Shown: positions 1 through 64,000 of the stretch, piece after piece
How the letters are laid out: every line of letters begins with the position of its first letter
Numbering within the stretch: position 1 is the first letter of the stretch
NCBI GenBank assembly: GCA_050246315.1
Contig: JBFWWG010000001.1
Span: 224,001 to 288,000, forward strand
Direction: 5' to 3'
Origin: Nitrospiraceae bacterium
Lineage (GTDB): Bacteria > Nitrospirota > Nitrospiria > Nitrospirales > Nitrospiraceae
Length of the DNA: 64,000 bases
Notes under the pieces: model-generated
What the model was told of the DNA's origin: nothing
Seen by the model: only the letters and a program-made list of their open reading frames with translations
Databases searched by the model: none
Position numbers and translations under genes: made by a program

Positions 1-99
1 GGGGTCCATCTTTTTTTCCGCCATCTTGTCCTTGGCCAGAGTTGGAGAGGTCACGACCAGCAGACACAGATAGATAAGTATGGTGAAAAGGAACCGCAT
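1..99 (-). CDS. N-terminus of an exported protein (possibly DUF1579-like), truncated by window edge
   Basis: AAGGAGG RBS then ATG; reads MRFLFTILIYLCLLVVTSPTLAKDKMAEKKMDP (signal-peptide-like); not in ORF track. Confidence 0.55.
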   Translation of the reverse strand, partial: MRFLFTILIYLCLLVVTSPTLAKDKMAEKKMDP

Positions 100-267
100 G
101 GACACCTCCTTGTGTTTGAGTGAGGCACACACTGTCGTTGAAACGATGCCCTCGAGCCATCGCCGTGCCGGCGGGCTACCCGCAGACCTTCTGCGCCGCT
201 TGCCGTTCTTCCGGCTTTGCATCGCGAAGGTGCGCAACGACCGCCCGGACCCTCTCGCGGTCTATTC

Positions 268-705
268 CTATTTCGTTTTCTGAATCTGCTCAGCTTGAGC
301 CCGAATCCGCTCTTCCTGTTCCCTGAGTTCCGGCGTGAACTCGGCGCCGAAATCTTCCGCCTCGAACACCTGGCGAATCTCGATCACGGACTCCTCGCCG
401 GGCATCGGATTCGGGCAGCGCTTGACCCATTCGATCGCCTCTTCCTTCGACTTGCACTGCCACAGCCAGTAGCCGGCAATCAGTTCTTTCGTTTCGCCAA
501 ATGGTCCATCGATCACCGTCCTCTTGCTCCCGGAGAACCTCACGCGTGCACCTCTCGAACTCGGCTGAAGCCCTTCGCCTGCCAGCATCACACCGGCCTT
601 CACCAGTTCTTCATTATAGGTGCCCATATCGGCCAGAAGCTGCGTGCTCGGCATCACACCGGCTTCAGAATCCTTGGTCGCCTTGACCATGATCATGAAT
701 CGCAT
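268..705 (-). CDS. YciI/DGPF-family protein
   Basis: DGPFGETKELIAGYW motif, GEGLQPS, EIRQVFE. Confidence 0.9.
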   Translation of the reverse strand: MRFMIMVKATKDSEAGVMPSTQLLADMGTYNEELVKAGVMLAGEGLQPSSRGARVRFSGSKRTVIDGPFGETKELIAGYWLWQCKSKEEAIEWVKRCPNPMPGEESVIEIRQVFEAEDFGAEFTPELREQEERIRAQAEQIQKTK

Positions 706-781
706 GGCGATCTCCTTCTTGCGCTATGATTTCAATGATTTCGTGGACGTTCCCTCGAGACCATCCCGCCTCTGGTTATTG

Positions 782-808
782 GTCGAACGCACCCCGCTGA
801 AATCGACA
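782..808 (-). promoter_or_regulatory. ECF42-type promoter
   Basis: TGTCGA-N17-CGAC on the minus strand upstream of the YciI gene at 705. Confidence 0.7.
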
Positions 809-918
809 TGGCAAATTCGTCGTCGTGAGGCCTCGCTCACATCTTGCCACCTATGAACGCCTCATCACTGGTCTCGTTGCCTCCAATAATGCCGGCTGAC
901 CGATGACCGCTTCAGGCT

Positions 919-1290
919 TCACGTCCCTTCGCCCGGCAACCCCGCGACCTCTCTCACTTGCCGGACTTCGACCGTTCCGATACGCGCACCCGGAATTCGA
1001 CCGGCGATGTCGATGGCCTCATCACGATCCTTGGCGTCAATCAGAAAATAGCCGGCAATCTGCTCGTGCGTCTCCGCGAACGGACCATCGGTGGTGAACC
1101 GTTTGCCCTCTCGAACCTGAACCCTGGCTCCTGTCGTCGTCGGATGCAGCGGCGAGGCATGCACATATTGCCGCTTGCCGTCGAGCTGGTGGCAGAGCCG
1201 AATGGATTCCGCCAGCATGCCCTGCCGCGTCTGCTCAGGAATCTTACTGAACGCTTCTTCGTCGTGATGAACCACCAACAGGTATTTCAT
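919..1290 (-). CDS. YciI/DGPF-family protein
   Basis: MKYLLVV start after GGAGG; DGPFAETHEQIAGYF; VEVR. Confidence 0.9.
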   Translation of the reverse strand: MKYLLVVHHDEEAFSKIPEQTRQGMLAESIRLCHQLDGKRQYVHASPLHPTTTGARVQVREGKRFTTDGPFAETHEQIAGYFLIDAKDRDEAIDIAGRIPGARIGTVEVRQVREVAGLPGEGT

Positions 1291-1343
1291 GAGACCGCCT
1301 CCAGTGAAATCCGATGGTCGCTCCACCCATCGGATGATTCGGA

Positions 1344-1637
1344 CTACGGCTGTTCGTCTTCGGATGTGATCCAGCGATCTCTGGGGCGTGCCAGGAGCGG
1401 AGTGAGCTGACGGATCGTCTCGGAGTCCTTGTATCGTTCTCGAACGGCGTCGGCATCCGCACGGCTCCGCCATTTGGCGAGGGCCATGATGTGTCCCGGA
1501 GCATCCAGATCGATGAAGATCTGATGCGAGACATAGCCATCGAAGCTCCGCATATCAGACCATACCTGGCGCGTGAGGCGGAGTCCCGCCTCTTCTGTGC
1601 CGGGCATTAACCACGTGTCCCAAATGACGGTGATCAT
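1344..1637 (-). CDS. Antibiotic biosynthesis monooxygenase (ABM)-like protein
   Basis: 97 aa, pattern GYVSHQIF..D......AKWRS; GGAGG RBS. Confidence 0.7.
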   Translation of the reverse strand: MITVIWDTWLMPGTEEAGLRLTRQVWSDMRSFDGYVSHQIFIDLDAPGHIMALAKWRSRADADAVRERYKDSETIRQLTPLLARPRDRWITSEDEQP

Positions 1638-1689
1638 CGGCTGCCTCCTGGATGACTGTGTATGCCTGTCAACTCAACGCGATGACGTC

Positions 1690-1741
1690 GCCCATCGCTC
1701 AGCATAAGCCGGGCCGCGCGGGCTTGACGCCGTCGTTGGGG
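1690..1741 (-). other. Degenerate attC-like site
   Basis: CCCCAAC-N5-CGTCAAGCC...GGCTTATGC-TGAGC-GATGGGC; resembles attC R''/L''/L'/R' with GTT mutated to GAT. Confidence 0.4.
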
Positions 1742-1855
1742 AACCCGCCTTACTCGCCCTCGTCCCCCTCGCATTCGCCGGCCAAGCCGGAGCCGCACGG
1801 TTTTCGATTTCCTCCGGTCAACGCTTCGGTTCGGCGTACGGAAGCCTTGCGACCA

Positions 1856-2296
1856 TCACCGCTCATCGGATCGCATGAGCACCGACTTGATGTCGATCAC
1901 CGGCGTCCCGTCGATGGCTTCCATCGGGGTCACCCGTAACCGCAACCCGTCGATCTCCAAGAGCGACACTCGATGGAGTCCGACAGGGTTGGGACGATCC
2001 GGCGATCGTGTCGCAAATACGCCGGTCAACGGCGCCTCCGTCTCACCGCGTGGATGCACCTGAAGCACATCACGGTGCGCGCGGTGGAGCCACGTCAGCA
2101 CGATTACCTCGTCCCCGACGTTGACCCCGACCAAACCCGCAGCGACCTGAGGCGTGAGTTCCAGCCAGGCTTCCGGAGCGCCCTCGTAGCCCTGGCGCGG
2201 CGCCCCCTTGCGATCGATCAGCGGGGAACGCACGATGCCGATCGGTTCGATCGCATAATCGATTTTCTTCCTGTTCGCTCCTTCCATGAGAGCCAT
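1856..2296 (-). CDS. tsaA: tRNA m6t6A37 methyltransferase TrmO/TsaA family
   Basis: PIG.VRS, GVFATRSPDRPNPVGL, DGTPVIDIK. Confidence 0.85.
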   Translation of the reverse strand: MALMEGANRKKIDYAIEPIGIVRSPLIDRKGAPRQGYEGAPEAWLELTPQVAAGLVGVNVGDEVIVLTWLHRAHRDVLQVHPRGETEAPLTGVFATRSPDRPNPVGLHRVSLLEIDGLRLRVTPMEAIDGTPVIDIKSVLMRSDER

Positions 2297-2340
2297 CCTT
2301 GTTTGCCCTCTTTCCCAACGCCTTCCGGGCGACATCCTGT

Positions 2341-2697
2341 TCAGCACTCCGTCTCCGCAACGGGCCGCACCTCGATGGTACCCCCGGCGGGGAGGGTGGG
2401 GATGCGCGCCGCGATGGAGATCGCCTCATCTAAATTTCCGCATTCAATCACGTGGTAGCCACCGAGTTGCTCTTTTGTTTCCGCAAACGGTCCATCCGTC
2501 ACCACCGGCTTGCCGTTCTGCATGCGCACGGTGGTGGCCGACGAGATGCGGTGGAGCCGTCCTCCGCCGCGAAGACATCCCTTCGAGGCAAGGCTTTGTA
2601 TCAACCCTCCATACTCCCGCATGATCGTCTCTCTCTGCGCGTCAGGCAGCTTGTCCCAAGCCTCTTCGTCGAAACAGCACATCAGCATGTATTGCAT
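2341..2697 (-). CDS. YciI/DGPF-family protein
   Basis: DGPFAETKEQLGGY. Confidence 0.9.
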   Translation of the reverse strand: MQYMLMCCFDEEAWDKLPDAQRETIMREYGGLIQSLASKGCLRGGGRLHRISSATTVRMQNGKPVVTDGPFAETKEQLGGYHVIECGNLDEAISIAARIPTLPAGGTIEVRPVAETEC

Positions 2698-2734
2698 GAC
2701 GCGACTCCTCCCTCGTGAGCGGCCTAGCCGCCGG

Positions 2735-3091
2735 TCAGGCGCAGCCCTGTTCCTTCATCGGGCGGACTTCTACGCTCCCGATGCGGGCGGCCGGAAAATG
2801 GGTGGCGATGCGAATGGCATCGTTCAGGTCCGGCACATCGATCATCAGAAACCCGCCCAACTGTTCCTTGGTTTCGGCAAAGGGGCCGTCGGTGGTCGAA
2901 ACCTTGCCCTCGCGCACGCGCACGGTCGTGGCTGTCTCCACCGGATGAAGGGGAGAAGCCGCCAACAGTTGGCCGGCTTTCTGTACTTTGTCGCAATAGG
3001 CCATCGATTCCTCCGAAAGCATGTGACGCTCATCCTTCGGGATCGCGTTCAGGATGCGCTCTTCGACATAGATGAGGCAGAGATATTTCAT
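2735..3091 (-). CDS. YciI/DGPF-family protein
   Basis: MKYLCLIY start after GGAGG; DGPFAETKEQLGGF. Confidence 0.9.
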   Translation of the reverse strand: MKYLCLIYVEERILNAIPKDERHMLSEESMAYCDKVQKAGQLLAASPLHPVETATTVRVREGKVSTTDGPFAETKEQLGGFLMIDVPDLNDAIRIATHFPAARIGSVEVRPMKEQGCA

Positions 3092-3332
3092 GGCGTCCTC
3101 CCAGTCGAGGCGGTGGTGACCGGTGGTCTTGAGCATCCGATGTTACAGAGCCGCTTCGTTCACTTCCCACAGAGCGAACTCATTGCCTTCCGTATCCTGG
3201 GATATGACGCAGTGGCCCATGAAGCAGGTCGGTCCGTATCAAGCCGGTCGTCTTGCCCATCCCATGGTCATGAGGCATCCTGCGCCTCTCAAGGTTCACG
3301 CTTGGTCGATGGCGCGTGACGGATGGAGCTCC

Positions 3333-3629
3333 TTACCCCCCGGCCATGGCCCCGACGATCAAGAACGGCTCCTTCCCCGTCGCCACCGCATCGGGCAGGG
3401 GGATGTCCGGCGATTCGTGAGACAGATCCTGCTCGCACGCAAAGAACCGCACGAACGGGCGGCGTTTGCGCGTGACATGGTCGCGGACCGTCCCGCACAA
3501 CATGGGATAACGAGCCTCTAGAGCATCGAGGATCGCGCGCTGTGTCACCGGATTCTGGACATCCAGTGTCACCTCGCCATTCACACGAGCCAAGGTTCGC
3601 AAATGTGCCGGCAGTACCACCCTAATCAT
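3333..3629 (-). CDS. MoaD/ThiS-family ubiquitin-like protein
   Basis: 98 aa, V.LP..LR N-terminus, C-terminal AMAGG. Confidence 0.85.
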
Positions 3630-3655
3630 TGAAGTTCGTGTTGTCTCTTCGTCGC

Positions 3656-3781
3656 GCGGTTGATCAAAATGGTTGTCCAGCGAGGCCGCAGGGAGCGAGC
3701 CGAGTGAGGCGTACCCTCTGGGGTACGTCGCAGCGACGGCCGCGACTGAGAACGAAGCTGGCGGCCATTTTCAGCAACCGC
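3656..3781. mobile_element. MITE-like element (family B)
   Basis: Imperfect TIRs GCGGTTGATCAAAATGG / CCATTTTCAGCAACCGC; abuts the TAG stop of the BNR gene. Confidence 0.65.
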
Positions 3782-4962
3782 TACAGTGTCTGGGCCTCGA
3801 CCGACAGCACCGCCGGCAAATCCCTGACAATCGGCTCCCAACTGTCTCCGCCGTTGGCTGACCCATACACCTGTCCACCGGTCGTGCCGAAATACAGGCC
3901 GCAAGGATCCAGCTCATCGACGGCCATCGCATCGCGCAGGATGTTCACGTAACAATTCTGTTGCGGCAGCCCCTTCGTCAGCGGTTCCCACTCGTTCCCA
4001 CCGGTCCGGCTGCGGTACACCCGCAATCTCCCCTCGGGCGGATAATGTTCCGAGTCGCTCTTGATCGGGACGACATACACCGTCTCCGGCTCATAGGCAT
4101 GCACGGCGATGGGGAATCCAAAATCACTCGGGAGGTTCCCGCTGATTTCGTGCCACGACTCGCCGGCGTCGTCGCTCCGGAGTACATCCCAATGTTTCTG
4201 CATGAACAGCACGTTCGGACGGGACGGGTGCATCGCGATGTTATGCACGCAGTGGCCGACTTCCGCATCCGGGTCGGGCAGCTCGTACTGGGATTTCAGA
4301 CCACGATTCGACGGCCGCCATGTCCTGCCGGCATCGTCGCTTCGGAACGTACCGGCGGCCGAGATCGCCACGAACATCCGATCCGGATGACCGGAGTTCA
4401 ACAGGATCGTATGGAGGCACATGCCGCCGGCGCCTGGCTGCCAGAGTTGTCCCTTCGCGCTGCGCAGTCCCGCCAGTTCCATCCACGTTTGTCCCCCGTC
4501 CGTCGATTTGAAGATCGCCGCGTCCTCCACGCCGGCATAGACCGTGTCCGGATCGGTCAAGGACGGTTCGAGGTGCCACACTCGCTTGAACTCCCAGGGA
4601 CGCTGCGTGCCGTCATAATGCTGGTGCGTCGTGAGCGGTTGGCCCGTTTCAGCGGACGCATCGTAGACGAACATGTTGCTCTCACCCTTCGGCATGCCGT
4701 CCTGCCCCGTCAAGTCTTCGGGTTTGGTTCCCGGCGGGTTCCAGGTCTTGCCGCCGTCATCCGAACGCTGAATGACCTGGCCGAACCAACTGCTGCTTTG
4801 CGAGGCATAGAGCCGATTCGGATCGGCGGGCGAGCCCTTGAGATGGTACAGTTCCCAGCCTCCAAACAACGGGCCGGCGACATCCCAACGTTTGCGCGCA
4901 CCGTCCGAGGTCAAAATGAACGCCCCTTTGCGTGTCCCAACGAGCAGCCGTATCCGGCTCAT
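3781..4962 (-). CDS. BNR/Asp-box repeat beta-propeller protein (sialidase-like fold)
   Basis: Multiple S-x-D-x-G-x-T/S-W Asp boxes ([36 protein letters not shown]). Confidence 0.85.
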
Positions 4963-5048
4963 GGTTGACTCCTTATCTTATTGAAGGTTTGTGCACGTCT
5001 TCCCCAGCGGGTGCCTGTCTCCCATCGTTCACGGCCGCTCGGGCCATT

Positions 5049-5534
5049 TCACGATGATTCATAAGCCTGTTTCAACCGGGCAATGTCGATCTTGCCCATG
5101 TTCAGCACGGCCTCCATGACTCGCTCCGATTTGCCGGCATCCCCATCGTTCAGCATCTCGTCGATGTCAGGGGTCACAATCTGCCACGACAAGCCATACC
5201 TATCCTTCAGCCATCCGCATGGTCCTGCTTCTCCGCCTGCGGAGAGCTTCTCCCACATGTCGTCAATTTCTTTCTGCGTCTTGCACTTCACCATCAACGA
5301 GATCGCCTCGGTAAATTTGAAGAGCGGCCCGCCGTTTAACGCGACGAACTCCTGCCCCTCGATTTCGAAGGTCACGGTCATAACCGAGCCCTTCGGTCTT
5401 CCGGAGGCCTGCGCGCCGGCCTCTCCATAACGGGTGACGGATGTCACCTTGGAATTCTTGAAGATCGACACATAAAATTTCGCCGCCTCTTCGGCTTGGT
5501 CGTCGAACCACAAACAGGGGGTAATGTGTTGCAT
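5049..5534 (-). CDS. VOC-family protein (PhnB / 3-demethylubiquinone methyltransferase-like)
   Basis: ITPCLWFD.QAEEA, LNGGP.F, CGWLKDRYGLSWQI. Confidence 0.9.
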   Translation of the reverse strand: MQHITPCLWFDDQAEEAAKFYVSIFKNSKVTSVTRYGEAGAQASGRPKGSVMTVTFEIEGQEFVALNGGPLFKFTEAISLMVKCKTQKEIDDMWEKLSAGGEAGPCGWLKDRYGLSWQIVTPDIDEMLNDGDAGKSERVMEAVLNMGKIDIARLKQAYESS

Positions 5535-5671
5535 GTCGCATGACTCCTTTGCATCAAATCGATTTGTCACTCGTCGAGTGTCACGGCTTCGGAGAGTTCA
5601 GCCGAAACATGTCGTTCGTCTCGCATGACAATGCGATCAACTCAGCGCTCAGGACTCGGCACTGCTCAGGG

Positions 5672-5916
5672 TTAAGGCAGGCCCGGGATGTCGATCACGG
5701 GTCGAACTTCGACGGTTCCTTTACGCGCCATGGGGATTTTCGCCGCACACCCGAACGCTGGTGCGCCATCGCCGTCGGGTGGAGTGGATTGGCGCCCCGA
5801 TACTGCCCGTTCGAATGAAGATCCTGCGCGAGTTGCAAGGATTCCGCGTAACAGTCTTGCCGCTCGGTTTCGCTCAACCCCTGCTCGTCGCCGTAAATCA
5901 ACAACAGATATTTCAT
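5672..5916 (-). pseudogene. YciI/DGPF pseudogene (frameshift plus internal deletion)
   Basis: MKYLLLIY...PLHPTAMA, then TSVRV out of frame, then AAKIPMARKGTVEVRP; the DGPFAETKE core is missing. Confidence 0.8.
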
Positions 5917-6386
5917 GCGAAGACCTCCAACAGAGTGTGCAGGATGTGCCACGCGCGTGGTCCGTTCGACGTGCGGCTAGGGTGACCTGGCGCCCCATGG
6001 TGCGTCGTCTCTTGGTCTGGATGCAACTGTTGGCGTTCGGAAATCTCCAACACCGGCCGCACCTCAACCGTGCCAAGCCGAGCCGACGGCAGCTTCGAGG
6101 CCATCTGAATCGCCTCATTCAGATCACGCGCGATGATCAAATAAAACCCGCCTAGCTGCTCCTTGGAATCGGCGAACGGCCCGCCGTTAGTGGCGGCGAT
6201 CCCATTTCGGACCCGCACGGTCGCGGCCATATCCGCCGGCTGCAGGATCTCGCCGCAACAGTAGTGGCCGCCTTGTTGTATCGCCTCTGTGGCGGCGAGA
6301 TGCTCTGCCCTGATCGCTTCGGCTTCGGCCCCGGGCACGGTGCGCAGTTTCGCTTCTTCCTCGTACCTCAGGCTCAGGTACCTCAT
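5913..6386 (-). CDS. YciI/DGPF-family protein (divergent, C-terminal extension)
   Basis: GGPFADSKEQLGGFY, GTVEVRP. Confidence 0.8.
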   Translation of the reverse strand: MRYLSLRYEEEAKLRTVPGAEAEAIRAEHLAATEAIQQGGHYCCGEILQPADMAATVRVRNGIAATNGGPFADSKEQLGGFYLIIARDLNEAIQMASKLPSARLGTVEVRPVLEISERQQLHPDQETTHHGAPGHPSRTSNGPRAWHILHTLLEVFA

Positions 6387-6439
6387 GGTTCCGACTCCTT
6401 GTCCCCGACTTCAGCCGGACCGGCCGCCTGCATGAACTA

Positions 6440-6465
6440 GTCGTTCGCATTGGCTCAGATCGACA
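6440..6465 (-). promoter_or_regulatory. ECF42-type promoter heading the DGPF operon
   Basis: TGTCGA-N16-CGAC upstream of 6386. Confidence 0.7.
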
Positions 6466-6855
6466 GGTCATGTCGCACCGACAGGAGAGAAATGTGACCG
6501 GGCTGAACCATTGGCCGAATGTAGAGGAGGGGTCGAAGAAGTCCACTATATAATGTGGCGTCTCGCCAGAATGAGCTGAATCGTAGCATCGGCTTTCAAG
6601 CGCTTATGCCGGCCCCACCTGCCGGCTCTTTGTTTCGGCTCATAGCGGGCCTCTGCCTGTCTTCCAACGCCGTCCTCGATCCCTTTCTCGTCGGCGGCTG
6701 CTGACGGTCGGGGTGCCTCAGCGCGTTCCCGACACCGCGTCACCGGCAATCACGGATTCCCTTGCCGAATTCGTCATTTCCACTATGCTGGGGAACTTGG
6801 AGATGCTGCGCGACCCTTATCTCTTCCCCAACAATGACCCTTGAGGCCATACCCG

Positions 6856-7479
6856 ATGAGCATTCTCCTCGTTGACGACTCTGCGGATGCGCGGCTGCTC
6901 ATCCAAAGCATGCTCAGAGAAGCCGGATATCGGGACGTCCTGACGGTGCGCTCCGCTGCAGACGCATTCGTCAAACTCGGCCTGACTTCGTCAGACGCGG
7001 CGGCTCCTGCAATCGATCTGATCCTCATGGATATCGCCATGCCGGAAATGGACGGCATCGAAGCCTGCCGTCGGATCAAAGGCAATGCGCGACTCCAGGA
7101 CATGCCGATCTTAATGGTCACGGTGAGAGATAGGACGAGCTTCCTCCCGAAGGCCTTTGAGACGGGAGCGACCGACTACATCTGCAAGCCGGTTGACCGC
7201 GTCGAGTTGGTGGCGAGGGTCAGACTCGCACTACGGCTGAAAGCAGAGATCGACGCGCGGAAGGCATGGGAACGGGATCTCATCAAGACGGTCGAAGAGA
7301 TGAACCGGACCATCGAGACATTCACTGCGCTTACCAAACTCCTTCACCTCTGTCCCACTTGCAAGATTCTCCATAGTGGCCCCGCCTCCCCCCCGGACCT
7401 GGAGGACTTTCTCCGCGCCAATCCAGACCTGTCCTTCAGCCATGCCCTCTGTGCCGCCTGCGGTCCCACATCTCGGTAG
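6856..7479 (+). CDS. Response regulator receiver with coiled coil and C-terminal Cys-rich tail
   Basis: ILLVDD, DLILMD..MP.MDG, DYICKP; C-terminal CPTC...SHALCAAC. Confidence 0.85.
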   Translation: MSILLVDDSADARLLIQSMLREAGYRDVLTVRSAADAFVKLGLTSSDAAAPAIDLILMDIAMPEMDGIEACRRIKGNARLQDMPILMVTVRDRTSFLPKAFETGATDYICKPVDRVELVARVRLALRLKAEIDARKAWERDLIKTVEEMNRTIETFTALTKLLHLCPTCKILHSGPASPPDLEDFLRANPDLSFSHALCAACGPTSR

Positions 7480-7566
7480 TGTCGTGTCCCTGATAGTCCC
7501 GTGATAATCCGTTCTTCCTAAACCAGTGGCGGGACTCGCCACGAACGAGCTTCTGGGACATCACCC
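7477..7566. mobile_element. Degenerate MITE-like element
   Basis: TAGTGTCGTGTCCC...GGGACATCAC imperfect IR starting at the TAG stop. Confidence 0.35.
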
Positions 7567-7644
7567 CCGTGATCATTGAGCCATCGCGATCCCGATGACA
7601 ACCAGGTATGATGCGAGGAGGGAGCGGCAAGAGGAGAGCATGCG

Positions 7645-7797
7645 ATGAGCTTCGGAAAGACCATCCCGATTCTGCGCATCTTCGACGAAGCCAAAGCGAA
7701 GGAGTTCTACCTCGACTTTCTCGGATTCACCATCGATCGGCAGCACCGCTTTGAGTCCAGCCTTCCGCTGCACATGCAGCTCTCGAAAGACGGATAA
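7645..7797 (+). pseudogene. 5' fragment duplicate of the glyoxalase gene at 9713
   Basis: About 150 bp near-identical to 9713-9861, then a stop. Confidence 0.85.
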
Positions 7798-7863
7798 TCG
7801 TCTTTGTTGTACAGACATCGCCTGACACCGCGTGATGAGAACCGATGCTCCAAGGGGGACCAC

Positions 7864-8064
7864 ATGAGCAAGATCGACGATCTCAAAGCCGAAATCGAGC
7901 GCCTTCCCAGTGAGGACTTCGCTGAACTCTTCCGGTGGCTTTCGGAGAAGGACTGGGAGAAGTGGGACAGGCAGATCGAGATGGATGCTCACGCCGGTAG
8001 GCTCGATTTTTTGATCCATGAAGCACGCCGGGAGAAGTCCAAGGGGGATCTCAAGGATCTCTGA
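7864..8064 (+). CDS. Putative type II antitoxin
   Basis: 66 aa acidic MSKIDDLKAEIERLP...WDRQIE.D..AGRLD; stop overlaps toxin start. Confidence 0.7.
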   Translation: MSKIDDLKAEIERLPSEDFAELFRWLSEKDWEKWDRQIEMDAHAGRLDFLIHEARREKSKGDLKDL

Positions 8065-8316
8065 TGCATCGCACGACTGCGCGTTTCTGGGCTTCCTTCG
8101 CTCGCATCCCTGAGCCGGTCCAAAAGGTGGCGAGAGAGAACTTTGAACTCCTCAAGACGAATCCACACATTGCACTTCAAGAGGATCGGCTAGTTCTGGT
8201 CTGCCAGAGTTGGACTCAACTATCGCGCCCTTGCCGTTCAAGATGGTCCTGACTTCATCTGGGTCTGGATCGGTCCCCATGACGAGTATGAGCGGCTGAC
8301 CAAACGGCAGGCCTGA
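8064..8316 (+). pseudogene. RelE/ParE-like toxin pseudogene
   Basis: MHRTTARFW...KTNP, frameshift, LHFKRIG*FWSARVGLNYRALA...WIGPHDEYERL (in-frame TAG). Confidence 0.8.
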
Positions 8317-8521
8317 CCACACGTTGCAACGACCCAGGATCCGGAGCTCTCGGTGTTCATCTCCCGGTCGCTTCATTGCCTGCCCAATCCCGAGACCGCC
8401 ACTCGATAAGCAATCCAGTGGGATGGTTTGCCCTTTCCTCAAGCTTCTGAATTCCCCGGTGGCACGACGATTGACAAGTTCTCGTAAGCGAGTGATATTC
8501 CGTCCAACATACGTCGACAAG

Positions 8522-9547
8522 ATGGCCAACATCATTCGATCGATCGGTTATAGCCTAGGGAAGGTTCATAGCGGGCTGATCGGGTACCTCTGCCACCTCT
8601 ACCGAGAAGGCAATCGTGAGCCTTTGGAGTCATTCTGCGGGTCCCTTGGCGTCCGCATAACATTTAACCCTAGGCCTTGCCGAGAATGGAATAAAGTGGA
8701 CCTTGCAATCCTTGACGAGAATACCGGGGATCCTCGCATCCTGGTTGAGACAAAGGTCGACGACCATGAGGGTGGCACCTCCGACAGCACTTACCAGACC
8801 GTCCGATACGCCAGAGATTGGCCAGAGTGTGATGCTTACTGGTTCGTCACGCTCGGAATGGGGGAGTATTACCATACTCCCCGTAGTCACCGCTTCACTT
8901 GGGTCCGTATCCGCGAATTCCTCCGGGCACTTAATGCTGTCGAGTGCCCTGATAACGTTGTTATGCAGTGGAAGGAGGAAATCCAGCGAGAGGTTGATCT
9001 TCAAGAGGCCGTATTTCGTGCGGACCGAACCCACCTAAACGATTATCGAGCGGGGAGTTGGAACATCTACTTTCTCGGACACCTCGCGATGGAGCTACTC
9101 CCAGATTTGCGTGCAGAGTCAATAGATGTGGATCCAACCTGTTACACCTATGGAACCAAACCAGATACGATATTGAACTTCGGTTGGTCGCGACAGCCTA
9201 AGTATATGGAGGTGAACTATAACGGCAGGCTAAATATGAAAATCTCGCTCGATGGGTCCAAGTCTGCACGGCGCGAGGCCGTCGACCAGGCGATTCGAGA
9301 ATGCCAAAGGCTACCGTTCGATACCAGCCTCATCTCATATCATCCGAACGGCAAGATCGGCGACTCGAAGACCTTCGCCTCGTTCGATATCGGACTTGTG
9401 AATGAAGGTGACATCCTTCGCTACGCGTACTCTGCAGAAGAGACACGTCGTCGATTGCTCAACATCTTGCGAGTCTTCTATGGTGGGCAAGGCACCCTAC
9501 CTGAACCTGATCAGCCTGTTCAACCCACCTGCTCTGCTCGCGATTGA
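8522..9547 (+). CDS. PD-(D/E)XK nuclease-family protein
   Basis: VDLAI...VETKVDD.E...YQTVRY motif; lower GC than flanks. Confidence 0.6.
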   Translation: MANIIRSIGYSLGKVHSGLIGYLCHLYREGNREPLESFCGSLGVRITFNPRPCREWNKVDLAILDENTGDPRILVETKVDDHEGGTSDSTYQTVRYARDWPECDAYWFVTLGMGEYYHTPRSHRFTWVRIREFLRALNAVECPDNVVMQWKEEIQREVDLQEAVFRADRTHLNDYRAGSWNIYFLGHLAMELLPDLRAESIDVDPTCYTYGTKPDTILNFGWSRQPKYMEVNYNGRLNMKISLDGSKSARREAVDQAIRECQRLPFDTSLISYHPNGKIGDSKTFASFDIGLVNEGDILRYAYSAEETRRRLLNILRVFYGGQGTLPEPDQPVQPTCSARD

Positions 9548-9712
9548 GATGCAGCGACGTTTAACATCTCGTTCGATGCTTCAGCTCAGGGTAGCCTACT
9601 TCTAAAGCAGAATGGGAGCATTTTGAGTATCCACGGCTGGCGGCACCGTTCACACCATTACCGATCTGCCGCGCTGGATGCTCAGCATCAGATGCGGGAG
9701 GAGAAACAACCT

Positions 9713-10111
9713 ATGGGCTTCGGAAAGACCATCCCGATTCTGCGCATCTTCGACGAAGCCAAAGCGAAGGAGTTCTACCTCGACTTTCTCGGATTCACCG
9801 TTGATCGGCAGCACCGCTTTGAGTCCAGCCTTCCGCTGTACATGCAGCTCTCGAAAGACGGCTGCATCCTTCACCTGTCCGAGCACCATGGCGACAGCAG
9901 TCCCGGCGCCGCGCTGAGAATCGAGACGACCGAGCTGGAGGCGTTCCAGAAGACTCTTCTGGCAAAACAATACCCCTATGCGCGTCCCGGAATCGAAGAG
10001 ACCCCTTGGGGCAGTAGGGATATGTCGATCCGCGATCCGTTCGGGAATCGACTGACGTTCACACAGACCATCAGTACCGATCACCGCAGGCAACACACGC
10101 GTGATGAATAA
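9713..10111 (+). CDS. Glyoxalase/bleomycin-resistance superfamily protein
   Basis: IPILRIFDEAKAKEFY, LHLSEHHGD, DPFGNRL; GGAGGAG RBS. Confidence 0.9.
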   Translation: MGFGKTIPILRIFDEAKAKEFYLDFLGFTVDRQHRFESSLPLYMQLSKDGCILHLSEHHGDSSPGAALRIETTELEAFQKTLLAKQYPYARPGIEETPWGSRDMSIRDPFGNRLTFTQTISTDHRRQHTRDE

Positions 10112-10203
10112 TGCCATCGTACGCGGGCGCCGCATCATGCTTTCATGGAGTCGACGAGCCTGCTTGGACCAGATCCGCACGATCTGGAGAAAGGAGTGAA
10201 CGG

Positions 10204-10572
10204 ATGAATGTTACGGAAATCGCCTTTACCTGCTATCCGGTCACAGACCTGCGCCGGGCTCGCTGCTTCTACGAAGACGTGTTGGGGTTGAAGGAATCCC
10301 GATTCTTCGGAACGGGGGACACCGGGTTCGTCGAATACGATATCGGACCCGGCACGCTCGCGATCGGCAACATGGCTCCTGATTGGAAGCCCTCCCCCGG
10401 CGGTGGATCAGTCGGTCTCGAAGTGGACAATTTCGAGGCCGCCATTGCGCGCCTGCGATCGAGCGGCTGTGCATTTCGTCTCGAACCGTTGGAAACGCCG
10501 GTCTGTCACATGGCCGTCGTGTCCGATCCGGATGGCAACTCCATCACGATTCATCGACGGAAAGCCGGTTGA
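10204..10572 (+). CDS. VOC-family protein
   Basis: YPVTDL.RAR.FYE.VLGL, DPDGN; AAGGAG RBS. Confidence 0.85.
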   Translation: MNVTEIAFTCYPVTDLRRARCFYEDVLGLKESRFFGTGDTGFVEYDIGPGTLAIGNMAPDWKPSPGGGSVGLEVDNFEAAIARLRSSGCAFRLEPLETPVCHMAVVSDPDGNSITIHRRKAG

Positions 10573-10781
10573 GGGAGCAGGCCGGGTACTCGGGTGCAGC
10601 ATGCCGGCTGGCGTCTCTCGACGGTCACGCGAGGCGATGCGGGATTGGCATGGCCGAAACGTTATTTGCGGCAAAGTCAGCGCGGACATCGGACCAAACC
10701 CCAGTGCGCCAGACGGGCTATCCGTGAATGATTACACCCATTCCGGAGGCGCGACAACCCTATCAGGCTGAGACGGCGGCG

Positions 10782-11144
10782 TTACTTGGATTGCACGGCC
10801 TTCCCATAGACCTGGGTGCAAACCCGCGACCATAGAATCCAGTATTCCATGTACCCATCCACTGTCACCTCAATCAGCGCATCGGCCCCTTTCTTCTCAC
10901 TGATTGCATCGGCCACAGCATCTTTTAACTCGTTGCCGCCCGAAAGAGGGAGGATTCCGAGCAGATAGTACACGCAGTCCTTTCCGGCGACGTCTCCCAA
11001 GACCGTGTAGCTGCCCGGCGTCAGGGGTTTGGTGGATGGTGCGATCCCGCCAGGGTGGGTTGCACAACCCGCAGTCGCTGCGATCATGACCGCAGCGACC
11101 ATGAACGACAGAGAGCACCGCCGGGTCCGATTGACGCTGGTCAT
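10782..11144 (-). CDS. Small lipoprotein (TRL-like)
   Basis: Lipobox TAGC; C.YYLLGILP, GADAL.EV.VD; AAGGAGG RBS. Confidence 0.6.
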   Translation of the reverse strand: MTSVNRTRRCSLSFMVAAVMIAATAGCATHPGGIAPSTKPLTPGSYTVLGDVAGKDCVYYLLGILPLSGGNELKDAVADAISEKKGADALIEVTVDGYMEYWILWSRVCTQVYGKAVQSK

Positions 11145-11296
11145 TGATGTCCTCCTTTGTAGGGGCGACAGTTTTCTTGGGGGCTTATTTCGCATGCCGA
11201 ATGTACTTACGAGGCCTGAGTAAGTCAAGGATCCGTCCTCTGTCCCTGCGATCCCGCGGTTCTCCCTCGACAGAAGAGCTGTGCATGAGAGGCGAA

Positions 11297-11371
11297 GATG
11301 GTGTCACGGCGAACACAGGAAAATGGTGTCATGTCCAGGAAAATGGTGTCGAAAATGGTGTCAGGTCTTGT
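11297..11371 (+). repeat. Four copies of ATGGTGTC ending in GTCAGGTCTTG
   Basis: AGATGGTGTC, then AAATGGTGTC three times. Confidence 0.6.
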
Positions 11372-11605
11372 CTTAGACAATTGCCGCCCCTCTCCTGCCG
11401 GTTTCATCGCACGGCCGTGACGACCGGCGTCTTGGCAGTTCATGACGAACCGTCACGAATCCTGTGTGGTCGTCCACGCACTTGCATGGCAAAGTCACGT
11501 TCTCCCCCTGCAAGCCTACTTTGACCACGGTTATTGCCGGGCAAGATCACAGATGGTCGAGTCTCCCGAGTCCTCCACGAGGCATGAATCGACAGGATGC
11601 GGGCT

Positions 11606-11791
11606 AGGAGCCTGTTCGACATTGCCGTTCGTGACGAAGCCAATTAGGGGCCGGCAGATGCAAGGCCGCGGACCGCGAAATACCGGAGGCGCAATCGCGG
11701 GAATACGTTGAGGATGTTTCGAGGCCGAGAACGACGCAGATGCCAGTGCATCCTTCGCCGCAGTAGAAAGGTCAATGTCGGACAGGTTCCT
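11606..11791. mobile_element. MITE-like element (family C)
   Basis: 19-bp TIRs AGGAGCCTGTTCGACATTG / CAATGTCGGACAGGTTCCT (2 mismatches); supplies the ogt stop codon. Confidence 0.7.
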
Positions 11792-12269
11792 TGGATCGCC
11801 GCTCCAGCGCCAGCAGTGCGCGCTTCTTCGCCAGCCCGCCCGCGTAGCCGGTGAGCGACCCGTTCGAGCCGACGATACGGTGACAGGGCACAATGATGCC
11901 GATCGGGTTGCGGCCGGTGGCGGCGCCGGCAGCCCGCGCGCTGCCCGGACGGCCCGCGCGACGCGCAAGTTCAGCGTAGGGGATGGTCCGGCCGAACCCG
12001 ACGTCCGCGATTGCCTTCCATACCGCACACTGGAACGGCGTGCCGCGCGGCGCGACCTTAACGGTAAAGCGTGTGCGCTTGCCGGCGAAGTATTCCGCCA
12101 GTTCTTGTTTCGCCTGACGGAGCGGCGCATGCCGTGAATCCCTCGTCCACTCTTCTTGGATACGTGGCTGATACTTCTGCCCGATGAAATAGACCCCCGT
12201 CAGCGCCTGATCGTCGGCCACCAGCAACATACGCCCGTGGGGGCTTTGATAGTAGTCGTAGTACTGCAC
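11772..12269 (-). CDS. ogt: Methylated-DNA--protein-cysteine methyltransferase
   Basis: GTPFQ..VW, PCHRIVG.NGSLTGYAGG. Confidence 0.95.
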   Translation of the reverse strand: MQYYDYYQSPHGRMLLVADDQALTGVYFIGQKYQPRIQEEWTRDSRHAPLRQAKQELAEYFAGKRTRFTVKVAPRGTPFQCAVWKAIADVGFGRTIPYAELARRAGRPGSARAAGAATGRNPIGIIVPCHRIVGSNGSLTGYAGGLAKKRALLALERRSKEPVRH

Positions 12270-12271
12270 GA

Positions 12272-13717
12272 TCACTCCTGCGTTGTTGAATGCCAGAGCT
12301 GCATCACCGCGTAGGCACGCCATGGCCGCCAGGCTTCACCGGCTTGGAGGACACGGCGCGCATCCCTCTCACCCAGCGCCTTCATCACGCCAAGATCGGT
12401 GTGGGGAAACGCATCGGGCCACGCGAGCGCCCGCATGGCGATATACTGCGCCGTCCATTCGCCGACGCCCGGCAGTGCGCGCAGGCTCTCCAGCGTCGTT
12501 TCGACATCGGCATGAGGCGTCAGCACGAGCTCGCCGTCCGCCACGAGTCGCGCAAGCGCGACAATCGTGCGGGCGCGCGCGCCCGGCATGCCCAAGCCCG
12601 CAATCAGACCGGGCGCTGTCTCGGCCACCCGCGCCGCGTTGGGGAACAGGGTCGTGAGTGAAGGAAACGGCGTCTGAATTGGATCGCCGAGTGCGGCGGC
12701 AAACCGACTCGCGACCGTTCGTGCCGCGGCAATCGTGACTTGCTGCCCAAGAATCGCACGCACCGCCACTTCAAATCCGTCGAACGCGCCGGGAACTCGC
12801 AGGCCGGGGCGACGCGCTGCCAACCTGCCGAGCGCCGTCGCCACTTCGATCGGATTGCAGGACAGGTCCATGAGCGCCTTGACACGAGAGAGCACCGGCG
12901 GCAGCACCCGGGCAAGCGATGCAGATACGGTCACGTGCAACGCGGGCCTCTTCGCCGACAATCCGATCCCGATCCAGCCGACATGGTCCTGCCCCTTCGC
13001 CGCCACACGTACCGTGCGGCGGTAGCAGGCCTCCTCGAACATCTCGACGCCGGTAATGGCCCGGTCGCCGAGGAAGGTGCTTACCGTTGACCAGTCATAG
13101 GGTGGACGAAAGCTCAGTTCGAAGTTCAAGACGTTGGCCGTGGGCACCGTCACGTCATTCCTATGCCGGCGCAACTCGGTCGGCTGCAAACGATAGCGTT
13201 GCTTGAATAGTGCGTTGAAGCGCCTGAGACTGCCGAATCCGCTGGCGAACGCGATCTCGGTGACCGGCAGTCGGGTATCGGTGAGCAGGCGTTTGGCAAG
13301 GAGCAAGCGGTGAGTCTGCGCAAACTCGATCGGCGAGACGCCGAACTCGGCATGGAACGCGCGCCGTACGTGCCGGTCGGTAATGCCGAGGCGCGACGCG
13401 ACAGCCGCCAGCCCTTCCGCGTCGAGTATCCGATCCTCGATCAGGGTCGCCGCGGCCTGAGCCACGCGTGTGGTCGCATCCACGCCGGCGTTGCCCGGCG
13501 CGAGCTCGGGCCGGCAACGCAGACAGGGCCGGTAGCCGGCCACTTCCGCCGCCGCGGCGCTGGGATAGAAGCGGCAGTTCTCGGGCCGCGGCGGCTTCAC
13601 CGTGCAGACCGGTCGGCAGTAGATCCGCGTCGACGACACGGCGACGAAGAATCGTCCATCGAATCGCGCATCGCGCGCCCGCAGGGCGCGGTAACAGGTG
13701 GCGTGATCGAGCCTCAT
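12272..13717 (-). CDS. alkA: Ada-Zn/AraC/AlkA fusion, DNA-3-methyladenine glycosylase II
   Basis: RDARFDGRFF, IYCRPVC, YRPCLRCRP, HhH LPGVGEWTA..AFP..D, WRPWRAYA. Confidence 0.93.
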   Translation of the reverse strand: MRLDHATCYRALRARDARFDGRFFVAVSSTRIYCRPVCTVKPPRPENCRFYPSAAAAEVAGYRPCLRCRPELAPGNAGVDATTRVAQAAATLIEDRILDAEGLAAVASRLGITDRHVRRAFHAEFGVSPIEFAQTHRLLLAKRLLTDTRLPVTEIAFASGFGSLRRFNALFKQRYRLQPTELRRHRNDVTVPTANVLNFELSFRPPYDWSTVSTFLGDRAITGVEMFEEACYRRTVRVAAKGQDHVGWIGIGLSAKRPALHVTVSASLARVLPPVLSRVKALMDLSCNPIEVATALGRLAARRPGLRVPGAFDGFEVAVRAILGQQVTIAAARTVASRFAAALGDPIQTPFPSLTTLFPNAARVAETAPGLIAGLGMPGARARTIVALARLVADGELVLTPHADVETTLESLRALPGVGEWTAQYIAMRALAWPDAFPHTDLGVMKALGERDARRVLQAGEAWRPWRAYAVMQLWHSTTQE

Positions 13718-13979
13718 GGATGCCATTATAGGCACGGCGGACGGCGCCTGCTCGCCGTTTTCGGACATGACAGGCGCCCAGACGAGATCGGGTGGGGAAC
13801 CTGCCGTAGGAGAGGCTCTGGCCTACCGTCCCAGATGTTCGTTCATGGTGAGCCCTTCGACTGGCTCAGGGCGAACGGATTGTCACATGCACTGTAGGGA
13901 AACGACACTGGCAGGCTGCGCGTGTGACCTGAGACGTCCTTCCCTTTCGGGTCTCATCATCTAGTTTGTCAATACACTG

Positions 13980-14089
13980 CTAGTGTCCTGACTCAGAAAT
14001 TCGTCGAAGAAGTCCAGCATATGAAGTTGTCATCAATCAAGCAGTTGGCTATCAAGATCATGATGCGAACTTCGGAGACAGGACACTAG
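13980..14089. mobile_element. MITE-like element (family D) with CTAG at both ends
   Basis: TIRs TAGTGTCCTGACTCAGAAATTCG / CGAACTTCGGAGACAGGACACTA; right CTAG contains the ADH stop. Confidence 0.75.
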
Positions 14090-15099
14090 AAGCCTGTCAG
14101 CACCAACTTGCCGCGCGTCCGTCCGGTTTCGATGAGCGCGTGCGCCTTCTTGAGATTCACGGCGTTGATCGTGCCCAGCGTCTCAGCCAGCGTCGTACGG
14201 AGCACGCCGGCATCGACCAGGTCCGCGACTTCGTCAAGCAGCATATGTTGAGCCGACATGTCCGGGGTTTGATAGACCGGCCGCGCAAACATGAACTCCC
14301 AATGTAGGGACGCACTCTTGCGTTTCAGCAGCGTCGCATCAAGTGTCTGAGGGTCGTCGATGAGACCGACCTTCCCCTGCGGCGCGAGCGCCTCCACGAG
14401 TTCCGAATAGTGCGTATCAGTGGCTGTGAGACTGGCAATCAACTCAACCTCCGGAATCGCTCGGTCGCGCAGTTGCGAGACCAGCGGTTTCGTATGATCG
14501 ATGACGTGATGGGCGCCGAGTTCCAGGCACCACTGGCGCGTTTCCGGGCGCGAGGCCGTGGCGATGACCGTCAGTCCGGTCAGCCGACGTGCCAACTGGA
14601 TCAAGATCGAGCCGACGCCACCCGCTGCCCCGACGATCAGCAAGGTACCGGCACCAGGCGATTTCCCAGGACGAACGCCGAATCGATCAAACAGCAGCTC
14701 CCAGGCCGTAATCGTGGTGAGGGGCAAGGCCGCGGCGGCGGGATAATCGAGACTCTTCGGCTTCTTTCCGACGATCCGCTCGTCTACGAGATGAAATTCG
14801 GCATTTGTTCCGGGACGCGTCAGCGACCCGGCATAGTAGACTTCGTCTCCGACTCTGAATATCTTAGCCTCCGGCCCGATGCCGGTGACCACCCCGGCCG
14901 CGTCCCAGCCTAAGACCTTATATGGTGCTCCCTCCGGCGCGGCCCTCGTGCGTACCTTCACATCCACAGGGTTGACCGAAACGGCTTCCACCTTCACCAA
15001 CAGGTCGCGCCCACCGGCGGTAGGCCTGGGCATCTCAATATCCATGAGCGATTCCGCATGACTGATCGGCAACGGCTGTTTGTACCCCACAGCTTTCAT
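14086..15099 (-). CDS. Zinc-type alcohol dehydrogenase-like / quinone oxidoreductase (MDR family)
   Basis: SVNPVD, LGWDAAG, GAAGGVGS, HWEFMF. Confidence 0.9.
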   Translation of the reverse strand: MKAVGYKQPLPISHAESLMDIEMPRPTAGGRDLLVKVEAVSVNPVDVKVRTRAAPEGAPYKVLGWDAAGVVTGIGPEAKIFRVGDEVYYAGSLTRPGTNAEFHLVDERIVGKKPKSLDYPAAAALPLTTITAWELLFDRFGVRPGKSPGAGTLLIVGAAGGVGSILIQLARRLTGLTVIATASRPETRQWCLELGAHHVIDHTKPLVSQLRDRAIPEVELIASLTATDTHYSELVEALAPQGKVGLIDDPQTLDATLLKRKSASLHWEFMFARPVYQTPDMSAQHMLLDEVADLVDAGVLRTTLAETLGTINAVNLKKAHALIETGRTRGKLVLTGF

Positions 15100-15200
15100 C
15101 TCACATCCTTTCAGCTATCGACCTCCGCTCCCCGTGAGCGGGGGTCGGTTGTCTCGTCCTCATCACCACGTCATGACATTTTCTACCAGGACTCGCCCTG

Positions 15201-16463
15201 TCAGTCCTGTACCTCCCTCAACCGCCTCTGGAGAAAGCGCCGCTCCGGTTCTTGCTGAGTGAGAGCGAGGGCTCGTTCATAGGAAGCGCGGGCATCGACT
15301 GTTTTTCCCAACCGCCGGCAGAGATCCGCGCGCGCCGAGTGCGCCAGATGATAATTGACCAGATCGCCGCGCGCGAGGATGGCGTCGATAATGGCCAGGC
15401 CGGCCAATGGGCCGTCGCGCATCGCCACGGCAACCGCCCGGTTCAGCTCCACCACAGGGGAGGGATCGGCCTGCAGCATGACATCGTAAAGGCCGACGAT
15501 CTGGGCCCAGTCCGTCTCGGCGGCGCTGGGCGCCTGAGCGTGCAGTGCGGCGATCGCGGCTTGGATGGAGTACGCTCCGACTTGGCGCGACGCCAGCGCC
15601 CGTTCCACCAGCGAGATCCCTTCGGCGATCTGTTCTCGATTCCACAGAGCACGGTCCTGGTCCTCCAGCAAGACCAGGTCACCCGTCGGCGAGGTGCGCG
15701 CGTTGCGCCGCGAGTCTTGCAGCAGCATCAGAGCCAAGAGTCCCATCCCCTCCGGTTCGGGGAGCAACTGCATCAGCAATCGTCCCAGGCGGATCGCCTC
15801 GCCGGAAAGGTCGTGCCGCGTCACCGATGTGCCGGCGGACGCGCTATACCCCTCATTGAACACCAGGTACACAACCCGCAGCACCGCTTCCAGCCGATCC
15901 GGCAAATCGCGCTCCGACGGCACGACATAGGGAATGCGCGCATCGCGGATCTTCGCCTTGGCACGCACGATCCGCTGCGCGATCGTGGCCGGCTTTGTGA
16001 GAAAGGCACGGGCGATCTCTTCGGTGGTAAGACCGCAGACTTCCCGCAAGGTCATGGCCACTTGGGATTCCGGCGGCAAAGCCGGGTGGCAACAGGTGAA
16101 GATCAGCCGTAGCCGGTCGTCTTCGACGCTCTCGTCATCTCCCCCCTCGACTCCCTCGGCGTCACCGGTCTCGCATTCCAGTCGCTTGCCGAGTTCCGTC
16201 AGCGATGCGTCGAATCTGGCGCGCCGGCGCATGCCGTCGATGGCCTTGAAGCGGCCGGTCGAGACGAGCCAGGCCCGAGGATTGACCGGCACGCCGTTCC
16301 GCGTCCATTGTTCGACTGCGACGGCGAAGGCATCGTGCAACGCCTCCTCGGCAGCTTCAAAGTCGCCGAGCAGGCGGATCAGCGTGGCGAGCACCTGCCT
16401 CGATTCCGAGCGGTAGACGGCCTCCACCAACTCGCGCACCTCTGTGGTCCGGTCCTCGCTCAT
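15201..16463 (-). CDS. ECF sigma factor with C-terminal TPR-like extension (ECF42 group)
   Basis: AEEALHDAF, DDRLRLIFTCCHPAL, LVFNEGY, QDRALW, VELNRAVA; DGPF genes nearby. Confidence 0.9.
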   Translation of the reverse strand: MSEDRTTEVRELVEAVYRSESRQVLATLIRLLGDFEAAEEALHDAFAVAVEQWTRNGVPVNPRAWLVSTGRFKAIDGMRRRARFDASLTELGKRLECETGDAEGVEGGDDESVEDDRLRLIFTCCHPALPPESQVAMTLREVCGLTTEEIARAFLTKPATIAQRIVRAKAKIRDARIPYVVPSERDLPDRLEAVLRVVYLVFNEGYSASAGTSVTRHDLSGEAIRLGRLLMQLLPEPEGMGLLALMLLQDSRRNARTSPTGDLVLLEDQDRALWNREQIAEGISLVERALASRQVGAYSIQAAIAALHAQAPSAAETDWAQIVGLYDVMLQADPSPVVELNRAVAVAMRDGPLAGLAIIDAILARGDLVNYHLAHSARADLCRRLGKTVDARASYERALALTQQEPERRFLQRRLREVQD

Positions 16464-17027
16464 CGCAATCCCTCGCGCTCATTCCCGTGCACCGCGACAG
16501 ATTTCCAGGCGATTCACGCCAGGGTCCTCGCAAAAGTCGGGGTAGTCGCTCGCATCTTGATCGAGCGGCCCTTCGCCATGGCGCGCAAGTCCCCAAGGCT
16601 GCGCGCTCGGAGTATCAGGTGCTCGGAATCCCGTGGCACCAGTGCAACGACGGCCTGATCACGAACGGATTGAGAGGGGTAGGCTACTGTGAGGGTTGTC
16701 CAGAGTCAACGAGCGGGAGACAGGGGGTGGGAACAGAAGGGGTGGCCTTCCCCCGTTTGCTCCCGTTTGCTCAATCGAACGGCGTGTCGAGCAACTGGCC
16801 TCGACGACATTCGAAATGCTTGGCCATGTCGGCAGGAATCGCTGCGAGCGTCCCAATGCGCAGTGGAGAATGTTCGGGATGGTCAGATGATGCTCACCGT
16901 GCCCGACGGTGGCGAGCCGAAGATGGCTGCCGGTTTGACGGGTGAGTGATCACCGCTTTTTGAAAGGTGCTGAGCTGAAACACCGTTCATTTGCAGCGAT
17001 AGAGCGGTCTCGAAGCCGATTCCCTGC

Positions 17028-18497
17028 GTGGTTCCGAACCTGCTTCACCTCGGAGGGATCCTTGTCATCCTGGATCTCGCCATGCTAAACAACACCATGT
17101 TTCGCCAGGTGACCTCAATGGGATTCGTTACCATACTGGCGTCGCCCTCACGCCTTTCTTCCGGTTATCAAGCCCTGGTCAGAATCCTGATCACTGCTCC
17201 GCTCATCCTGTCCACCCTGACGATCTTGGTCGGGTGCAGTGGAGGGAATGATCAGCCAGGCACCGGCGCGAGTAGCAATACTTCCCAGGGACAACCGCCC
17301 GCCGGAGTGGCTGAAAGCCTTCCCCTGCTCAGCATCACGACAAACAGCGGAGCAGAGATTACGTCCAAGGAAGACTACGCGCCGGCGCAATACCGTCTGA
17401 CCAGTGAAACAGGTCAACTGCTCCAGAACGGCAATCTCGACATTCGCGGCAGAGGGAACTCCACTTGGGAGATGCCCAAAAAGCCATACCGCCTTCGACT
17501 CGCCAGCAGCACGCCGACCTTGGGCATGCCAGCGAATCGGCATTGGGTCCTCCTGGCTAATTATTCCGACAAGACCTTGATTCGGAATGATGTGGCATTT
17601 GAGCTCAGCCGGCGGGTCGGCATGGAATACACGCCCAGGAGTCGGTACGTCGAGTTGCAACTCAACGGTACGGACAGGGGGATCTACCAACTCACGGAAC
17701 ATATCCGGATTGATCCGAACCGCGTCAATATTCCGGAGCTCAAAATCGGAGATACATCGCCGGATCTCATCACGGGCGGATATCTGATCGAAATCGATTT
17801 TCGCCGCGGTGAAGATTACTGTTATGAATCGCCGCGAACGGGAATCATTTTTTGTCTCAGCAACCCCGAGACACTACTTGAGCCGGGATGGGAAAATCAG
17901 CGTGCCTATATTGAAGGGTACCTTGCGCAGACGGAAGACGCGATTTTCTCCGATCGATTTACCGATCCTGCGGTGGGCTATGCCGCCTACCTCGACGTTG
18001 ATTCCATGATCAATTTTTATTTGATCGCTGAATGGCTGAAGAACGTCGATTCTAATCTTGGGTCGAGCGTCTATCTGCACAAGAAGCGCAACGGGAAGCT
18101 GACGTTCGGGCCCATCTGGGATTTTGACCTTTCGATAGGGAACGTCGATTTCAAGGATGCGGATGGCTTGGATGCCGGTGCGACCGACGGTTGGTATGTG
18201 CGGTCTGCCTCCTGGTTCGCCAGACTGTTTCAAGATCCCGCCTTTGAGACGAAAGTGAAAGCCAAGTGGAATCAACTCAAGGCTTCCGGAGTTCTGGAAG
18301 ACATGTTTACCTATATTGACCAGCAGTCTCGCTTGCTGAGCAAGGTGCAGGTGAACAATTTCACAATCTGGGAGATTCTGGGGATCTATGTTTGGCCCAA
18401 TCGTGTGGTCACCGGTTCGTACGAGGGCGAGGTCGCGGCCATGAAGACCTGGCTGCGGGAGCGAACGAACTGGATGGATACCCAGTTAGGTCAGTAA
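17028..18497 (+). CDS. CotH kinase-family protein, probable lipoprotein (true start likely downstream)
   Basis: IRGRGNSTW, KKPY, WVLLAN..DKTLIRN, GPIWDFD; lipobox LVGC. Confidence 0.85.
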   Translation: MVPNLLHLGGILVILDLAMLNNTMFRQVTSMGFVTILASPSRLSSGYQALVRILITAPLILSTLTILVGCSGGNDQPGTGASSNTSQGQPPAGVAESLPLLSITTNSGAEITSKEDYAPAQYRLTSETGQLLQNGNLDIRGRGNSTWEMPKKPYRLRLASSTPTLGMPANRHWVLLANYSDKTLIRNDVAFELSRRVGMEYTPRSRYVELQLNGTDRGIYQLTEHIRIDPNRVNIPELKIGDTSPDLITGGYLIEIDFRRGEDYCYESPRTGIIFCLSNPETLLEPGWENQRAYIEGYLAQTEDAIFSDRFTDPAVGYAAYLDVDSMINFYLIAEWLKNVDSNLGSSVYLHKKRNGKLTFGPIWDFDLSIGNVDFKDADGLDAGATDGWYVRSASWFARLFQDPAFETKVKAKWNQLKASGVLEDMFTYIDQQSRLLSKVQVNNFTIWEILGIYVWPNRVVTGSYEGEVAAMKTWLRERTNWMDTQLGQ

Positions 18498-19106
18498 CTC
18501 CTCTTGGATTGAAGTCTTCCGGCGTTCTTGAGATATCGTCAGGTTCTCTCCTGATCCGTTTCGATCACCCCTCTGCGGGTCCTCTTCGCAGATCGATTCA
18601 CGGCCTCGTGAACAACAGACGGCATTGCGGCGCCTGATCGCCGATCCCTGCGGTGATCGCCGGCAATCAGAAAGCCTGGCGTCTGCGCGCGTATGCGACA
18701 CATCGGCACGGCAGGCGAGGTTGGTGCGAGATGTGGTCACGCAAGGTCCCGTATCTTGACCTAGGCATGGTGTCAGCGCACCCTTGGAGAATTTTCACAA
18801 GCAGCTTGACGTCACCAGGCGGCAGGCACGGCTGGACATCTTATTCAAATCATGCTAGGAACAACACCCCCTCTACGGAAAGTGAGGCGTTGGGGCGCCC
18901 GCGTGCCAGGCAAATTTGGTCTGCCCTTAGTTTAAGATTTTTGTGAGTTCCTCCCGCTCTGCGTTGAAATCGGGCGCTGTCCTGTGGGCGCGCTTTCATC
19001 CTACCTACCACCCTGGAACGATCACGTCCCCCAGACTTCCGCCTCTTCCGATGAAAGACCAAGGTAGGCTTCGACGGGCTCTCGAAAAGCGACAAGGAGA
19101 GGTTAC

Positions 19107-20189
19107 ATGGGCGGAAAAATCCCGCTTTGCCTTCTGATCGTTCTGGCCATGGCTGGATGCGGGAACATCGGGCCGAGCTCGATGAGTCGCGACCGCTTCG
19201 ATTATATGGAGACCGTGGCGGAGTCGTGGAAGAGCCAGATGTTGCAGAACCTGGTGAGACTCCGCTATGGCGACACCCCCGTCTTCCTTGAAGTCGGGCA
19301 GATTGTGGCGAACTATTCGTTCCAGCGCTCCCTCTCGGCCAATGCCGGACTTTCCAACAGCATTTACGTGCCGGGCCTCGTGAACGGTCAAGTCGGTATG
19401 GGAGCGCAGGGTGTTCTGACCGATACCCCCACCATCACTTATGCGCCGTTAGCCGGCGAGCGATTCGCTCGCTCGATGATGATGCCGCTACCGGTGTCGG
19501 CGATTCTGAACGTTCTGCAGAGTGGGTACCCTGCAGACTTTGTGTTCCGGCTTGGAGTGCAGTCGGTGAACGGGATCGACAATCGCCGTGCCCATCTCCA
19601 GCACGTACGGCCCGCCAACCCGGAGTTCTACTTCCTCATCCGTGAGCTCACTCGAATCCAGCTTGCAGGCGAAGCCGGTATTCGAAGACAGAAACTGGAC
19701 GGCGAAGAGAGCCTTAGCCTTATTTTCCGGCCCCATATTGATGCAGCCATTGCCGAGTCGATCCGTACGGTCAAGAAGCTGCTGGATTTGGATCCCACCG
19801 CTCATGAATTTCGCGTGAACTACGGTGTCCTGCCCGTCAACAACAAGGAGATCGCAATTCTGACCCGATCGATCCTCGAGATGCTCAAGGATCTCGCCTC
19901 GCGCATCGAGGTTCCGGAGGCGCACGTCAGGGATCACCGAGTCGGACCCACTCCAGAGCCGGATCAGGGACCCGACGGAGAGATCCTGGATTTGATTCGA
20001 ATCAAGCACTCGGTGGACCGCCCGGACGGCGCCTTCGTGACGACTCCCTATCAGAAGTACTGGTTTTCCATCGACAACCAAGATTTGCGCTCCAAGCGAC
20101 TATTCACATTTCTGATGTTCATATTCACATTCGTGGAAAAACACGGCGATGAAGCCGCCCCCATTTTGACGATCCCGGCAAGCAGATGA
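19107..20189 (+). CDS. Conserved hypothetical lipoprotein
   Basis: Lipobox MAGC; DRFDY...MLQNLVRLRYGDTPVFL, PTITYAPL.GE.F; GGAGAGG RBS. Confidence 0.75.
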   Translation: MGGKIPLCLLIVLAMAGCGNIGPSSMSRDRFDYMETVAESWKSQMLQNLVRLRYGDTPVFLEVGQIVANYSFQRSLSANAGLSNSIYVPGLVNGQVGMGAQGVLTDTPTITYAPLAGERFARSMMMPLPVSAILNVLQSGYPADFVFRLGVQSVNGIDNRRAHLQHVRPANPEFYFLIRELTRIQLAGEAGIRRQKLDGEESLSLIFRPHIDAAIAESIRTVKKLLDLDPTAHEFRVNYGVLPVNNKEIAILTRSILEMLKDLASRIEVPEAHVRDHRVGPTPEPDQGPDGEILDLIRIKHSVDRPDGAFVTTPYQKYWFSIDNQDLRSKRLFTFLMFIFTFVEKHGDEAAPILTIPASR

Positions 20190-21292
20190 GCCGGTTCGTA
20201 GAGAGGGTTCTCATGATCCGCAGTGGTACAGTCCTCGTGGTCATCGGAATGACTGTCGTGCTGTTTCTCGGAACCGGTCTGGTCGCACACCAGGCATGGG
20301 CTGACAGCCCTCTCCCGCTCAGGCTCGGGTATCAGTCGAGCTCTGCGGATAATTGGCTGTTGTTTACCGCAAGGGACCTGAAATTGTTCGATGGAGTGGG
20401 CGTGGCTCTTGAATTCGTACCGTTCGATGCGGGACCACCGATGATCGAAGCGACGAAGGGTAAAGCCATTGATATGGCCATTGTCAAGGCGATGCCTTTC
20501 CTGATCGGTCTCTCGGAAGGAGCGGACTGGGTGATGATCGGAATCCATTCCGAGGGCGCCTACAGCGAAGGCCTTGTTGCGAGAAAGGACAGCGGCATCC
20601 TTACGCCCGGTGATCTGGGAGGGAAGAGGATCGGCTATTACAAACACTCCAGCGCGCACTACGGTCTTGCAATGCTCTTGCGACAGTATGGCATCCCGCG
20701 CGACCAGGTGCATCTGGTCAATCTGTCACCTCCCGAACAATTAGCCGCGTTAGCAAACAACGAGATCGATGCGGCAATGGTGTGGGAGCCATGGATCCAG
20801 CGAATGGTTCACGACACGAACGCGAGAGCGATTGCCACTGAGGGAGACCTCGGTATCTACACGAACGTCGCCGGCATTGCGGTCAGACGCGAGTGGCTCC
20901 GACACAATCGGGAGACCGCGGTACGCTTCCTCCGGGCACTGATTATGGCCTACGACGCCCTGGAAAAGGATCATAGCGTCGCCGTTCACGAGATGGCGAG
21001 AGAAATCGGGGTCGAGGAAGAGTGGGTGGAGCAGATCTACCGGGATGCTCCTCCACCTCAGCTACACTTGTGGGCAGATTCCCGGTACGCTTATTCCCTG
21101 GTGAGAGGCGCGGCGTTCCACAGGAGGCTGGGGTATCTGGCAAAGTTCTTGTTCGATGAACAACTCCTTCCCAGGCAAGTGCCAACACTTGATGTCCTCG
21201 ATGCATCCGTCATCGTCGAAGCGCTGATGACATCGAAGCGCGATCACGCGGAGGAAAAACAGGACCATGCTGAAATCCCCGGCGCGCGGTGA
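20186..21292 (+). CDS. ABC-type substrate-binding protein, SsuA/TauA/NMT1-like
   Basis: LRLGYQ, F.AGP..IEA, DL.GKRIG, IDAAMVWEP. Confidence 0.8.
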   Translation: MSRFVERVLMIRSGTVLVVIGMTVVLFLGTGLVAHQAWADSPLPLRLGYQSSSADNWLLFTARDLKLFDGVGVALEFVPFDAGPPMIEATKGKAIDMAIVKAMPFLIGLSEGADWVMIGIHSEGAYSEGLVARKDSGILTPGDLGGKRIGYYKHSSAHYGLAMLLRQYGIPRDQVHLVNLSPPEQLAALANNEIDAAMVWEPWIQRMVHDTNARAIATEGDLGIYTNVAGIAVRREWLRHNRETAVRFLRALIMAYDALEKDHSVAVHEMAREIGVEEEWVEQIYRDAPPPQLHLWADSRYAYSLVRGAAFHRRLGYLAKFLFDEQLLPRQVPTLDVLDASVIVEALMTSKRDHAEEKQDHAEIPGAR

Positions 21293-21450
21293 GGCGAACT
21301 TCGCGGACGGTCCGAACGATTCACCTCTCAACATCGTCCAGGCTGGCTCATGGCGAGTCTGAACCGAGGTCCATCCTGAACTGGGGTCAGGTCTTGCTCT
21401 GACGCATACAGGTTTAAGCCGAGACCAATGCGACTTTGACACGCCGGACC

Positions 21451-21719
21451 TAGCCCGCACTATTCATGACGGTTCGTCGCGTTCCACCCGTTGCAGTGAG
21501 AGCGCAACGGGTACCCGGCAGTCGGGCGCGAGCCGGACGAGCAGAGCCGCGAGCGCCGGAAGCGTACTTGAAACAGTGCGTCGAATAGGAGAGCGGCGAG
21601 CCCAACCGCTTGCGCGCTCACAGCCGCGAAGGCTTGTCGTCGCAGCGAATCGGGATACCCATTGCTCTACTGTTGCAATGGACCTACGCACCAGAAGCGA
21701 TCATGAATCATGCGGGCTG
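21451..21719. mobile_element. MITE-like element (family A)
   Basis: TAGCCCGCACTATTCATGA...TCATGAATCATGCGGGCT. Confidence 0.75.
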
Positions 21720-21905
21720 GACGGGGAGGGTTTTTCATACGCATCCATGCCCTCACCAGGAGCAAGGGATCAGGATGAATGCCCTTCCGCCTCCTTCTGA
21801 TCGTGGGGGCTCTGCGAGGAAGAAGTATCGTCCGCCTGCTCCCGTCCACCCCTGCCAAGGCCGCGCATTGCGCGAGCATAAGAGATCAACAGGTCCCATT
21901 TCATT

Positions 21906-22571
21906 CTAATTGGAAATCACTCTGGGCGCCTGAAGCCGATCGAGGCAGTCCTGCCAGAGCGTGGCCGGGTCCCGCTCGAAGATGTCGAACGAACCAGGCG
22001 GCAGAGTCGCCCAAGCTCCCTGGAGCATTTCAAATGTCAGTTGCCCCGGCGCCCATCCGGCAGAGCCGGAAAATGCACGGAAGGCTTCGGTCGGTTTGGC
22101 TTGCGTGATGATGCGCTCTAGGACCGCTGCTGTCCCGCCCACATAGACGCCGTCGAAGACTGATCGTGCGCCGGATGGAGGCTCATGCACGCGGAACAGC
22201 AGGAGTAACCGGGTCGGCTCGACCGGCCCCCCTGTAAACAGCCGGTAGCCGGTCCCTTTGAGTGCGGTGACCTCTGGCAGCGCCTCCGACAGGAGGACGT
22301 TCGTGGCGCGATTCAGGATGAGCCCGAGGGTTCCCTCAGGTCCGTGTTCCACGATAAGGACAACGGTTTGGTGGAAGTTCGTATCGTTCAGCATCGGGCT
22401 GGCCACGAGCAACACGCCCTTTGCGACCGACGACGGAGAAAATTCGGTCCCCGCCAGGGCCGGACTCATTAGAAGGACGGTCACGAGCGCCGCAAGCAGG
22501 GCCCCCAAGGCAGCGACCCGTACAGCAGCGAAGATGAGACTACGTGACATGCTGGTTTCAGCCGCTGGCAT
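21906..22571 (-). CDS. YqgE/AlgH-family protein with N-terminal signal/TM segment
   Basis: LLVASP.L.D.NF..TVVL, GLILNR, GGPV, GWAPGQL..E. Confidence 0.85.
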   Translation of the reverse strand: MPAAETSMSRSLIFAAVRVAALGALLAALVTVLLMSPALAGTEFSPSSVAKGVLLVASPMLNDTNFHQTVVLIVEHGPEGTLGLILNRATNVLLSEALPEVTALKGTGYRLFTGGPVEPTRLLLLFRVHEPPSGARSVFDGVYVGGTAAVLERIITQAKPTEAFRAFSGSAGWAPGQLTFEMLQGAWATLPPGSFDIFERDPATLWQDCLDRLQAPRVISN

Positions 22572-23214
22572 GAGAAGATGGCGACAGGCTACGACCCGCG
22601 GGCCGTTGTGTCAACTCAGCGATGCAGCGAAGAGATTGCGGAGTCGCTCCTGGCGATGATGCCCGCATACAGTTGGAAGAGGCCGTTGCCGACCTGCTGT
22701 GCGTTACTGCGTCGCGTCGGAAGCTCCTCAACCACGCGATGGACCTCGTGCTCCCCTTGATTGCCAAACACCGCGCTGAATTCACGGATGGCCAATTCCG
22801 GCGAACGGCTCGCGGCCACCAGCACCCAACCATCATCGACATCGACGGTTACTCCGGCGCCGCACGCGGGGTCGGTCTCGATCCACGCGGCCATCGCATG
22901 GGCGGTGCGTTGAGCCCTCGCTGCAGGAGGCTTCGCGATCGAGGCGACCGGGATCGGCTGGTGCTTAGCCTCGTCGGAGACGACGGCGAGGGACGAACCC
23001 GACCACGCCAACAGCAGGTTGCAGACAAGACCGGCGATCACATCCTTTTGCGCCTCCTGCGGCCGATGGACCAGTGCCACGACCGCGACTGTACAGACAG
23101 CCAGCAGACCAAGTATCGGTCCCATGCTCCATGACGCGAAGACCCTGCGCCTCATGCGACTCTCCGAGCCCACCATGTCCACCTCGATGAAGAACGTGCT
23201 GCTTCGTCGCCCAA

Positions 23215-23417
23215 TTGCCTACGTGGAGCGCGTAACGATGGAAATCGGACCCTTCGACATCGTCCTCAAAGTCCAAGGTCAAGGCCTCGTTGACCCGGAC
23301 CGACGCGAAATATCCATCCGATCCTTCATCCTTCCAACCGAATATATCCGCGAAGAGGCGGGCCGAGGCGTCCTTATCCCACGCCTACACGACCGTAGGA
23401 TTCAATGTGATGGTCAT
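23215..23417 (-). pseudogene. VOC-family pseudogene
   Basis: MTITLNPTVV*AWDKDASARLFADIFG...VRVNEALTLDF...YALHV; TAG at codon 11, 3' end lost. Confidence 0.65.
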
Positions 23418-23464
23418 CACCGATCTCTCTGCATCCGTGGTAAGCGCCGGCCTCGCTGCGACGG

Positions 23465-23872
23465 CTATCCGGTCTGCACCCGTGCCGGGTCCATCCAGAA
23501 CACTTCCCAGATATGACCGTCCGGGTCCTCAAAGCTGCGCGTGAACATGAAGCCATAGTCTTTGGGCGGGTGGGCGTCTTTCCCGCCGGCCTTGATGGCC
23601 TTGTCCACCAGTTCGTTCACCTTCGCCTTGCTCTCAACGGCAAGGGCGGTCAGCACTTCCGTCGTCCGATGAGCGTCGGCGATTTGCTTCTCGGTGAACT
23701 GCTTGATCTTGTCGTGGGTCAGCAACATGGCGTAGATCACGTCACTCATGACCATACAGGCCGCCGTCTTGTCCGTAAACTGCGGATTGAACGAGAACCC
23801 GACCGCCTTGAAAAACGCGATCGACTTGTCGAGGTCCTTCACGGGGAGATTGACGAAAATTTTGCTGACCAT
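23465..23872 (-). CDS. VOC/glyoxalase-family protein
   Basis: IFVNLPVKDL, FNPQFTD, FEDPDGHIWE. Confidence 0.9.
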   Translation of the reverse strand: MVSKIFVNLPVKDLDKSIAFFKAVGFSFNPQFTDKTAACMVMSDVIYAMLLTHDKIKQFTEKQIADAHRTTEVLTALAVESKAKVNELVDKAIKAGGKDAHPPKDYGFMFTRSFEDPDGHIWEVFWMDPARVQTG

Positions 23873-23909
23873 GTTCACCTCCTCTTCCAGCGCGGAATGC
23901 ACGAAGATG

Positions 23910-24365
23910 CTAGTTCCAATTGTCAATCTTCAGGTCATCGGGGGCCGGTCTGCCCTTGCCGGCCTCGACGAACGACCGGAGGCTGAGGAGAAACGTGGCC
24001 CACTTCATGCTGCAATGGGCCATGAATTCCATGGCGTCGGGCCAATTCCGGTGGGCGAAGAGGACGATCGTATAGCTGCTTTCCTGGGCGAGGGAAAACT
24101 CCAACTCGGTTCCTACCCACTCATCGGGGCCGTCCTTGACTCGCCAACGCACAATTTTGTCGGGTGTCAATTCGATCACGTCCATGTCGAAAACCACGTG
24201 GCCCCCGCTTGGCGAGCGAAACCCGAAGGCAAGGGCGCCGCCGACTTTTGAATCTCCGGTCGTATCTTTCGTCCACCAACCGGACAGCCCTTGGATCGTG
24301 GAGAGCGCTCTAAACACTTGGTCAGGGGCAGCCTTGATTCCCACGCGATGCACAATCTCCGCCAT
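23910..24365 (-). CDS. SRPBCC (AHSA1-like) domain protein
   Basis: I.H.VGIKA, GL.GWW, GPDEWVGT, HCS.KWA.FL.SL. Confidence 0.85.
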   Translation of the reverse strand: MAEIVHRVGIKAAPDQVFRALSTIQGLSGWWTKDTTGDSKVGGALAFGFRSPSGGHVVFDMDVIELTPDKIVRWRVKDGPDEWVGTELEFSLAQESSYTIVLFAHRNWPDAMEFMAHCSMKWATFLLSLRSFVEAGKGRPAPDDLKIDNWN

Positions 24366-24462
24366 GTCACACCTCCTCATGAGGAACCTTAAAGTAATCA
24401 AGCGAGCCGAGGACGCGCGTTCGATGAGTCCTAGCTGGCTCGGCTTCTGGTCCTAACCTTTA

Positions 24463-24489
24463 GTCGAAATGGAGACAGACAAATCGACA
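24463..24489 (-). promoter_or_regulatory. ECF42-type promoter
   Basis: TGTCGA-N17-CGAC upstream of the SRPBCC gene. Confidence 0.7.
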
Positions 24490-24618
24490 GCATCCTGAAG
24501 TGCAGGCTCCACCGACGACTGGGGCTGCGGCACCCTACGGGTCTGATCATGCGGACGGTTCCCATCGTCCCTTGTTGCCAAGCTCGAGGTGGCAGCACCG
24601 ACGTCGTGTGACTGTGTT

Positions 24619-25098
24619 CTACTCATCGCCCTGCGAGTTCATGAACGATTCGGCGCGTTTCGCCAGTTCGTCGGGCGGTACGTCCTCAACATGTGTCGCG
24701 AAGTGCCATTGGTGCCCGAAGGGATCTTGGAGGCTGCCGGCGCGATCGCCATAGAACTTGTTCTCAACCGGTCTGAGCACCGTCGCGCCAGCGGACACCG
24801 CTTGATTGATGAACGTGTCGACGTCTTGGACGTACACCAGGATGCTCACAGGCGTACCGCCGAACGACTGTGGACTCCGGCAATTCATGTCGGGAAATTC
24901 GTCGGCCAACATGATGATCGCGGCGCCGATCTTGATTTCCGCATGTCCCACCTTTCCATCCGGAGCCGCAACTCGTATGATCTCCGTGGCTCCGAAGGCC
25001 TTTTTATAAAATTCCAGAGCGCGTGCCGCGTCCTTGATGATGAGATAGGGCGTCGCGCCTTCATACCCAACCGGGATCGCATTCACCTTGCGTGACAT
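24619..25098 (-). CDS. VOC-family (PhnB-like) protein
   Basis: TPYL, FYKKAFGA, HAEIKIG, FYGDR.G...DPFGH.W. Confidence 0.9.
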   Translation of the reverse strand: MSRKVNAIPVGYEGATPYLIIKDAARALEFYKKAFGATEIIRVAAPDGKVGHAEIKIGAAIIMLADEFPDMNCRSPQSFGGTPVSILVYVQDVDTFINQAVSAGATVLRPVENKFYGDRAGSLQDPFGHQWHFATHVEDVPPDELAKRAESFMNSQGDE

Positions 25099-25184
25099 GG
25101 GCGACCTCCTTCATAGTCATGTCGAACGATCCTCACTCTGCCGTTGACGCGCCCTTACGCCTGAAGGGTGGAACGGCGACGTAG

Positions 25185-25745
25185 TCATGGCTTCGGATCG
25201 AGACCCGGCAGACCGGGCAGGCCTTCCACGCTTCGTGCGTTCTTCTCATTCCGGTACTGCTGTAAATGCGTGTCGCCCTTCGATATGGACAACCGTATGA
25301 GCTGGTCGCGCTGCTCGCGATACTCGTATAGCGGAACCGCGTAGCCGCAGGAGTCGCTGATGCGGAGCAGCGAAGCTCTGACGATCGCACGGGCGCCTGG
25401 GTATTCAGGAAACCGCGCTTGGAGAGGCTTCCAGTCCAGGGATTCCGGAGTCACCAGTTCACCTCGGCCATGGAGGCGGACGATCTTCGGCGCCCCCTCG
25501 AAGGCACAGAACATAAAGACGATGCGCCCGTTTTCGCGAAGGTGAGCGATCGTCTCGATGCCGCTCCCCGTGAGGTCGAGATACGCGACCTCGCGCGGTC
25601 CAAGCACCCGAAAGGTATCCATGCCTTTCGGCGAGCAGTTGACGAGTCCATTGCCGGAAAGAGGAGCGCTGGCGACGAAGAACATACGTTGCGTCGAGAG
25701 CCACGCGGCCAACTCCGGGGTGATTTCGTTGAACACCTTGCCCAC
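25185..25745 (-). CDS. Pyridoxamine 5'-phosphate oxidase-family FMN-binding protein
   Basis: FFVASAP, N.SPKG, YLDLTGSG.ETIAHL.ENGR, SCGYAVP. Confidence 0.9.
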   Translation of the reverse strand: MGKVFNEITPELAAWLSTQRMFFVASAPLSGNGLVNCSPKGMDTFRVLGPREVAYLDLTGSGIETIAHLRENGRIVFMFCAFEGAPKIVRLHGRGELVTPESLDWKPLQARFPEYPGARAIVRASLLRISDSCGYAVPLYEYREQRDQLIRLSISKGDTHLQQYRNEKNARSVEGLPGLPGLDPKP

Positions 25746-25985
25746 AACGTCTCCTTTCGCACGCTGAACGCTTGCCGTCTTCCCATCTTTGTGCCGCGAA
25801 GCCGCTGCGCAGAATCGGGCATGGCGGGCTGTTCGGTGCCTCTCCCCATGCGCTTCCCATAGACCGTTCCCGGCCGTGCCGACGAATCGGATGCTTTCTC
25901 GGATATGACCTTCGGCAACCCTTCGCCGAGCGGCGTGATGTTGTGAGATGGGCGGCCGCCGGGCAGGCGCTGCCGGAACGACGGG

Positions 25986-26375
25986 TCAGGCCGCCGGTTG
26001 GACCAAATTGATCAGGTTGCCGCAGGTGTCCTCGAAAAGGACGGCGGTGATCGGCCCTATGTCGCGAGGCTCGCCTCGGAAGCGGACCCCATGCTCGATC
26101 AGGCGCCGATATTCAGCCCGGACATTCTTCGTGATGAAAGCCATGGCCGGAATCCCGGCCTCGAACAGCGCCTTCTGATACGATTGTGCCGGTGGAAATC
26201 CCGTCGGTTCCAGGACGAGCTCGACACCGTCCACGCCTTCCGGTGAGGACACAGTCAGCCACCGAAACGCTCCCATGGGTATGTCGGTTTTCTTTATGAA
26301 GCCCAGGATCGATGTATAGAATTGAAGCGCTCGCTCTTGGTCATCGACCATGACGCTGGCTAGCTTGATCTGCAT
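25986..26375 (-). CDS. VOC-family protein
   Basis: SV.VDDQ.RA..FY...LGF, RWLTV, FEDTCGNLI. Confidence 0.9.
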   Translation of the reverse strand: MQIKLASVMVDDQERALQFYTSILGFIKKTDIPMGAFRWLTVSSPEGVDGVELVLEPTGFPPAQSYQKALFEAGIPAMAFITKNVRAEYRRLIEHGVRFRGEPRDIGPITAVLFEDTCGNLINLVQPAA

Positions 26376-26413
26376 CCACGCCTCCCTGCGGTTGCAGCAC
26401 AAGTCATCGTGAA

Positions 26414-27160
26414 TCATGCGGTCTGCGCTCGACCCAATTTCTCCCTCATCACACCCGCCAAGTCTCGGATGGCCCGTCCGCCGTCGCCGATAAACGAGGA
26501 CCCATGCATCAGGGCCAAGCGTGTGGGCTGGAGACCGGCCAGCCCATGCAGGATCGGTTCGGTCAACGGCGTGTAGGGGTAGGCATTGGCAAAAGGTCCC
26601 TTCTGGCCCTCGACCAAGGATCGCGTTGCGCGCTCGACCACGTCCGACTCAGTGACCAGATCAACGTCTCCCTCGTGGGTGAACAGATCCGAGCAGAGCA
26701 ACGTACGGGTGACCTCCTCGAATAGCAGGCTCGCCTCCCAGTTATGCGGGACGTGAGGCGTCTGGCGGAACCGAACCCGGTAGGTCCCGGTACTCAGGAC
26801 CTCGTCTTGCTTCAGCACACGCGCCGGACGAAGCGAGAAGTCGTTCACGCTGACGAGCGCCCCCACTTGACCGCAGACCGGCTCGGCACGGGGAGCCATG
26901 TTCAGCCATTCGTTCAACGCGCCGCATTCGTCGGCTTCGAAATGGCTGAACGAAATCCATCGCAGCGTGGAGGGATCGATGATGCGCGCCACCGCATCGC
27001 GCACGAGCGGAAACATCTGTCGCATGCCGGCGTGAAACAGCAGCGGCTCCTCGTCCTTGATCAGGAAATGATTGAACCGGAGGTTGAAGTCCGGAACGTA
27101 GATCGAAATCACATAGTGATCGGCGGCGACTTCCGCCACTGCGGCCCGGTCATGCATCAT
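26414..27160 (-). CDS. MBL-fold metallo-hydrolase (flavodiiron/ODP-like domain)
   Basis: [27 protein letters not shown]. Confidence 0.8.
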
Positions 27161-27239
27161 GAATCTCCGCCTGTTGCGCAATCTGCCGATCGCGCCTGCT
27201 CCAGTGACTTTTCGCGAGTCGGTCCTGTTCTCCGCCCGT

Positions 27240-30200
27240 TCACCCCTTGCTCCCTGCCACCACCAGCGCTTCGTAACCACCCTCCTCCCGCGATTCCCGC
27301 TCCTCGAGATTCGAGACTGGCTGATGCTGTGACGCGATCAGCGAGTAGAACACCGGAACGACGAACAGGGTGAACAGCGTGCCGACGGTCATGCCGGCGA
27401 CCAGCACCATCCCGATACTGTTGCGGGCCTCGGCTCCCGGCCCGGACACCAACACCAAGGGAAGGTGTCCGAAGACGGTGGCGGCCGAGGTCATCAGCAC
27501 CGGCCGCAGCCTGGTCAGCGCCGCCTCGCGTAGCGCGTCCAATTTCGGAAGACCACGGGCCTGCAGGGTGTTCGCAAACTCCACAATGAGAATGCCGTTC
27601 TTCGCGATCAGTCCCACCAACGTAATCAACCCGACCTGCGAATAAATATTGATCGTGGTGAGGTCCAGAAAGCTGAACATCAGGGCGCCGGAGATCGCCA
27701 ACGGCACCGAGCCCAGCAGGACGATCAACGGGTCTCGGAAACTATGAAACTGCGCCGCCAGGACCAGGTAGATGAGCACAATCGCAAACCCGAGTGTGAC
27801 GGTCAGCGCCGAGCCTTCGCGACGGATCTGTCGAGACTCGCCCGCATGGTCCAGCACGACACCGGGTCCACCTGCCGCCGTCGCGGCATTTTCGAGGACG
27901 CGCAGCCCTTCGTCCTTCGTAATCCCCGGTTTGACGCCGCCGAAAATCTTGACGGCGTTGCGCTGTTGAAAGCGGTTCAGGGTGCGCGGGGCGGTACTTG
28001 TTTCAATGTGCGTGAAAGTCGAGACCGGCACGAGCTGCCCGCTCGGCGTCTTGATCTTGAGATCGAGCAGCGGGCCGACCGTGGCGCGGTCTTTGTCGCC
28101 AAGCTGCGGAATCACCTTGTAGCTGCGGTCGAAGAAGTTGAATCGGTTCACGTAGGCCCCGCCGAGCATCGTCCCGAGCTCCCGCCCGACGCCGGCGAGA
28201 TCAAGCCCAAGGTCGGCAAGCCGTTCGCGGTCGAGCACGACCTGAGCCTGAGGAAGATCGATCTTCAAATCGGTATCCACGTAGAGAAACTTTCCGCTTT
28301 GCCATCCGGCTCCCAGTACGGCTCCTACCGTTTCCAGCATCTGTTCGGCTGGGGCGTCGCTCTGGAGCACCAGTTCGACATCGTACTGGCCGGGAGTGGG
28401 CAGGGGCGGATCCAGCCGCGGGAACACGCGCAGGCCCGGCACCTGCGAGACGGCTCCGTAAACCTCGCCGAACATTTGCTCGGTGGAGCGCGCGCGCACT
28501 TTCCAATCCTTTGCGACCAAGCCGCCAAAGCCTCCCCACGCGGAGGTCAACGACCAGGTAAAGTCCGTTTCGGGAAACGCCGTGATGGCGCTGACGATTT
28601 GGAGATGTTCGCGGTTGGTCGCAGCTAAGGTCGAGTCGGGAGACGCCTCGAAGAAGAGGCTGATATGGCTCTGGTCTTCCACCGGCGCCAATTCTTGGCG
28701 CGAGAACAGATACAACGGCCAGGCGGCGACCATGATCAGCAACGACGCCACCACGATGGCCCAGCGCATCCCCAGCGCGCCGTCGAGCAGTCGAGCATAG
28801 GCCCGTCGGACCCCTTCGAAACCCCGGTTGACGAGCGTCGTCAGCCGACCTTCCTTCCCCTGCGGGTGCACGAAGCGCGAGCTCATGACCGGCGAGAGCG
28901 TGAGCGCCACGATGCCCGATACGACGACGGCGGCGGCCAGGGTAATGGCAAATTCAAGGAAGAGTGAGCCGGTCAAGCCTCCCTGGAAACCGATCGGCGC
29001 ATAGACGGTGGCCAACGTGATCGTCATCGCAATGATCGGGCTCAGCAACTCCCTCGCCCCGATCAGCGCCGCGTCGATCCGCGACTTACCTTGCCGCACA
29101 TGCCGCTCCACGTTTTCCACGACCACGATCGCATCATCCACGACCAATCCGACCGACAGCACGATGGCCAGGATCGTCAGGAGGTTCAGGCTGAAGCCGA
29201 AGGCAAGCATCACGATCGCCGCGCCGATCAGCGAGACCGGCATCGCGAGCAGCGGCACGAGCGCGGTGCGGACCGATCCCATGAAGAGAAAGACGGCGAT
29301 GCCGACGATCGCAATCGTCTCCGCCAGCGTCTTGGTGATCTCCTCCAGCGCATTCCGCATAAACATCGTCCCGTCCCAGACGAGACGCATGTCGATGTCC
29401 TTGGGCAGCGTCGGCTTGATATGCTCCATCTCCTCGCGCAGCCGCCGTGCCACTTCGATCTCGTTGGAGCCGACGAGCGGCCACACGCCGAGGTAGACAC
29501 CCTCCTTGGTGCCGTACTTGGCGATCATCTCCGCCTCTTCCGCCCCGAGTTCGACCCGCGCTACGTCGCTCAAGCGCACGATGGCGCCCCCGCGGTCCGC
29601 GACAATCAGGTTCTCGAACTCTTCGGCGGAACGCAGGTCGGTGTTCGCAAGCAGGTTGACCTGGACGAGATTGCCCTTCGTCCGCCCGACGGCGGCTAGG
29701 TAATTGTTGCGCCGCAGGGCCGCTTGCACGTCGCCGGGTGAAAGGTTGAACAGGGCCAATCGATCGGGGTCGATCCAGATGCGCATGGCGATCTGCCGGC
29801 CGCCTTCGATCGTTACCCGCTGAACCCCGGGCAACGTCGCCAGTTGGGGCTGCAACGTGCGGAGCAGCCAGTCGGTGACGGCCGGGACCGATCGTTCACT
29901 TGAGGTAAAGCTGAGGTAAAACGAGGCATAGGGACGGTCGGCACGTTGGACCTCGACCACGGGCGGCTCGGCCTCCTGAGGCAACTCAGATCGGACCTGC
30001 TGGAGCCGGGCTGTGACCTCGGCCAGGGCCGCCGTGCTGCTGTGGTTAAGCTTGAGGTGCACCGTGACGGTGCTGATACCCGCACGGCTGGTCGATTCGA
30101 GATAGTCCACCCCGCTGATCGCAGACACGACGCGCTCAATCGGCGTGGTCAGGAAGCCGCGAACGGTTTCGGCGCTGGCCCCGTAGTAGACCGTCGTGAT

Positions 30201-30341
30201 GATGACCGACGAGCTTTCAATTTTCGGATACTGCTGCACCGGTAGGACGGTCAGCGCCCGCCAGCCGACCAGCACGATGACCAGATTGACCACGACGGCC
30301 AGCACAGGATGTTTGATGAAGGTATCGGTGAACGACCGCAT
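27240..30341 (-). CDS. RND efflux permease (AcrB/MexW-like)
   Basis: 1033 aa; [36 protein letters not shown]. Confidence 0.95.
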
Positions 30342-30397
30342 CGGGATATCCTACCTACCTAGTTGTGAGACCCTGAGCGTCTGGTGGCCGCTCAGTG

Positions 30398-31528
30398 TTA
30401 ATCGAGAGCCTGAGTCTGGAGGCTACCCTCCCGGTAGCCTCCACGATCACCCGTGACGGCGACAAGGACGCCGTCACGCAGCTTGAAGGACCCGGAAGCG
30501 GCCACCCGTTCACCGGTGTTCAGGCCGGCGTAGATGATAACCTCGTCTCCCAGCATCGCCCCGCTCTCAACCTGCCGCGCATAGGCTCTGGTCTGTCCCT
30601 GCTTGTCCATCTCGACGACGAACACCTGATCGCCGCCTGGCCCCTTTCGCAGGGCGCTCACCGGGACGGCGACAGCCTTACGCAGAGGACCGGTCGGAAC
30701 CAGAATGCGAACCGAGGCTCCGGGCGACGGCGCGTCGGCGGCATGTTCGATCCTCGCCCGCACGATGGCGTTCCGAGTGGTTGGATCGACGCGGGCGTCG
30801 ATGGCTATGATCTTGGCTTGGGTCGGAGAGGAGGATCCCGGCGCGAGCACTTGGACACTCTCGCCTTCCCGCAGATCCGCGGCAACCTGTTGCGCGACCG
30901 TGAAGTCCACGTGCGCCGCCTCGTCGACGCCTTGCAAGGTCGTTAATTGCGTACCTTCATTCAGGTACTGCCCGGGATGCACATCCGCCATGCCGACCTT
31001 GGCGCGGAACGGCGCACGGACGGTCTTGCGGGCAATGATCGCCTCGGTCCGTGCGATCTGCGCCAGCGCGACATCCAAATCCGCGCGTGCACGATCCACT
31101 TCCTCTTGAGCGGTGGCCAAGTCTTCACTCAAATGTTGCCGGCGGGCGAGCACCGTTTTCGCCAACACCGCCTGCGCGTTCTGCGCCCTGAGCTCGGCCT
31201 CCTCGACCGCCACGTCCAATGCAACCAGCACCATGCCCGCCTCGACCACCTGACCCGGCGTGAGCCTGACCTGGCGGACCGTTCCGGCCAGCTCATTGCG
31301 GAGCGTGATCGAGCGCAAGGCCAGGACGGTCCCAATCGACGTCGTGGTCTGTCGGTGTAGACGCTCCTCCGCAACGGCGACCATCACGGATTCCATCGGC
31401 TCCGGTTGACGTGCGGAGGCCGCGGCGCTGTCCTGGATGACCGCATACTTCCACGTCGCCAGACCGGCACCGACCATGATCACCATGAGGAGCAACAGTG
31501 CCGACCCGATCCAAGGGTGACGATTCAT
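30398..31528 (-). CDS. RND efflux periplasmic adaptor (MFP)
   Basis: N-terminal TM, GQVVEAG..LV.LD, VRAPF, GSFKLRDG. Confidence 0.92.
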   Translation of the reverse strand: MNRHPWIGSALLLLMVIMVGAGLATWKYAVIQDSAAASARQPEPMESVMVAVAEERLHRQTTTSIGTVLALRSITLRNELAGTVRQVRLTPGQVVEAGMVLVALDVAVEEAELRAQNAQAVLAKTVLARRQHLSEDLATAQEEVDRARADLDVALAQIARTEAIIARKTVRAPFRAKVGMADVHPGQYLNEGTQLTTLQGVDEAAHVDFTVAQQVAADLREGESVQVLAPGSSSPTQAKIIAIDARVDPTTRNAIVRARIEHAADAPSPGASVRILVPTGPLRKAVAVPVSALRKGPGGDQVFVVEMDKQGQTRAYARQVESGAMLGDEVIIYAGLNTGERVAASGSFKLRDGVLVAVTGDRGGYREGSLQTQALD

Positions 31529-31662
31529 GAGCGATGTCCTCCTGAACGCCTATCGACGATGAATGTCATCAAAGGTTTGACCGATCGAGACAACAACGGC
31601 ATGGCGACTCCTGAAAACAAATAGCGTTTCCTCACGCATAACCTTCAGATAGTCCGAGGCAA

Positions 31663-31678
31663 AGCAACACCTATTCCA
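31663..31678 (-). promoter_or_regulatory. Sigma-54 (-24/-12) promoter of the efflux operon
   Basis: TGGAATAGGTGTTGCT (GG-N10-GC). Confidence 0.7.
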
Positions 31679-31810
31679 TTGGGAATCGAGCGCACCAGGA
31701 AACGCCCTCCACAATGGAGCAACGGATAACTGGTCAATAGCAGAGGAATTTTCGACCTGCTTGCAGGAGGAGGGTCGTCACGATAGAGAGGAATGGATCG
31801 GATGGAGCCC

Positions 31811-31842
31811 GCCGATCTTTCGGCGCGTGCCGAAAACTCGGC
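31811..31842. promoter_or_regulatory. Tandem palindromic enhancer (UAS) pair
   Basis: GCCGA-TCTT-TCGGC and GCCGA-AAAC-TCGGC, starts 18 bp apart. Confidence 0.65.
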
Positions 31843-31852
31843 GCTCTGAGGT

Positions 31853-34456
31853 CTACCTGGGTCGGGTGATGGCCAGTTTCTGAATTTTTGATTGGAGAGT
31901 GGTCCGCTTCATGCCGAGTCGGGAGGCAGCCCCCGTGGGGCCTCCGATCACCCAGTCGCTTTCCTGAAGGGCCTTGAGGATATGTTCCCGTTCAGTCTGC
32001 TCCAAGGTGGCGTTCAAGGAGTGTGTGGAGTTCGTCGCCGCGCCCGGCGCCATTTTCAGCTCGGACATGGGTACAAACAGATCGGTCCCGGCCGTCAGGA
32101 TCACGGCCCGCTCGATAAAGTTTTCCAGCTCCCGAATGTTGCCCGGCCACGAATAGCTCTGCAGAGCCTTCATCGCCTGAGACGGAATCGTCTCGATGCG
32201 TTTCTTCATTCGCCCGGCGAACTTTTGGACGAAGTGGCGGATCAGCATGGGAATATCCTCGGGACGTTCCCGTAGCGGCGGCACCAGGATTGGAAACACT
32301 TTGAGCCGATAGTACAGGTCGCTCCGGAACCGTTGCTCATCCACGAGTTGCGCGAGGTCGCGATTCGTCGCGGCGATGACACGGACGTTTACGCGCATGG
32401 TGCGGGTGCCGCCTAATCGTTCGAACTCCTGTTCCTGTAGCACGCGCAGCAGCTTGACTTGCAGCTCCAGCGGAATTTCCCCCACCTCGTCGAGGAAAAT
32501 GGTCCCGCGATCCGCCAGCTCGAAGCGGCCGACCTTGGTGGCGATGGCGCCGGTAAAGGCTCCCTTTTCGTGACCAAACAGCTCGCTTTCCAGAAGGCCG
32601 GTCGGAATCGCCGCGCAATTGAGCTTGACGAAGGTCCGGTCCCGACGCTCACTGAGATTGTGCAATGCGCGGGCGATCAGCTCCTTACCGCTGCCGGTTT
32701 CTCCGAGAATCAACACGGTCGAATCGGTCCGGGCGACGGTCTCGACGTCCTTCAGGACACGCCGGAGAGGTGGACTCTCGCCGACGATCTCTTCGAAATT
32801 GTAGTCGGTCTGAATTTCCCGTTCGAGATACAACTTTTCCTTGCTGAGTTTCTCCTTGAGTTCGGCGATTTCTTGATAGGCCAATGCATTCTCGACCGCG
32901 ATCGCGATCTGTTGCGCCACCTGGCTGAGCAGCTCGACATCCTCCGCCGTGAAGCCGTCATCCTGTCGGCGGCCGACGTTCAGCGCGCCGAGCGTGCGTT
33001 GATGCGCCAGAAGCGGGAGGGAGCAGAACGATTTGACGCCGCGGTCCAGGAGGTCCTGAGCGCAAGGCGAGGACCTGGCCATTTCTTTCAGATCCTGTTC
33101 CCTGAACAATGCGGCTTTGCCCGTGTTAATGGCGAGACAAGACGGGGACTGCGGCGTCTCCTCAATTCGCCCTTCTTCAACGAAACTTTCATTCCTCTGA
33201 AAATCCAACACGTGAATGCGCCATTGCCCGGTTTCGGGATCAAAGAGGAGGAGGCTGGAACCGTCGTGTTGGATGACTGTTCGCAAGCAGGCGCTGACCG
33301 CGGTGAAGAGATCGTCCAGATTCAAATGCGCCACGACCGCATTGTTGATCTCCAACAGCAATCGCTGGCGGTCGCGCTCCCGAGCCAATTGCCGCTGATA
33401 GGCCAGCGAGGCCTCGGCATTGAGCGCGTTATCGACGGCCACCGCCACCTGCTTCGCCACTTCCTGCATGAAGCGGATCTCCGTGTCTTGATAGACCCGC
33501 CGGTGCAGGCTCCCAAATCCCATGGCCCCGAGCGGGCGTTGCGCGGTCGTGAGGGGCACTGCGCAAAAGGACTGCACTCCGTTCTCGCGCAGCATCGCCA
33601 TCAGTTTCGGGAAGCGATGCTCCCGTGTGATATCGTTGACCGTCAGCGGCTGCTGAGTTTTCCAGACGAGTCCGCCGGGCGACTCCTCCACCGCCGTTTC
33701 CAGGCCTGGGCTGATGGTGGTGGGCTCCGAGGTCACAAGCAGCCAGAGTCGCATCACCTGACGGGACGCATCGTGCAAGACGACGTTGATGTAATCGAAC
33801 GGGACGATCTGGGGAAGGCGCTGCGCCAGATCATGAAACAGCTCGGTCAAGTCTCGGTGCGAGGCAATGGACTCGGAGACCTCCAGCAGCAGCCGCAACC
33901 GATCCCGCTCGTGGCTGAGGTCCTGGTGATGGAGGACATTATCGACGGCCACGGCGACCTGCTTCCCAACGTGTTGGAGAAAGGCCAGATCCGCCTTCCC
34001 GTAGGCTTCCCGCTGCAGGCTCGCATATCCGATCGTGCCGAGCCGCCGCATCGCCGTAGTCAGGGGCACGATGCAAAAGGATCTCGTGCCGTCCGCTTTC
34101 ATCCGATCAAGGACCTTCGGCCAGCGCCCTTCTGCGTCCAGGTCCGGCACAATGAGCGGCTGTTGCGTGCGCCAGACGAGCCCGGCGGGAGTATCGTCCA
34201 CCGCTTCCACGTGGCCGCCGATGAGATCGGCCGGCACATTCGCTTGGATCGTCTGCAAGCGCATCACATCCTGCACCGGATCATGCAGGGACAGCGCGAC
34301 AAAATTGACCGGCACCACCTGAGGGAGACGCTGAGCGAGATCACGAAACAGTTCCGGCAGGTCGCGGTGCGCAGCAATCGCCTCCGTGACTTCGAGCAAG
34401 GCACGGTATTCGTGCGTAAGTTCAGGGCAACGGAGTTCCGTCTGATCCATCAGCAT
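31853..34456 (-). CDS. Sigma-54-dependent activator, FhlA/HyfR-like, three GAF domains
   Basis: Three GAF repeats; [30 protein letters not shown]-terminal HTH. Confidence 0.95.
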
Positions 34457-34698
34457 AGTATGGCCTGAGAATGGCGGCGACTACAAGATGGGCAGGGGCC
34501 AGGGCAGGGACATCTGAAAAGACGGAGTATGGGGGACAGGTGATAGATGACGTTACAAGGGGAGCGCAGGCAGTTTCACAGAGAAAGAGCGGGCCTCTAG
34601 CCCAGGAAGCCTGGTCGATCTGTCGTTGTCTCTCATCCAGACTATTGGCTGACATACACGACGAGCGAAGTCTCCCGATCCACTCTCCCCCCCAAACC

Positions 34699-36408
34699 TC
34701 AGGCAAAATCCGAGCGCCAAAGATGAATCGCGCGTCGCGCCAGTTTACGCTGCCGCTCATTTAGTAACTCCAGCGTCCACTGCTCTGGGGCCATTTCTGC
34801 TATACGACGAGACAAGGTGTAGGCGCTTTGTCCGTACGCTGCTAGCTTGCTTGAGTAGGACAAATTTCCCACCTCGCGGTTCAAGGAAGGCTCGAGCATG
34901 GTGAGATTGCCTAGTCTGTATACGGCTGTCTCCCAATGGGATCGAGGGAAATGCTCATTCCAGTCTTCAAGTGGATTCTCTGGAAGAACATGTTCAATAG
35001 TTGCCGGATCGGTATCTGGATCGCATGCGCGGCCAGATATGTCCTGTTCAAGTCGTGCAAGCATGTATTTAGCCAGTTTCTTTCGCTGCCCACCGGTCTC
35101 TAGTGAAAGCATGGCAAAGTCTTGTTCGAACTTGCCATCTTCAACATAAATCGACTTGAGTTGTTCAAATACATGTGCCGGGTTGACAGCGGTTCTATCA
35201 ATTACTGCCTTGGCCGCTCTATGATACACCGGTTCCAGCGCATTCGTGTTAAGACTACTTACAACCGAATAGCGAAACGATATAACACTCACCAGCTTGA
35301 CGAGGCGCGCGAAGTCTGCTCTTGAGAAGTTTTCCCACGCTGCAAATAGAAGTGGCGTCATCTGTCGCACACGGAAAAGGTTTAGCTCGCGAACAAACGG
35401 CCTAGCATCTGACAACTCAGCCCAGTAGCCATGATTAGGGTCGGAAAGAGCGGCAAAGAGCTCGGCTCTCGTCTCCAATGCGTTTAGTAGCCCGAAGACG
35501 TCATGCGGTGTTCTTGCACGTTCTCGCACAATCTTAAAAAGCCTCTCACTTCGTATCTTCGGATGCTCGCAGAGCAAATGATACCGGAGAAATTCTGGGA
35601 AACGCTCTTGCCGTATGGTGGCCACCAGTGAGCGCCAGCGCCGTTGCAAAGTTTGGAGATCCGCTTCAACCTGGATGCGTGAGAACAGATAGTTTTTGAG
35701 CAGGTCAGTGGTGGTGAGTTCGAGGCCTCTCGCATTCAGAGTCTCGAATACGGTGTAGGCGTTTATCTGATCCTCGACCGTGATCAGAATGAACATCAAT
35801 TGTCTGGCAATCGTCTCAGATAACAGTTCAGCAAGAGCCGCTCCATCGGTTTGAAATACTTCTATATCCCCCAAACGTTTCTTGAAATACTCGAAACATT
35901 CCCAGAGGAGGCGGTTAGACCTCGCCAAGCCCCTCGGATTCAATGGAGCCCGGATCTGCACAAGGTAATCCTGATAAAATGGGTTATCAGTCTCATTAAG
36001 AAACAGTTTGCTGCTTTCAACTAAAGAAGCGGGGTCCTTTTCGCCTATGAATCGACTCCGTAAACCAGCGGCTCGTTCGAGATTCGCAGTGGGGTCTGTA
36101 CCGCTCTGGGCAATTTCCTGAAGTTTGGCGATTACCGCCAATGACAATACACTCAAAGTTGCCAGTCTCTGTTGGCCATCTATGATTAGGAACTCACGAT
36201 CACTCTTGCCTTCCACAACTAGAGCGCCCATGTAATGACGCTCGTCATCCCGGTTACGCAAATCCAGGATGTCATTCCAAAGGTCCTCCCAATGCTCCTC
36301 TTCCCATGAGTAATCACGCTGGTATGGAGGGACGCGGTAGATGCGGCCATTCCCGAGTAGTTCGAGCAGGTTGGCTGTCCGAGTATTGAGCAAACTTGTC
36401 CTGGCCAC
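34699..36408 (-). CDS. DUF262-DUF1524 (GmrSD-like type IV restriction) endonuclease
   Basis: PYQRDYSW, IIDGQQRL, VFETLNARG; HNH-like IEHVLP...GNLT...N; lower GC; GTG start inferred. Confidence 0.88.
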   Translation of the reverse strand: MARTSLLNTRTANLLELLGNGRIYRVPPYQRDYSWEEEHWEDLWNDILDLRNRDDERHYMGALVVEGKSDREFLIIDGQQRLATLSVLSLAVIAKLQEIAQSGTDPTANLERAAGLRSRFIGEKDPASLVESSKLFLNETDNPFYQDYLVQIRAPLNPRGLARSNRLLWECFEYFKKRLGDIEVFQTDGAALAELLSETIARQLMFILITVEDQINAYTVFETLNARGLELTTTDLLKNYLFSRIQVEADLQTLQRRWRSLVATIRQERFPEFLRYHLLCEHPKIRSERLFKIVRERARTPHDVFGLLNALETRAELFAALSDPNHGYWAELSDARPFVRELNLFRVRQMTPLLFAAWENFSRADFARLVKLVSVISFRYSVVSSLNTNALEPVYHRAAKAVIDRTAVNPAHVFEQLKSIYVEDGKFEQDFAMLSLETGGQRKKLAKYMLARLEQDISGRACDPDTDPATIEHVLPENPLEDWNEHFPRSHWETAVYRLGNLTMLEPSLNREVGNLSYSSKLAAYGQSAYTLSRRIAEMAPEQWTLELLNERQRKLARRAIHLWRSDFA

Positions 36409-36679
36409 TTGGATGCCCTTTCCCCTCAAGGTTACGGTCTTGCGAAGCAGGTCGGCTGAATATTCGAGCACATTCTTGAATGGCAAGACCCTTTACGTCA
36501 AACGTATCCTCTCGGTTGCCGAGGGATCACTTTCCTCACGCGCTTAGTTGGGGACAGCGAATGGAAGCACGTCGTAGGTGTGTCCAGGACCCTGGAAGTC
36601 TCTCCTCATGTAGGTGATGACCGTGCACTGATTTTGAGAGACCTTACGACAGAATCAGAAAGCCATCCATCATCACCCA

Positions 36680-37030
36680 TCAACTGAGCTGCACCGATCC
36701 TTCCTTCTTGTTCCAGGCGTCGATCTCGTCCGAAGGCCGTTTCTTGGCATGCTGGCCGATCCAGGCTGCCACCTCGTCATCGGTTGCGCCCGTCGCCACA
36801 AATGACTTGAACTCCTTGTAGTCGATCTCTGCGAACCTCAGCCATCGCTGGTCGAGTGGGCAATTGGAGAGATATTCGCCCTGCCAACCCACGAGAGTGG
36901 CCCGGCACTTGTCCAAGGCGCGCGCCGCCAGGGCATAGCCTGCCAGCTTCTCGCGCGGGCTTCGAGGGGCCTCCTTATCGTCCCGAAGATCGCGCGCCTG
37001 CTTCTTCACTTTATCGAGGTCTTCTTTCAT
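36680..37030 (-). CDS. DUF5069-like protein
   Basis: APRSPRE.L.GY...AR.LDK.RA, CPLD. Confidence 0.75.
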   Translation of the reverse strand: MKEDLDKVKKQARDLRDDKEAPRSPREKLAGYALAARALDKCRATLVGWQGEYLSNCPLDQRWLRFAEIDYKEFKSFVATGATDDEVAAWIGQHAKKRPSDEIDAWNKKEGSVQLS

Positions 37031-37093
37031 GGCGGCTCCTTGTTCATCCTCTCCACAAGACAGCGCGGCACGAGATGATAATGACGCTGGCGC

Positions 37094-37783
37094 TCACCCG
37101 GCGCGCGCTGCGGTGAGCACCATCTCTCGATCGACCTTCAGCAGTTCGCCGATGCGCTCGATCGTCAGGTCGGCGGGAGGGCACGCGCGCAAGGTCTCCG
37201 GATCTTTCGCATAGTGCCCCTGCCGCGGGAACACGGTCGTCACCCGGGAGCCCCACCGTTGTTTCACCGCTGTCAGAATCCGCAGTTTATCGTCCACTAA
37301 GACATAGTGGTCGGCGGGATAGCGCCGTTCCACGTCGTCCAGCTCATGCTCCTTGTGAATATAGATGAGCACGTGGCCTTCGACCGCTTCGAAGATCCCG
37401 GATCGTTCGATCTTGCGGGGCTGGAACACCACGTCACCATCAGACAAGATAGCGGCCGTACCCCAGACCTTCACGTGTTGCACGACCTCCAGAGCATGTG
37501 GAAACAGCCGGTCGGCGAAGGGATAGTTTACGAGAAAGCGGGAGACCGTCAGTAGATGCGGATCGCGCGGGTGTTCCAGGCGATAACGTTGCAACGCGCC
37601 CAGGTAGTCCGCATAGCCCAACTCGTGACGCAATTGCTCGAAAATCGTCCAATAGAGAGCTTCCCGTTGTGGGCCGACCTCTTGCAACAGGTGTTGTTTG
37701 AGGTCGGCCGTAACGCGGTCGTTGTCCAGCAACGTATTATCGACGTCGAAGAGCACGACCATTCTTGGCGTCTTCATAGCCAC
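37094..37783 (-). CDS. HAD-superfamily hydrolase (start uncertain)
   Basis: FDVDNTL, LSDGD, VDDK. Confidence 0.85.
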   Translation of the reverse strand: MAMKTPRMVVLFDVDNTLLDNDRVTADLKQHLLQEVGPQREALYWTIFEQLRHELGYADYLGALQRYRLEHPRDPHLLTVSRFLVNYPFADRLFPHALEVVQHVKVWGTAAILSDGDVVFQPRKIERSGIFEAVEGHVLIYIHKEHELDDVERRYPADHYVLVDDKLRILTAVKQRWGSRVTTVFPRQGHYAKDPETLRACPPADLTIERIGELLKVDREMVLTAARAG

Positions 37784-37824
37784 GCCTGTCAACTCCTGCC
37801 GCTCCGTTCCTGATTCTGAATCTC

Positions 37825-37928
37825 TATCCCGTGTTATTCATGAACGCTTCTTCTACAACCTCCGTGCGACCCATTGCCACCAAGAGCAACGAGTGGCATG
37901 CGACGTACCGTCATGAACATGCGGGCCG
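37825..37928. mobile_element. Degenerate MITE (family A)
   Basis: TATCCCGTGTTATTCATGAACGCTTC...GTCATGAACATGCGGGC. Confidence 0.55.
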
Positions 37929-37979
37929 GTACGGAGGCACAGGGCTTCCGGCATGGTCGCGCTCGGTCACGATACGGAC

Positions 37980-38591
37980 TCATGCGCTCGGTTCATCTGT
38001 CCGACCCCGACCCCGTCTTCTCAAGACGACCAGCCCCACGGCGAGCATGAGTCCCAGGGCCAGGCCGAAGAACATGAGCGAACGGTGCAGGGTCGGCGAG
38101 AGACGATTCCATTCCTCGCCGAACCAATACCCAACCATGATGAAGACGCTGGACCAGAGCAGCGCGCCTGCATACGCAAACAGCGCAAAGGCCGTGATCG
38201 GCATCTTCGCGGCCCCGCTCATCAGCGCGGCAACATGCCTCACTCCCGGCACGAAATACGCGATCAACAGCGTATACTTCCCCCATCGCTGAATCCATTG
38301 CTGCGTCCTGGCGAGATGTTCCGGATTTACGTGAAACCGACCGCTGAGTGTCGTAACCACCGCGGGTCCCGCGAGGTACCCCAGCGCGTAGCTGATGCTA
38401 ATGCCACAGGCGCTGCCGAGAAACGCGGATGCCACAGCAGGCGCCAGCTTGAGATCTCCGCGAAAGCTCAGATACCCGACGAACGTCAGCAGCGTTTCAT
38501 CCGGCACGGGCAGTCCCACGATTCCCAATACCAGCAACCCAAAGATGGCTGCGTAGCCATAGGATGCAATCCAGGTGAACGCCGGTTCCAT
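37980..38591 (-). CDS. DedA-family membrane protein
   Basis: GLPVPDETLL, F.PGVRH. Confidence 0.9.
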   Translation of the reverse strand: MEPAFTWIASYGYAAIFGLLVLGIVGLPVPDETLLTFVGYLSFRGDLKLAPAVASAFLGSACGISISYALGYLAGPAVVTTLSGRFHVNPEHLARTQQWIQRWGKYTLLIAYFVPGVRHVAALMSGAAKMPITAFALFAYAGALLWSSVFIMVGYWFGEEWNRLSPTLHRSLMFFGLALGLMLAVGLVVLRRRGRGRTDEPSA

Positions 38592-38801
38592 AGTAAGAGA
38601 GCACCGGTGGGAATTCGGATAGACCGCTAACCTTCTCACCGTTAGGGTCCGTGATTCAAGAGCTGTGGCGCGAGGGGCCGTGAGAGGATCGGTCGTGACG
38701 TGACCGCATCAGCCTGGGCTTGATGGCCATCAGGATCGAAGAGCAGCCGTTCGTTCCGATTTGACAGCCGAGACCATCAGAACGTGACACCAGCAAGGAC
38801 G

Positions 38802-38855
38802 TGGCAGCGGCGTATCGACAGTTGCGGTAGAAACGGTCATGAAAAATGCGGGCTA
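38802..38855. mobile_element. Right end of a family A MITE
   Basis: GTTGCGGTAGAAACGGTCATGAAAAATGCGGGCTA. Confidence 0.55.
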
Positions 38856-38932
38856 GAGTACAAACTGATCGTTCGTCAGCCGTGCATTCCGACGGCAGGC
38901 CGGTACAACCAGTCTGTACTCCCCCGCACAGC

Positions 38933-39688
38933 TCAGCGGGTCGTATACCCTCCGTTGGCAAAGATGGTCTGTCCGGTAATCCACCATCCCTCGGTGACCA
39001 GGAATCTAACGATCGGCACGATGTCCTGAATGTCCGTCAATTTTCCGTTCATACTCTGCGATTTATGGTAGGCCACGGCTTCAGGCGATTCGGCAGGATA
39101 GAAAAACGGCGTGTCCATCGGACCAGGCGCCACATTGGTCACCGAAATTCCGCGCGAGCCGAATTCCTTGGCTGCCGCTCGGGTGAAGTGCTCAACCGAA
39201 GCCTTGCTGCCTGCATAGGTGGCGTAGAGTCCGGTGAACGCCGCCAGGAGCGACGTGAGAATGGTCACGATCTTGCCGCCCTCGTTCATGCGCTTGCCGG
39301 CCTCCTGCATGAAGAAATACGCCGCCTTGGCATTGATGGCGAACATGTCGTCGTATTCCTTCTCGCTCGTCTCGACAAACGGTTTCTTGAGCACCTTGCC
39401 GACCGTATTGACGGCAATATCGAGTCGGCCGTACCGCTTGATCGTCTCGTCGAACAGCTTGACCACGTTGTCGACTTTCGTGAGGTCGCCTTGCACCGCA
39501 AAGCCTTTGCCCCCCGCCGCCTCGACCGCCCGCACGGTGTCTTCCGCTGCCGTTTTTGACGCCGCACTGTGGTAGTGCACGACCACCCAGGCGCCATCCG
39601 CACCGAAGGTTCGGCTGAGGAGTCCTCCCAGATTCTTGGCGCCCGCCCCAACCACGACGACTTTTCCTGTGAGCTTCCGATCGGCCAT
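38933..39688 (-). CDS. SDR-family oxidoreductase
   Basis: GAGAKNLG, YAGSK, PGPMDTPFF. Confidence 0.92.
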   Translation of the reverse strand: MADRKLTGKVVVVGAGAKNLGGLLSRTFGADGAWVVVHYHSAASKTAAEDTVRAVEAAGGKGFAVQGDLTKVDNVVKLFDETIKRYGRLDIAVNTVGKVLKKPFVETSEKEYDDMFAINAKAAYFFMQEAGKRMNEGGKIVTILTSLLAAFTGLYATYAGSKASVEHFTRAAAKEFGSRGISVTNVAPGPMDTPFFYPAESPEAVAYHKSQSMNGKLTDIQDIVPIVRFLVTEGWWITGQTIFANGGYTTR

Positions 39689-39832
39689 ATCTTCCTCCCT
39701 TCAATAAACCCTACAGGACGAACAACCTGCGCTCCATCCAGCGCAACCGATCCACACCATAAGCGGCGGGAAGAGCTGCGATCTTGAACGAAATGACTCG
39801 GGTTGGAAGGTTCGAATGGTTTAGGTGAAAGC

Positions 39833-40741
39833 TCAGATACTGCGTACTTGGCGAGGGGTGAGACCCGTGTGACGCCGCATGAGCCTGGTCATGTGGCTCT
39901 GGTCGGCGAACCCGGTCTGCGCGGCGATGTCGGCGATGGGCAACTTGGTCTGGGTCAGCAGGGTTTTGGCTTTCTCGATCCGCTTCTCGATCAAGAACTG
40001 ATGAGGCGCCCGGCCGGTCGAGCGCTTGAACAGCGTCAGGAAATACGACGGGCTCATCTCTGCCGTATCCGCGAGATGTCTCAGGGCAAGATCATCGCTC
40101 AAATGACTCTCGATAAACTCGACGACCCGCGCGAGCTTGCGCTGAGGCAGCCCCTGTCCGGCCGCGCGAGATCGAAGACGTGTTCCCGAATACTTCTTGA
40201 GCAGGTGCACAATCAAGGTGTGCGTCAACGAATCGGCATAGACCCGATCGGGAGGCGACGCCTGCTCGAATTCCGCAATTAAGGTTCGCACCAACTGTTC
40301 GAGCAAGGCATCGCGGAAGTGGAAGCGCGGGATCAACTCCACCGGCCCGCCCGCGCCCATGTCCTCCGCGATCCGGTTGACGAATCCCGGCTCGATCGCC
40401 ATCAAGAGCAACTCGACCGTCGCACTCCACCGTGGGGCCACAAACAGCCCGGCCGGGTTGATGATGGCTTCTCCACCTGAGAAGAAGGCCTCGTGGCGTT
40501 GCCCGTTCATCCGCCATTCCAAGACAGCAGGATGATCGACATGCAGCACGACCACGTGTTTCGGCGCCTGTCCCGTTGGGCGATAGATGCCGGAATGCGG
40601 CTGTTCTACATTCCGTTCGACGATGACGCCGTCCAGTCTCATCCCACTGCCCGAAAGGTGCTTGAGATGAGGCTTGATCAGCGAACGGCCACGGTCCGCC
40701 GTTATGGACGGGTCGCGGGTGTCTAGCCTGGGAGATGGCAC
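39833..40741 (-). CDS. AraC-family transcriptional regulator
   Basis: Double HTH; IA.QTGFADQSH.TR. Confidence 0.9.
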   Translation of the reverse strand: MPSPRLDTRDPSITADRGRSLIKPHLKHLSGSGMRLDGVIVERNVEQPHSGIYRPTGQAPKHVVVLHVDHPAVLEWRMNGQRHEAFFSGGEAIINPAGLFVAPRWSATVELLLMAIEPGFVNRIAEDMGAGGPVELIPRFHFRDALLEQLVRTLIAEFEQASPPDRVYADSLTHTLIVHLLKKYSGTRLRSRAAGQGLPQRKLARVVEFIESHLSDDLALRHLADTAEMSPSYFLTLFKRSTGRAPHQFLIEKRIEKAKTLLTQTKLPIADIAAQTGFADQSHMTRLMRRHTGLTPRQVRSI

Positions 40742-40779
40742 GGATGGCTCGCTCCAATTGGGTTCCGCTTAGTCGCTCT

Positions 40780-40994
40780 TAGCCCGCATTATTCACGATG
40801 ACTTCTACTGCAACCGCCGATATGCCGCTGCGACAAGGTTAGCTGCTCCTGAAGGGCAGTCAACCGGGCGGGCTCGCCGCTTACCCCCTCGACATACTGT
40901 TGCAAGTATGCCTCGGGGCCTCGCGACGCCGCACGCCCGTCTCGCGTGGCATCTCCACGGTTTCGTCGCGAACTCCCGTGAATAATGCGGATTA
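40780..40994. mobile_element. MITE-like element (family A)
   Basis: TAGCCCGCATTATTCACGA...CGTGAATAATGCGGATTA. Confidence 0.75.
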
Positions 40995-41079
40995 GAAGGA
41001 CACCGGCCGATCGGTCAAGAATTATATATTTGTCGGAGGGAGCAAAAGCAACCGGTGGACGAGGTTCCACAGCCACCGA

Positions 41080-42501
<1,422 letters not shown>

Positions 42502-42640
42502 TCAGTAAAGACGGAAAGGGGGAGCGGCGCGCGGCACCGCAACCATTCCGTCAGAATATCATTCCGACCCTTTACTTGATTCCTTTACTTGATTCCTGAG
42601 AACTATCGCGGTGCTTCAAGCGCGGCTCGCAGCCACCTGG

Positions 42641-42991
42641 TCAACGCGTCATTTTACCTGCCGCCACTTGCCTGGCGATTCCTTCCAACCGAGTCGGGCC
42701 GGACAAACGGTTCACGCCGTTGACATGCCGAGAGACCAGCGCGGCCAATACTGCTGTGCGTTTGTTGTCATCCATGAAGGGGTGGTCCTGCGCGAGGTGG
42801 AAGAGATAGGCGGCCGCCATGGCCGGCAGATCGGTGTGGAGATACTCGTCGCTGAACTGCTGATGCGACATGGCAACGGCGGCATCAAGCAACCCATGAC
42901 CGCGCACGCCGGGCGAATCGCCGTCGAGTTCGATGGTATCCGAGTGGAGCAGTTGGACATCGTCCAAGCCCAAGAACAGAATATCCTCCAC
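42641..42991 (-). pseudogene. Degenerate Fic/Doc toxin with a 3' remnant of its antitoxin at about 42996-43030
   Basis: HPFMDDNKRT versus Fic consensus HPFxDGNKR; upstream remnant ...GPMLKRLAD*. Confidence 0.7.
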
Positions 42992-43137
42992 CAGGCTAAT
43001 CCGCGAGCCGCTTCAACATCGGCCCATCGCGCTTCCTCGCCATGATCCGGCCCTACGCCATAGATCGAACAGAGGTCGTTCAAATCAAGTAAGGAGGGAG
43101 GAAACCGGACCGCGACACGTCGCGCCAGAATGGCCAA

Positions 43138-43692
43138 TCAGGACCGGGGAGTTGTCCTGCGTTGCTCCAGAACGACCTCGTGAACTGGACCTGTCCTTCT
43201 GTTCCTCCAATACGGGCGTGACAGGTACCACGCATAGAGGAGCGACAGAAGCACGAAGTTGGGTATGAGGATGGTCGGCGTCATCCATGGCCAGCCGTTG
43301 AACTTCCAATCGATGAAAGGCCACAGGACAGGCGTCGGGAAGAATGCGTGCGAATGCGTGGGCACGTCGACCAACACATGCAGGCCCCAGGCGGCGAGTT
43401 CCCACAGCGGCCGTTTCAGGATGAACCAGACGACGAGAAACACCGCGAGGAACACGATGACACTATGTGTGACATCGTACAGGTGATGCACATAGAGCGG
43501 GATGGAAGATTCGAGGGGAGTGCCCTGACTGAAATCGGGTTTGTCTTCAAGGCCGATCATGGCCGCCATCCAGAGAATTCCGAACGACAGGAGATCCGGC
43601 GCCAGGCCGATCACGAACGCAAGCCAAAAACTCGATCGACTTTTTCGCCCAAACGCAATCGCACCCCAGAGCCCGTGTGAGACAATATCCAT
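43138..43692 (-). CDS. Membrane-bound metal-dependent hydrolase-like protein (YdjM-like)
   Basis: SHGLWG, PD, THS, LHVLVD..TH, TP.LWP. Confidence 0.7.
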   Translation of the reverse strand: MDIVSHGLWGAIAFGRKSRSSFWLAFVIGLAPDLLSFGILWMAAMIGLEDKPDFSQGTPLESSIPLYVHHLYDVTHSVIVFLAVFLVVWFILKRPLWELAAWGLHVLVDVPTHSHAFFPTPVLWPFIDWKFNGWPWMTPTILIPNFVLLSLLYAWYLSRPYWRNRRTGPVHEVVLEQRRTTPRS

Positions 43693-43816
43693 CAGTTCTT
43701 CAGTCGAATGATGATGGCACGAATAAATGCTCGGGCTCGTCCCGAGCCACGAGATAGGTTCGGGGCTCCGAGGCCCCTGCGGTGGAGGCAGTCAGTTGGG
43801 GGCGAGGTGACGTGCG

Positions 43817-44290
43817 TTACGCAAACCGCAATTGCGCCAATGAGGCGGGCGCATTCCCTCCACTGATGTCCGGAATGATGCTCAATTCGAGCACCGTGAC
43901 CGCCGGAAGTTCGACATGATGATCTTCCGTCTCGTTCGTTGCGCCCCGTGGACTGAAGTTCCACTGCTGCCGCACGATTTCCTTAAAGGACTTCCCATGA
44001 TCCGGCGACCAACGCAAGGCATACTCTTGCGTACGCTCGGCTTCGGGCTCCACGAAATTCATCCAGATCCGCCGTAGTCGTTGCGGGTGGGTGAAAAGAA
44101 GCCGGATCGTCTGTTTTCCTGGCCCTGCAGCACGCCACCCCGAATCCCGACCGGGCAGCAACGCGGACTCAATGGGATGAGCGACGTCCTCTGAGGTGAT
44201 TTCCACCTCTGCGAGCCCCTCCACATTCAACCACTCCTGTTCAGACGATCTCATTGCTTTCTCGATTTGAGCTATGATTCGCTTACGCAT
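43817..44290 (-). CDS. Galactose-binding-domain-like / carbohydrate-binding-like protein
   Basis: TSED..HPIE.AL, GWRAA.PG.Q.IRL.F, VRQQWNFSP. Confidence 0.7.
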   Translation of the reverse strand: MRKRIIAQIEKAMRSSEQEWLNVEGLAEVEITSEDVAHPIESALLPGRDSGWRAAGPGKQTIRLLFTHPQRLRRIWMNFVEPEAERTQEYALRWSPDHGKSFKEIVRQQWNFSPRGATNETEDHHVELPAVTVLELSIIPDISGGNAPASLAQLRFA

Positions 44291-44688
44291 CGGTGCCTCC
44301 TGATTTCACGCCGGAGACATTTCTCGCTCCTGACCTGTCAGCCTCCTCCGCCCAGTCTACTGCAAAGCCGAAGCCGTATCCATCACTCACCCAGAGGTAC
44401 AGGAGGCTTCGAATCAGAGCGTGGTTTTTCTGGATCGTGCTCGCGCGCGAGATGCAGTGGATTGTCCCAGGAGGGAAGAAACAAACATGGCGATCGCCGT
44501 GAAATAGATCCGTATTCCGATGTGATGCATGAATACGCTCCTTCGTGTCTTGAGTGAAGCCGGTCCGGATTAACCGGGTATTCGGCCAATTTAGAAAGAG
44601 CTCACCAGCCGCATGTGTAGACCCGCCATGCCGCACGATTCCATCACGAAACGCCTCCGGAATCTTGTCCGGTTCGAGGAAAGCGCCT

Positions 44689-45936
<1,248 letters not shown>

Positions 45937-46114
45937 CTAGAGAATGTGCGTTGCCCAACCGCGTTCTGATGAAACGGCATGTCCAACTGGTGATCTGAAC
46001 ATTCACATACGACATCATGGCACCTCTTCGAAGAGATGCGTCCGGGAAGCGGACGCCAAAAATGATAGCGGCTGAGTCATACCACCCAGCGACGCAGGTT
46101 CAATCATCTGTAGG

Positions 46115-46249
46115 GGCAAGTCTCCTGCACTGTCGGAGGCGCATCCATCACCGATGAGAAAACCTGGAGGGTTGTCTGAGGGAAGCTACAGGGGCGTGGC
46201 GCCTCCGGACCAATGAGGGATCACGAATGGCGAAGCAGGCTGGACCGCC
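46115..46249 (+). repeat. About 135-bp dispersed repeat, copy 1
   Basis: Aligns with 48712-48846 (TGGAGGGTTGTCTGAGGG, TCCGGACCAATGAG, GAATGGCGAAGCAGGCTGGACCGCC). Confidence 0.8.
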
Positions 46250-46342
46250 ACACGCTGCTCCATGTGTGATTGCAAGACCTGACTCTGCTTCATTATGATG
46301 CCGCTCGACAGGCTCGATCGTCACGTGTCAATAGGATGTAAG

Positions 46343-46978
46343 ATGGACCCAAGTTTTTGGCACCAACGGTGGGAGAACAATGAAATCGCTTTTCACGAAA
46401 GTAAGGCGAACCCACTACTGGTCGAGCACTTCCACGAGCTTGGTTTAGCCAAAGGCAGTCGGATTTTTGTCCCACTGTGCGGGAAGACGCTTGATATTTC
46501 TTGGCTGCGTTCCCATGGCTATCGGGTGGCGGGAGCTGAATTGAGTCAACGAGCCATTGAGCAGCTATTCTTGGGACTTGGCGAACAGCCAGCCATATCA
46601 GCGATCGGCCAAGTCGAGCAGTGGAGCGCACCGCATCTTGACGTATTCGTTGGCGACATCTTTGTGCTGTCCGGAGAGATGCTAGGTCCGGTGGATGCTG
46701 TCTATGATCGGGCAGCCTTGGTGGCCTTCCCCGCAGAAATGCGACATCGCTATACCGCGCACCTGATGGAGATGACGGGCAAGGCTCCTCAGTTGCTGAT
46801 TTGCTATGAGTACGACCAACGCGTGATGGACGGTCCTCCGTTTTCAGTGAACAATGAGGAAGTCGCGAGACATTATGCCGCGCATCATGATGTCACGCTC
46901 CTCGCGAGCACAGAGGTATCCGGTGGATTGAAGGGCAAATGTCCCGCCAAAGAAAATGTGTGGCTGCTAGATAGATGA
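46343..46978 (+). CDS. tpm: Thiopurine S-methyltransferase
   Basis: FWHQRW....I.FH, FVPLCGKTLD, YDRAAL, GPPF. Confidence 0.93.
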   Translation: MDPSFWHQRWENNEIAFHESKANPLLVEHFHELGLAKGSRIFVPLCGKTLDISWLRSHGYRVAGAELSQRAIEQLFLGLGEQPAISAIGQVEQWSAPHLDVFVGDIFVLSGEMLGPVDAVYDRAALVAFPAEMRHRYTAHLMEMTGKAPQLLICYEYDQRVMDGPPFSVNNEEVARHYAAHHDVTLLASTEVSGGLKGKCPAKENVWLLDR

Positions 46979-47117
46979 GTCATACCTATGCATTTCCAGC
47001 GATCTCTCGTCACGCCTGACAAGTCCACGGGCCGAATACCATCCCTCACTCACATCCAGACTGAAGCCCTGCGCTCCGCCGCGCCGACACCGTTTCTTCC
47101 GAAGGACCTTCGTAGAG

Positions 47118-47741
47118 TCAGCGGATCGGCATGGGTGCGGTCTGGCCTGTGGTGCACATCAGACTCCCGGGAATATCCAGTTGGCCGGAGGGGCGGAATC
47201 CCCACGCGGTGGCGAGGGCCTGGCAGGTCAGGTTCCGTAATGTCTCGTCGCTGAGATCGACACAGTGCGGGTAATGGGCGCTGCCTTGGAGTGCGGTGTC
47301 ACCGCTGGCCACCGACAGGCCTCGAACGTTCACACTGACCGAGAAGAGCGGACCGCAGTGTGCTTCGATCAACGCCCCTTCCTTACTTTCTTCCCGTTCA
47401 ACGAAGAGCACGAACTCCGCGTTCATCTTCTCCGCGACAGCAAGAGCGGCCTTGCGATCTGAGGATATGGGCGACGTCTGAGGAGGCCGACGTGGAGGTA
47501 TCAGAAGACTCGTATAGTGATGGGACGAGAGCCATTCTGCGGCAACGGCGAGCAGGGGAGGATCTCCCCAGATCAGAATTCGCTGATGGGTGCTTGGCAG
47601 GCTGGTATGGGAACCGCTTGTGATGGGAAATCGCACGCCGGCGGGGGGAGGCTTAGCGAGGCATCCTTGTAAAAGGAGCACGACCGAGAGAAGACACAGC
47701 ACCTGTACAGCCAGACTCGCGTACTGCCGTATGGTGCGCAT
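47118..47741 (-). CDS. Hypothetical lipoprotein
   Basis: Hydrophobic stretch ending in lipobox LQGC. Confidence 0.55.
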   Translation of the reverse strand: MRTIRQYASLAVQVLCLLSVVLLLQGCLAKPPPAGVRFPITSGSHTSLPSTHQRILIWGDPPLLAVAAEWLSSHHYTSLLIPPRRPPQTSPISSDRKAALAVAEKMNAEFVLFVEREESKEGALIEAHCGPLFSVSVNVRGLSVASGDTALQGSAHYPHCVDLSDETLRNLTCQALATAWGFRPSGQLDIPGSLMCTTGQTAPMPIR

Positions 47742-47983
47742 CGCAAGGATGCTATTCCTCGCGCTTCCATCAAGAACCAGGGCTGCTGCACAGATCCGGA
47801 CGGACTTTGTGGAAGCCATTTGAACCTCGTTGCCGCCTTCCAAGGCCCGACCGCCACGCGCCACCCAATGGGGGATTGCAAGACCTGAGGTGACCCTGCC
47901 CGCCTGACCCGCGCGGTGGAGGAGGCAAAGAGGCCGAGCGTCACCGTTGGACCACGGTAATCCGAATGACGACGTGTCGGTTC

Positions 47984-48358
47984 TCAGGAGTCAGAAAGTG
48001 AAAACGAGCAGTGAAGTTTCCTTGCAGCCCGTTGGAGTGGGCCTTCCATCATCCAAAAGGTGACATCCGAAAGGAGTGTTGAGACCAGCAGGTGGACGTC
48101 AATCCAGCCCAGGCCCTGCCCGAACAATTTGTGGGACTCGAGAAACGCCAAGATTTCCTCAAATTCGAGAGCAGGGGCTTGGGGTAGGGTTGCCAGCGAT
48201 CCCAGCACTTCAGCGCGATGTTTGAGTTGTCCGCACGCCAACTCTCCAATAACAAGAGGGTGGCATACCGCAAGATCCTGTTCGAGCAAGCGATGAAGGC
48301 CCGGCAAGTCGGCCCGAAAATGCTGAATCCACACGGAGGTATCGATCAACGTGGGCAT
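47984..48358 (-). CDS. PIN-domain toxin (VapC-like)
   Basis: IDTSVWI, HP.VIGEL, G..D.HLL. Confidence 0.85.
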   Translation of the reverse strand: MPTLIDTSVWIQHFRADLPGLHRLLEQDLAVCHPLVIGELACGQLKHRAEVLGSLATLPQAPALEFEEILAFLESHKLFGQGLGWIDVHLLVSTLLSDVTFWMMEGPLQRAARKLHCSFSLSDS

Positions 48359-48360
48359 CG

Positions 48361-48552
48361 TCAGGCGGATCGGCGCCGGCAGACGGCCTTCAAGTGCGGA
48401 TCGCTACCACCCAGCTTAGCAAGCCGTTTGGCGGCTTCGCGGGAGATCAGGGCTTCCAATCCCAGGCGCACAAGGTGAGTTTTTTCGTGCACCCCGGTGA
48501 GCTGTGCCGCCCGCTTCATGAGCTCGTCGTTGATATTCAGCGTGGTACGCAT
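48361..48552 (-). CDS. VapB-like antitoxin
   Basis: MRTTLNI.DEL...A..LTG..EKT. Confidence 0.85.
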   Translation of the reverse strand: MRTTLNINDELMKRAAQLTGVHEKTHLVRLGLEALISREAAKRLAKLGGSDPHLKAVCRRRSA

Positions 48553-48711
48553 ATGCATGAATCTGCACGACCACGGCATCTGAGTCAAGGTTCTCTAGGG
48601 AGCGTTTTCCGGTGTGTTATTCGACTGCGCCCAGACCATTCCCGCATTCACCATGACCACAAGGACGAGGACTAACCCACAGCGTTCGACCGGCGACGTC
48701 TCCATAGTCGT

Positions 48712-48846
48712 GGCAAGTCTACTGCAAAGTTGGAGGCGGATTCATCACTACTGAGAAGAGTTGGAGGGTTGTCTGAGGGGAGTCAAGGGAGCGTGGTCTC
48801 TCCGGACCAATGAGCTATCATGAATGGCGAAGCAGGCTGGACCGCC
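48712..48846 (+). repeat. About 135-bp dispersed repeat, copy 2
   Basis: See 46115-46249. Confidence 0.8.
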
Positions 48847-49032
48847 CCCTCTGCGGACCAAAGCGTAGCCTAACAGCGACTCTTCGACAAGCGGGAGATG
48901 CCGGCTTCGGTGCCCTGTCTATTTCGGCTGGCGGCGTTACTGTGGAAATGATTGGGAAATAGGATGGGTTCTGAAGAGGAGGGAATGCTTCTCGACTGGC
49001 GCTGCTACCTTGGCCGGGCCGTCAGCGAGCCA

Positions 49033-49063
49033 CGGGCCGCGCCACTTGTTGTGGCGCGGCCCG
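49033..49063 (-). terminator. 13-bp GC hairpin downstream of the 49086 gene
   Basis: CGGGCCGCGCCAC-TTGTT-GTGGCGCGGCCCG; no clear U tract. Confidence 0.5.
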
Positions 49064-49085
49064 AGCGCGGACAACTCTCAAGCCG

Positions 49086-50045
49086 TTACGATCCGGCTTT
49101 CCAGATATCCGTGACCGCTCCGCTTTCGTTCAGCTCGATCGTGACGCGGCTGCCTTCCTCGATCGGCTTGGCCTTGACCTCGATCCGTTCGAGCGGAAAC
49201 ACTTTCTCGCCTTCGGGCGTCCAGAGCTTGATCTCGTTCTTCATCTTACCGACGTAGATCAGCTTGCCCGTGACCAGCCGATGGGCCTTCTCATGCCCCT
49301 TCTGGTGATGGTCCACCACGATGTTCTCTTCATTCACCCAGAGCGTGATCTCGTCGCCGGGCTTGATGTCCTTGGGCAGGGTTTTGGCGTTAAGCCAGTA
49401 GTCTCCACCCGGCGCCTTGACGGCGACCGTCGGACCTTGAATCTTGTCGACCACGCCGTGCACGGTTATATGGTAGCCGGGCTTGGTCTTTGGATGTTCG
49501 TCAAAGGTCATCTCAACATGCATCTTATGGATGTCGATGACCTTTCCAGCTTCGTTCAGTTCGATGGTGACGGGCGACCCTTCGGCAATACCGGACAACT
49601 GTGACCGGCCGGTTTGGACGTCGAAGCTTTGCTCACCCTCCGGGGTCCAGAGCTTGATCTCCCTCCGATCGCTCGATGCATAGGCGAGTTTGCCCGTGAC
49701 AAAGCGGTGCTTATGCGCCGGATCGCCCTTGCGGTGCAGATCGATCACGGCGTTGTTCTCGTTCACGGTCATCACGACTTCTTCTCCCACCTCGAGATTC
49801 TTGGGAGCCGTATTGGAGGCCACTCGCATTTGACCCCAAGGAGTCTTGATCGTGATGAGGCCGGACTGAATAGCCGTCACCTCTCCGCTAACCTTCATGT
49901 GGGTGCCGGGACCATGGCTGTGTTTGCCGCCTTCGTCAGCCAGGACCGGCGATGCGGCCAGCAGCAGGCTCAGCATCATCGCCCCGGTGATCGACCCGAT
50001 CGGCGTTCTGCTTGGATTCTCTTCTCTTACCTTCACACGCATCAT
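49086..50045 (-). CDS. Exported His-rich protein with internal duplication (OB-fold-like repeats)
   Basis: Signal peptide ...PVLA; two copies of HR.VTGKL.Y....EIKLWTPEGE...EGS.VTIELNE.G.V.DI. Confidence 0.75.
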   Translation of the reverse strand: MMRVKVREENPSRTPIGSITGAMMLSLLLAASPVLADEGGKHSHGPGTHMKVSGEVTAIQSGLITIKTPWGQMRVASNTAPKNLEVGEEVVMTVNENNAVIDLHRKGDPAHKHRFVTGKLAYASSDRREIKLWTPEGEQSFDVQTGRSQLSGIAEGSPVTIELNEAGKVIDIHKMHVEMTFDEHPKTKPGYHITVHGVVDKIQGPTVAVKAPGGDYWLNAKTLPKDIKPGDEITLWVNEENIVVDHHQKGHEKAHRLVTGKLIYVGKMKNEIKLWTPEGEKVFPLERIEVKAKPIEEGSRVTIELNESGAVTDIWKAGS

Positions 50046-50088
50046 CTCCTATCCTCCTTACTGTAAGTGCGAACGGTCGTCATGACCG

Positions 50089-50589
50089 TCAGCCGATGAG
50101 GTGATGGGCCTCGCGGAGCGGCCGTGAGGCATAGCCACGCTCGGGGCCGAACCATCGCGCGATGACTCGGTCGAGGGACCAGGCGCCTCCTCCGGTCAAT
50201 ACCAGCCCGGCGCTCATCCCGATCACCAGCAGGTGGTATTCAATCCCTTCACCCTGCTGCTGGCCGAACCAGTTCATGAAGAAACCCTGCGGCCAGTGGA
50301 CCGTGACAATTGCGCCCAGCATAATAACGATAAAGCTCGCCGAAGTGAAGCGCGTCAACAGGCCGGCCGCCAGCGCCAGACTGCCGAGCGACTCGCCGAT
50401 GATCACGAGAAACGCCACGATCCACGGCAAGCCCATCTGCTGAGTAAAGAACCCCAGCGTCCCTTCGAATCCATGGCCGCCGAACCAGCCGAGTAATTTC
50501 TGCGCGCCATGTGGAAACATGACGGCCGCCAACATGACCCGAAGCACTACCGGAGACCAGGACTCATCCGTCTTGAACAACGCCTGCAT
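50089..50589 (-). CDS. DoxX-family membrane protein
   Basis: FPHGAQKLLGWFGG.G, FFMNW.G.Q.GEG.EY, G.GA.SLD. Confidence 0.92.
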   Translation of the reverse strand: MQALFKTDESWSPVVLRVMLAAVMFPHGAQKLLGWFGGHGFEGTLGFFTQQMGLPWIVAFLVIIGESLGSLALAAGLLTRFTSASFIVIMLGAIVTVHWPQGFFMNWFGQQQGEGIEYHLLVIGMSAGLVLTGGGAWSLDRVIARWFGPERGYASRPLREAHHLIG

Positions 50590-50654
50590 GTCACACCTCC
50601 TTGTTCGCTCAGTTCGCTTGTGACTGGAGTTCATGATCGACACTCGTGCTTATC

Positions 50655-50670
50655 AGCAATGGCCGTTCCA
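50655..50670 (-). promoter_or_regulatory. Sigma-54 promoter of doxX and the 49086 gene
   Basis: TGGAACGGCCATTGCT. Confidence 0.75.
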
Positions 50671-50781
50671 CGCCCGATGCCGGCATGGATCAAGACTCCA
50701 ACTCATTGATCACACAGACACTTTCTCGCCATGTTCCTCGCCACTCTGTTTGAGAAAACGAGCGGTGCCGAGCGTCGGTCA

Positions 50782-50813
50782 GCCGTCCATTCGGCAAGTG
50801 CCGACATATCGGC
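50782..50813. promoter_or_regulatory. Tandem palindromic UAS pair
   Basis: GCCGT-CCAT-TCGGC and GCCGA-CATA-TCGGC, starts 18 bp apart. Confidence 0.65.
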
Positions 50814-50828
50814 ACGCTGCATTTGACC

Positions 50829-53231
50829 CTAGCGGATTGCGGCTCGTTGCAGGCGCAGGCTGTTGGCCACGACGCTGACGGAGCTGAACGCCATCGCGGC
50901 GCTCGCGAGAATCGGGCTCAGCAAAATCCCGAAGGACGGGTAGAGGATGCCGGCCGCCACCGGTATGCCGACCACGTTGTAGGCGAAGGCCCAGAACAAG
51001 TTCTGTTTCATGGTCGTCATCGTCCGTCTGGACAATTCGATGGCTGCGACCGCGCTCCGCAGATCCGACCGCATCAACGTGACGTCACTTGCTTCGATCG
51101 CGATGTCCGTACCGGTGCCGACGGCCAGTCCGACATCCGCCTGTGCCAAGGCCGGCGCGTCGTTTATTCCATCGCCCACCATTGCCACGGTCTCTCCCGC
51201 CTCCTGCAAGCGCCTGATCTCGGCCAACTTGCCTTCGGGCGAGACGCGAGCGACGACACGTTCGATCCCGGCTTCCCGAGCGACGGCCTCCGCAGTGCTC
51301 CGGTGATCGCCTGTGAGCATCGTGATGTGAAGCCCCAGCCGCCTCATCTGTTCCACGGCCATCCTCGAACTCGCCTTGATCCGGTCGGCGACCGCCATGA
51401 GGCCGGCCAACCGCCCGTCGATCGCAAGAAACATCGGCGTCTTGCCTTCATTCGCTAGACGCTCGGCCTCCTTCCGCAGTTCGTCGATCGCAACACCGGA
51501 GGCCGCCATCAAGGCTTCGTTGCCGACCAGGACGCTCAGGCCGTCGATCCTGCCCTTCGCACCCTGACCGGTTACCGCCTGGAACTCTTCGGCTCGCGTC
51601 AATTCAAGCGACTGCTCCTGGGCGTACCGGACGATCGCCTCGGCCACGGGATGCTCCGATGATCGCTCCAGTGACGCGACTAGGCGAAGCACCTCACGAT
51701 CCGACCGGGACGCGGCCTTGCTGCTCACGTAATCGGTGAGAGCCGGTTGCCCTTCCGTGATCGTGCCGGTCTTGTCCAACACCACGGTCGTCACTCCGCC
51801 GATCCGCTGCAAGGCCTCGCCCCCTTTGATCAGGATTCCGAGTTCGGCGCCTTTCCCGGTCGCCACCATGACCGCGGTCGGCACGGCGAGTCCCATCGCG
51901 CAAGGGCAGGCGATGATCAACACGGCCACGGAAGCCGCGAAGGCCCTCACCCCCGGGGCCGCCTCCGCCGCGACGAACCAGACGACGAAGGTGGCGACAG
52001 CGAGCGACAGCACCACCGGCACAAAGATCGCGCTGACGCGATCGGCCAGCTTCTGAATCGGCGCGCGCGAACTCTGCGCGTCGCGCATGACGGTGACGAT
52101 CCGGGAGAGGACGCTCGCACCGCCGACCGTCGTCGCCTGATACTGAAAGGCGCCGGTCTTGTTGATCGTCCCGCCGATCACCGCATCGCCGGCATGCTTG
52201 TCGATCGGCAGCGATTCGCCGGTGAGCATCGATTCGTCCACGGTGCTCGTCCCGGCGACGATCGTTCCGTCCACCGGAATCCGTTCGCCGGGCCGCACGA
52301 CCACCAGATCTCCGGTTTCGACCGTCTCGACCGGCACGGCCTGTTCCACCCCGTCGCGCAGGACCAGCGCGGTCTTCGGTTGCAAGGCGACCAACCGTCG
52401 GAGTGCGGCGGAGGTTTGGCGTTTCGCCCGAGCCTCCATCATATTGCCGGTCAGAATCAGCGCGATGATGAGGATCACGGCCTCGTAGTACACATCCGGG
52501 GCCACGCCGCGTTCGATGAAGAAACCCGGCGCCAGCGTCGCGCTCGCGCTGTACAGAAAGGCCCCGCCGGTGCCGACGGCGATCAACGTATTCATGTCCG
52601 CCGAATGGTGGCGGAACGCCGTCCAGGCTCGGACATAAAATTGCCGTCCCGCCCACACCATGACTCCCAGCGTCATACCGAGCAGCGCGAAGGAGAGGAC
52701 TGGCGGTTCGATGCCGTAGAGCCAGGGTATCGCCGCCCCGAGTCCCGGCGTCAGACTCTCCATGACCCATCGCATGAACGGGTCCGCAACCGGACCATGC
52801 TGGTCTGCGCCGGCCATCAAGGGCATGGACAGCACCATCGCTACCACACCGGCCAGTCCGCTCCAGATCGCCTTCCGTTTGAGCGAAACGAACTCGTCCA
52901 CCTGCGCGGAATCCCGCGCCTGCTGCTCATCCACTACCGTCAGGTCGGGCCGCGGCAGGGACGCCTGGTATCCGGTTTCATTGATTGCGGCGACGAGATC
53001 ATCCGGCGACGCGGCGGCCGGATCGAACCGGACCGCCGCGCTCTTCATCATCAGGTTGACGGAGGCCTCGATCACCCCCGGTTGTCGTTCGAGCACACGC
53101 TGCACCCTCGCTTGGCAGGCGGCGCAGGTCATGCCATCGATCGAAATCGTGATCGTTTGATGGGCCGCCGTTCCACCTTCGGAGCCGGGTTCCCTGATCT
53201 CAATCGAATGGTCCTTCAGCGCCGTTTCCAT
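50829..53231 (-). CDS. copA: Cu(I)-translocating P1B-type ATPase
   Basis: [33 protein letters not shown] and MAFSS. Confidence 0.95.
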
Positions 53232-53347
53232 GAGGAGACCTCCTTGGTGAGATCGATCCTTCGGCCCTGGGCCAGGAAGAAGTACCAGTTGATCCAAGCG
53301 ATGGCGGCAACCCCGCCGATGACGACGAGCCATTCGATCGCGCTCAT
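53216..53347 (-). CDS. 43-aa single-TM protein (resembles the N-terminus of cop-operon cupredoxin-domain proteins)
   Basis: [32 protein letters not shown]; overlaps copZ stop and copA start. Confidence 0.6.
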
Positions 53348-53562
53348 GCGACCCTCCCTGCGGGACAGACTTCGTAGCCCGCTTCCTTTACGACTTCGAC
53401 GATGTCCTTCGGTTCGATCGCACTCGGATCGTAGGTCACCCGAGCCTGTCCGACCGTCACCTCGCATACGGACAGACCCTCTAGCCGGGCTAAGGCCCTC
53501 TGGACCTGCCCCACGCAATGGCCGCAACTCATCCCCTCGATCTGAAACGTGGTCTCGATCAT
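53344..53562 (-). CDS. copZ: Copper chaperone (HMA domain)
   Basis: GMSCGHC, EAGY. Confidence 0.9.
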
Positions 53563-53662
53563 GACGTTCCTCCTTCTGTTGTTGGTCGGCTGCCTGTCTG
53601 ATGACAGGCACTGTCACCACTACAGACGGAAGAGGGTGCGGATTATTACAGTCGGGAGGGCC

Positions 53663-53677
53663 TCCCCCCTAGGGGTG
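53663..53677. promoter_or_regulatory. Possible CsoR-type operator near a -10 (TAATAAT) of copZ
   Basis: C-tract/G-tract pseudo-palindrome CCCCCCTAGGGGTG. Confidence 0.4.
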
Positions 53678-53740
53678 CCCCTCCCTGGTTAGACGGGGAT
53701 GAGGGTTGGAGCCATGTGTAGATTCGATTCAGATTCGAGT

Positions 53741-53827
53741 CAGTCCCCGCCAAGCAGAGCCCGCGTCACAACATGTCCGATAACGAACATCGCCACGAGG
53801 ATCAGTCCGGCTGGATGCATGAGCAGA
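53741..53827 (-). pseudogene. 5'-truncated copy of microprotein A, cut by a MITE
   Basis: Matches 56882-56968. Confidence 0.75.
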
Positions 53828-53829
53828 GT

Positions 53830-54105
53830 TAGCCCGCATCATGCATGGCGGTTCGTGACGAATTAGCGGAGTCGCGTCGCGAGACGGGAGCGTGGAGCCG
53901 CGAGGGAGGAAGGCGTACTTGAAACAGTATGTCGACCGACCGAGCGGCGAGCCCGCCCGCTATACCGCACTTCGTGCGAACCGGCGGCGCGTCGGGCAAC
54001 GCCCCTCTTCATTGTCGCCGCCGGAGAAACACCTTCGATTGTCAAAGCTTGTCGCAGCAGCGAATCCGCAATTGCAGTAGAACTGTTCATGAATAATGCG
54101 GGCTA
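53830..54105. mobile_element. MITE-like element (family A)
   Basis: TAGCCCGCATCATGCATGG...TTCATGAATAATGCGGGCTA; right end is the HtrA TAG. Confidence 0.75.
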
Positions 54106-55278
54106 GTAGTTGGCCCCTCTTTCCCATCTCCACCTGGGCCTAACCGGTGTGGCGGTATCAGTAAGCGGCAGGCCTGTGTGCAACTGCGACGTCACGGTGG
54201 GGATCGGACGTTCTCGCAACGTGATCGACGTGTGATGGAGTTTTCCGGCTCGCAGGAACTCGACCTCAACCTTGTCCCCGACCCGCAAGGCTTTGATCGC
54301 GTGGCTGAATTCTTCCGGCGACCGCACGAGTTTGTTCTCTATGGAAAGGACGATATCCCCGCCTAAGATCCAGGGCGTCCCCTCCACAACAATGTGCAGC
54401 CCACCACCCTGGAGCCCCGCCTCCGCCGCCGGGCTCCCCTCCTCCACCCGTTCGATGAGCCATCCCTTGCTCATGGGGAGAGAAAAGAGCGTCACCACCT
54501 GATCCGTCGGGAAGGTGCCGGTCACTCCCAACCAGGGACGTGAAACATGCCCGTTCGTCTTGAGTTCGTCGAGGACAGCTTTGGCCCGATTGATCGGGAT
54601 CGCGAATCCGATATTCTGGGCGCCTGCGATGATGGCCGTCGTGATGCCGATGACGTCGCCGTGCGAGTTCATCACCGGCCCTCCGCTGTTGCCGGGATTG
54701 ATCGGCGCCGTTGTCTGGATCATCCCGTCATTCGGTCCCGTTTTTTGTATCCCCGGGCCTCCCCATCCGCTGATGATGCCGTTTGTCAAGGTGAACCCCA
54801 GGCCGAAGGGACTGCCCACGACGAGCACCTTCTGGCCCACCTTGACTCCATCTGAATCGCCCAGGCGCACCGTAGCAAGTTGGCCCTTGACTGAGTCCAA
54901 CTTCACCACTGCCACGTCCGTTTGGGGATCAATCCCCACAAGCTCCGCGGCCACCTTCCGCCCGTCATAGAGCGTCGCGATTATGGTCGTGGCCCCGGCG
55001 ACCACATGGGCATTGGTCAACACCGTCCCCTCTCCATCCAGGATGAAGCCTGCACCGAACCCCACCCCGGAGGAACCTGTGACTCCATTCAACCCTGTCG
55101 ACGCCGTAAACAGGGACACGGTCGCAGGGGCGACCCGCTCATACAGTCGAACGGTTTGATCCTCTTCTGATAAGGCCGCCAGGATGGACGAGGGCTGGCT
55201 CGACATGATCAGGATCGTGCAGACGAGGACGCTTCGCACGGCACAGCGCCACCCGGCCGTATATGAGACTCGTGTCAT
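54103..55278 (-). CDS. HtrA/DegP-family serine protease with PDZ domain
   Basis: TNAHVV, D.AVVK, INPGNSGGP, RPWLGV. Confidence 0.92.
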   Translation of the reverse strand: MTRVSYTAGWRCAVRSVLVCTILIMSSQPSSILAALSEEDQTVRLYERVAPATVSLFTASTGLNGVTGSSGVGFGAGFILDGEGTVLTNAHVVAGATTIIATLYDGRKVAAELVGIDPQTDVAVVKLDSVKGQLATVRLGDSDGVKVGQKVLVVGSPFGLGFTLTNGIISGWGGPGIQKTGPNDGMIQTTAPINPGNSGGPVMNSHGDVIGITTAIIAGAQNIGFAIPINRAKAVLDELKTNGHVSRPWLGVTGTFPTDQVVTLFSLPMSKGWLIERVEEGSPAAEAGLQGGGLHIVVEGTPWILGGDIVLSIENKLVRSPEEFSHAIKALRVGDKVEVEFLRAGKLHHTSITLRERPIPTVTSQLHTGLPLTDTATPVRPRWRWERGANY

Positions 55279-55360
55279 TGGATTCTCCCCTCGCGCCGTC
55301 TCGCGAACAGGCCTCCGTCGGTCGGACGGCCGTCGAGAGACTTCCCTGGATTCGAACCGT

Positions 55361-55765
55361 TCATGCCATGCCGCCGACCGGCAGCGGCTCTCGTTGTCCC
55401 ACGGTCGCTGCGGAATAGACGAGGTCAAGAAACAGAAGACGGCTCAGCGGCTTGGTCAACCAGGCATAGGCGCCCAACTCCACCGCGCGCATGGACAGAT
55501 CCGTCTCAAGTCCCGAAACGATAATGACGGGCATGTGGTGGTCCTGCTCATGTACACGAGCCATCACCTCCAGGCCGTTGACACCCGGCATCTGAAAGTC
55601 GGTGACGACCACATCGAACGGTTCGGCCTTGATCCGCTTCAGTGCCTCTTCTCCGTCACAAGCCTCGCCGACGACATAGCCCTCGCCGGCAAGAAGAACT
55701 GCCATCAGTGCTCTGACATCTTCGTTGTCGTCTACGACCAAGATTCGCCTGCCTCGGTGATCCAT
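55361..55765 (-). CDS. Single-domain response regulator
   Basis: ILVVDD, DVVVTD..MP..NG, TKP. Confidence 0.88.
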   Translation of the reverse strand: MDHRGRRILVVDDNEDVRALMAVLLAGEGYVVGEACDGEEALKRIKAEPFDVVVTDFQMPGVNGLEVMARVHEQDHHMPVIIVSGLETDLSMRAVELGAYAWLTKPLSRLLFLDLVYSAATVGQREPLPVGGMA

Positions 55766-56141
55766 GCCGGCCTCCCATGAATGGGGCCTCGCTCAACAGT
55801 CAACACGAGGCCCTGTTGAAAAATAGTTGGACCGTTAACCTCCCATGCGGAGTTGGTCGCCCAACCTTCCGGTTCAAAGACACCTGCCCAATCTCCAGAA
55901 CGAGGTGCGTGCCTCAAGGCACATGCGGACTCACTGTCCTTGCCTGTCCATCAGGGCGTCACAACCTGGCCCGACCGTCTCGCCCATGTGAAGCCTTACG
56001 CTGGCTGCACCGTGCGCGGGTCACAGGGCTGGCCGGACTTCAGCACCCCGTAGGCCAATGAAAGGAGGCCCAATTCATAGAATCTCCTTGTTTACTCATT
56101 TCGCTTGTGACTGGAGCTCATGATCCACACTCGTGCTTATC

Positions 56142-56300
56142 AGCAATGGCCGTTCCACGCGCGATGCCGACAGGGATCATGACTCCAACCCATTGATCAT
56201 CCGGACCATTTATCGCCATGCTTCTCGCCACTCTGTTTGAGATAAGGAGCAGTGCCGAACGTCGGCCAGCCGTTCATTCGGCAATCGCCGACATATCGGC
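56142..56300 (-). promoter_or_regulatory. Duplicated sigma-54 promoter (56142-56157) plus UAS pair (56269-56300)
   Basis: TGGAACGGCCATTGCT; GCCGT-TCAT-TCGGC and GCCGA-CATA-TCGGC, 18 bp apart. Confidence 0.7.
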
Positions 56301-56315
56301 ACACTGCGTTTGACC

Positions 56316-56810
56316 CTAGCGGATTGCGGCTCGTTGCAGGCGCAGGCTGTCGGCCACGACGCTGACGGAGCTGAACGCCATCGCGGCGCTCGCGAGAACC
56401 GGGCTCGGCAAAATCCCGAAGGACGGGTAGAGGATGCCGGCCGCCACCGGTATGCCGGCCAGGTTGTAGGCGAAGGCCCAGAACAAGTTCTGTTTCACGA
56501 TCGTCATCGTCCGCCTGGACAACTCGATCGCGTTGGCTGTGCTCCGAAGGTCCGAGCGCATCAGCGTGACATCGCTCGCCTCGATCGCGATATCGCTGCC
56601 GGTGCTGACGGCGATCAACGTATTCCTGTCCGCCGAATGGTGGCGGAGGCCGACCATTCCCGAAGGTGGAACTGCCGCCCGGCCCAGACCATCACACCGG
56701 CTGTCATGCCCAGCAGTGCGAATGAGAGGACTCGCGGTTCGATCGCGTAGAGCCAGGGCGCGGTAGCCCGTAGCCCCGGCGCCAGGCTCTCCATGACCCA
56801 TCGCATCAAC
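56316..56810 (-). pseudogene. copA: copA pseudogene
   Basis: C-terminal copA fused to an upstream TM segment at AV(G/S)TG, with frameshifts. Confidence 0.9.
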
Positions 56811-56881
56811 GGAGGGGTGCCCCTCCCTGGTCAGACGGGGATAGGGGTTGGAGCCATGTGTAGATTCGATTCAGATTCGAG

Positions 56882-56983
56882 TCAGTCCCCGCCAAGCAGA
56901 GCCCGCGTCACAACATGTCCGATAACGAACATCGCCACGAGGATCAGTCCGGCTGGATGCATGAGCAGACTCAGGATGAACAT
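56882..56983 (-). CDS. Microprotein A, 33 aa, single TM
   Basis: MFILSLLMHPAGLILVAMFVIGHVVTRALLGGD; AAAGGAGG RBS; dedicated boxed promoter. Confidence 0.75.
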   Translation of the reverse strand: MFILSLLMHPAGLILVAMFVIGHVVTRALLGGD

Positions 56984-57018
56984 CTCTGTCTCCTCCTTTC
57001 GCTTGTCCTTGCATCTCA

Positions 57019-57062
57019 AAGGTACGCGACCGGGATGAAAACCCGGTGAAGACCCGGTGAAG
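57019..57062 (-). promoter_or_regulatory. OmpR-family boxed promoter A
   Basis: CTTCAC-N5-CTTCAC-N5-TTTCAT-N10-TACCTT. Confidence 0.8.
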
Positions 57063-57076
57063 GTGTTCCCGCCAAT

Positions 57077-57120
57077 CTTCATCGGTTCTTCACGAATTCT
57101 TCATCCGTGCCGGCTAACCT
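57077..57120 (+). promoter_or_regulatory. OmpR-family boxed promoter B
   Basis: CTTCAT-N5-CTTCAC-N5-CTTCAT-N10-TAACCT. Confidence 0.8.
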
Positions 57121-57211
57121 GCGCGCAGGCTCAACGAGAGCCCCAGCGGAGCCATGTTGGTACAGGCCCTTGAACCTGGGAACAGGAACCCGACAAGGAG
57201 ACAACGGCACG

Positions 57212-57307
57212 ATGTTCGTCCTTCTGCTTGCCCTGATCGGACTGTTTCTGCTCCTCGCATGCATGGTGGGAGTCGCGCTGTATACGGAGAACCGCAAACA
57301 ACGATGA
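57212..57307 (+). CDS. Microprotein B, 31 aa, single TM
   Basis: MFVLLLALIGLFLLLACMVGVALYTENRKQR; AAGGAG RBS. Confidence 0.7.
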   Translation: MFVLLLALIGLFLLLACMVGVALYTENRKQR

Positions 57308-57724
57308 CTACCGGTCATAATCGCCGGCCGCCTCCGGCTGATAGAGGATTTCCTCGATCCTCACCTTTTTCACCCCCGCCGGAACCTGCCATTCGATGGT
57401 ATCTCCGACTCGGTACCCCAACATGGCGGTGCCGATCGGGGCGAGCACGGAAATCTTGCTCTCCTCGATCTTGGCCTGGCTGGGAAACACCAGGGTGTAA
57501 ACCCGCTCATCTCCCGTATCGAGATCGAGCAGGCGGACCTGCGAGTTCATCGTCACCACGTCTTGTGGAATCGCTTTCGGATCCACCACGTGCGCCCGAT
57601 CGAGTTCCCGCTCCAGGCTCTGGAGATACTCGCTATTTTTCCCTTTGAACACGATCCCGACCTGCAAGAGTTCCGACAGTCGTTCAAGGTCAAAGGCGGT
57701 GATATAGATGTCTCGATGTTCCAT
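57308..57724 (-). CDS. rnk: Regulator of nucleoside diphosphate kinase (GreA/B-like)
   Basis: DVVTMNS, LVFP, ISVLAPIG.A.LG, ILYQPEAAG. Confidence 0.93.
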   Translation of the reverse strand: MEHRDIYITAFDLERLSELLQVGIVFKGKNSEYLQSLERELDRAHVVDPKAIPQDVVTMNSQVRLLDLDTGDERVYTLVFPSQAKIEESKISVLAPIGTAMLGYRVGDTIEWQVPAGVKKVRIEEILYQPEAAGDYDR

Positions 57725-57816
57725 GGTGTCACACTCCTTGTTTGACGGATGAGAGAACGCGATTTCCGACTGTACGGTGTAAGGCCGGTCCTGGCCGAGC
57801 AGCCCAAAAATTGATC

Positions 57817-57999
57817 TTACGGTCGTGAAGGGGCTTCTGGAGGGGAGTGCCTGCGACGGAGATAGGGAGAGACGTCCCCCGTGACGTTCACGGATTTCCC
57901 GACGGACGCGTGCCTCGACGACCAGATCATCCAGACCGCCGCCATGGGCAGCATCGTCGTTCCGAGAGCAGAGAGCACAATGATGGCCGACAGGGGCAT
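57817..57999 (-). CDS. Microprotein C, 60 aa, N-terminal TM
   Basis: MPLSAIIVLSALGTTMLPMAAVWMIWSS...; AGGGAG RBS. Confidence 0.65.
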   Translation of the reverse strand: MPLSAIIVLSALGTTMLPMAAVWMIWSSRHASVGKSVNVTGDVSPYLRRRHSPPEAPSRP

Positions 58000-58021
58000 G
58001 ACGTCTCCCTTTCCTCAGTCA

Positions 58022-58065
58022 ACGATACGACCGCCGGATGAAGATTGCATGAAGAACGGATGAAG
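58022..58065 (-). promoter_or_regulatory. OmpR-family boxed promoter C
   Basis: CTTCAT-N5-CTTCAT-N5-CTTCAT-N10-TATCGT. Confidence 0.8.
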
Positions 58066-58179
58066 ACTCTCTCAGGTTGCCTCGTTGATAGGTCTTGCTG
58101 CGTCATTCGTCATTCGTCCTTTATATATGTCTCGCGTTCCTCCTTTCGCATTGGCGCCCCACTCAGAAGATGAACCATT

Positions 58180-58223
58180 CTTCACGATCGGTTCACCCCT
58201 TCTTCATGCTGCACTGGTACCCT
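58180..58223 (+). promoter_or_regulatory. OmpR-family boxed promoter D
   Basis: CTTCAC-N5-GTTCAC-N5-CTTCAT-N10-TACCCT. Confidence 0.8.
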
Positions 58224-58287
58224 TTGCCTCATCAGATGACGGGCTCCATGCGATGTCCACTCCCACACAGGCCATGAGGTGAATGCG

Positions 58288-58380
58288 ATGTCCGAAACCA
58301 TCAGCTCTGGGGTCATGCTTACGCTTCTGTTGGTCGCGATGACGGTGCTGATCCTATGGGGCATGTCTCTATTGGCATAA
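58288..58380 (+). CDS. Microprotein D, 30 aa, single TM
   Basis: MSETISSGVMLTLLLVAMTVLILWGMSLLA; GAGGTGA RBS; below ORF-track cutoff. Confidence 0.7.
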   Translation: MSETISSGVMLTLLLVAMTVLILWGMSLLA

Positions 58381-58435
58381 ACAACCGACTCGCGCGCATA
58401 AGGGGATTCGCGATAGATCAAGAGAGGAGGTTCGA

Positions 58436-58528
58436 ATGATGTCAGAACTCTTAGCCAGTCTCATGCTGATCGTGACGGTGGGAGGAATGGCGCTGCTCGT
58501 CATGTGGGGCCTGTCCATCATCGTGTAG
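58436..58528 (+). CDS. Microprotein E, 30 aa, single TM, paralogue of D
   Basis: MMSELLASLMLIVTVGGMALLVMWGLSIIV; AGGAGG RBS. Confidence 0.75.
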   Translation: MMSELLASLMLIVTVGGMALLVMWGLSIIV

Positions 58529-58605
58529 TCGGCTCAGGAACGGCTCGAACAGTCGTCGATATGACCAGCCCCGTGGCATTTCATGGGCCGGCAGGAGCAC
58601 AATAG

Positions 58606-58644
58606 GGCGGAGCGCCAGTCGAAAAGTTCGACTGGCGCTCCGCC
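58606..58644 (+). other. Perfect 18-bp hairpin just before the response regulator start
   Basis: GGCGGAGCGCCAGTCGAA-AAG-TTCGACTGGCGCTCCGCC. Confidence 0.8.
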
Positions 58645-58662
58645 GGCCCGGACATCACCGCC

Positions 58663-59343
58663 ATGCGCATCCTCCTCGTCGAAGACGATACCAATCTCGC
58701 CCAGTTCGTGCAGAAGGGTCTCCGCGAGGAACGTTACGCCGTCGATTGGGCGGCCGACGGCGAAGCGGGGCTCGACCTTGCCGGCCACAATGAGTACGAC
58801 CTCCTCATTGTGGACATTCTCCTACCCAAGTTGGACGGATTGACGCTCTGCCGCCGACTCCGATCCAGCGGAGGACGGACGCCGATCCTTCTGTTGACGG
58901 CACAGGACTCCGTTCAAGACAAGGTGGCGGGGCTCGACAGCGGCGCCGACGACTACCTGACCAAGCCTTTCGCCTTCGCGGAACTCCTGGCCCGCGTGCG
59001 GGCCCTCCTTCGTCGAGGCGGCCCCCACACGCCCACGCGCTTCAAGGCGGCGGACTTGGAGCTCGATCCCGCCTCCCACCGAGTTTGGCGAGCCGGCAAG
59101 GAGATTGCGCTGACGAACAAGGAATACGCGATTCTGGACTTTCTCCTTCGGAACAAGAACCGCGTTCTGACCCGGACTGCGATCATCGAACATGTGTGGG
59201 ATATCAGCTACGATCCCATGACCAACATCGTGGACGCGCATATCCGGTCACTCCGCGTGAAGATCGATCGCGACTTTTCGCCGCAACTCATCACGACCGT
59301 GCGAGGAGCCGGCTACATGCTGGAAGCACCGGAGGATGCATGA
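58663..59343 (+). CDS. OmpR-family response regulator (CusR/CzcR-like)
   Basis: MRILLVEDD, GADDYLTKPF, winged helix VDAHIRSLR.KID, TVRG.GY. Confidence 0.95.
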   Translation: MRILLVEDDTNLAQFVQKGLREERYAVDWAADGEAGLDLAGHNEYDLLIVDILLPKLDGLTLCRRLRSSGGRTPILLLTAQDSVQDKVAGLDSGADDYLTKPFAFAELLARVRALLRRGGPHTPTRFKAADLELDPASHRVWRAGKEIALTNKEYAILDFLLRNKNRVLTRTAIIEHVWDISYDPMTNIVDAHIRSLRVKIDRDFSPQLITTVRGAGYMLEAPEDA

Positions 59344-60767
59344 CGTTCTTCCGGAACCTGATCCGTGCTTGGGCCTTGGCGCTGATTCTCGTGGTCCTGG
59401 CTATCTTCAGCGCGCTGCTCTATGGAGGGTTTGAGGTTCTGCTTCAGCGCTATGCCGACGCCAGGTTGCTGGGGCTCGCACAGACGCTGGCTGCCATTAT
59501 CGAGCAACGGCCGGATCTCCTGAGCGGCAGTCGAGAACAAGAGATCGTTCCGCTTCAGGAGACGGACACGGACGAAGCGCAGCACGAATTGCGCGAAGCG
59601 GCACACTCGATCGTCGTCCTCACCCCAGACGGTCGGATCGTCTGGCAAGGTTCCAATGTCGTGCCCCGTCCGCCGGTGAGCAGCGAGCTGCTCGAAACGA
59701 TCCGGAGCGGAAATCCCCTCTACGACACGGTTTCCACCGTCAACGGGTCGCCGGTGCGACGCCTGTCGCTCCCGATCCCTGCTCGGGGAGAGGTCCGGTA
59801 CATTCTCCAGGCCGAGGCTTCGCTCGGATTTGCGGAGCGGGCCCTCCGCAATCTCTTGGGTTTGCTCGCGATCGTGTCCGCTGCCATGATGGCCGTGGCC
59901 TGGTTGGGCAGCGGCTGGCTGGCGCGAAAGGTCTTAGGACCGATCGACGTCTTGAGCGCCACGGCGGAGACCGTCTCCGGCTCGGCGCTCGAAACCAGGT
60001 TGAACGTGGATGCTCCCTATCGGGAGTTCCATCGGTTGGCGCAGGCCTTCAATGCCATGCTGGACCGATTGCAGAAGGTTTTCGAGGGCCAGCGGCGTTT
60101 TGTGGACCATGCGGCGCATGAAATGCAAACACCTCTGACGGTCTTGCAGGGGAACATCGAGGTGGCGCTCCAGAAGGCGCGCACGGCAGAGGAATACCGC
60201 GAGGCCTTGCTGAATAACTGGGAAGAGGTCCAGCGGTTGGTCAGCCTGACTCGGTCGCTCTTGACCCTGGCCCGATTGAGCGGGGATCACTCACCCGTGC
60301 AGCCTACTTCGCTCGCGCTTGAACCGCTGCTCCGGGAACTGGTCGAGGAGCTGATGGTCCTGGCCGAAGATTACAAGCTCCAGTTGAGGCTTCAGGCTGA
60401 TCCGGTGCCTTCCATCCAAGGCGACGCCCGGTGGCTCAAGCAGGCGGTGATTAACCTCTTGCACAACGCGCTCCGCTACACGGAACCGGGCGGGCGCGTT
60501 ACGGTAAGCCTCGGGGTCCTGGGCAATGAGATCCGTATCGCGGTCGAAGATACGGGTCAGGGGATCGAATCCGATCAGTTGCCGCACCTCTTCGAGCGAT
60601 TTTATCGCACCGACCGGGCGAGGGCGCGAGATTCCGGCGGCACCGGCCTGGGCCTGCCGATCGTGAAAGAAATCATTGAGGCGCACGGCGGCCGCATCAC
60701 GGTGGAGAGCCAGGTCGGGATCGGCTCAATCTTCACGCTCTGGCTACCGGTTCCTCATCCACATTAG
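59340..60767 (+). CDS. Sensor histidine kinase (2 TM, HAMP, HisKA, HATPase)
   Basis: AAHEMQTPLT, NLLHNALRY, DTGQGI, FERFYR, GGTGLGL. Confidence 0.95.
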   Translation: MTFFRNLIRAWALALILVVLAIFSALLYGGFEVLLQRYADARLLGLAQTLAAIIEQRPDLLSGSREQEIVPLQETDTDEAQHELREAAHSIVVLTPDGRIVWQGSNVVPRPPVSSELLETIRSGNPLYDTVSTVNGSPVRRLSLPIPARGEVRYILQAEASLGFAERALRNLLGLLAIVSAAMMAVAWLGSGWLARKVLGPIDVLSATAETVSGSALETRLNVDAPYREFHRLAQAFNAMLDRLQKVFEGQRRFVDHAAHEMQTPLTVLQGNIEVALQKARTAEEYREALLNNWEEVQRLVSLTRSLLTLARLSGDHSPVQPTSLALEPLLRELVEELMVLAEDYKLQLRLQADPVPSIQGDARWLKQAVINLLHNALRYTEPGGRVTVSLGVLGNEIRIAVEDTGQGIESDQLPHLFERFYRTDRARARDSGGTGLGLPIVKEIIEAHGGRITVESQVGIGSIFTLWLPVPHPH

Positions 60768-60853
60768 ACATGACGGCTCATGACGTTCCACCTGTTGCCT
60801 GAATTGTCAAAATCAAGACATGACCCCAATCACAATCAGATGTGGCGGGCTCG
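60757..60853. mobile_element. Degenerate MITE (family A) overlapping the kinase stop
   Basis: CCACATTAGACATGACGGCTCATGACGTTCCACCTGTTGC matches the family A left arm. Confidence 0.45.
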
Positions 60854-60857
60854 TCAT

Positions 60858-61850
60858 TCAGCCCGCGTTCCTTGCCGCTCGAAGATTTGGAAAGCGCTCG
60901 CTCGCGAACAACAACACCCATGTGACGAGCACGAAGGGAAGCGTCAGCGCGGGCATGCCAAGCGGCTGCAGTGCAGCGGACACTGCCGCGAACACGAAGG
61001 GAGTGGCGATCGTGGCCACCAGCGCATAGGCCACCGATACGCTTCCCGGCATAAAAAAGACAGTACCCATGGCGACTGCGACAAGCACGCTGTTGAATCC
61101 GAACGCACCCGAGCGGATCGCAGGTTCAGCGGCGCCCATACCCCAAGCCACGAGCACCCCGCTCAGCGACCCCAACAGCGCCGCAGCACCGGCCGCCCTT
61201 GACCCGATGAACAGCCCAGCCACGAATAGAATGCCGGTAACCATGCTTTCTTGAAAGAAGACCTGAGCAATACCGTTGAAGAGGCCTTCGACGACCGACG
61301 AAGCGGTTACGACTCCCTCCACTGCCACTGTCTTGGGCAGGCCGGCGGTCGGTAGGAGACCCGTGGTCTGGAGTCGCCCAAAACGCGCCGTCGCCAGGAA
61401 GAAACACAGGGAGATGAAGACAAATGGCGCTGTGAGTGCGGGCATTTTCCAGCCCTCCAGCAGAGAAAGCATTGCCGCCATGGCGATTGTCGAGCACGCC
61501 GCCGCGAAACCGACGCACCCCCAGGTCAACGCATTCGGTTGCAGGAAGAAGAGCAAGGCGATGCCCACGAGCCCGCCATTGAAGCCGAAGAGCCCTGCCC
61601 GGACCAGCGTGCGATCGACGCCCAACAACAACGCGGTGGCCGTGCTCACCGCACCGCCGAGCAGGAGGGCGGTCCCGAACAGCAGGGAGCTGTAACACAC
61701 CCCCATGACGAAGAGCAGACCGGTATAGCTGTTGTTCTGGAGCATCACTTGGCCGATGCCGCGCAGTACGGAATCAAGAAAATCCAACAGCGAATGCGAA
61801 ACACCCTGGCCTTCTACGACGAGACCCGTCGAGGAGAATCGCGCGGCCAT
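60858..61850 (-). CDS. Urea transporter (UT/Utp family)
   Basis: GIGQVMLQNN..TG, GLFGFNG, PALTAPF, repeated as GIAQVFFQ, GAFGFN, PALTLPF. Confidence 0.92.
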   Translation of the reverse strand: MAARFSSTGLVVEGQGVSHSLLDFLDSVLRGIGQVMLQNNSYTGLLFVMGVCYSSLLFGTALLLGGAVSTATALLLGVDRTLVRAGLFGFNGGLVGIALLFFLQPNALTWGCVGFAAACSTIAMAAMLSLLEGWKMPALTAPFVFISLCFFLATARFGRLQTTGLLPTAGLPKTVAVEGVVTASSVVEGLFNGIAQVFFQESMVTGILFVAGLFIGSRAAGAAALLGSLSGVLVAWGMGAAEPAIRSGAFGFNSVLVAVAMGTVFFMPGSVSVAYALVATIATPFVFAAVSAALQPLGMPALTLPFVLVTWVLLFASERFPNLRAARNAG

Positions 61851-62217
61851 AACGTCAGAATCCCCCGTGGCCGATCTGCGCATCCGGTATGTGATGCCCA
61901 AGAGACATGCCGGTGACCTTCACGCAGTGGGATGCGAGCATGCGATTCTCCTCCATAATCAAGCTGTCAGCTCTCCGCCTAAAATCGTTGCGGCGATCAC
62001 CTACCACATCGCTTTTTTCGCGCACTGGGTGAGACTTGGACTTTCCTTGCCGGCGATGACGGCGAACGACTGAGGAGCCGCCGAGGCACTGGCCGTTCCA
62101 GCGAGCTCTCTCGTGCGGGTCCTCATCGCGAAACGCGCACAATCTGCCGGATTGTCTTGGAAACACGAGGGGGTGTCAACGTGGGCCCTGCCGGAGAACC
62201 CCGTCATCCCGGCGACC

Positions 62218-62401
62218 TAGCCCACATTATTCATGAACGTTCGTGACGTTCCACCCGTTGCTTGGGGCCCATTGCCATTGGCGTTGCAATGGGCGCCCCG
62301 ATCAACGGGTACTGGAAGACGCCGGGCGTTGGCCCCACTGCATGGAGAGGAGCAACGGATCGCACGACGGCTGCAATAGAAGTCATCGTGAATAATGCGG
62401 G

Positions 62402-62404
<3 letters not shown>
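62218..62404. mobile_element. MITE-like element (family A)
   Basis: TAGCCCACATTATTCATGA...CGTGAATAATGCGGGCTA; right end is the antitoxin TAG. Confidence 0.75.
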
Positions 62405-62928
<524 letters not shown>

Positions 62929-62956
62929 CGATCCCGGTTTCCCGCAAGCGCTCGGC

Positions 62957-63020
62957 GTCTTACGCCCCGGCTCAGCGGCGGACCGCGCAGCGAACCGTCC
63001 GCCGCAACCGGCTATCAACC
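62957..63020 (-). other. Degenerate attC-like site
   Basis: Stem CCGGTTGCGGCGGAC...GTCCGCCGCTGAGCCGG with bulges; R' read as GTAAGAC. Confidence 0.5.
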
Positions 63021-63038
63021 TGAGACACATGAGATTCT

Positions 63039-63151
63039 TAGCCCACATTATGCATGACGGTTCGTGAGGTTCCACCCGTTGCATATGCAGGCAATAGCTG
63101 CCCCAGCGTATCGGCGGTTGCAGTAGAAGCGTTCATGAATAATGTGGGTTA
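63039..63151. mobile_element. MITE-like element (family A, short)
   Basis: TAGCCCACATTATGCATGA...TCATGAATAATGTGGGTTA; right end is the DUF1801 TAA. Confidence 0.75.
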
Positions 63152-63505
63152 GCGCGACTGCGTCGCCTGCCGGAGGAGTGCCGCAAACGCCCGTTCGTCG
63201 ATCGCAGAACGGTGACGGACCTTGATGTGCCGCACGTACTTCCCCTTGCCCTCAAGCAACCCTCTCGGATCCTTGAGGGATGATCCGTTCAAGAAACCGA
63301 ACTGCACGTACCCCGCATCGGAGTACACGTAGGCGACGGGTCCGTCAATGCCGACCCAGCACCCGTTTCCCCACTTCACGGCTTCGCTGAGCCTGGGCTC
63401 AACGCGTTTCACAAACTTCCGAAGCGCACGAATGATCGCCTGATTCTTCGGATTCTGGGCCTTCAGGTAATGATCGAAGCTCGCATACGCCTTCATGGTC
63501 TTCAT
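63149..63505 (-). CDS. DUF1801 (YdhG-like) protein
   Basis: E.VKWG, V..GF..G..L.DP.GLLEG.GK..RH.K. Confidence 0.85.
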   Translation of the reverse strand: MKTMKAYASFDHYLKAQNPKNQAIIRALRKFVKRVEPRLSEAVKWGNGCWVGIDGPVAYVYSDAGYVQFGFLNGSSLKDPRGLLEGKGKYVRHIKVRHRSAIDERAFAALLRQATQSR

Positions 63506-63533
63506 CGCAGGTTCCTCAATGGAACAAGCAGGT

Positions 63534-63617
63534 CCCTAACTATTGCGTTCAGCCGCCCCGAGCGGAGTGAGGGAATCGCCGCTAATCGGCAGCGTCGGCT
63601 GGCACGCGTTGTTGGCC
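63534..63617 (-). other. Integron attC site
   Basis: R'' GGCCAAC, L'' GCCAGCCG, L' CGGCTGAAC, R' GTTAGGG, between two co-oriented ORFs. Confidence 0.75.
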
Positions 63618-63624
63618 GGCATGC

Positions 63625-64000
63625 TCATAGCTTGCCCGCTACCTCGAAGCCGTAAACTCGCAATTGTTGGTGTACCGGGTGTACGAGATTCTTTTGCAGT
63701 TCTTCAACGCGCTCCCCGAGCCTCACTTTCATGATGTTCTTAGCGAGCACTTCAAAGCTGGCGATCGCTTGTTCAAGGTGCACTTGGGGAGGGTTGTGTT
63801 CGTATCCGAATATTAGGATGGCCTTTCGTTCATATAAGGCGCACTCCAAGAGCTTTATGCAGTCGCCGAGTGAGCTCGTGTTTCCTGGATACGGATGGAG
63901 AACGTTCTCAGACCAATGCTCCGCCGGCTTTCCGTTGTCTCCAAAGGGTCTGACAATCTTCAATTCGAGAGCCCAATGGCCGAGGATCAGGATATCAGGT
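63625..64000 (-). CDS. C-terminal part of a putative PD-(D/E)XK nuclease cassette (truncated by window edge)
   Basis: Frame open to the edge: PDILILGHWALELKIVRPFGDNG; lower GC. Confidence 0.55.
   Translation of the reverse strand, partial: PDILILGHWALELKIVRPFGDNGKPAEHWSENVLHPYPGNTSSLGDCIKLLECALYERKAILIFGYEHNPPQVHLEQAIASFEVLAKNIMKVRLGERVEELQKNLVHPVHQQLRVYGFEVAGKL

Follow-up and report, generated by a model that had tools for sequence, protein, structure and literature searches.

Single-helix membrane proteins of ~30-65 aa, such as MgrB, SafA, PmrR, MgtS and MgtR of enterobacteria, and KdpF, are made from regulator-activated promoters and tune the activity of kinases, lipid enzymes or P-type ATPases. 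Enterobacterial two-component regulons have one or two small membrane proteins each, whereas at the locus described here five candidates lie within 1.7 kb and the families differ between genera; a sequence relation to the MgrB type is not expected.

For the promoters and their regulator the closest comparisons are with several published systems, described here from the parts of those accounts available to us. The CopR box of C. glutamicum is TGAAGATTT-N2-TGAAGATTT, which in reverse complement is an 11-bp direct repeat with a TCTTCA core (PMC3140484). Our locus shares this repeat, an OmpR-family regulator and kinase beside divergent target promoters, autoregulation (putative here) and a P-type ATPase in the neighbourhood. 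It differs in having three repeats instead of two, and the box-flanking ATTT is not common to both; CopR is moreover described with one genomic site, far upstream of one mapped start, and with a multicopper oxidase and an ATPase as targets rather than microproteins (PMC3140484). Synechocystis sp. PCC 6803 CopRS is a copper-responsive two-component system with the putative CopR sequence TTCATN4-5TTCAT (9-10-bp period), and it shares with our locus the TTCAT direct-repeat half-site and an autoregulated operon (putatively so here) with an extra protein gene first, there copM (PMC4182526). That sequence has two repeats and a spacer of 4-5 nt compared to 6 here, and the regulon is given as only copMRS and copBAC, CopM being a periplasmic copper-binding protein and not a microprotein (PMC4182526).

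The BqsRS system of P. aeruginosa, whose output is described as cationic-stress tolerance, resembles our locus in its 5-bp direct repeats 6 nt apart (11-bp period) overlapping the -35 position, in an autoregulated operon (again putatively so here) starting with extra membrane genes and, together with Salmonella PmrAB as cited there, in a periplasmic (R/H)ExxE in the kinase (PMC4358008). Its half-site is TTAAG rather than TTCAY and is repeated twice; in addition, the Nitrospirales regulator scores higher with CusR-type models and the ExxE is not universal in the kinase orthologues. The PHO boxes of S. coelicolor PhoP are 11-nt direct repeat units with GTTCAY close to the -35, of which two, three or more make up a cooperatively bound operator, but PhoP controls phosphate genes and its kinase is built differently (PMC2275107), and phosphate-uptake genes were found behind none of the Nitrospirales sites examined. 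UzcRS of Caulobacter crescentus is metal-responsive and has a comparably envelope-dominated regulon, with a signal peptide or TM domain in 52 of 66 activated genes, but its motif is CATTAC-N6-TTAA and the regulon is much larger and, in the part of the account available, not described as microprotein-centred (PMC8963506). The first-pass annotation had not recognised the box at our locus from any characterised system; its TTCAY half-site and 11-bp period do match the boxes of C. glutamicum CopR and Streptomyces PhoP as those accounts give them. As TTCAY half-sites are common to several different regulators, a similar box is a poor guide to the signal.

The window analysed is a 64,000-nt stretch of the 4.39-Mb genome of a Nitrospiraceae bacterium (G000). 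Direct reading of its letters confirms four promoters that had been proposed on first reading, each with three hexamers at an 11-bp period followed by 10 bp and a TAnnnT, as well as the count of 10 perfect CTTCAY boxes out of 12 (all sequences given on the transcribed strand):

Promoter A, 57062 to 57019, minus strand: CTTCAC-cgggt-CTTCAC-cgggt-TTTCAT-N10-TACCTT
Promoter B, 57077-57120, plus strand: CTTCAT-cggtt-CTTCAC-gaatt-CTTCAT-N10-TAACCT
Promoter C, 58065 to 58022, minus strand: CTTCAT-ccgtt-CTTCAT-gcaat-CTTCAT-N10-TATCGT, with all three boxes perfect
Promoter D, 58180-58223, plus strand: CTTCAC-gatcg-GTTCAC-ccctt-CTTCAT-N10-TACCCT

With up to 2 mismatches allowed, YTTCAY-N5-YTTCAY-N5-YTTCAY matched 4 times in the window against 0.08 expected, and none of 100 shuffles gave 4 or more. 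Across the whole genome only promoters A-D score 17 or 18 of 18. A fifth site (promoter E, G000:C1:292654, 4.6 kb beyond the window end) scores 16/18 and keeps the N10-TAnnnT geometry, and all five fit a scheme of three (C/T)TTCAY boxes with an 11-bp period and, after a further 10 bp, TAnnnT. A -35 element is absent from all five, and a search of 56000-61200 for sigma-70-like -35/-10 pairs found 0 where 1.4 were expected. RNA-library contigs cover the region but are uninformative on starts or strands, and they span the divergent promoters too.

The first-pass annotation had proposed a scan of related genomes for the triple-box pattern. With up to 1 mismatch the full 43-nt pattern is present in 103 of 201 Nitrospirales genomes (260 sites summed), against 4 matches in all of a reversed control pattern. 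In a sample of 80 loci picked by kinase homology only, TAnnnT stands at exactly +10 in 74 of 104 three-box sites, with at most 7 at each other offset from 4 to 16. The triple-box design is not chance. When the kinase's sensor part is used as query, the E-values of the matches fall into two groups with none between 1e-25 and 1e-15, and orthologues were defined by a sensor-part match with E < 1e-20. The motif occurs in 81 of the 89 genomes that have such an orthologue and in 22 of 112 without one, a co-occurrence statistic that overstates the case because related genomes are not independent; the exceptions are 8 of the 89 without the motif and the 22, several of which are incomplete assemblies. 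In 53 of the 80 loci the kinase also has the motif at a distance of 4 kb or less (82 sites), whereas the control pattern has 0 matches in 593 kb. Phyletic co-occurrence and physical linkage thus support an association of the boxes with the adjacent regulator/kinase pair. An operon form running from promoter through small membrane gene(s) to regulator and kinase recurs in other genera: at locus L062 a 31-aa TM ORF comes first, and another layout of this autoregulated type elsewhere has PepSY and DUF2231 genes before the regulator and kinase.

In the window the pair and the DNA before it are as follows:

58570..58645, plus strand: non-coding block and hairpin between microprotein 5 and the regulator gene
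58663..59343, plus strand: OmpR/PhoB-family response regulator (Pfam Response_reg and Trans_reg_C)
59340..60767, plus strand: sensor histidine kinase, with two TM helices flanking a ~140-aa periplasmic domain, then HAMP, HisKA and HATPase_c (Pfam)

The best NCBIfam model for the regulator is TIGR01387 (heavy-metal regulator) with 265.2 bits against a cut-off of 279.2, and the kinase reaches 279.3 bits with TIGR01386 (heavy-metal kinase; cut-off 292.55). Both fall just below the curated cut-offs, and we regard the pair as related to the heavy-metal CusRS/CopRS group and as present throughout the Nitrospirales. Autoregulation of the regulator through promoter D is plausible from the arrangement, and a second control point may be added by a 47-nt block that is 100% identical in the alignment of G000 with a sister species (G001, ~79% DNA identity), followed in G000 by a hairpin with an 18-bp stem (fold -67.4 kcal/mol, z = -4.96).

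The genes that follow promoters A-D, apart from this pair, are:

56882..56983, minus strand: microprotein 1, 33 aa, one hydrophobic helix, HPA motif, SD-like string AAGGAGGAG
57212..57307, plus strand: microprotein 2, 31 aa, single hydrophobic helix, basic C-terminus (ENRKQR)
57344-57362, plus strand: terminator-like hairpin past microprotein 2, within the rnk 3' end
57308..57724, minus strand: rnk, nucleoside diphosphate kinase regulator of the GreA/GreB family, second gene behind promoter C
57817..57999, minus strand: microprotein 3, 60 aa, N-terminal hydrophobic helix, basic proline-rich tail, first gene of the promoter C unit
58288..58380, plus strand: microprotein 4, 30 aa, with a GTG at 58279 upstream as a possible start
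58436..58528, plus strand: microprotein 5, 30 aa, paralogue of microprotein 4

The claim that a small hydrophobic ORF comes first behind every promoter holds, with 33, 31, 60 and 30 aa and an SD-like string each, as does the total of five, the fifth (30 aa) coming after the fourth. The gene rnk is identified by Pfam (GreA_GreB and Rnk_N) and NCBIfam NF004396 (142.7 bits, cut-off 109). The local output had been proposed to be microproteins plus Rnk; we keep these as expected members but not the restriction to them, given the promoter E operon and copZ-copA in sister species. Promoter E precedes genes for an NTP-transferase, a SOD-like protein (Fe/Mn-type), a 63-aa membrane ORF and a hemerythrin-like protein. 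In relatives such promoters precede Usp, Rnk and PepSY/DUF2231 genes, Rnk recurring in another genus (L113, L117), and elsewhere the targets include the envelope proteins BON, Slp and OmpA-like.

We consider it likely that the adjacent phosphorylated regulator activates the triple-box class II promoters of a microprotein regulon in response to a metal cation or envelope stress. Promoters A-E would be activator-dependent, with the phased TTCAY triplet replacing the -35 and the third box ending exactly 10 bp upstream of the TAnnnT -10. The activator that binds them is most likely the OmpR/PhoB-family regulator encoded alongside, phosphorylated through its periplasm-sensing kinase. Once the kinase is triggered, the regulator would switch on its own operon via promoter D, several single-helix membrane microproteins (if translated as predicted), Rnk and the NTP-transferase/SOD-like/hemerythrin-like operon; in the arrangement ancestral to the genus, read-through from promoter A would possibly induce copZ-copA as well. 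A metal cation in the periplasm, or an envelope/redox stress linked to one, is the probable trigger, with copper and iron as the foremost candidates.

A copper-specific CopRS, in which the kinase senses periplasmic copper and the output combines CopZ/CopA export, protection by the SOD and by a hemerythrin-type protein that repairs iron centres, and accessory microproteins, is possible, though we would not bet on it. The genes that bear on it are:

50829..53333, minus strand: copA-like P1B-type ATPase, 834 aa
53344..53562, minus strand: copZ-like metallochaperone, 72 aa
53740..53827, minus strand: duplicate of microprotein 1, 5'-truncated, without start codon or promoter
53828..56813, minus strand: genome-specific insert of ~3 kb separating microprotein 1 from copZ (BLASTN against G002 and G001)

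The promoter A architecture precedes the orthologous microprotein 1 gene in both sister species, G001 and G002, where copZ-copA follows directly, as it did ancestrally in G000, and the G002 copA orthologue passes the copper-translocating ATPase model TIGR01511 (609 bits, cut-off 397). Copper is also suggested by the top family models, which are of heavy-metal, CusR (245 bits for the regulator) and CusS types, by the half-site common to the C. glutamicum and Synechocystis copper regulators as described (PMC3140484, PMC4182526), and by the finding of no CsoR-family repressor in G000. Against this, the motif precedes copper genes only in the window's own genus, with none among 107 downstream ORFs from other Nitrospirales. 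In G000 promoter A is now parted from copZ-copA by the insert, which comprises a 75-aa ORF as well as genes for an HtrA-like protease and a receiver-only regulator and fragments of a second copA (Pfam); the 56813/56814 junction of the insert is bridged by RNA-library contigs from two studies, and the microprotein 1 duplicate belongs to a 156-bp duplication (53672-53827 = 56814-56969). Conservation is strong in the spacer from microprotein 1 to copZ, which contains the string TGTAATAAT, so copZ-copA may have its own promoter. The sensor domain, which takes a PDC/PAS-like fold in the structure model, also speaks against copper: it has no conserved His, Met or Cys among 75 orthologues and no sequence relative among solved structures at E <= 1.

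Sensing of iron or another hard cation in the manner of PmrAB/BqsRS, with ExxE binding Fe(III), Fe(II), Zn or Al and an output that hardens the envelope and limits Fenton damage, strikes us as unlikely. It draws on an HELRE (HExxE motif) at kinase residues 82-86 in the periplasmic domain, both glutamates of which are invariant in 9 closer orthologues (alignment A2); HExxE in PmrB and RExxE in BqsS are published iron-sensing motifs, and the BqsR repeats are spaced and placed as ours (PMC4358008, as far as available). The Fe/Mn-type SOD-like and hemerythrin-like targets, the BON, Slp and OmpA-like targets elsewhere and the PepSY genes in the operon would also suit it. However, across the order the two glutamates are kept in just 54/75 and 52/75 orthologues, the motif sits in a low-confidence stretch of the sensor-domain model, and the regulator scores 190 bits with the PmrA model compared to 265 and 245 with the heavy-metal and CusR ones.

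It is improbable, in our judgement, that the micro-ORFs are non-functional as proteins, with incidental hydrophobic frames on short transcripts that work as leaders, attenuators or small RNAs, for instance by pairing as antisense with the rnk 3' end. The microprotein 2 gene is convergent with rnk and abuts it, so its transcript must enter the rnk 3' end antisense, where the hairpin lies. None of the five peptides has a Pfam family, and the family of microproteins 4 and 5, in which WG is invariant across genera and one S is nearly invariant, has only 19 representatives (E <= 0.001) among 1.84 billion proteins. Yet the checks of synteny and dN/dS suggested by the first-pass annotation speak against this reading: G001 retains all five promoter-plus-peptide units, with frame, length, SD and hydrophobic helix all kept at that divergence, and the pooled dN/dS is 0.31 over 175 codons, with 51/30/66 differences by codon position as fits coding sequence. 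Identity to the G001 orthologues is 23/32 for microprotein 1 (dN/dS 0.30), 19/30 for microprotein 2 (only 0.58) and 33/56 for microprotein 3 (0.37); microproteins 4 and 5 have dN/dS of 0.11 and 0.30. An SD-preceded ORF of 25-65 aa with a TM-like stretch lies within 130 nt downstream of 30 of 80 unique sites but of 56 of 20,000 random genome positions, an enrichment of more than 100-fold. In other genera, too, promoters of this type are repeatedly followed by peptides of distinct families, and one genus has look-alikes of microprotein 1 with 'FLHPALL' there (L098, L101). No Rfam family matched at E <= 1. These comparisons support the microprotein ORFs as conserved and constrained.

That the boxes serve another OmpR/PhoB-family regulator encoded elsewhere, such as a phosphate-type PhoP/PhoB, with adjacency a coincidence, is very improbable: Streptomyces PhoP operators use GTTCAY units, three-unit ones included (PMC2275107, in the part available), several Nitrospirales boxes read GTTCAY and 22 motif-positive genomes have no kinase orthologue, but the co-occurrence and linkage with the kinase are strong, no phosphate-uptake genes were seen behind the sites examined, and the regulator scores 190 bits with the PhoB model against 265 with the heavy-metal one.

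Activation by the adjacent regulator is the reading that we prefer. Our guess is that the microproteins modulate membrane complexes, for example the kinase itself or transporters. On the comparative evidence, a two-component system widespread among the nitrite-oxidising Nitrospira appears to switch on rigid triple-repeat promoters, many of which drive tiny membrane proteins.

The four promoters described in the first-pass annotation agree exactly with a direct reading of the sequence, and a genome scan adds a fifth of the same geometry. They are listed here with the genes behind them, G000 being the genome of this Nitrospiraceae bacterium.

Triple-box promoters of G000 and associated genes
57062 to 57019, minus strand: promoter A, CTTCAC-N5-CTTCAC-N5-TTTCAT-N10-TACCTT, before peptide 1
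57077 to 57120, plus strand: promoter B, CTTCAT-N5-CTTCAC-N5-CTTCAT-N10-TAACCT, before peptide 2
58065 to 58022, minus strand: promoter C, CTTCAT-N5-CTTCAT-N5-CTTCAT-N10-TATCGT, before peptide 3 and rnk
58180 to 58223, plus strand: promoter D, CTTCAC-N5-GTTCAC-N5-CTTCAT-N10-TACCCT, before peptides 4 and 5 and the two-component pair
58663 to 59343, plus strand: response regulator
59340 to 60767, plus strand: sensor kinase
50829 to 53562, minus strand: copZ-copA
G000:C1:292654, 4.6 kb past the window end: fifth promoter, CTTCAT-N5-CTTCAT-N5-TCTCAT-N10-TACAGT, before genes for a 313-aa nucleotidyl transferase, an Fe/Mn-SOD-like protein, a 63-aa ORF with an N-terminal hydrophobic helix and a hemerythrin-domain protein

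The triple YTTCAY pattern with up to two mismatches matched four times in the window against 0.08 expected, and promoters A to D are the only sites at 17 to 18 of 18 positions in the whole of G000 (4.39 Mb, 59.7% G+C). Genome-wide, the five promoters are the only sites of the triple-box scan. The first ORFs behind A to D are hydrophobic, are 33, 31, 60 and 30 aa long and each have a Shine-Dalgarno-like string, with another ORF of 30 aa after the fourth. Since a consensus scan of 56000-61200 found no -35/-10 promoter, A to D fit a dependence on an activator; a comparison of 53000-61200 with Rfam had no hit at E ≤ 1.

The promoter design is widely conserved. In the sister species G002 all five sites are kept in synteny, and in the other sister species, G001 (about 79% DNA identity), the five are kept with their genes and a sixth is present. 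Sites of this class occur in 24 of 41 genomes, a tally that includes the unpublished genome G009, which enters no other result. Scanning genomes for the triple-box pattern had been proposed as a check, and we did so across the Nitrospirales with TTCAY-N6-TTCAY-N6-TYCAY-N10-TANNNT, allowing one mismatch and using the reversed pattern as control. The pattern is present in 103 of 201 genomes (260 sites, summed over the table), with 4 control matches in total. At the level of sequence comparison this shows the design to be a putative promoter class of the whole order.

The class is also linked to the sensor kinase. A search with the first 207 residues of the kinase was bimodal, with 89 genomes at E < 1e-20, our threshold for an orthologue, and the range from 1e-25 to 1e-15 empty. 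The motif is found in 81 of these 89 genomes versus 22 of the 112 others, some of the 22 being incomplete assemblies; this co-occurrence is an association and not a test, related genomes not being independent. The best 80 kinase relatives in a species-level genome collection are all titled Nitrospira, Nitrospiraceae, Nitrospirales or Nitrospirota, except for one "uncultured bacterium" and one "uncultured Nitrosospira sp." At least one site lies within 4 kb of the kinase in 53 of 80 loci (82 sites), and the reversed pattern has no match in the 593 kb covered. The spacing is equally constrained: TAnnnT stands at exactly +10 in 74 of 104 three-box sites and at most 7 times at any other offset from 4 to 16, in loci that were chosen by kinase and blind to the -10. 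PhoB-type class II promoters have phased direct repeats in place of the -35, with about 10 bp between the end of the final repeat and the -10. With this spacing count, a spacer of exactly 10 bp in all five G000 promoters and no -35 consensus, the proposed PhoB/OmpR-type activation geometry is borne out.

Taken together, conservation, co-occurrence, linkage and spacing single out the adjacent regulator as the best candidate for the activator that binds the boxes. When phosphorylated, it would occupy the three phased units in a head-to-tail array and recruit RNA polymerase to a promoter that has only a -10. We consider this mechanism likely. It is plausible that the regulator controls its own operon through promoter D. 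The stretch that separates peptide 5 from the regulator gene (58570-58645) has a 47-nt block with 100% identity between G000 and G001, and this block is followed, just upstream of the regulator gene in G000 and G002, by a hairpin with an 18-bp stem. The block holds TGGCAT-N5-GGGC, which by eye has some likeness to a sigma-54 -24/-12 element; block and hairpin might act as an additional promoter or as an attenuator.

The regulator belongs to the OmpR/PhoB family (Pfam Response_reg, 102.1 bits; Trans_reg_C winged helix, 91 bits), its closest solved chains being DrrD, PhoP, MtrA and PrrA, and the kinase has HAMP, HisKA and HATPase_c domains. The top NCBIfam models are those of heavy-metal systems, TIGR01387 (CusR/CopR/CzcR/SilR) for the regulator at 265.2 bits (cut-off 279.2) and TIGR01386 (CusS/CopS/CzcS) for residues 17-460 of the kinase at 279.3 bits (cut-off 292.55). 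CusR, RppA and HprR come next, with PhoB and PmrA at about 190 bits. As both proteins fall under the curated cut-offs, they stand near the heavy-metal subfamily but formally outside it. Convergent with the kinase gene is a urea transporter gene of the UT family (60858-61901). Further on, on the minus strand at 62402-62846, a BrnT-family toxin ORF (62655-62846) overlaps an 87-aa partner encoded upstream (62402-62665), which looks like a type II toxin-antitoxin pair.

The box had been put forward as unrecognized from any characterized system, and that view has to be given up, because both the type of box and its geometry are known. CopR of Corynebacterium glutamicum binds TGAAGATTTgaTGAAGATTT, between divergent copper-induced operons, and its box is a TGAAGATTT-N2-TGAAGATTT direct repeat (PMC3140484). 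The reverse complement of this box holds TCTTCA at an 11-bp period; core and period are common to the boxes described here, whereas the ATTT flank is absent from them and there are two units there against three here. Other published sites are TTCATN4-5TTCAT as a putative sequence for CopR of Synechocystis (PMC4182526), 11-nt units with GTTCAY for Streptomyces PhoP, in two-, three- and multi-unit operators with cooperative binding (PMC2275107), TTAAG-N6-TTAAG over the -35 for BqsR of Pseudomonas aeruginosa (PMC4358008), and an inverted repeat with an extra in-phase direct repeat for the CopR/CusR-type AgrR of Cupriavidus metallidurans (PMC7380067). Keyword searches of the open-access literature, which leave absence unproven, found no published description of such a box in a rigid three-unit form that goes with a set of membrane microproteins, and no published account of this system in Nitrospira.

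The signal is harder to read. At E ≤ 1 no PDB structure is related in sequence to the periplasmic domain (about 140 aa), whose model (9-row alignment, pLDDT 76) resembles generic PDC/PAS sensor domains. Because the Foldseek matches are all of this generic type (KinD, WalK and CitA, with TM-scores of 0.4-0.6), the fold does not reveal the ligand. In copper/silver sensors of the CusS type, periplasmic His and Met residues are conserved as metal ligands. Here, over 75 orthologues, every Met and Cys column stays under 50% and H89 (64%) is the lone His column to reach that level, which does not match a CusS-type sensor. The G000 domain does contain an HExxE motif, HELRE, both glutamates of which are invariant in the 9 closer orthologues (alignment A2) but kept in only 54 and 52 of the 75 order-wide. 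BqsS requires a periplasmic RExxE, and the report on it cites HExxE for Salmonella PmrB (PMC4358008). Two signals are candidates. Copper would agree with the family resemblance of the pair, the half-site of the boxes and the copZ-copA neighborhood, and iron or another hard cation with the HExxE motif and with the SOD and hemerythrin targets. A phosphate (Pho) regulon is not supported, there being no phosphate uptake or scavenging genes behind the examined sites.

Copper genes and a REARRANGEMENT are taken up next. In G001 and G002, about 180 nt past peptide 1, come genes for a copZ-like chaperone and for a P1B ATPase whose score clears the cut-off of the copper-ATPase model. In G000 a genome-specific insert of about 3 kb (53828-56813) splits this ancestral peptide1-copZ-copA unit. 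A 156-bp duplication, which takes in the 3' part of peptide 1, flanks the insert. Within the insert are a 75-aa ORF, an HtrA-like protease, a receiver-only regulator and pieces of another, divergent copA, 81-89% identical to the G002 gene, and the right junction of the insert is bridged by RNA-library contigs from two studies. The spacer between peptide 1 and copZ (53563-53740; also in loci L034 and L033) is more conserved among the three species than the peptide gene. It contains a GC-rich hairpin, variable in its loop, followed by a TGTAATAAT string and a GACAG-N3-CTGTC palindrome. Because the conserved spacer holds the hairpin and TGTAATAAT, copZ-copA could have its own promoter, and the spacer may be its independent promoter or operator. 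CsoR as repressor was dropped, G000 having no match to PF02583. The tie between the two-component system and copper export is suggestive but not firm.

The system had been described as a regulon of microproteins, but given the four-gene operon behind the fifth promoter the regulon is not solely one of microproteins. The rnk product carries Rnk_N and GreA_GreB domains (Pfam) and scores 142.7 bits with NF004396 (cut-off 109). For the other Nitrospirales, 107 of 213 ORFs downstream of sites were picked by eye and scanned with Pfam. The named families include NTP_transferase (5), tandem Usp (4) and Rnk (2), which stand in that order in L113 and apparently in L117, where the NTP-transferase ORF was unscanned. 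PepSY (7) and DUF2231 (6) are found directly ahead of regulator and kinase genes, and there are S24/HTH repressor-like proteins (6), BON (2), Slp (2), glycosyltransferase family 4 (2), OmpA-like (1) and AmoC (1). Families for the transport of copper or other metals are absent from these 107, and the majority of the remainder are without a family. The wider targets (Usp, BON, Slp, OmpA-like, PepSY) look like a general envelope or metal-stress response. At L084 (G182:C1:1172238-1174080) a promoter of the class precedes a 38-aa hydrophobic ORF and then a gene for AmoC, ammonia monooxygenase subunit C, which suggests a stress-inducible extra amoC copy in an ammonia-oxidizing Nitrospira. In another genus (L100, G134:C1:3318795-3320637, and L097) such a promoter, its middle box CTTCAG with one mismatch, stands before a family-4 glycosyltransferase-like gene, and in L100 a multi-pass membrane ORF with the look of a ZIP-type metal permease by eye follows.

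The proposed check on conservation and dN/dS came out in favor of the peptides. G001 keeps the order, SD, length and hydrophobic helix of all five ORFs, and between G000 and G001 the pooled dN is 0.239 and dS 0.760, a ratio of 0.31 over 175 codons (individually 0.11 to 0.58; differences by codon position 51/30/66). Within 130 nt downstream, 30 of 80 unique sites have an ORF of 25-65 aa with an SD in front and a TM-like stretch, versus 56 of 20,000 random G000 positions, and such an ORF also follows 28 of the 82 sites in the kinase-centered loci. Three families are found in more than one genus. Peptides 4 and 5, which sit upstream of the regulator and kinase genes, form one family with an invariant WG, found in another genus behind the same type of promoter and before an NTP-transferase gene; a profile of this family collects only 19 representatives from 1.84 billion proteins at E ≤ 0.001. 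Peptides that look like peptide 1 and have "FLHPALL" lie behind such promoters in L098 and L101, and a (V/A)A(S/A)Y-x-D motif, read by eye, is common to the 63-aa ORF of the SOD operon and small ORFs in L036 and L099. Other families are genus-specific, e.g. MDANWLxFG...KKGQ and MTTxFFALLALTAVFG. Pfam at a permissive E-value gave no family for any of 11 microproteins, all matches being far under cut-off, and the exact peptide sequences are present in public assemblies as nameless gene calls. A protein homologue search with the 60-aa peptide returned only itself, which reflects the word-based sensitivity of the tool, since a G001 orthologue exists. From these comparisons the peptides are very likely to be real proteins.

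RNA-library contigs of four studies (56000-61000) cover the peptide genes and also span the divergent promoter regions, and such contigs cannot reveal starts, strands or levels. Microprotein 2 and rnk are convergent and abut at 57307/57308 with zero spacer, and the lone terminator-like hairpin for the peptide-2 transcript (57344-57362) is within the rnk coding region, so two promoters of the same regulator are predicted to give overlapping antisense transcripts. MgrB, PmrR, MgtS and KdpF are small membrane proteins that modulate kinases or transporters, and by analogy our guess is that these peptides may do likewise. Complex prediction with two kinase copies (residues 1-260) and microprotein 5, given as alignments, scored 0.00 with controls absent and is uninformative either way.

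Nitrospira are the main nitrite oxidizers of wastewater treatment and soils, and to our knowledge almost nothing is known of their gene regulation. What is gained here is a searchable promoter motif, a regulator/kinase pair for it, a predicted order-wide regulon and conserved membrane microproteins that are nameless in annotation. It is conceivable, if rather unlikely, that the main output of the system is a changing set of single-helix microproteins of at least 6-7 unrelated families, each with its own regulator-dependent promoter, that under metal or envelope stress insert in the membrane and retune the kinase, the copper ATPase or the respiratory and nitrite-oxidizing machinery. If true, this would be a stress response executed largely by microproteins and not by enzymes or transporters. 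Should the peptides be real effectors, they would be among the densest known clusters of regulated bacterial microproteins and a tractable way into the roles of microproteins under metal and envelope stress, and the rigid triple-box promoter could act as a stress reporter in genetically intractable organisms.
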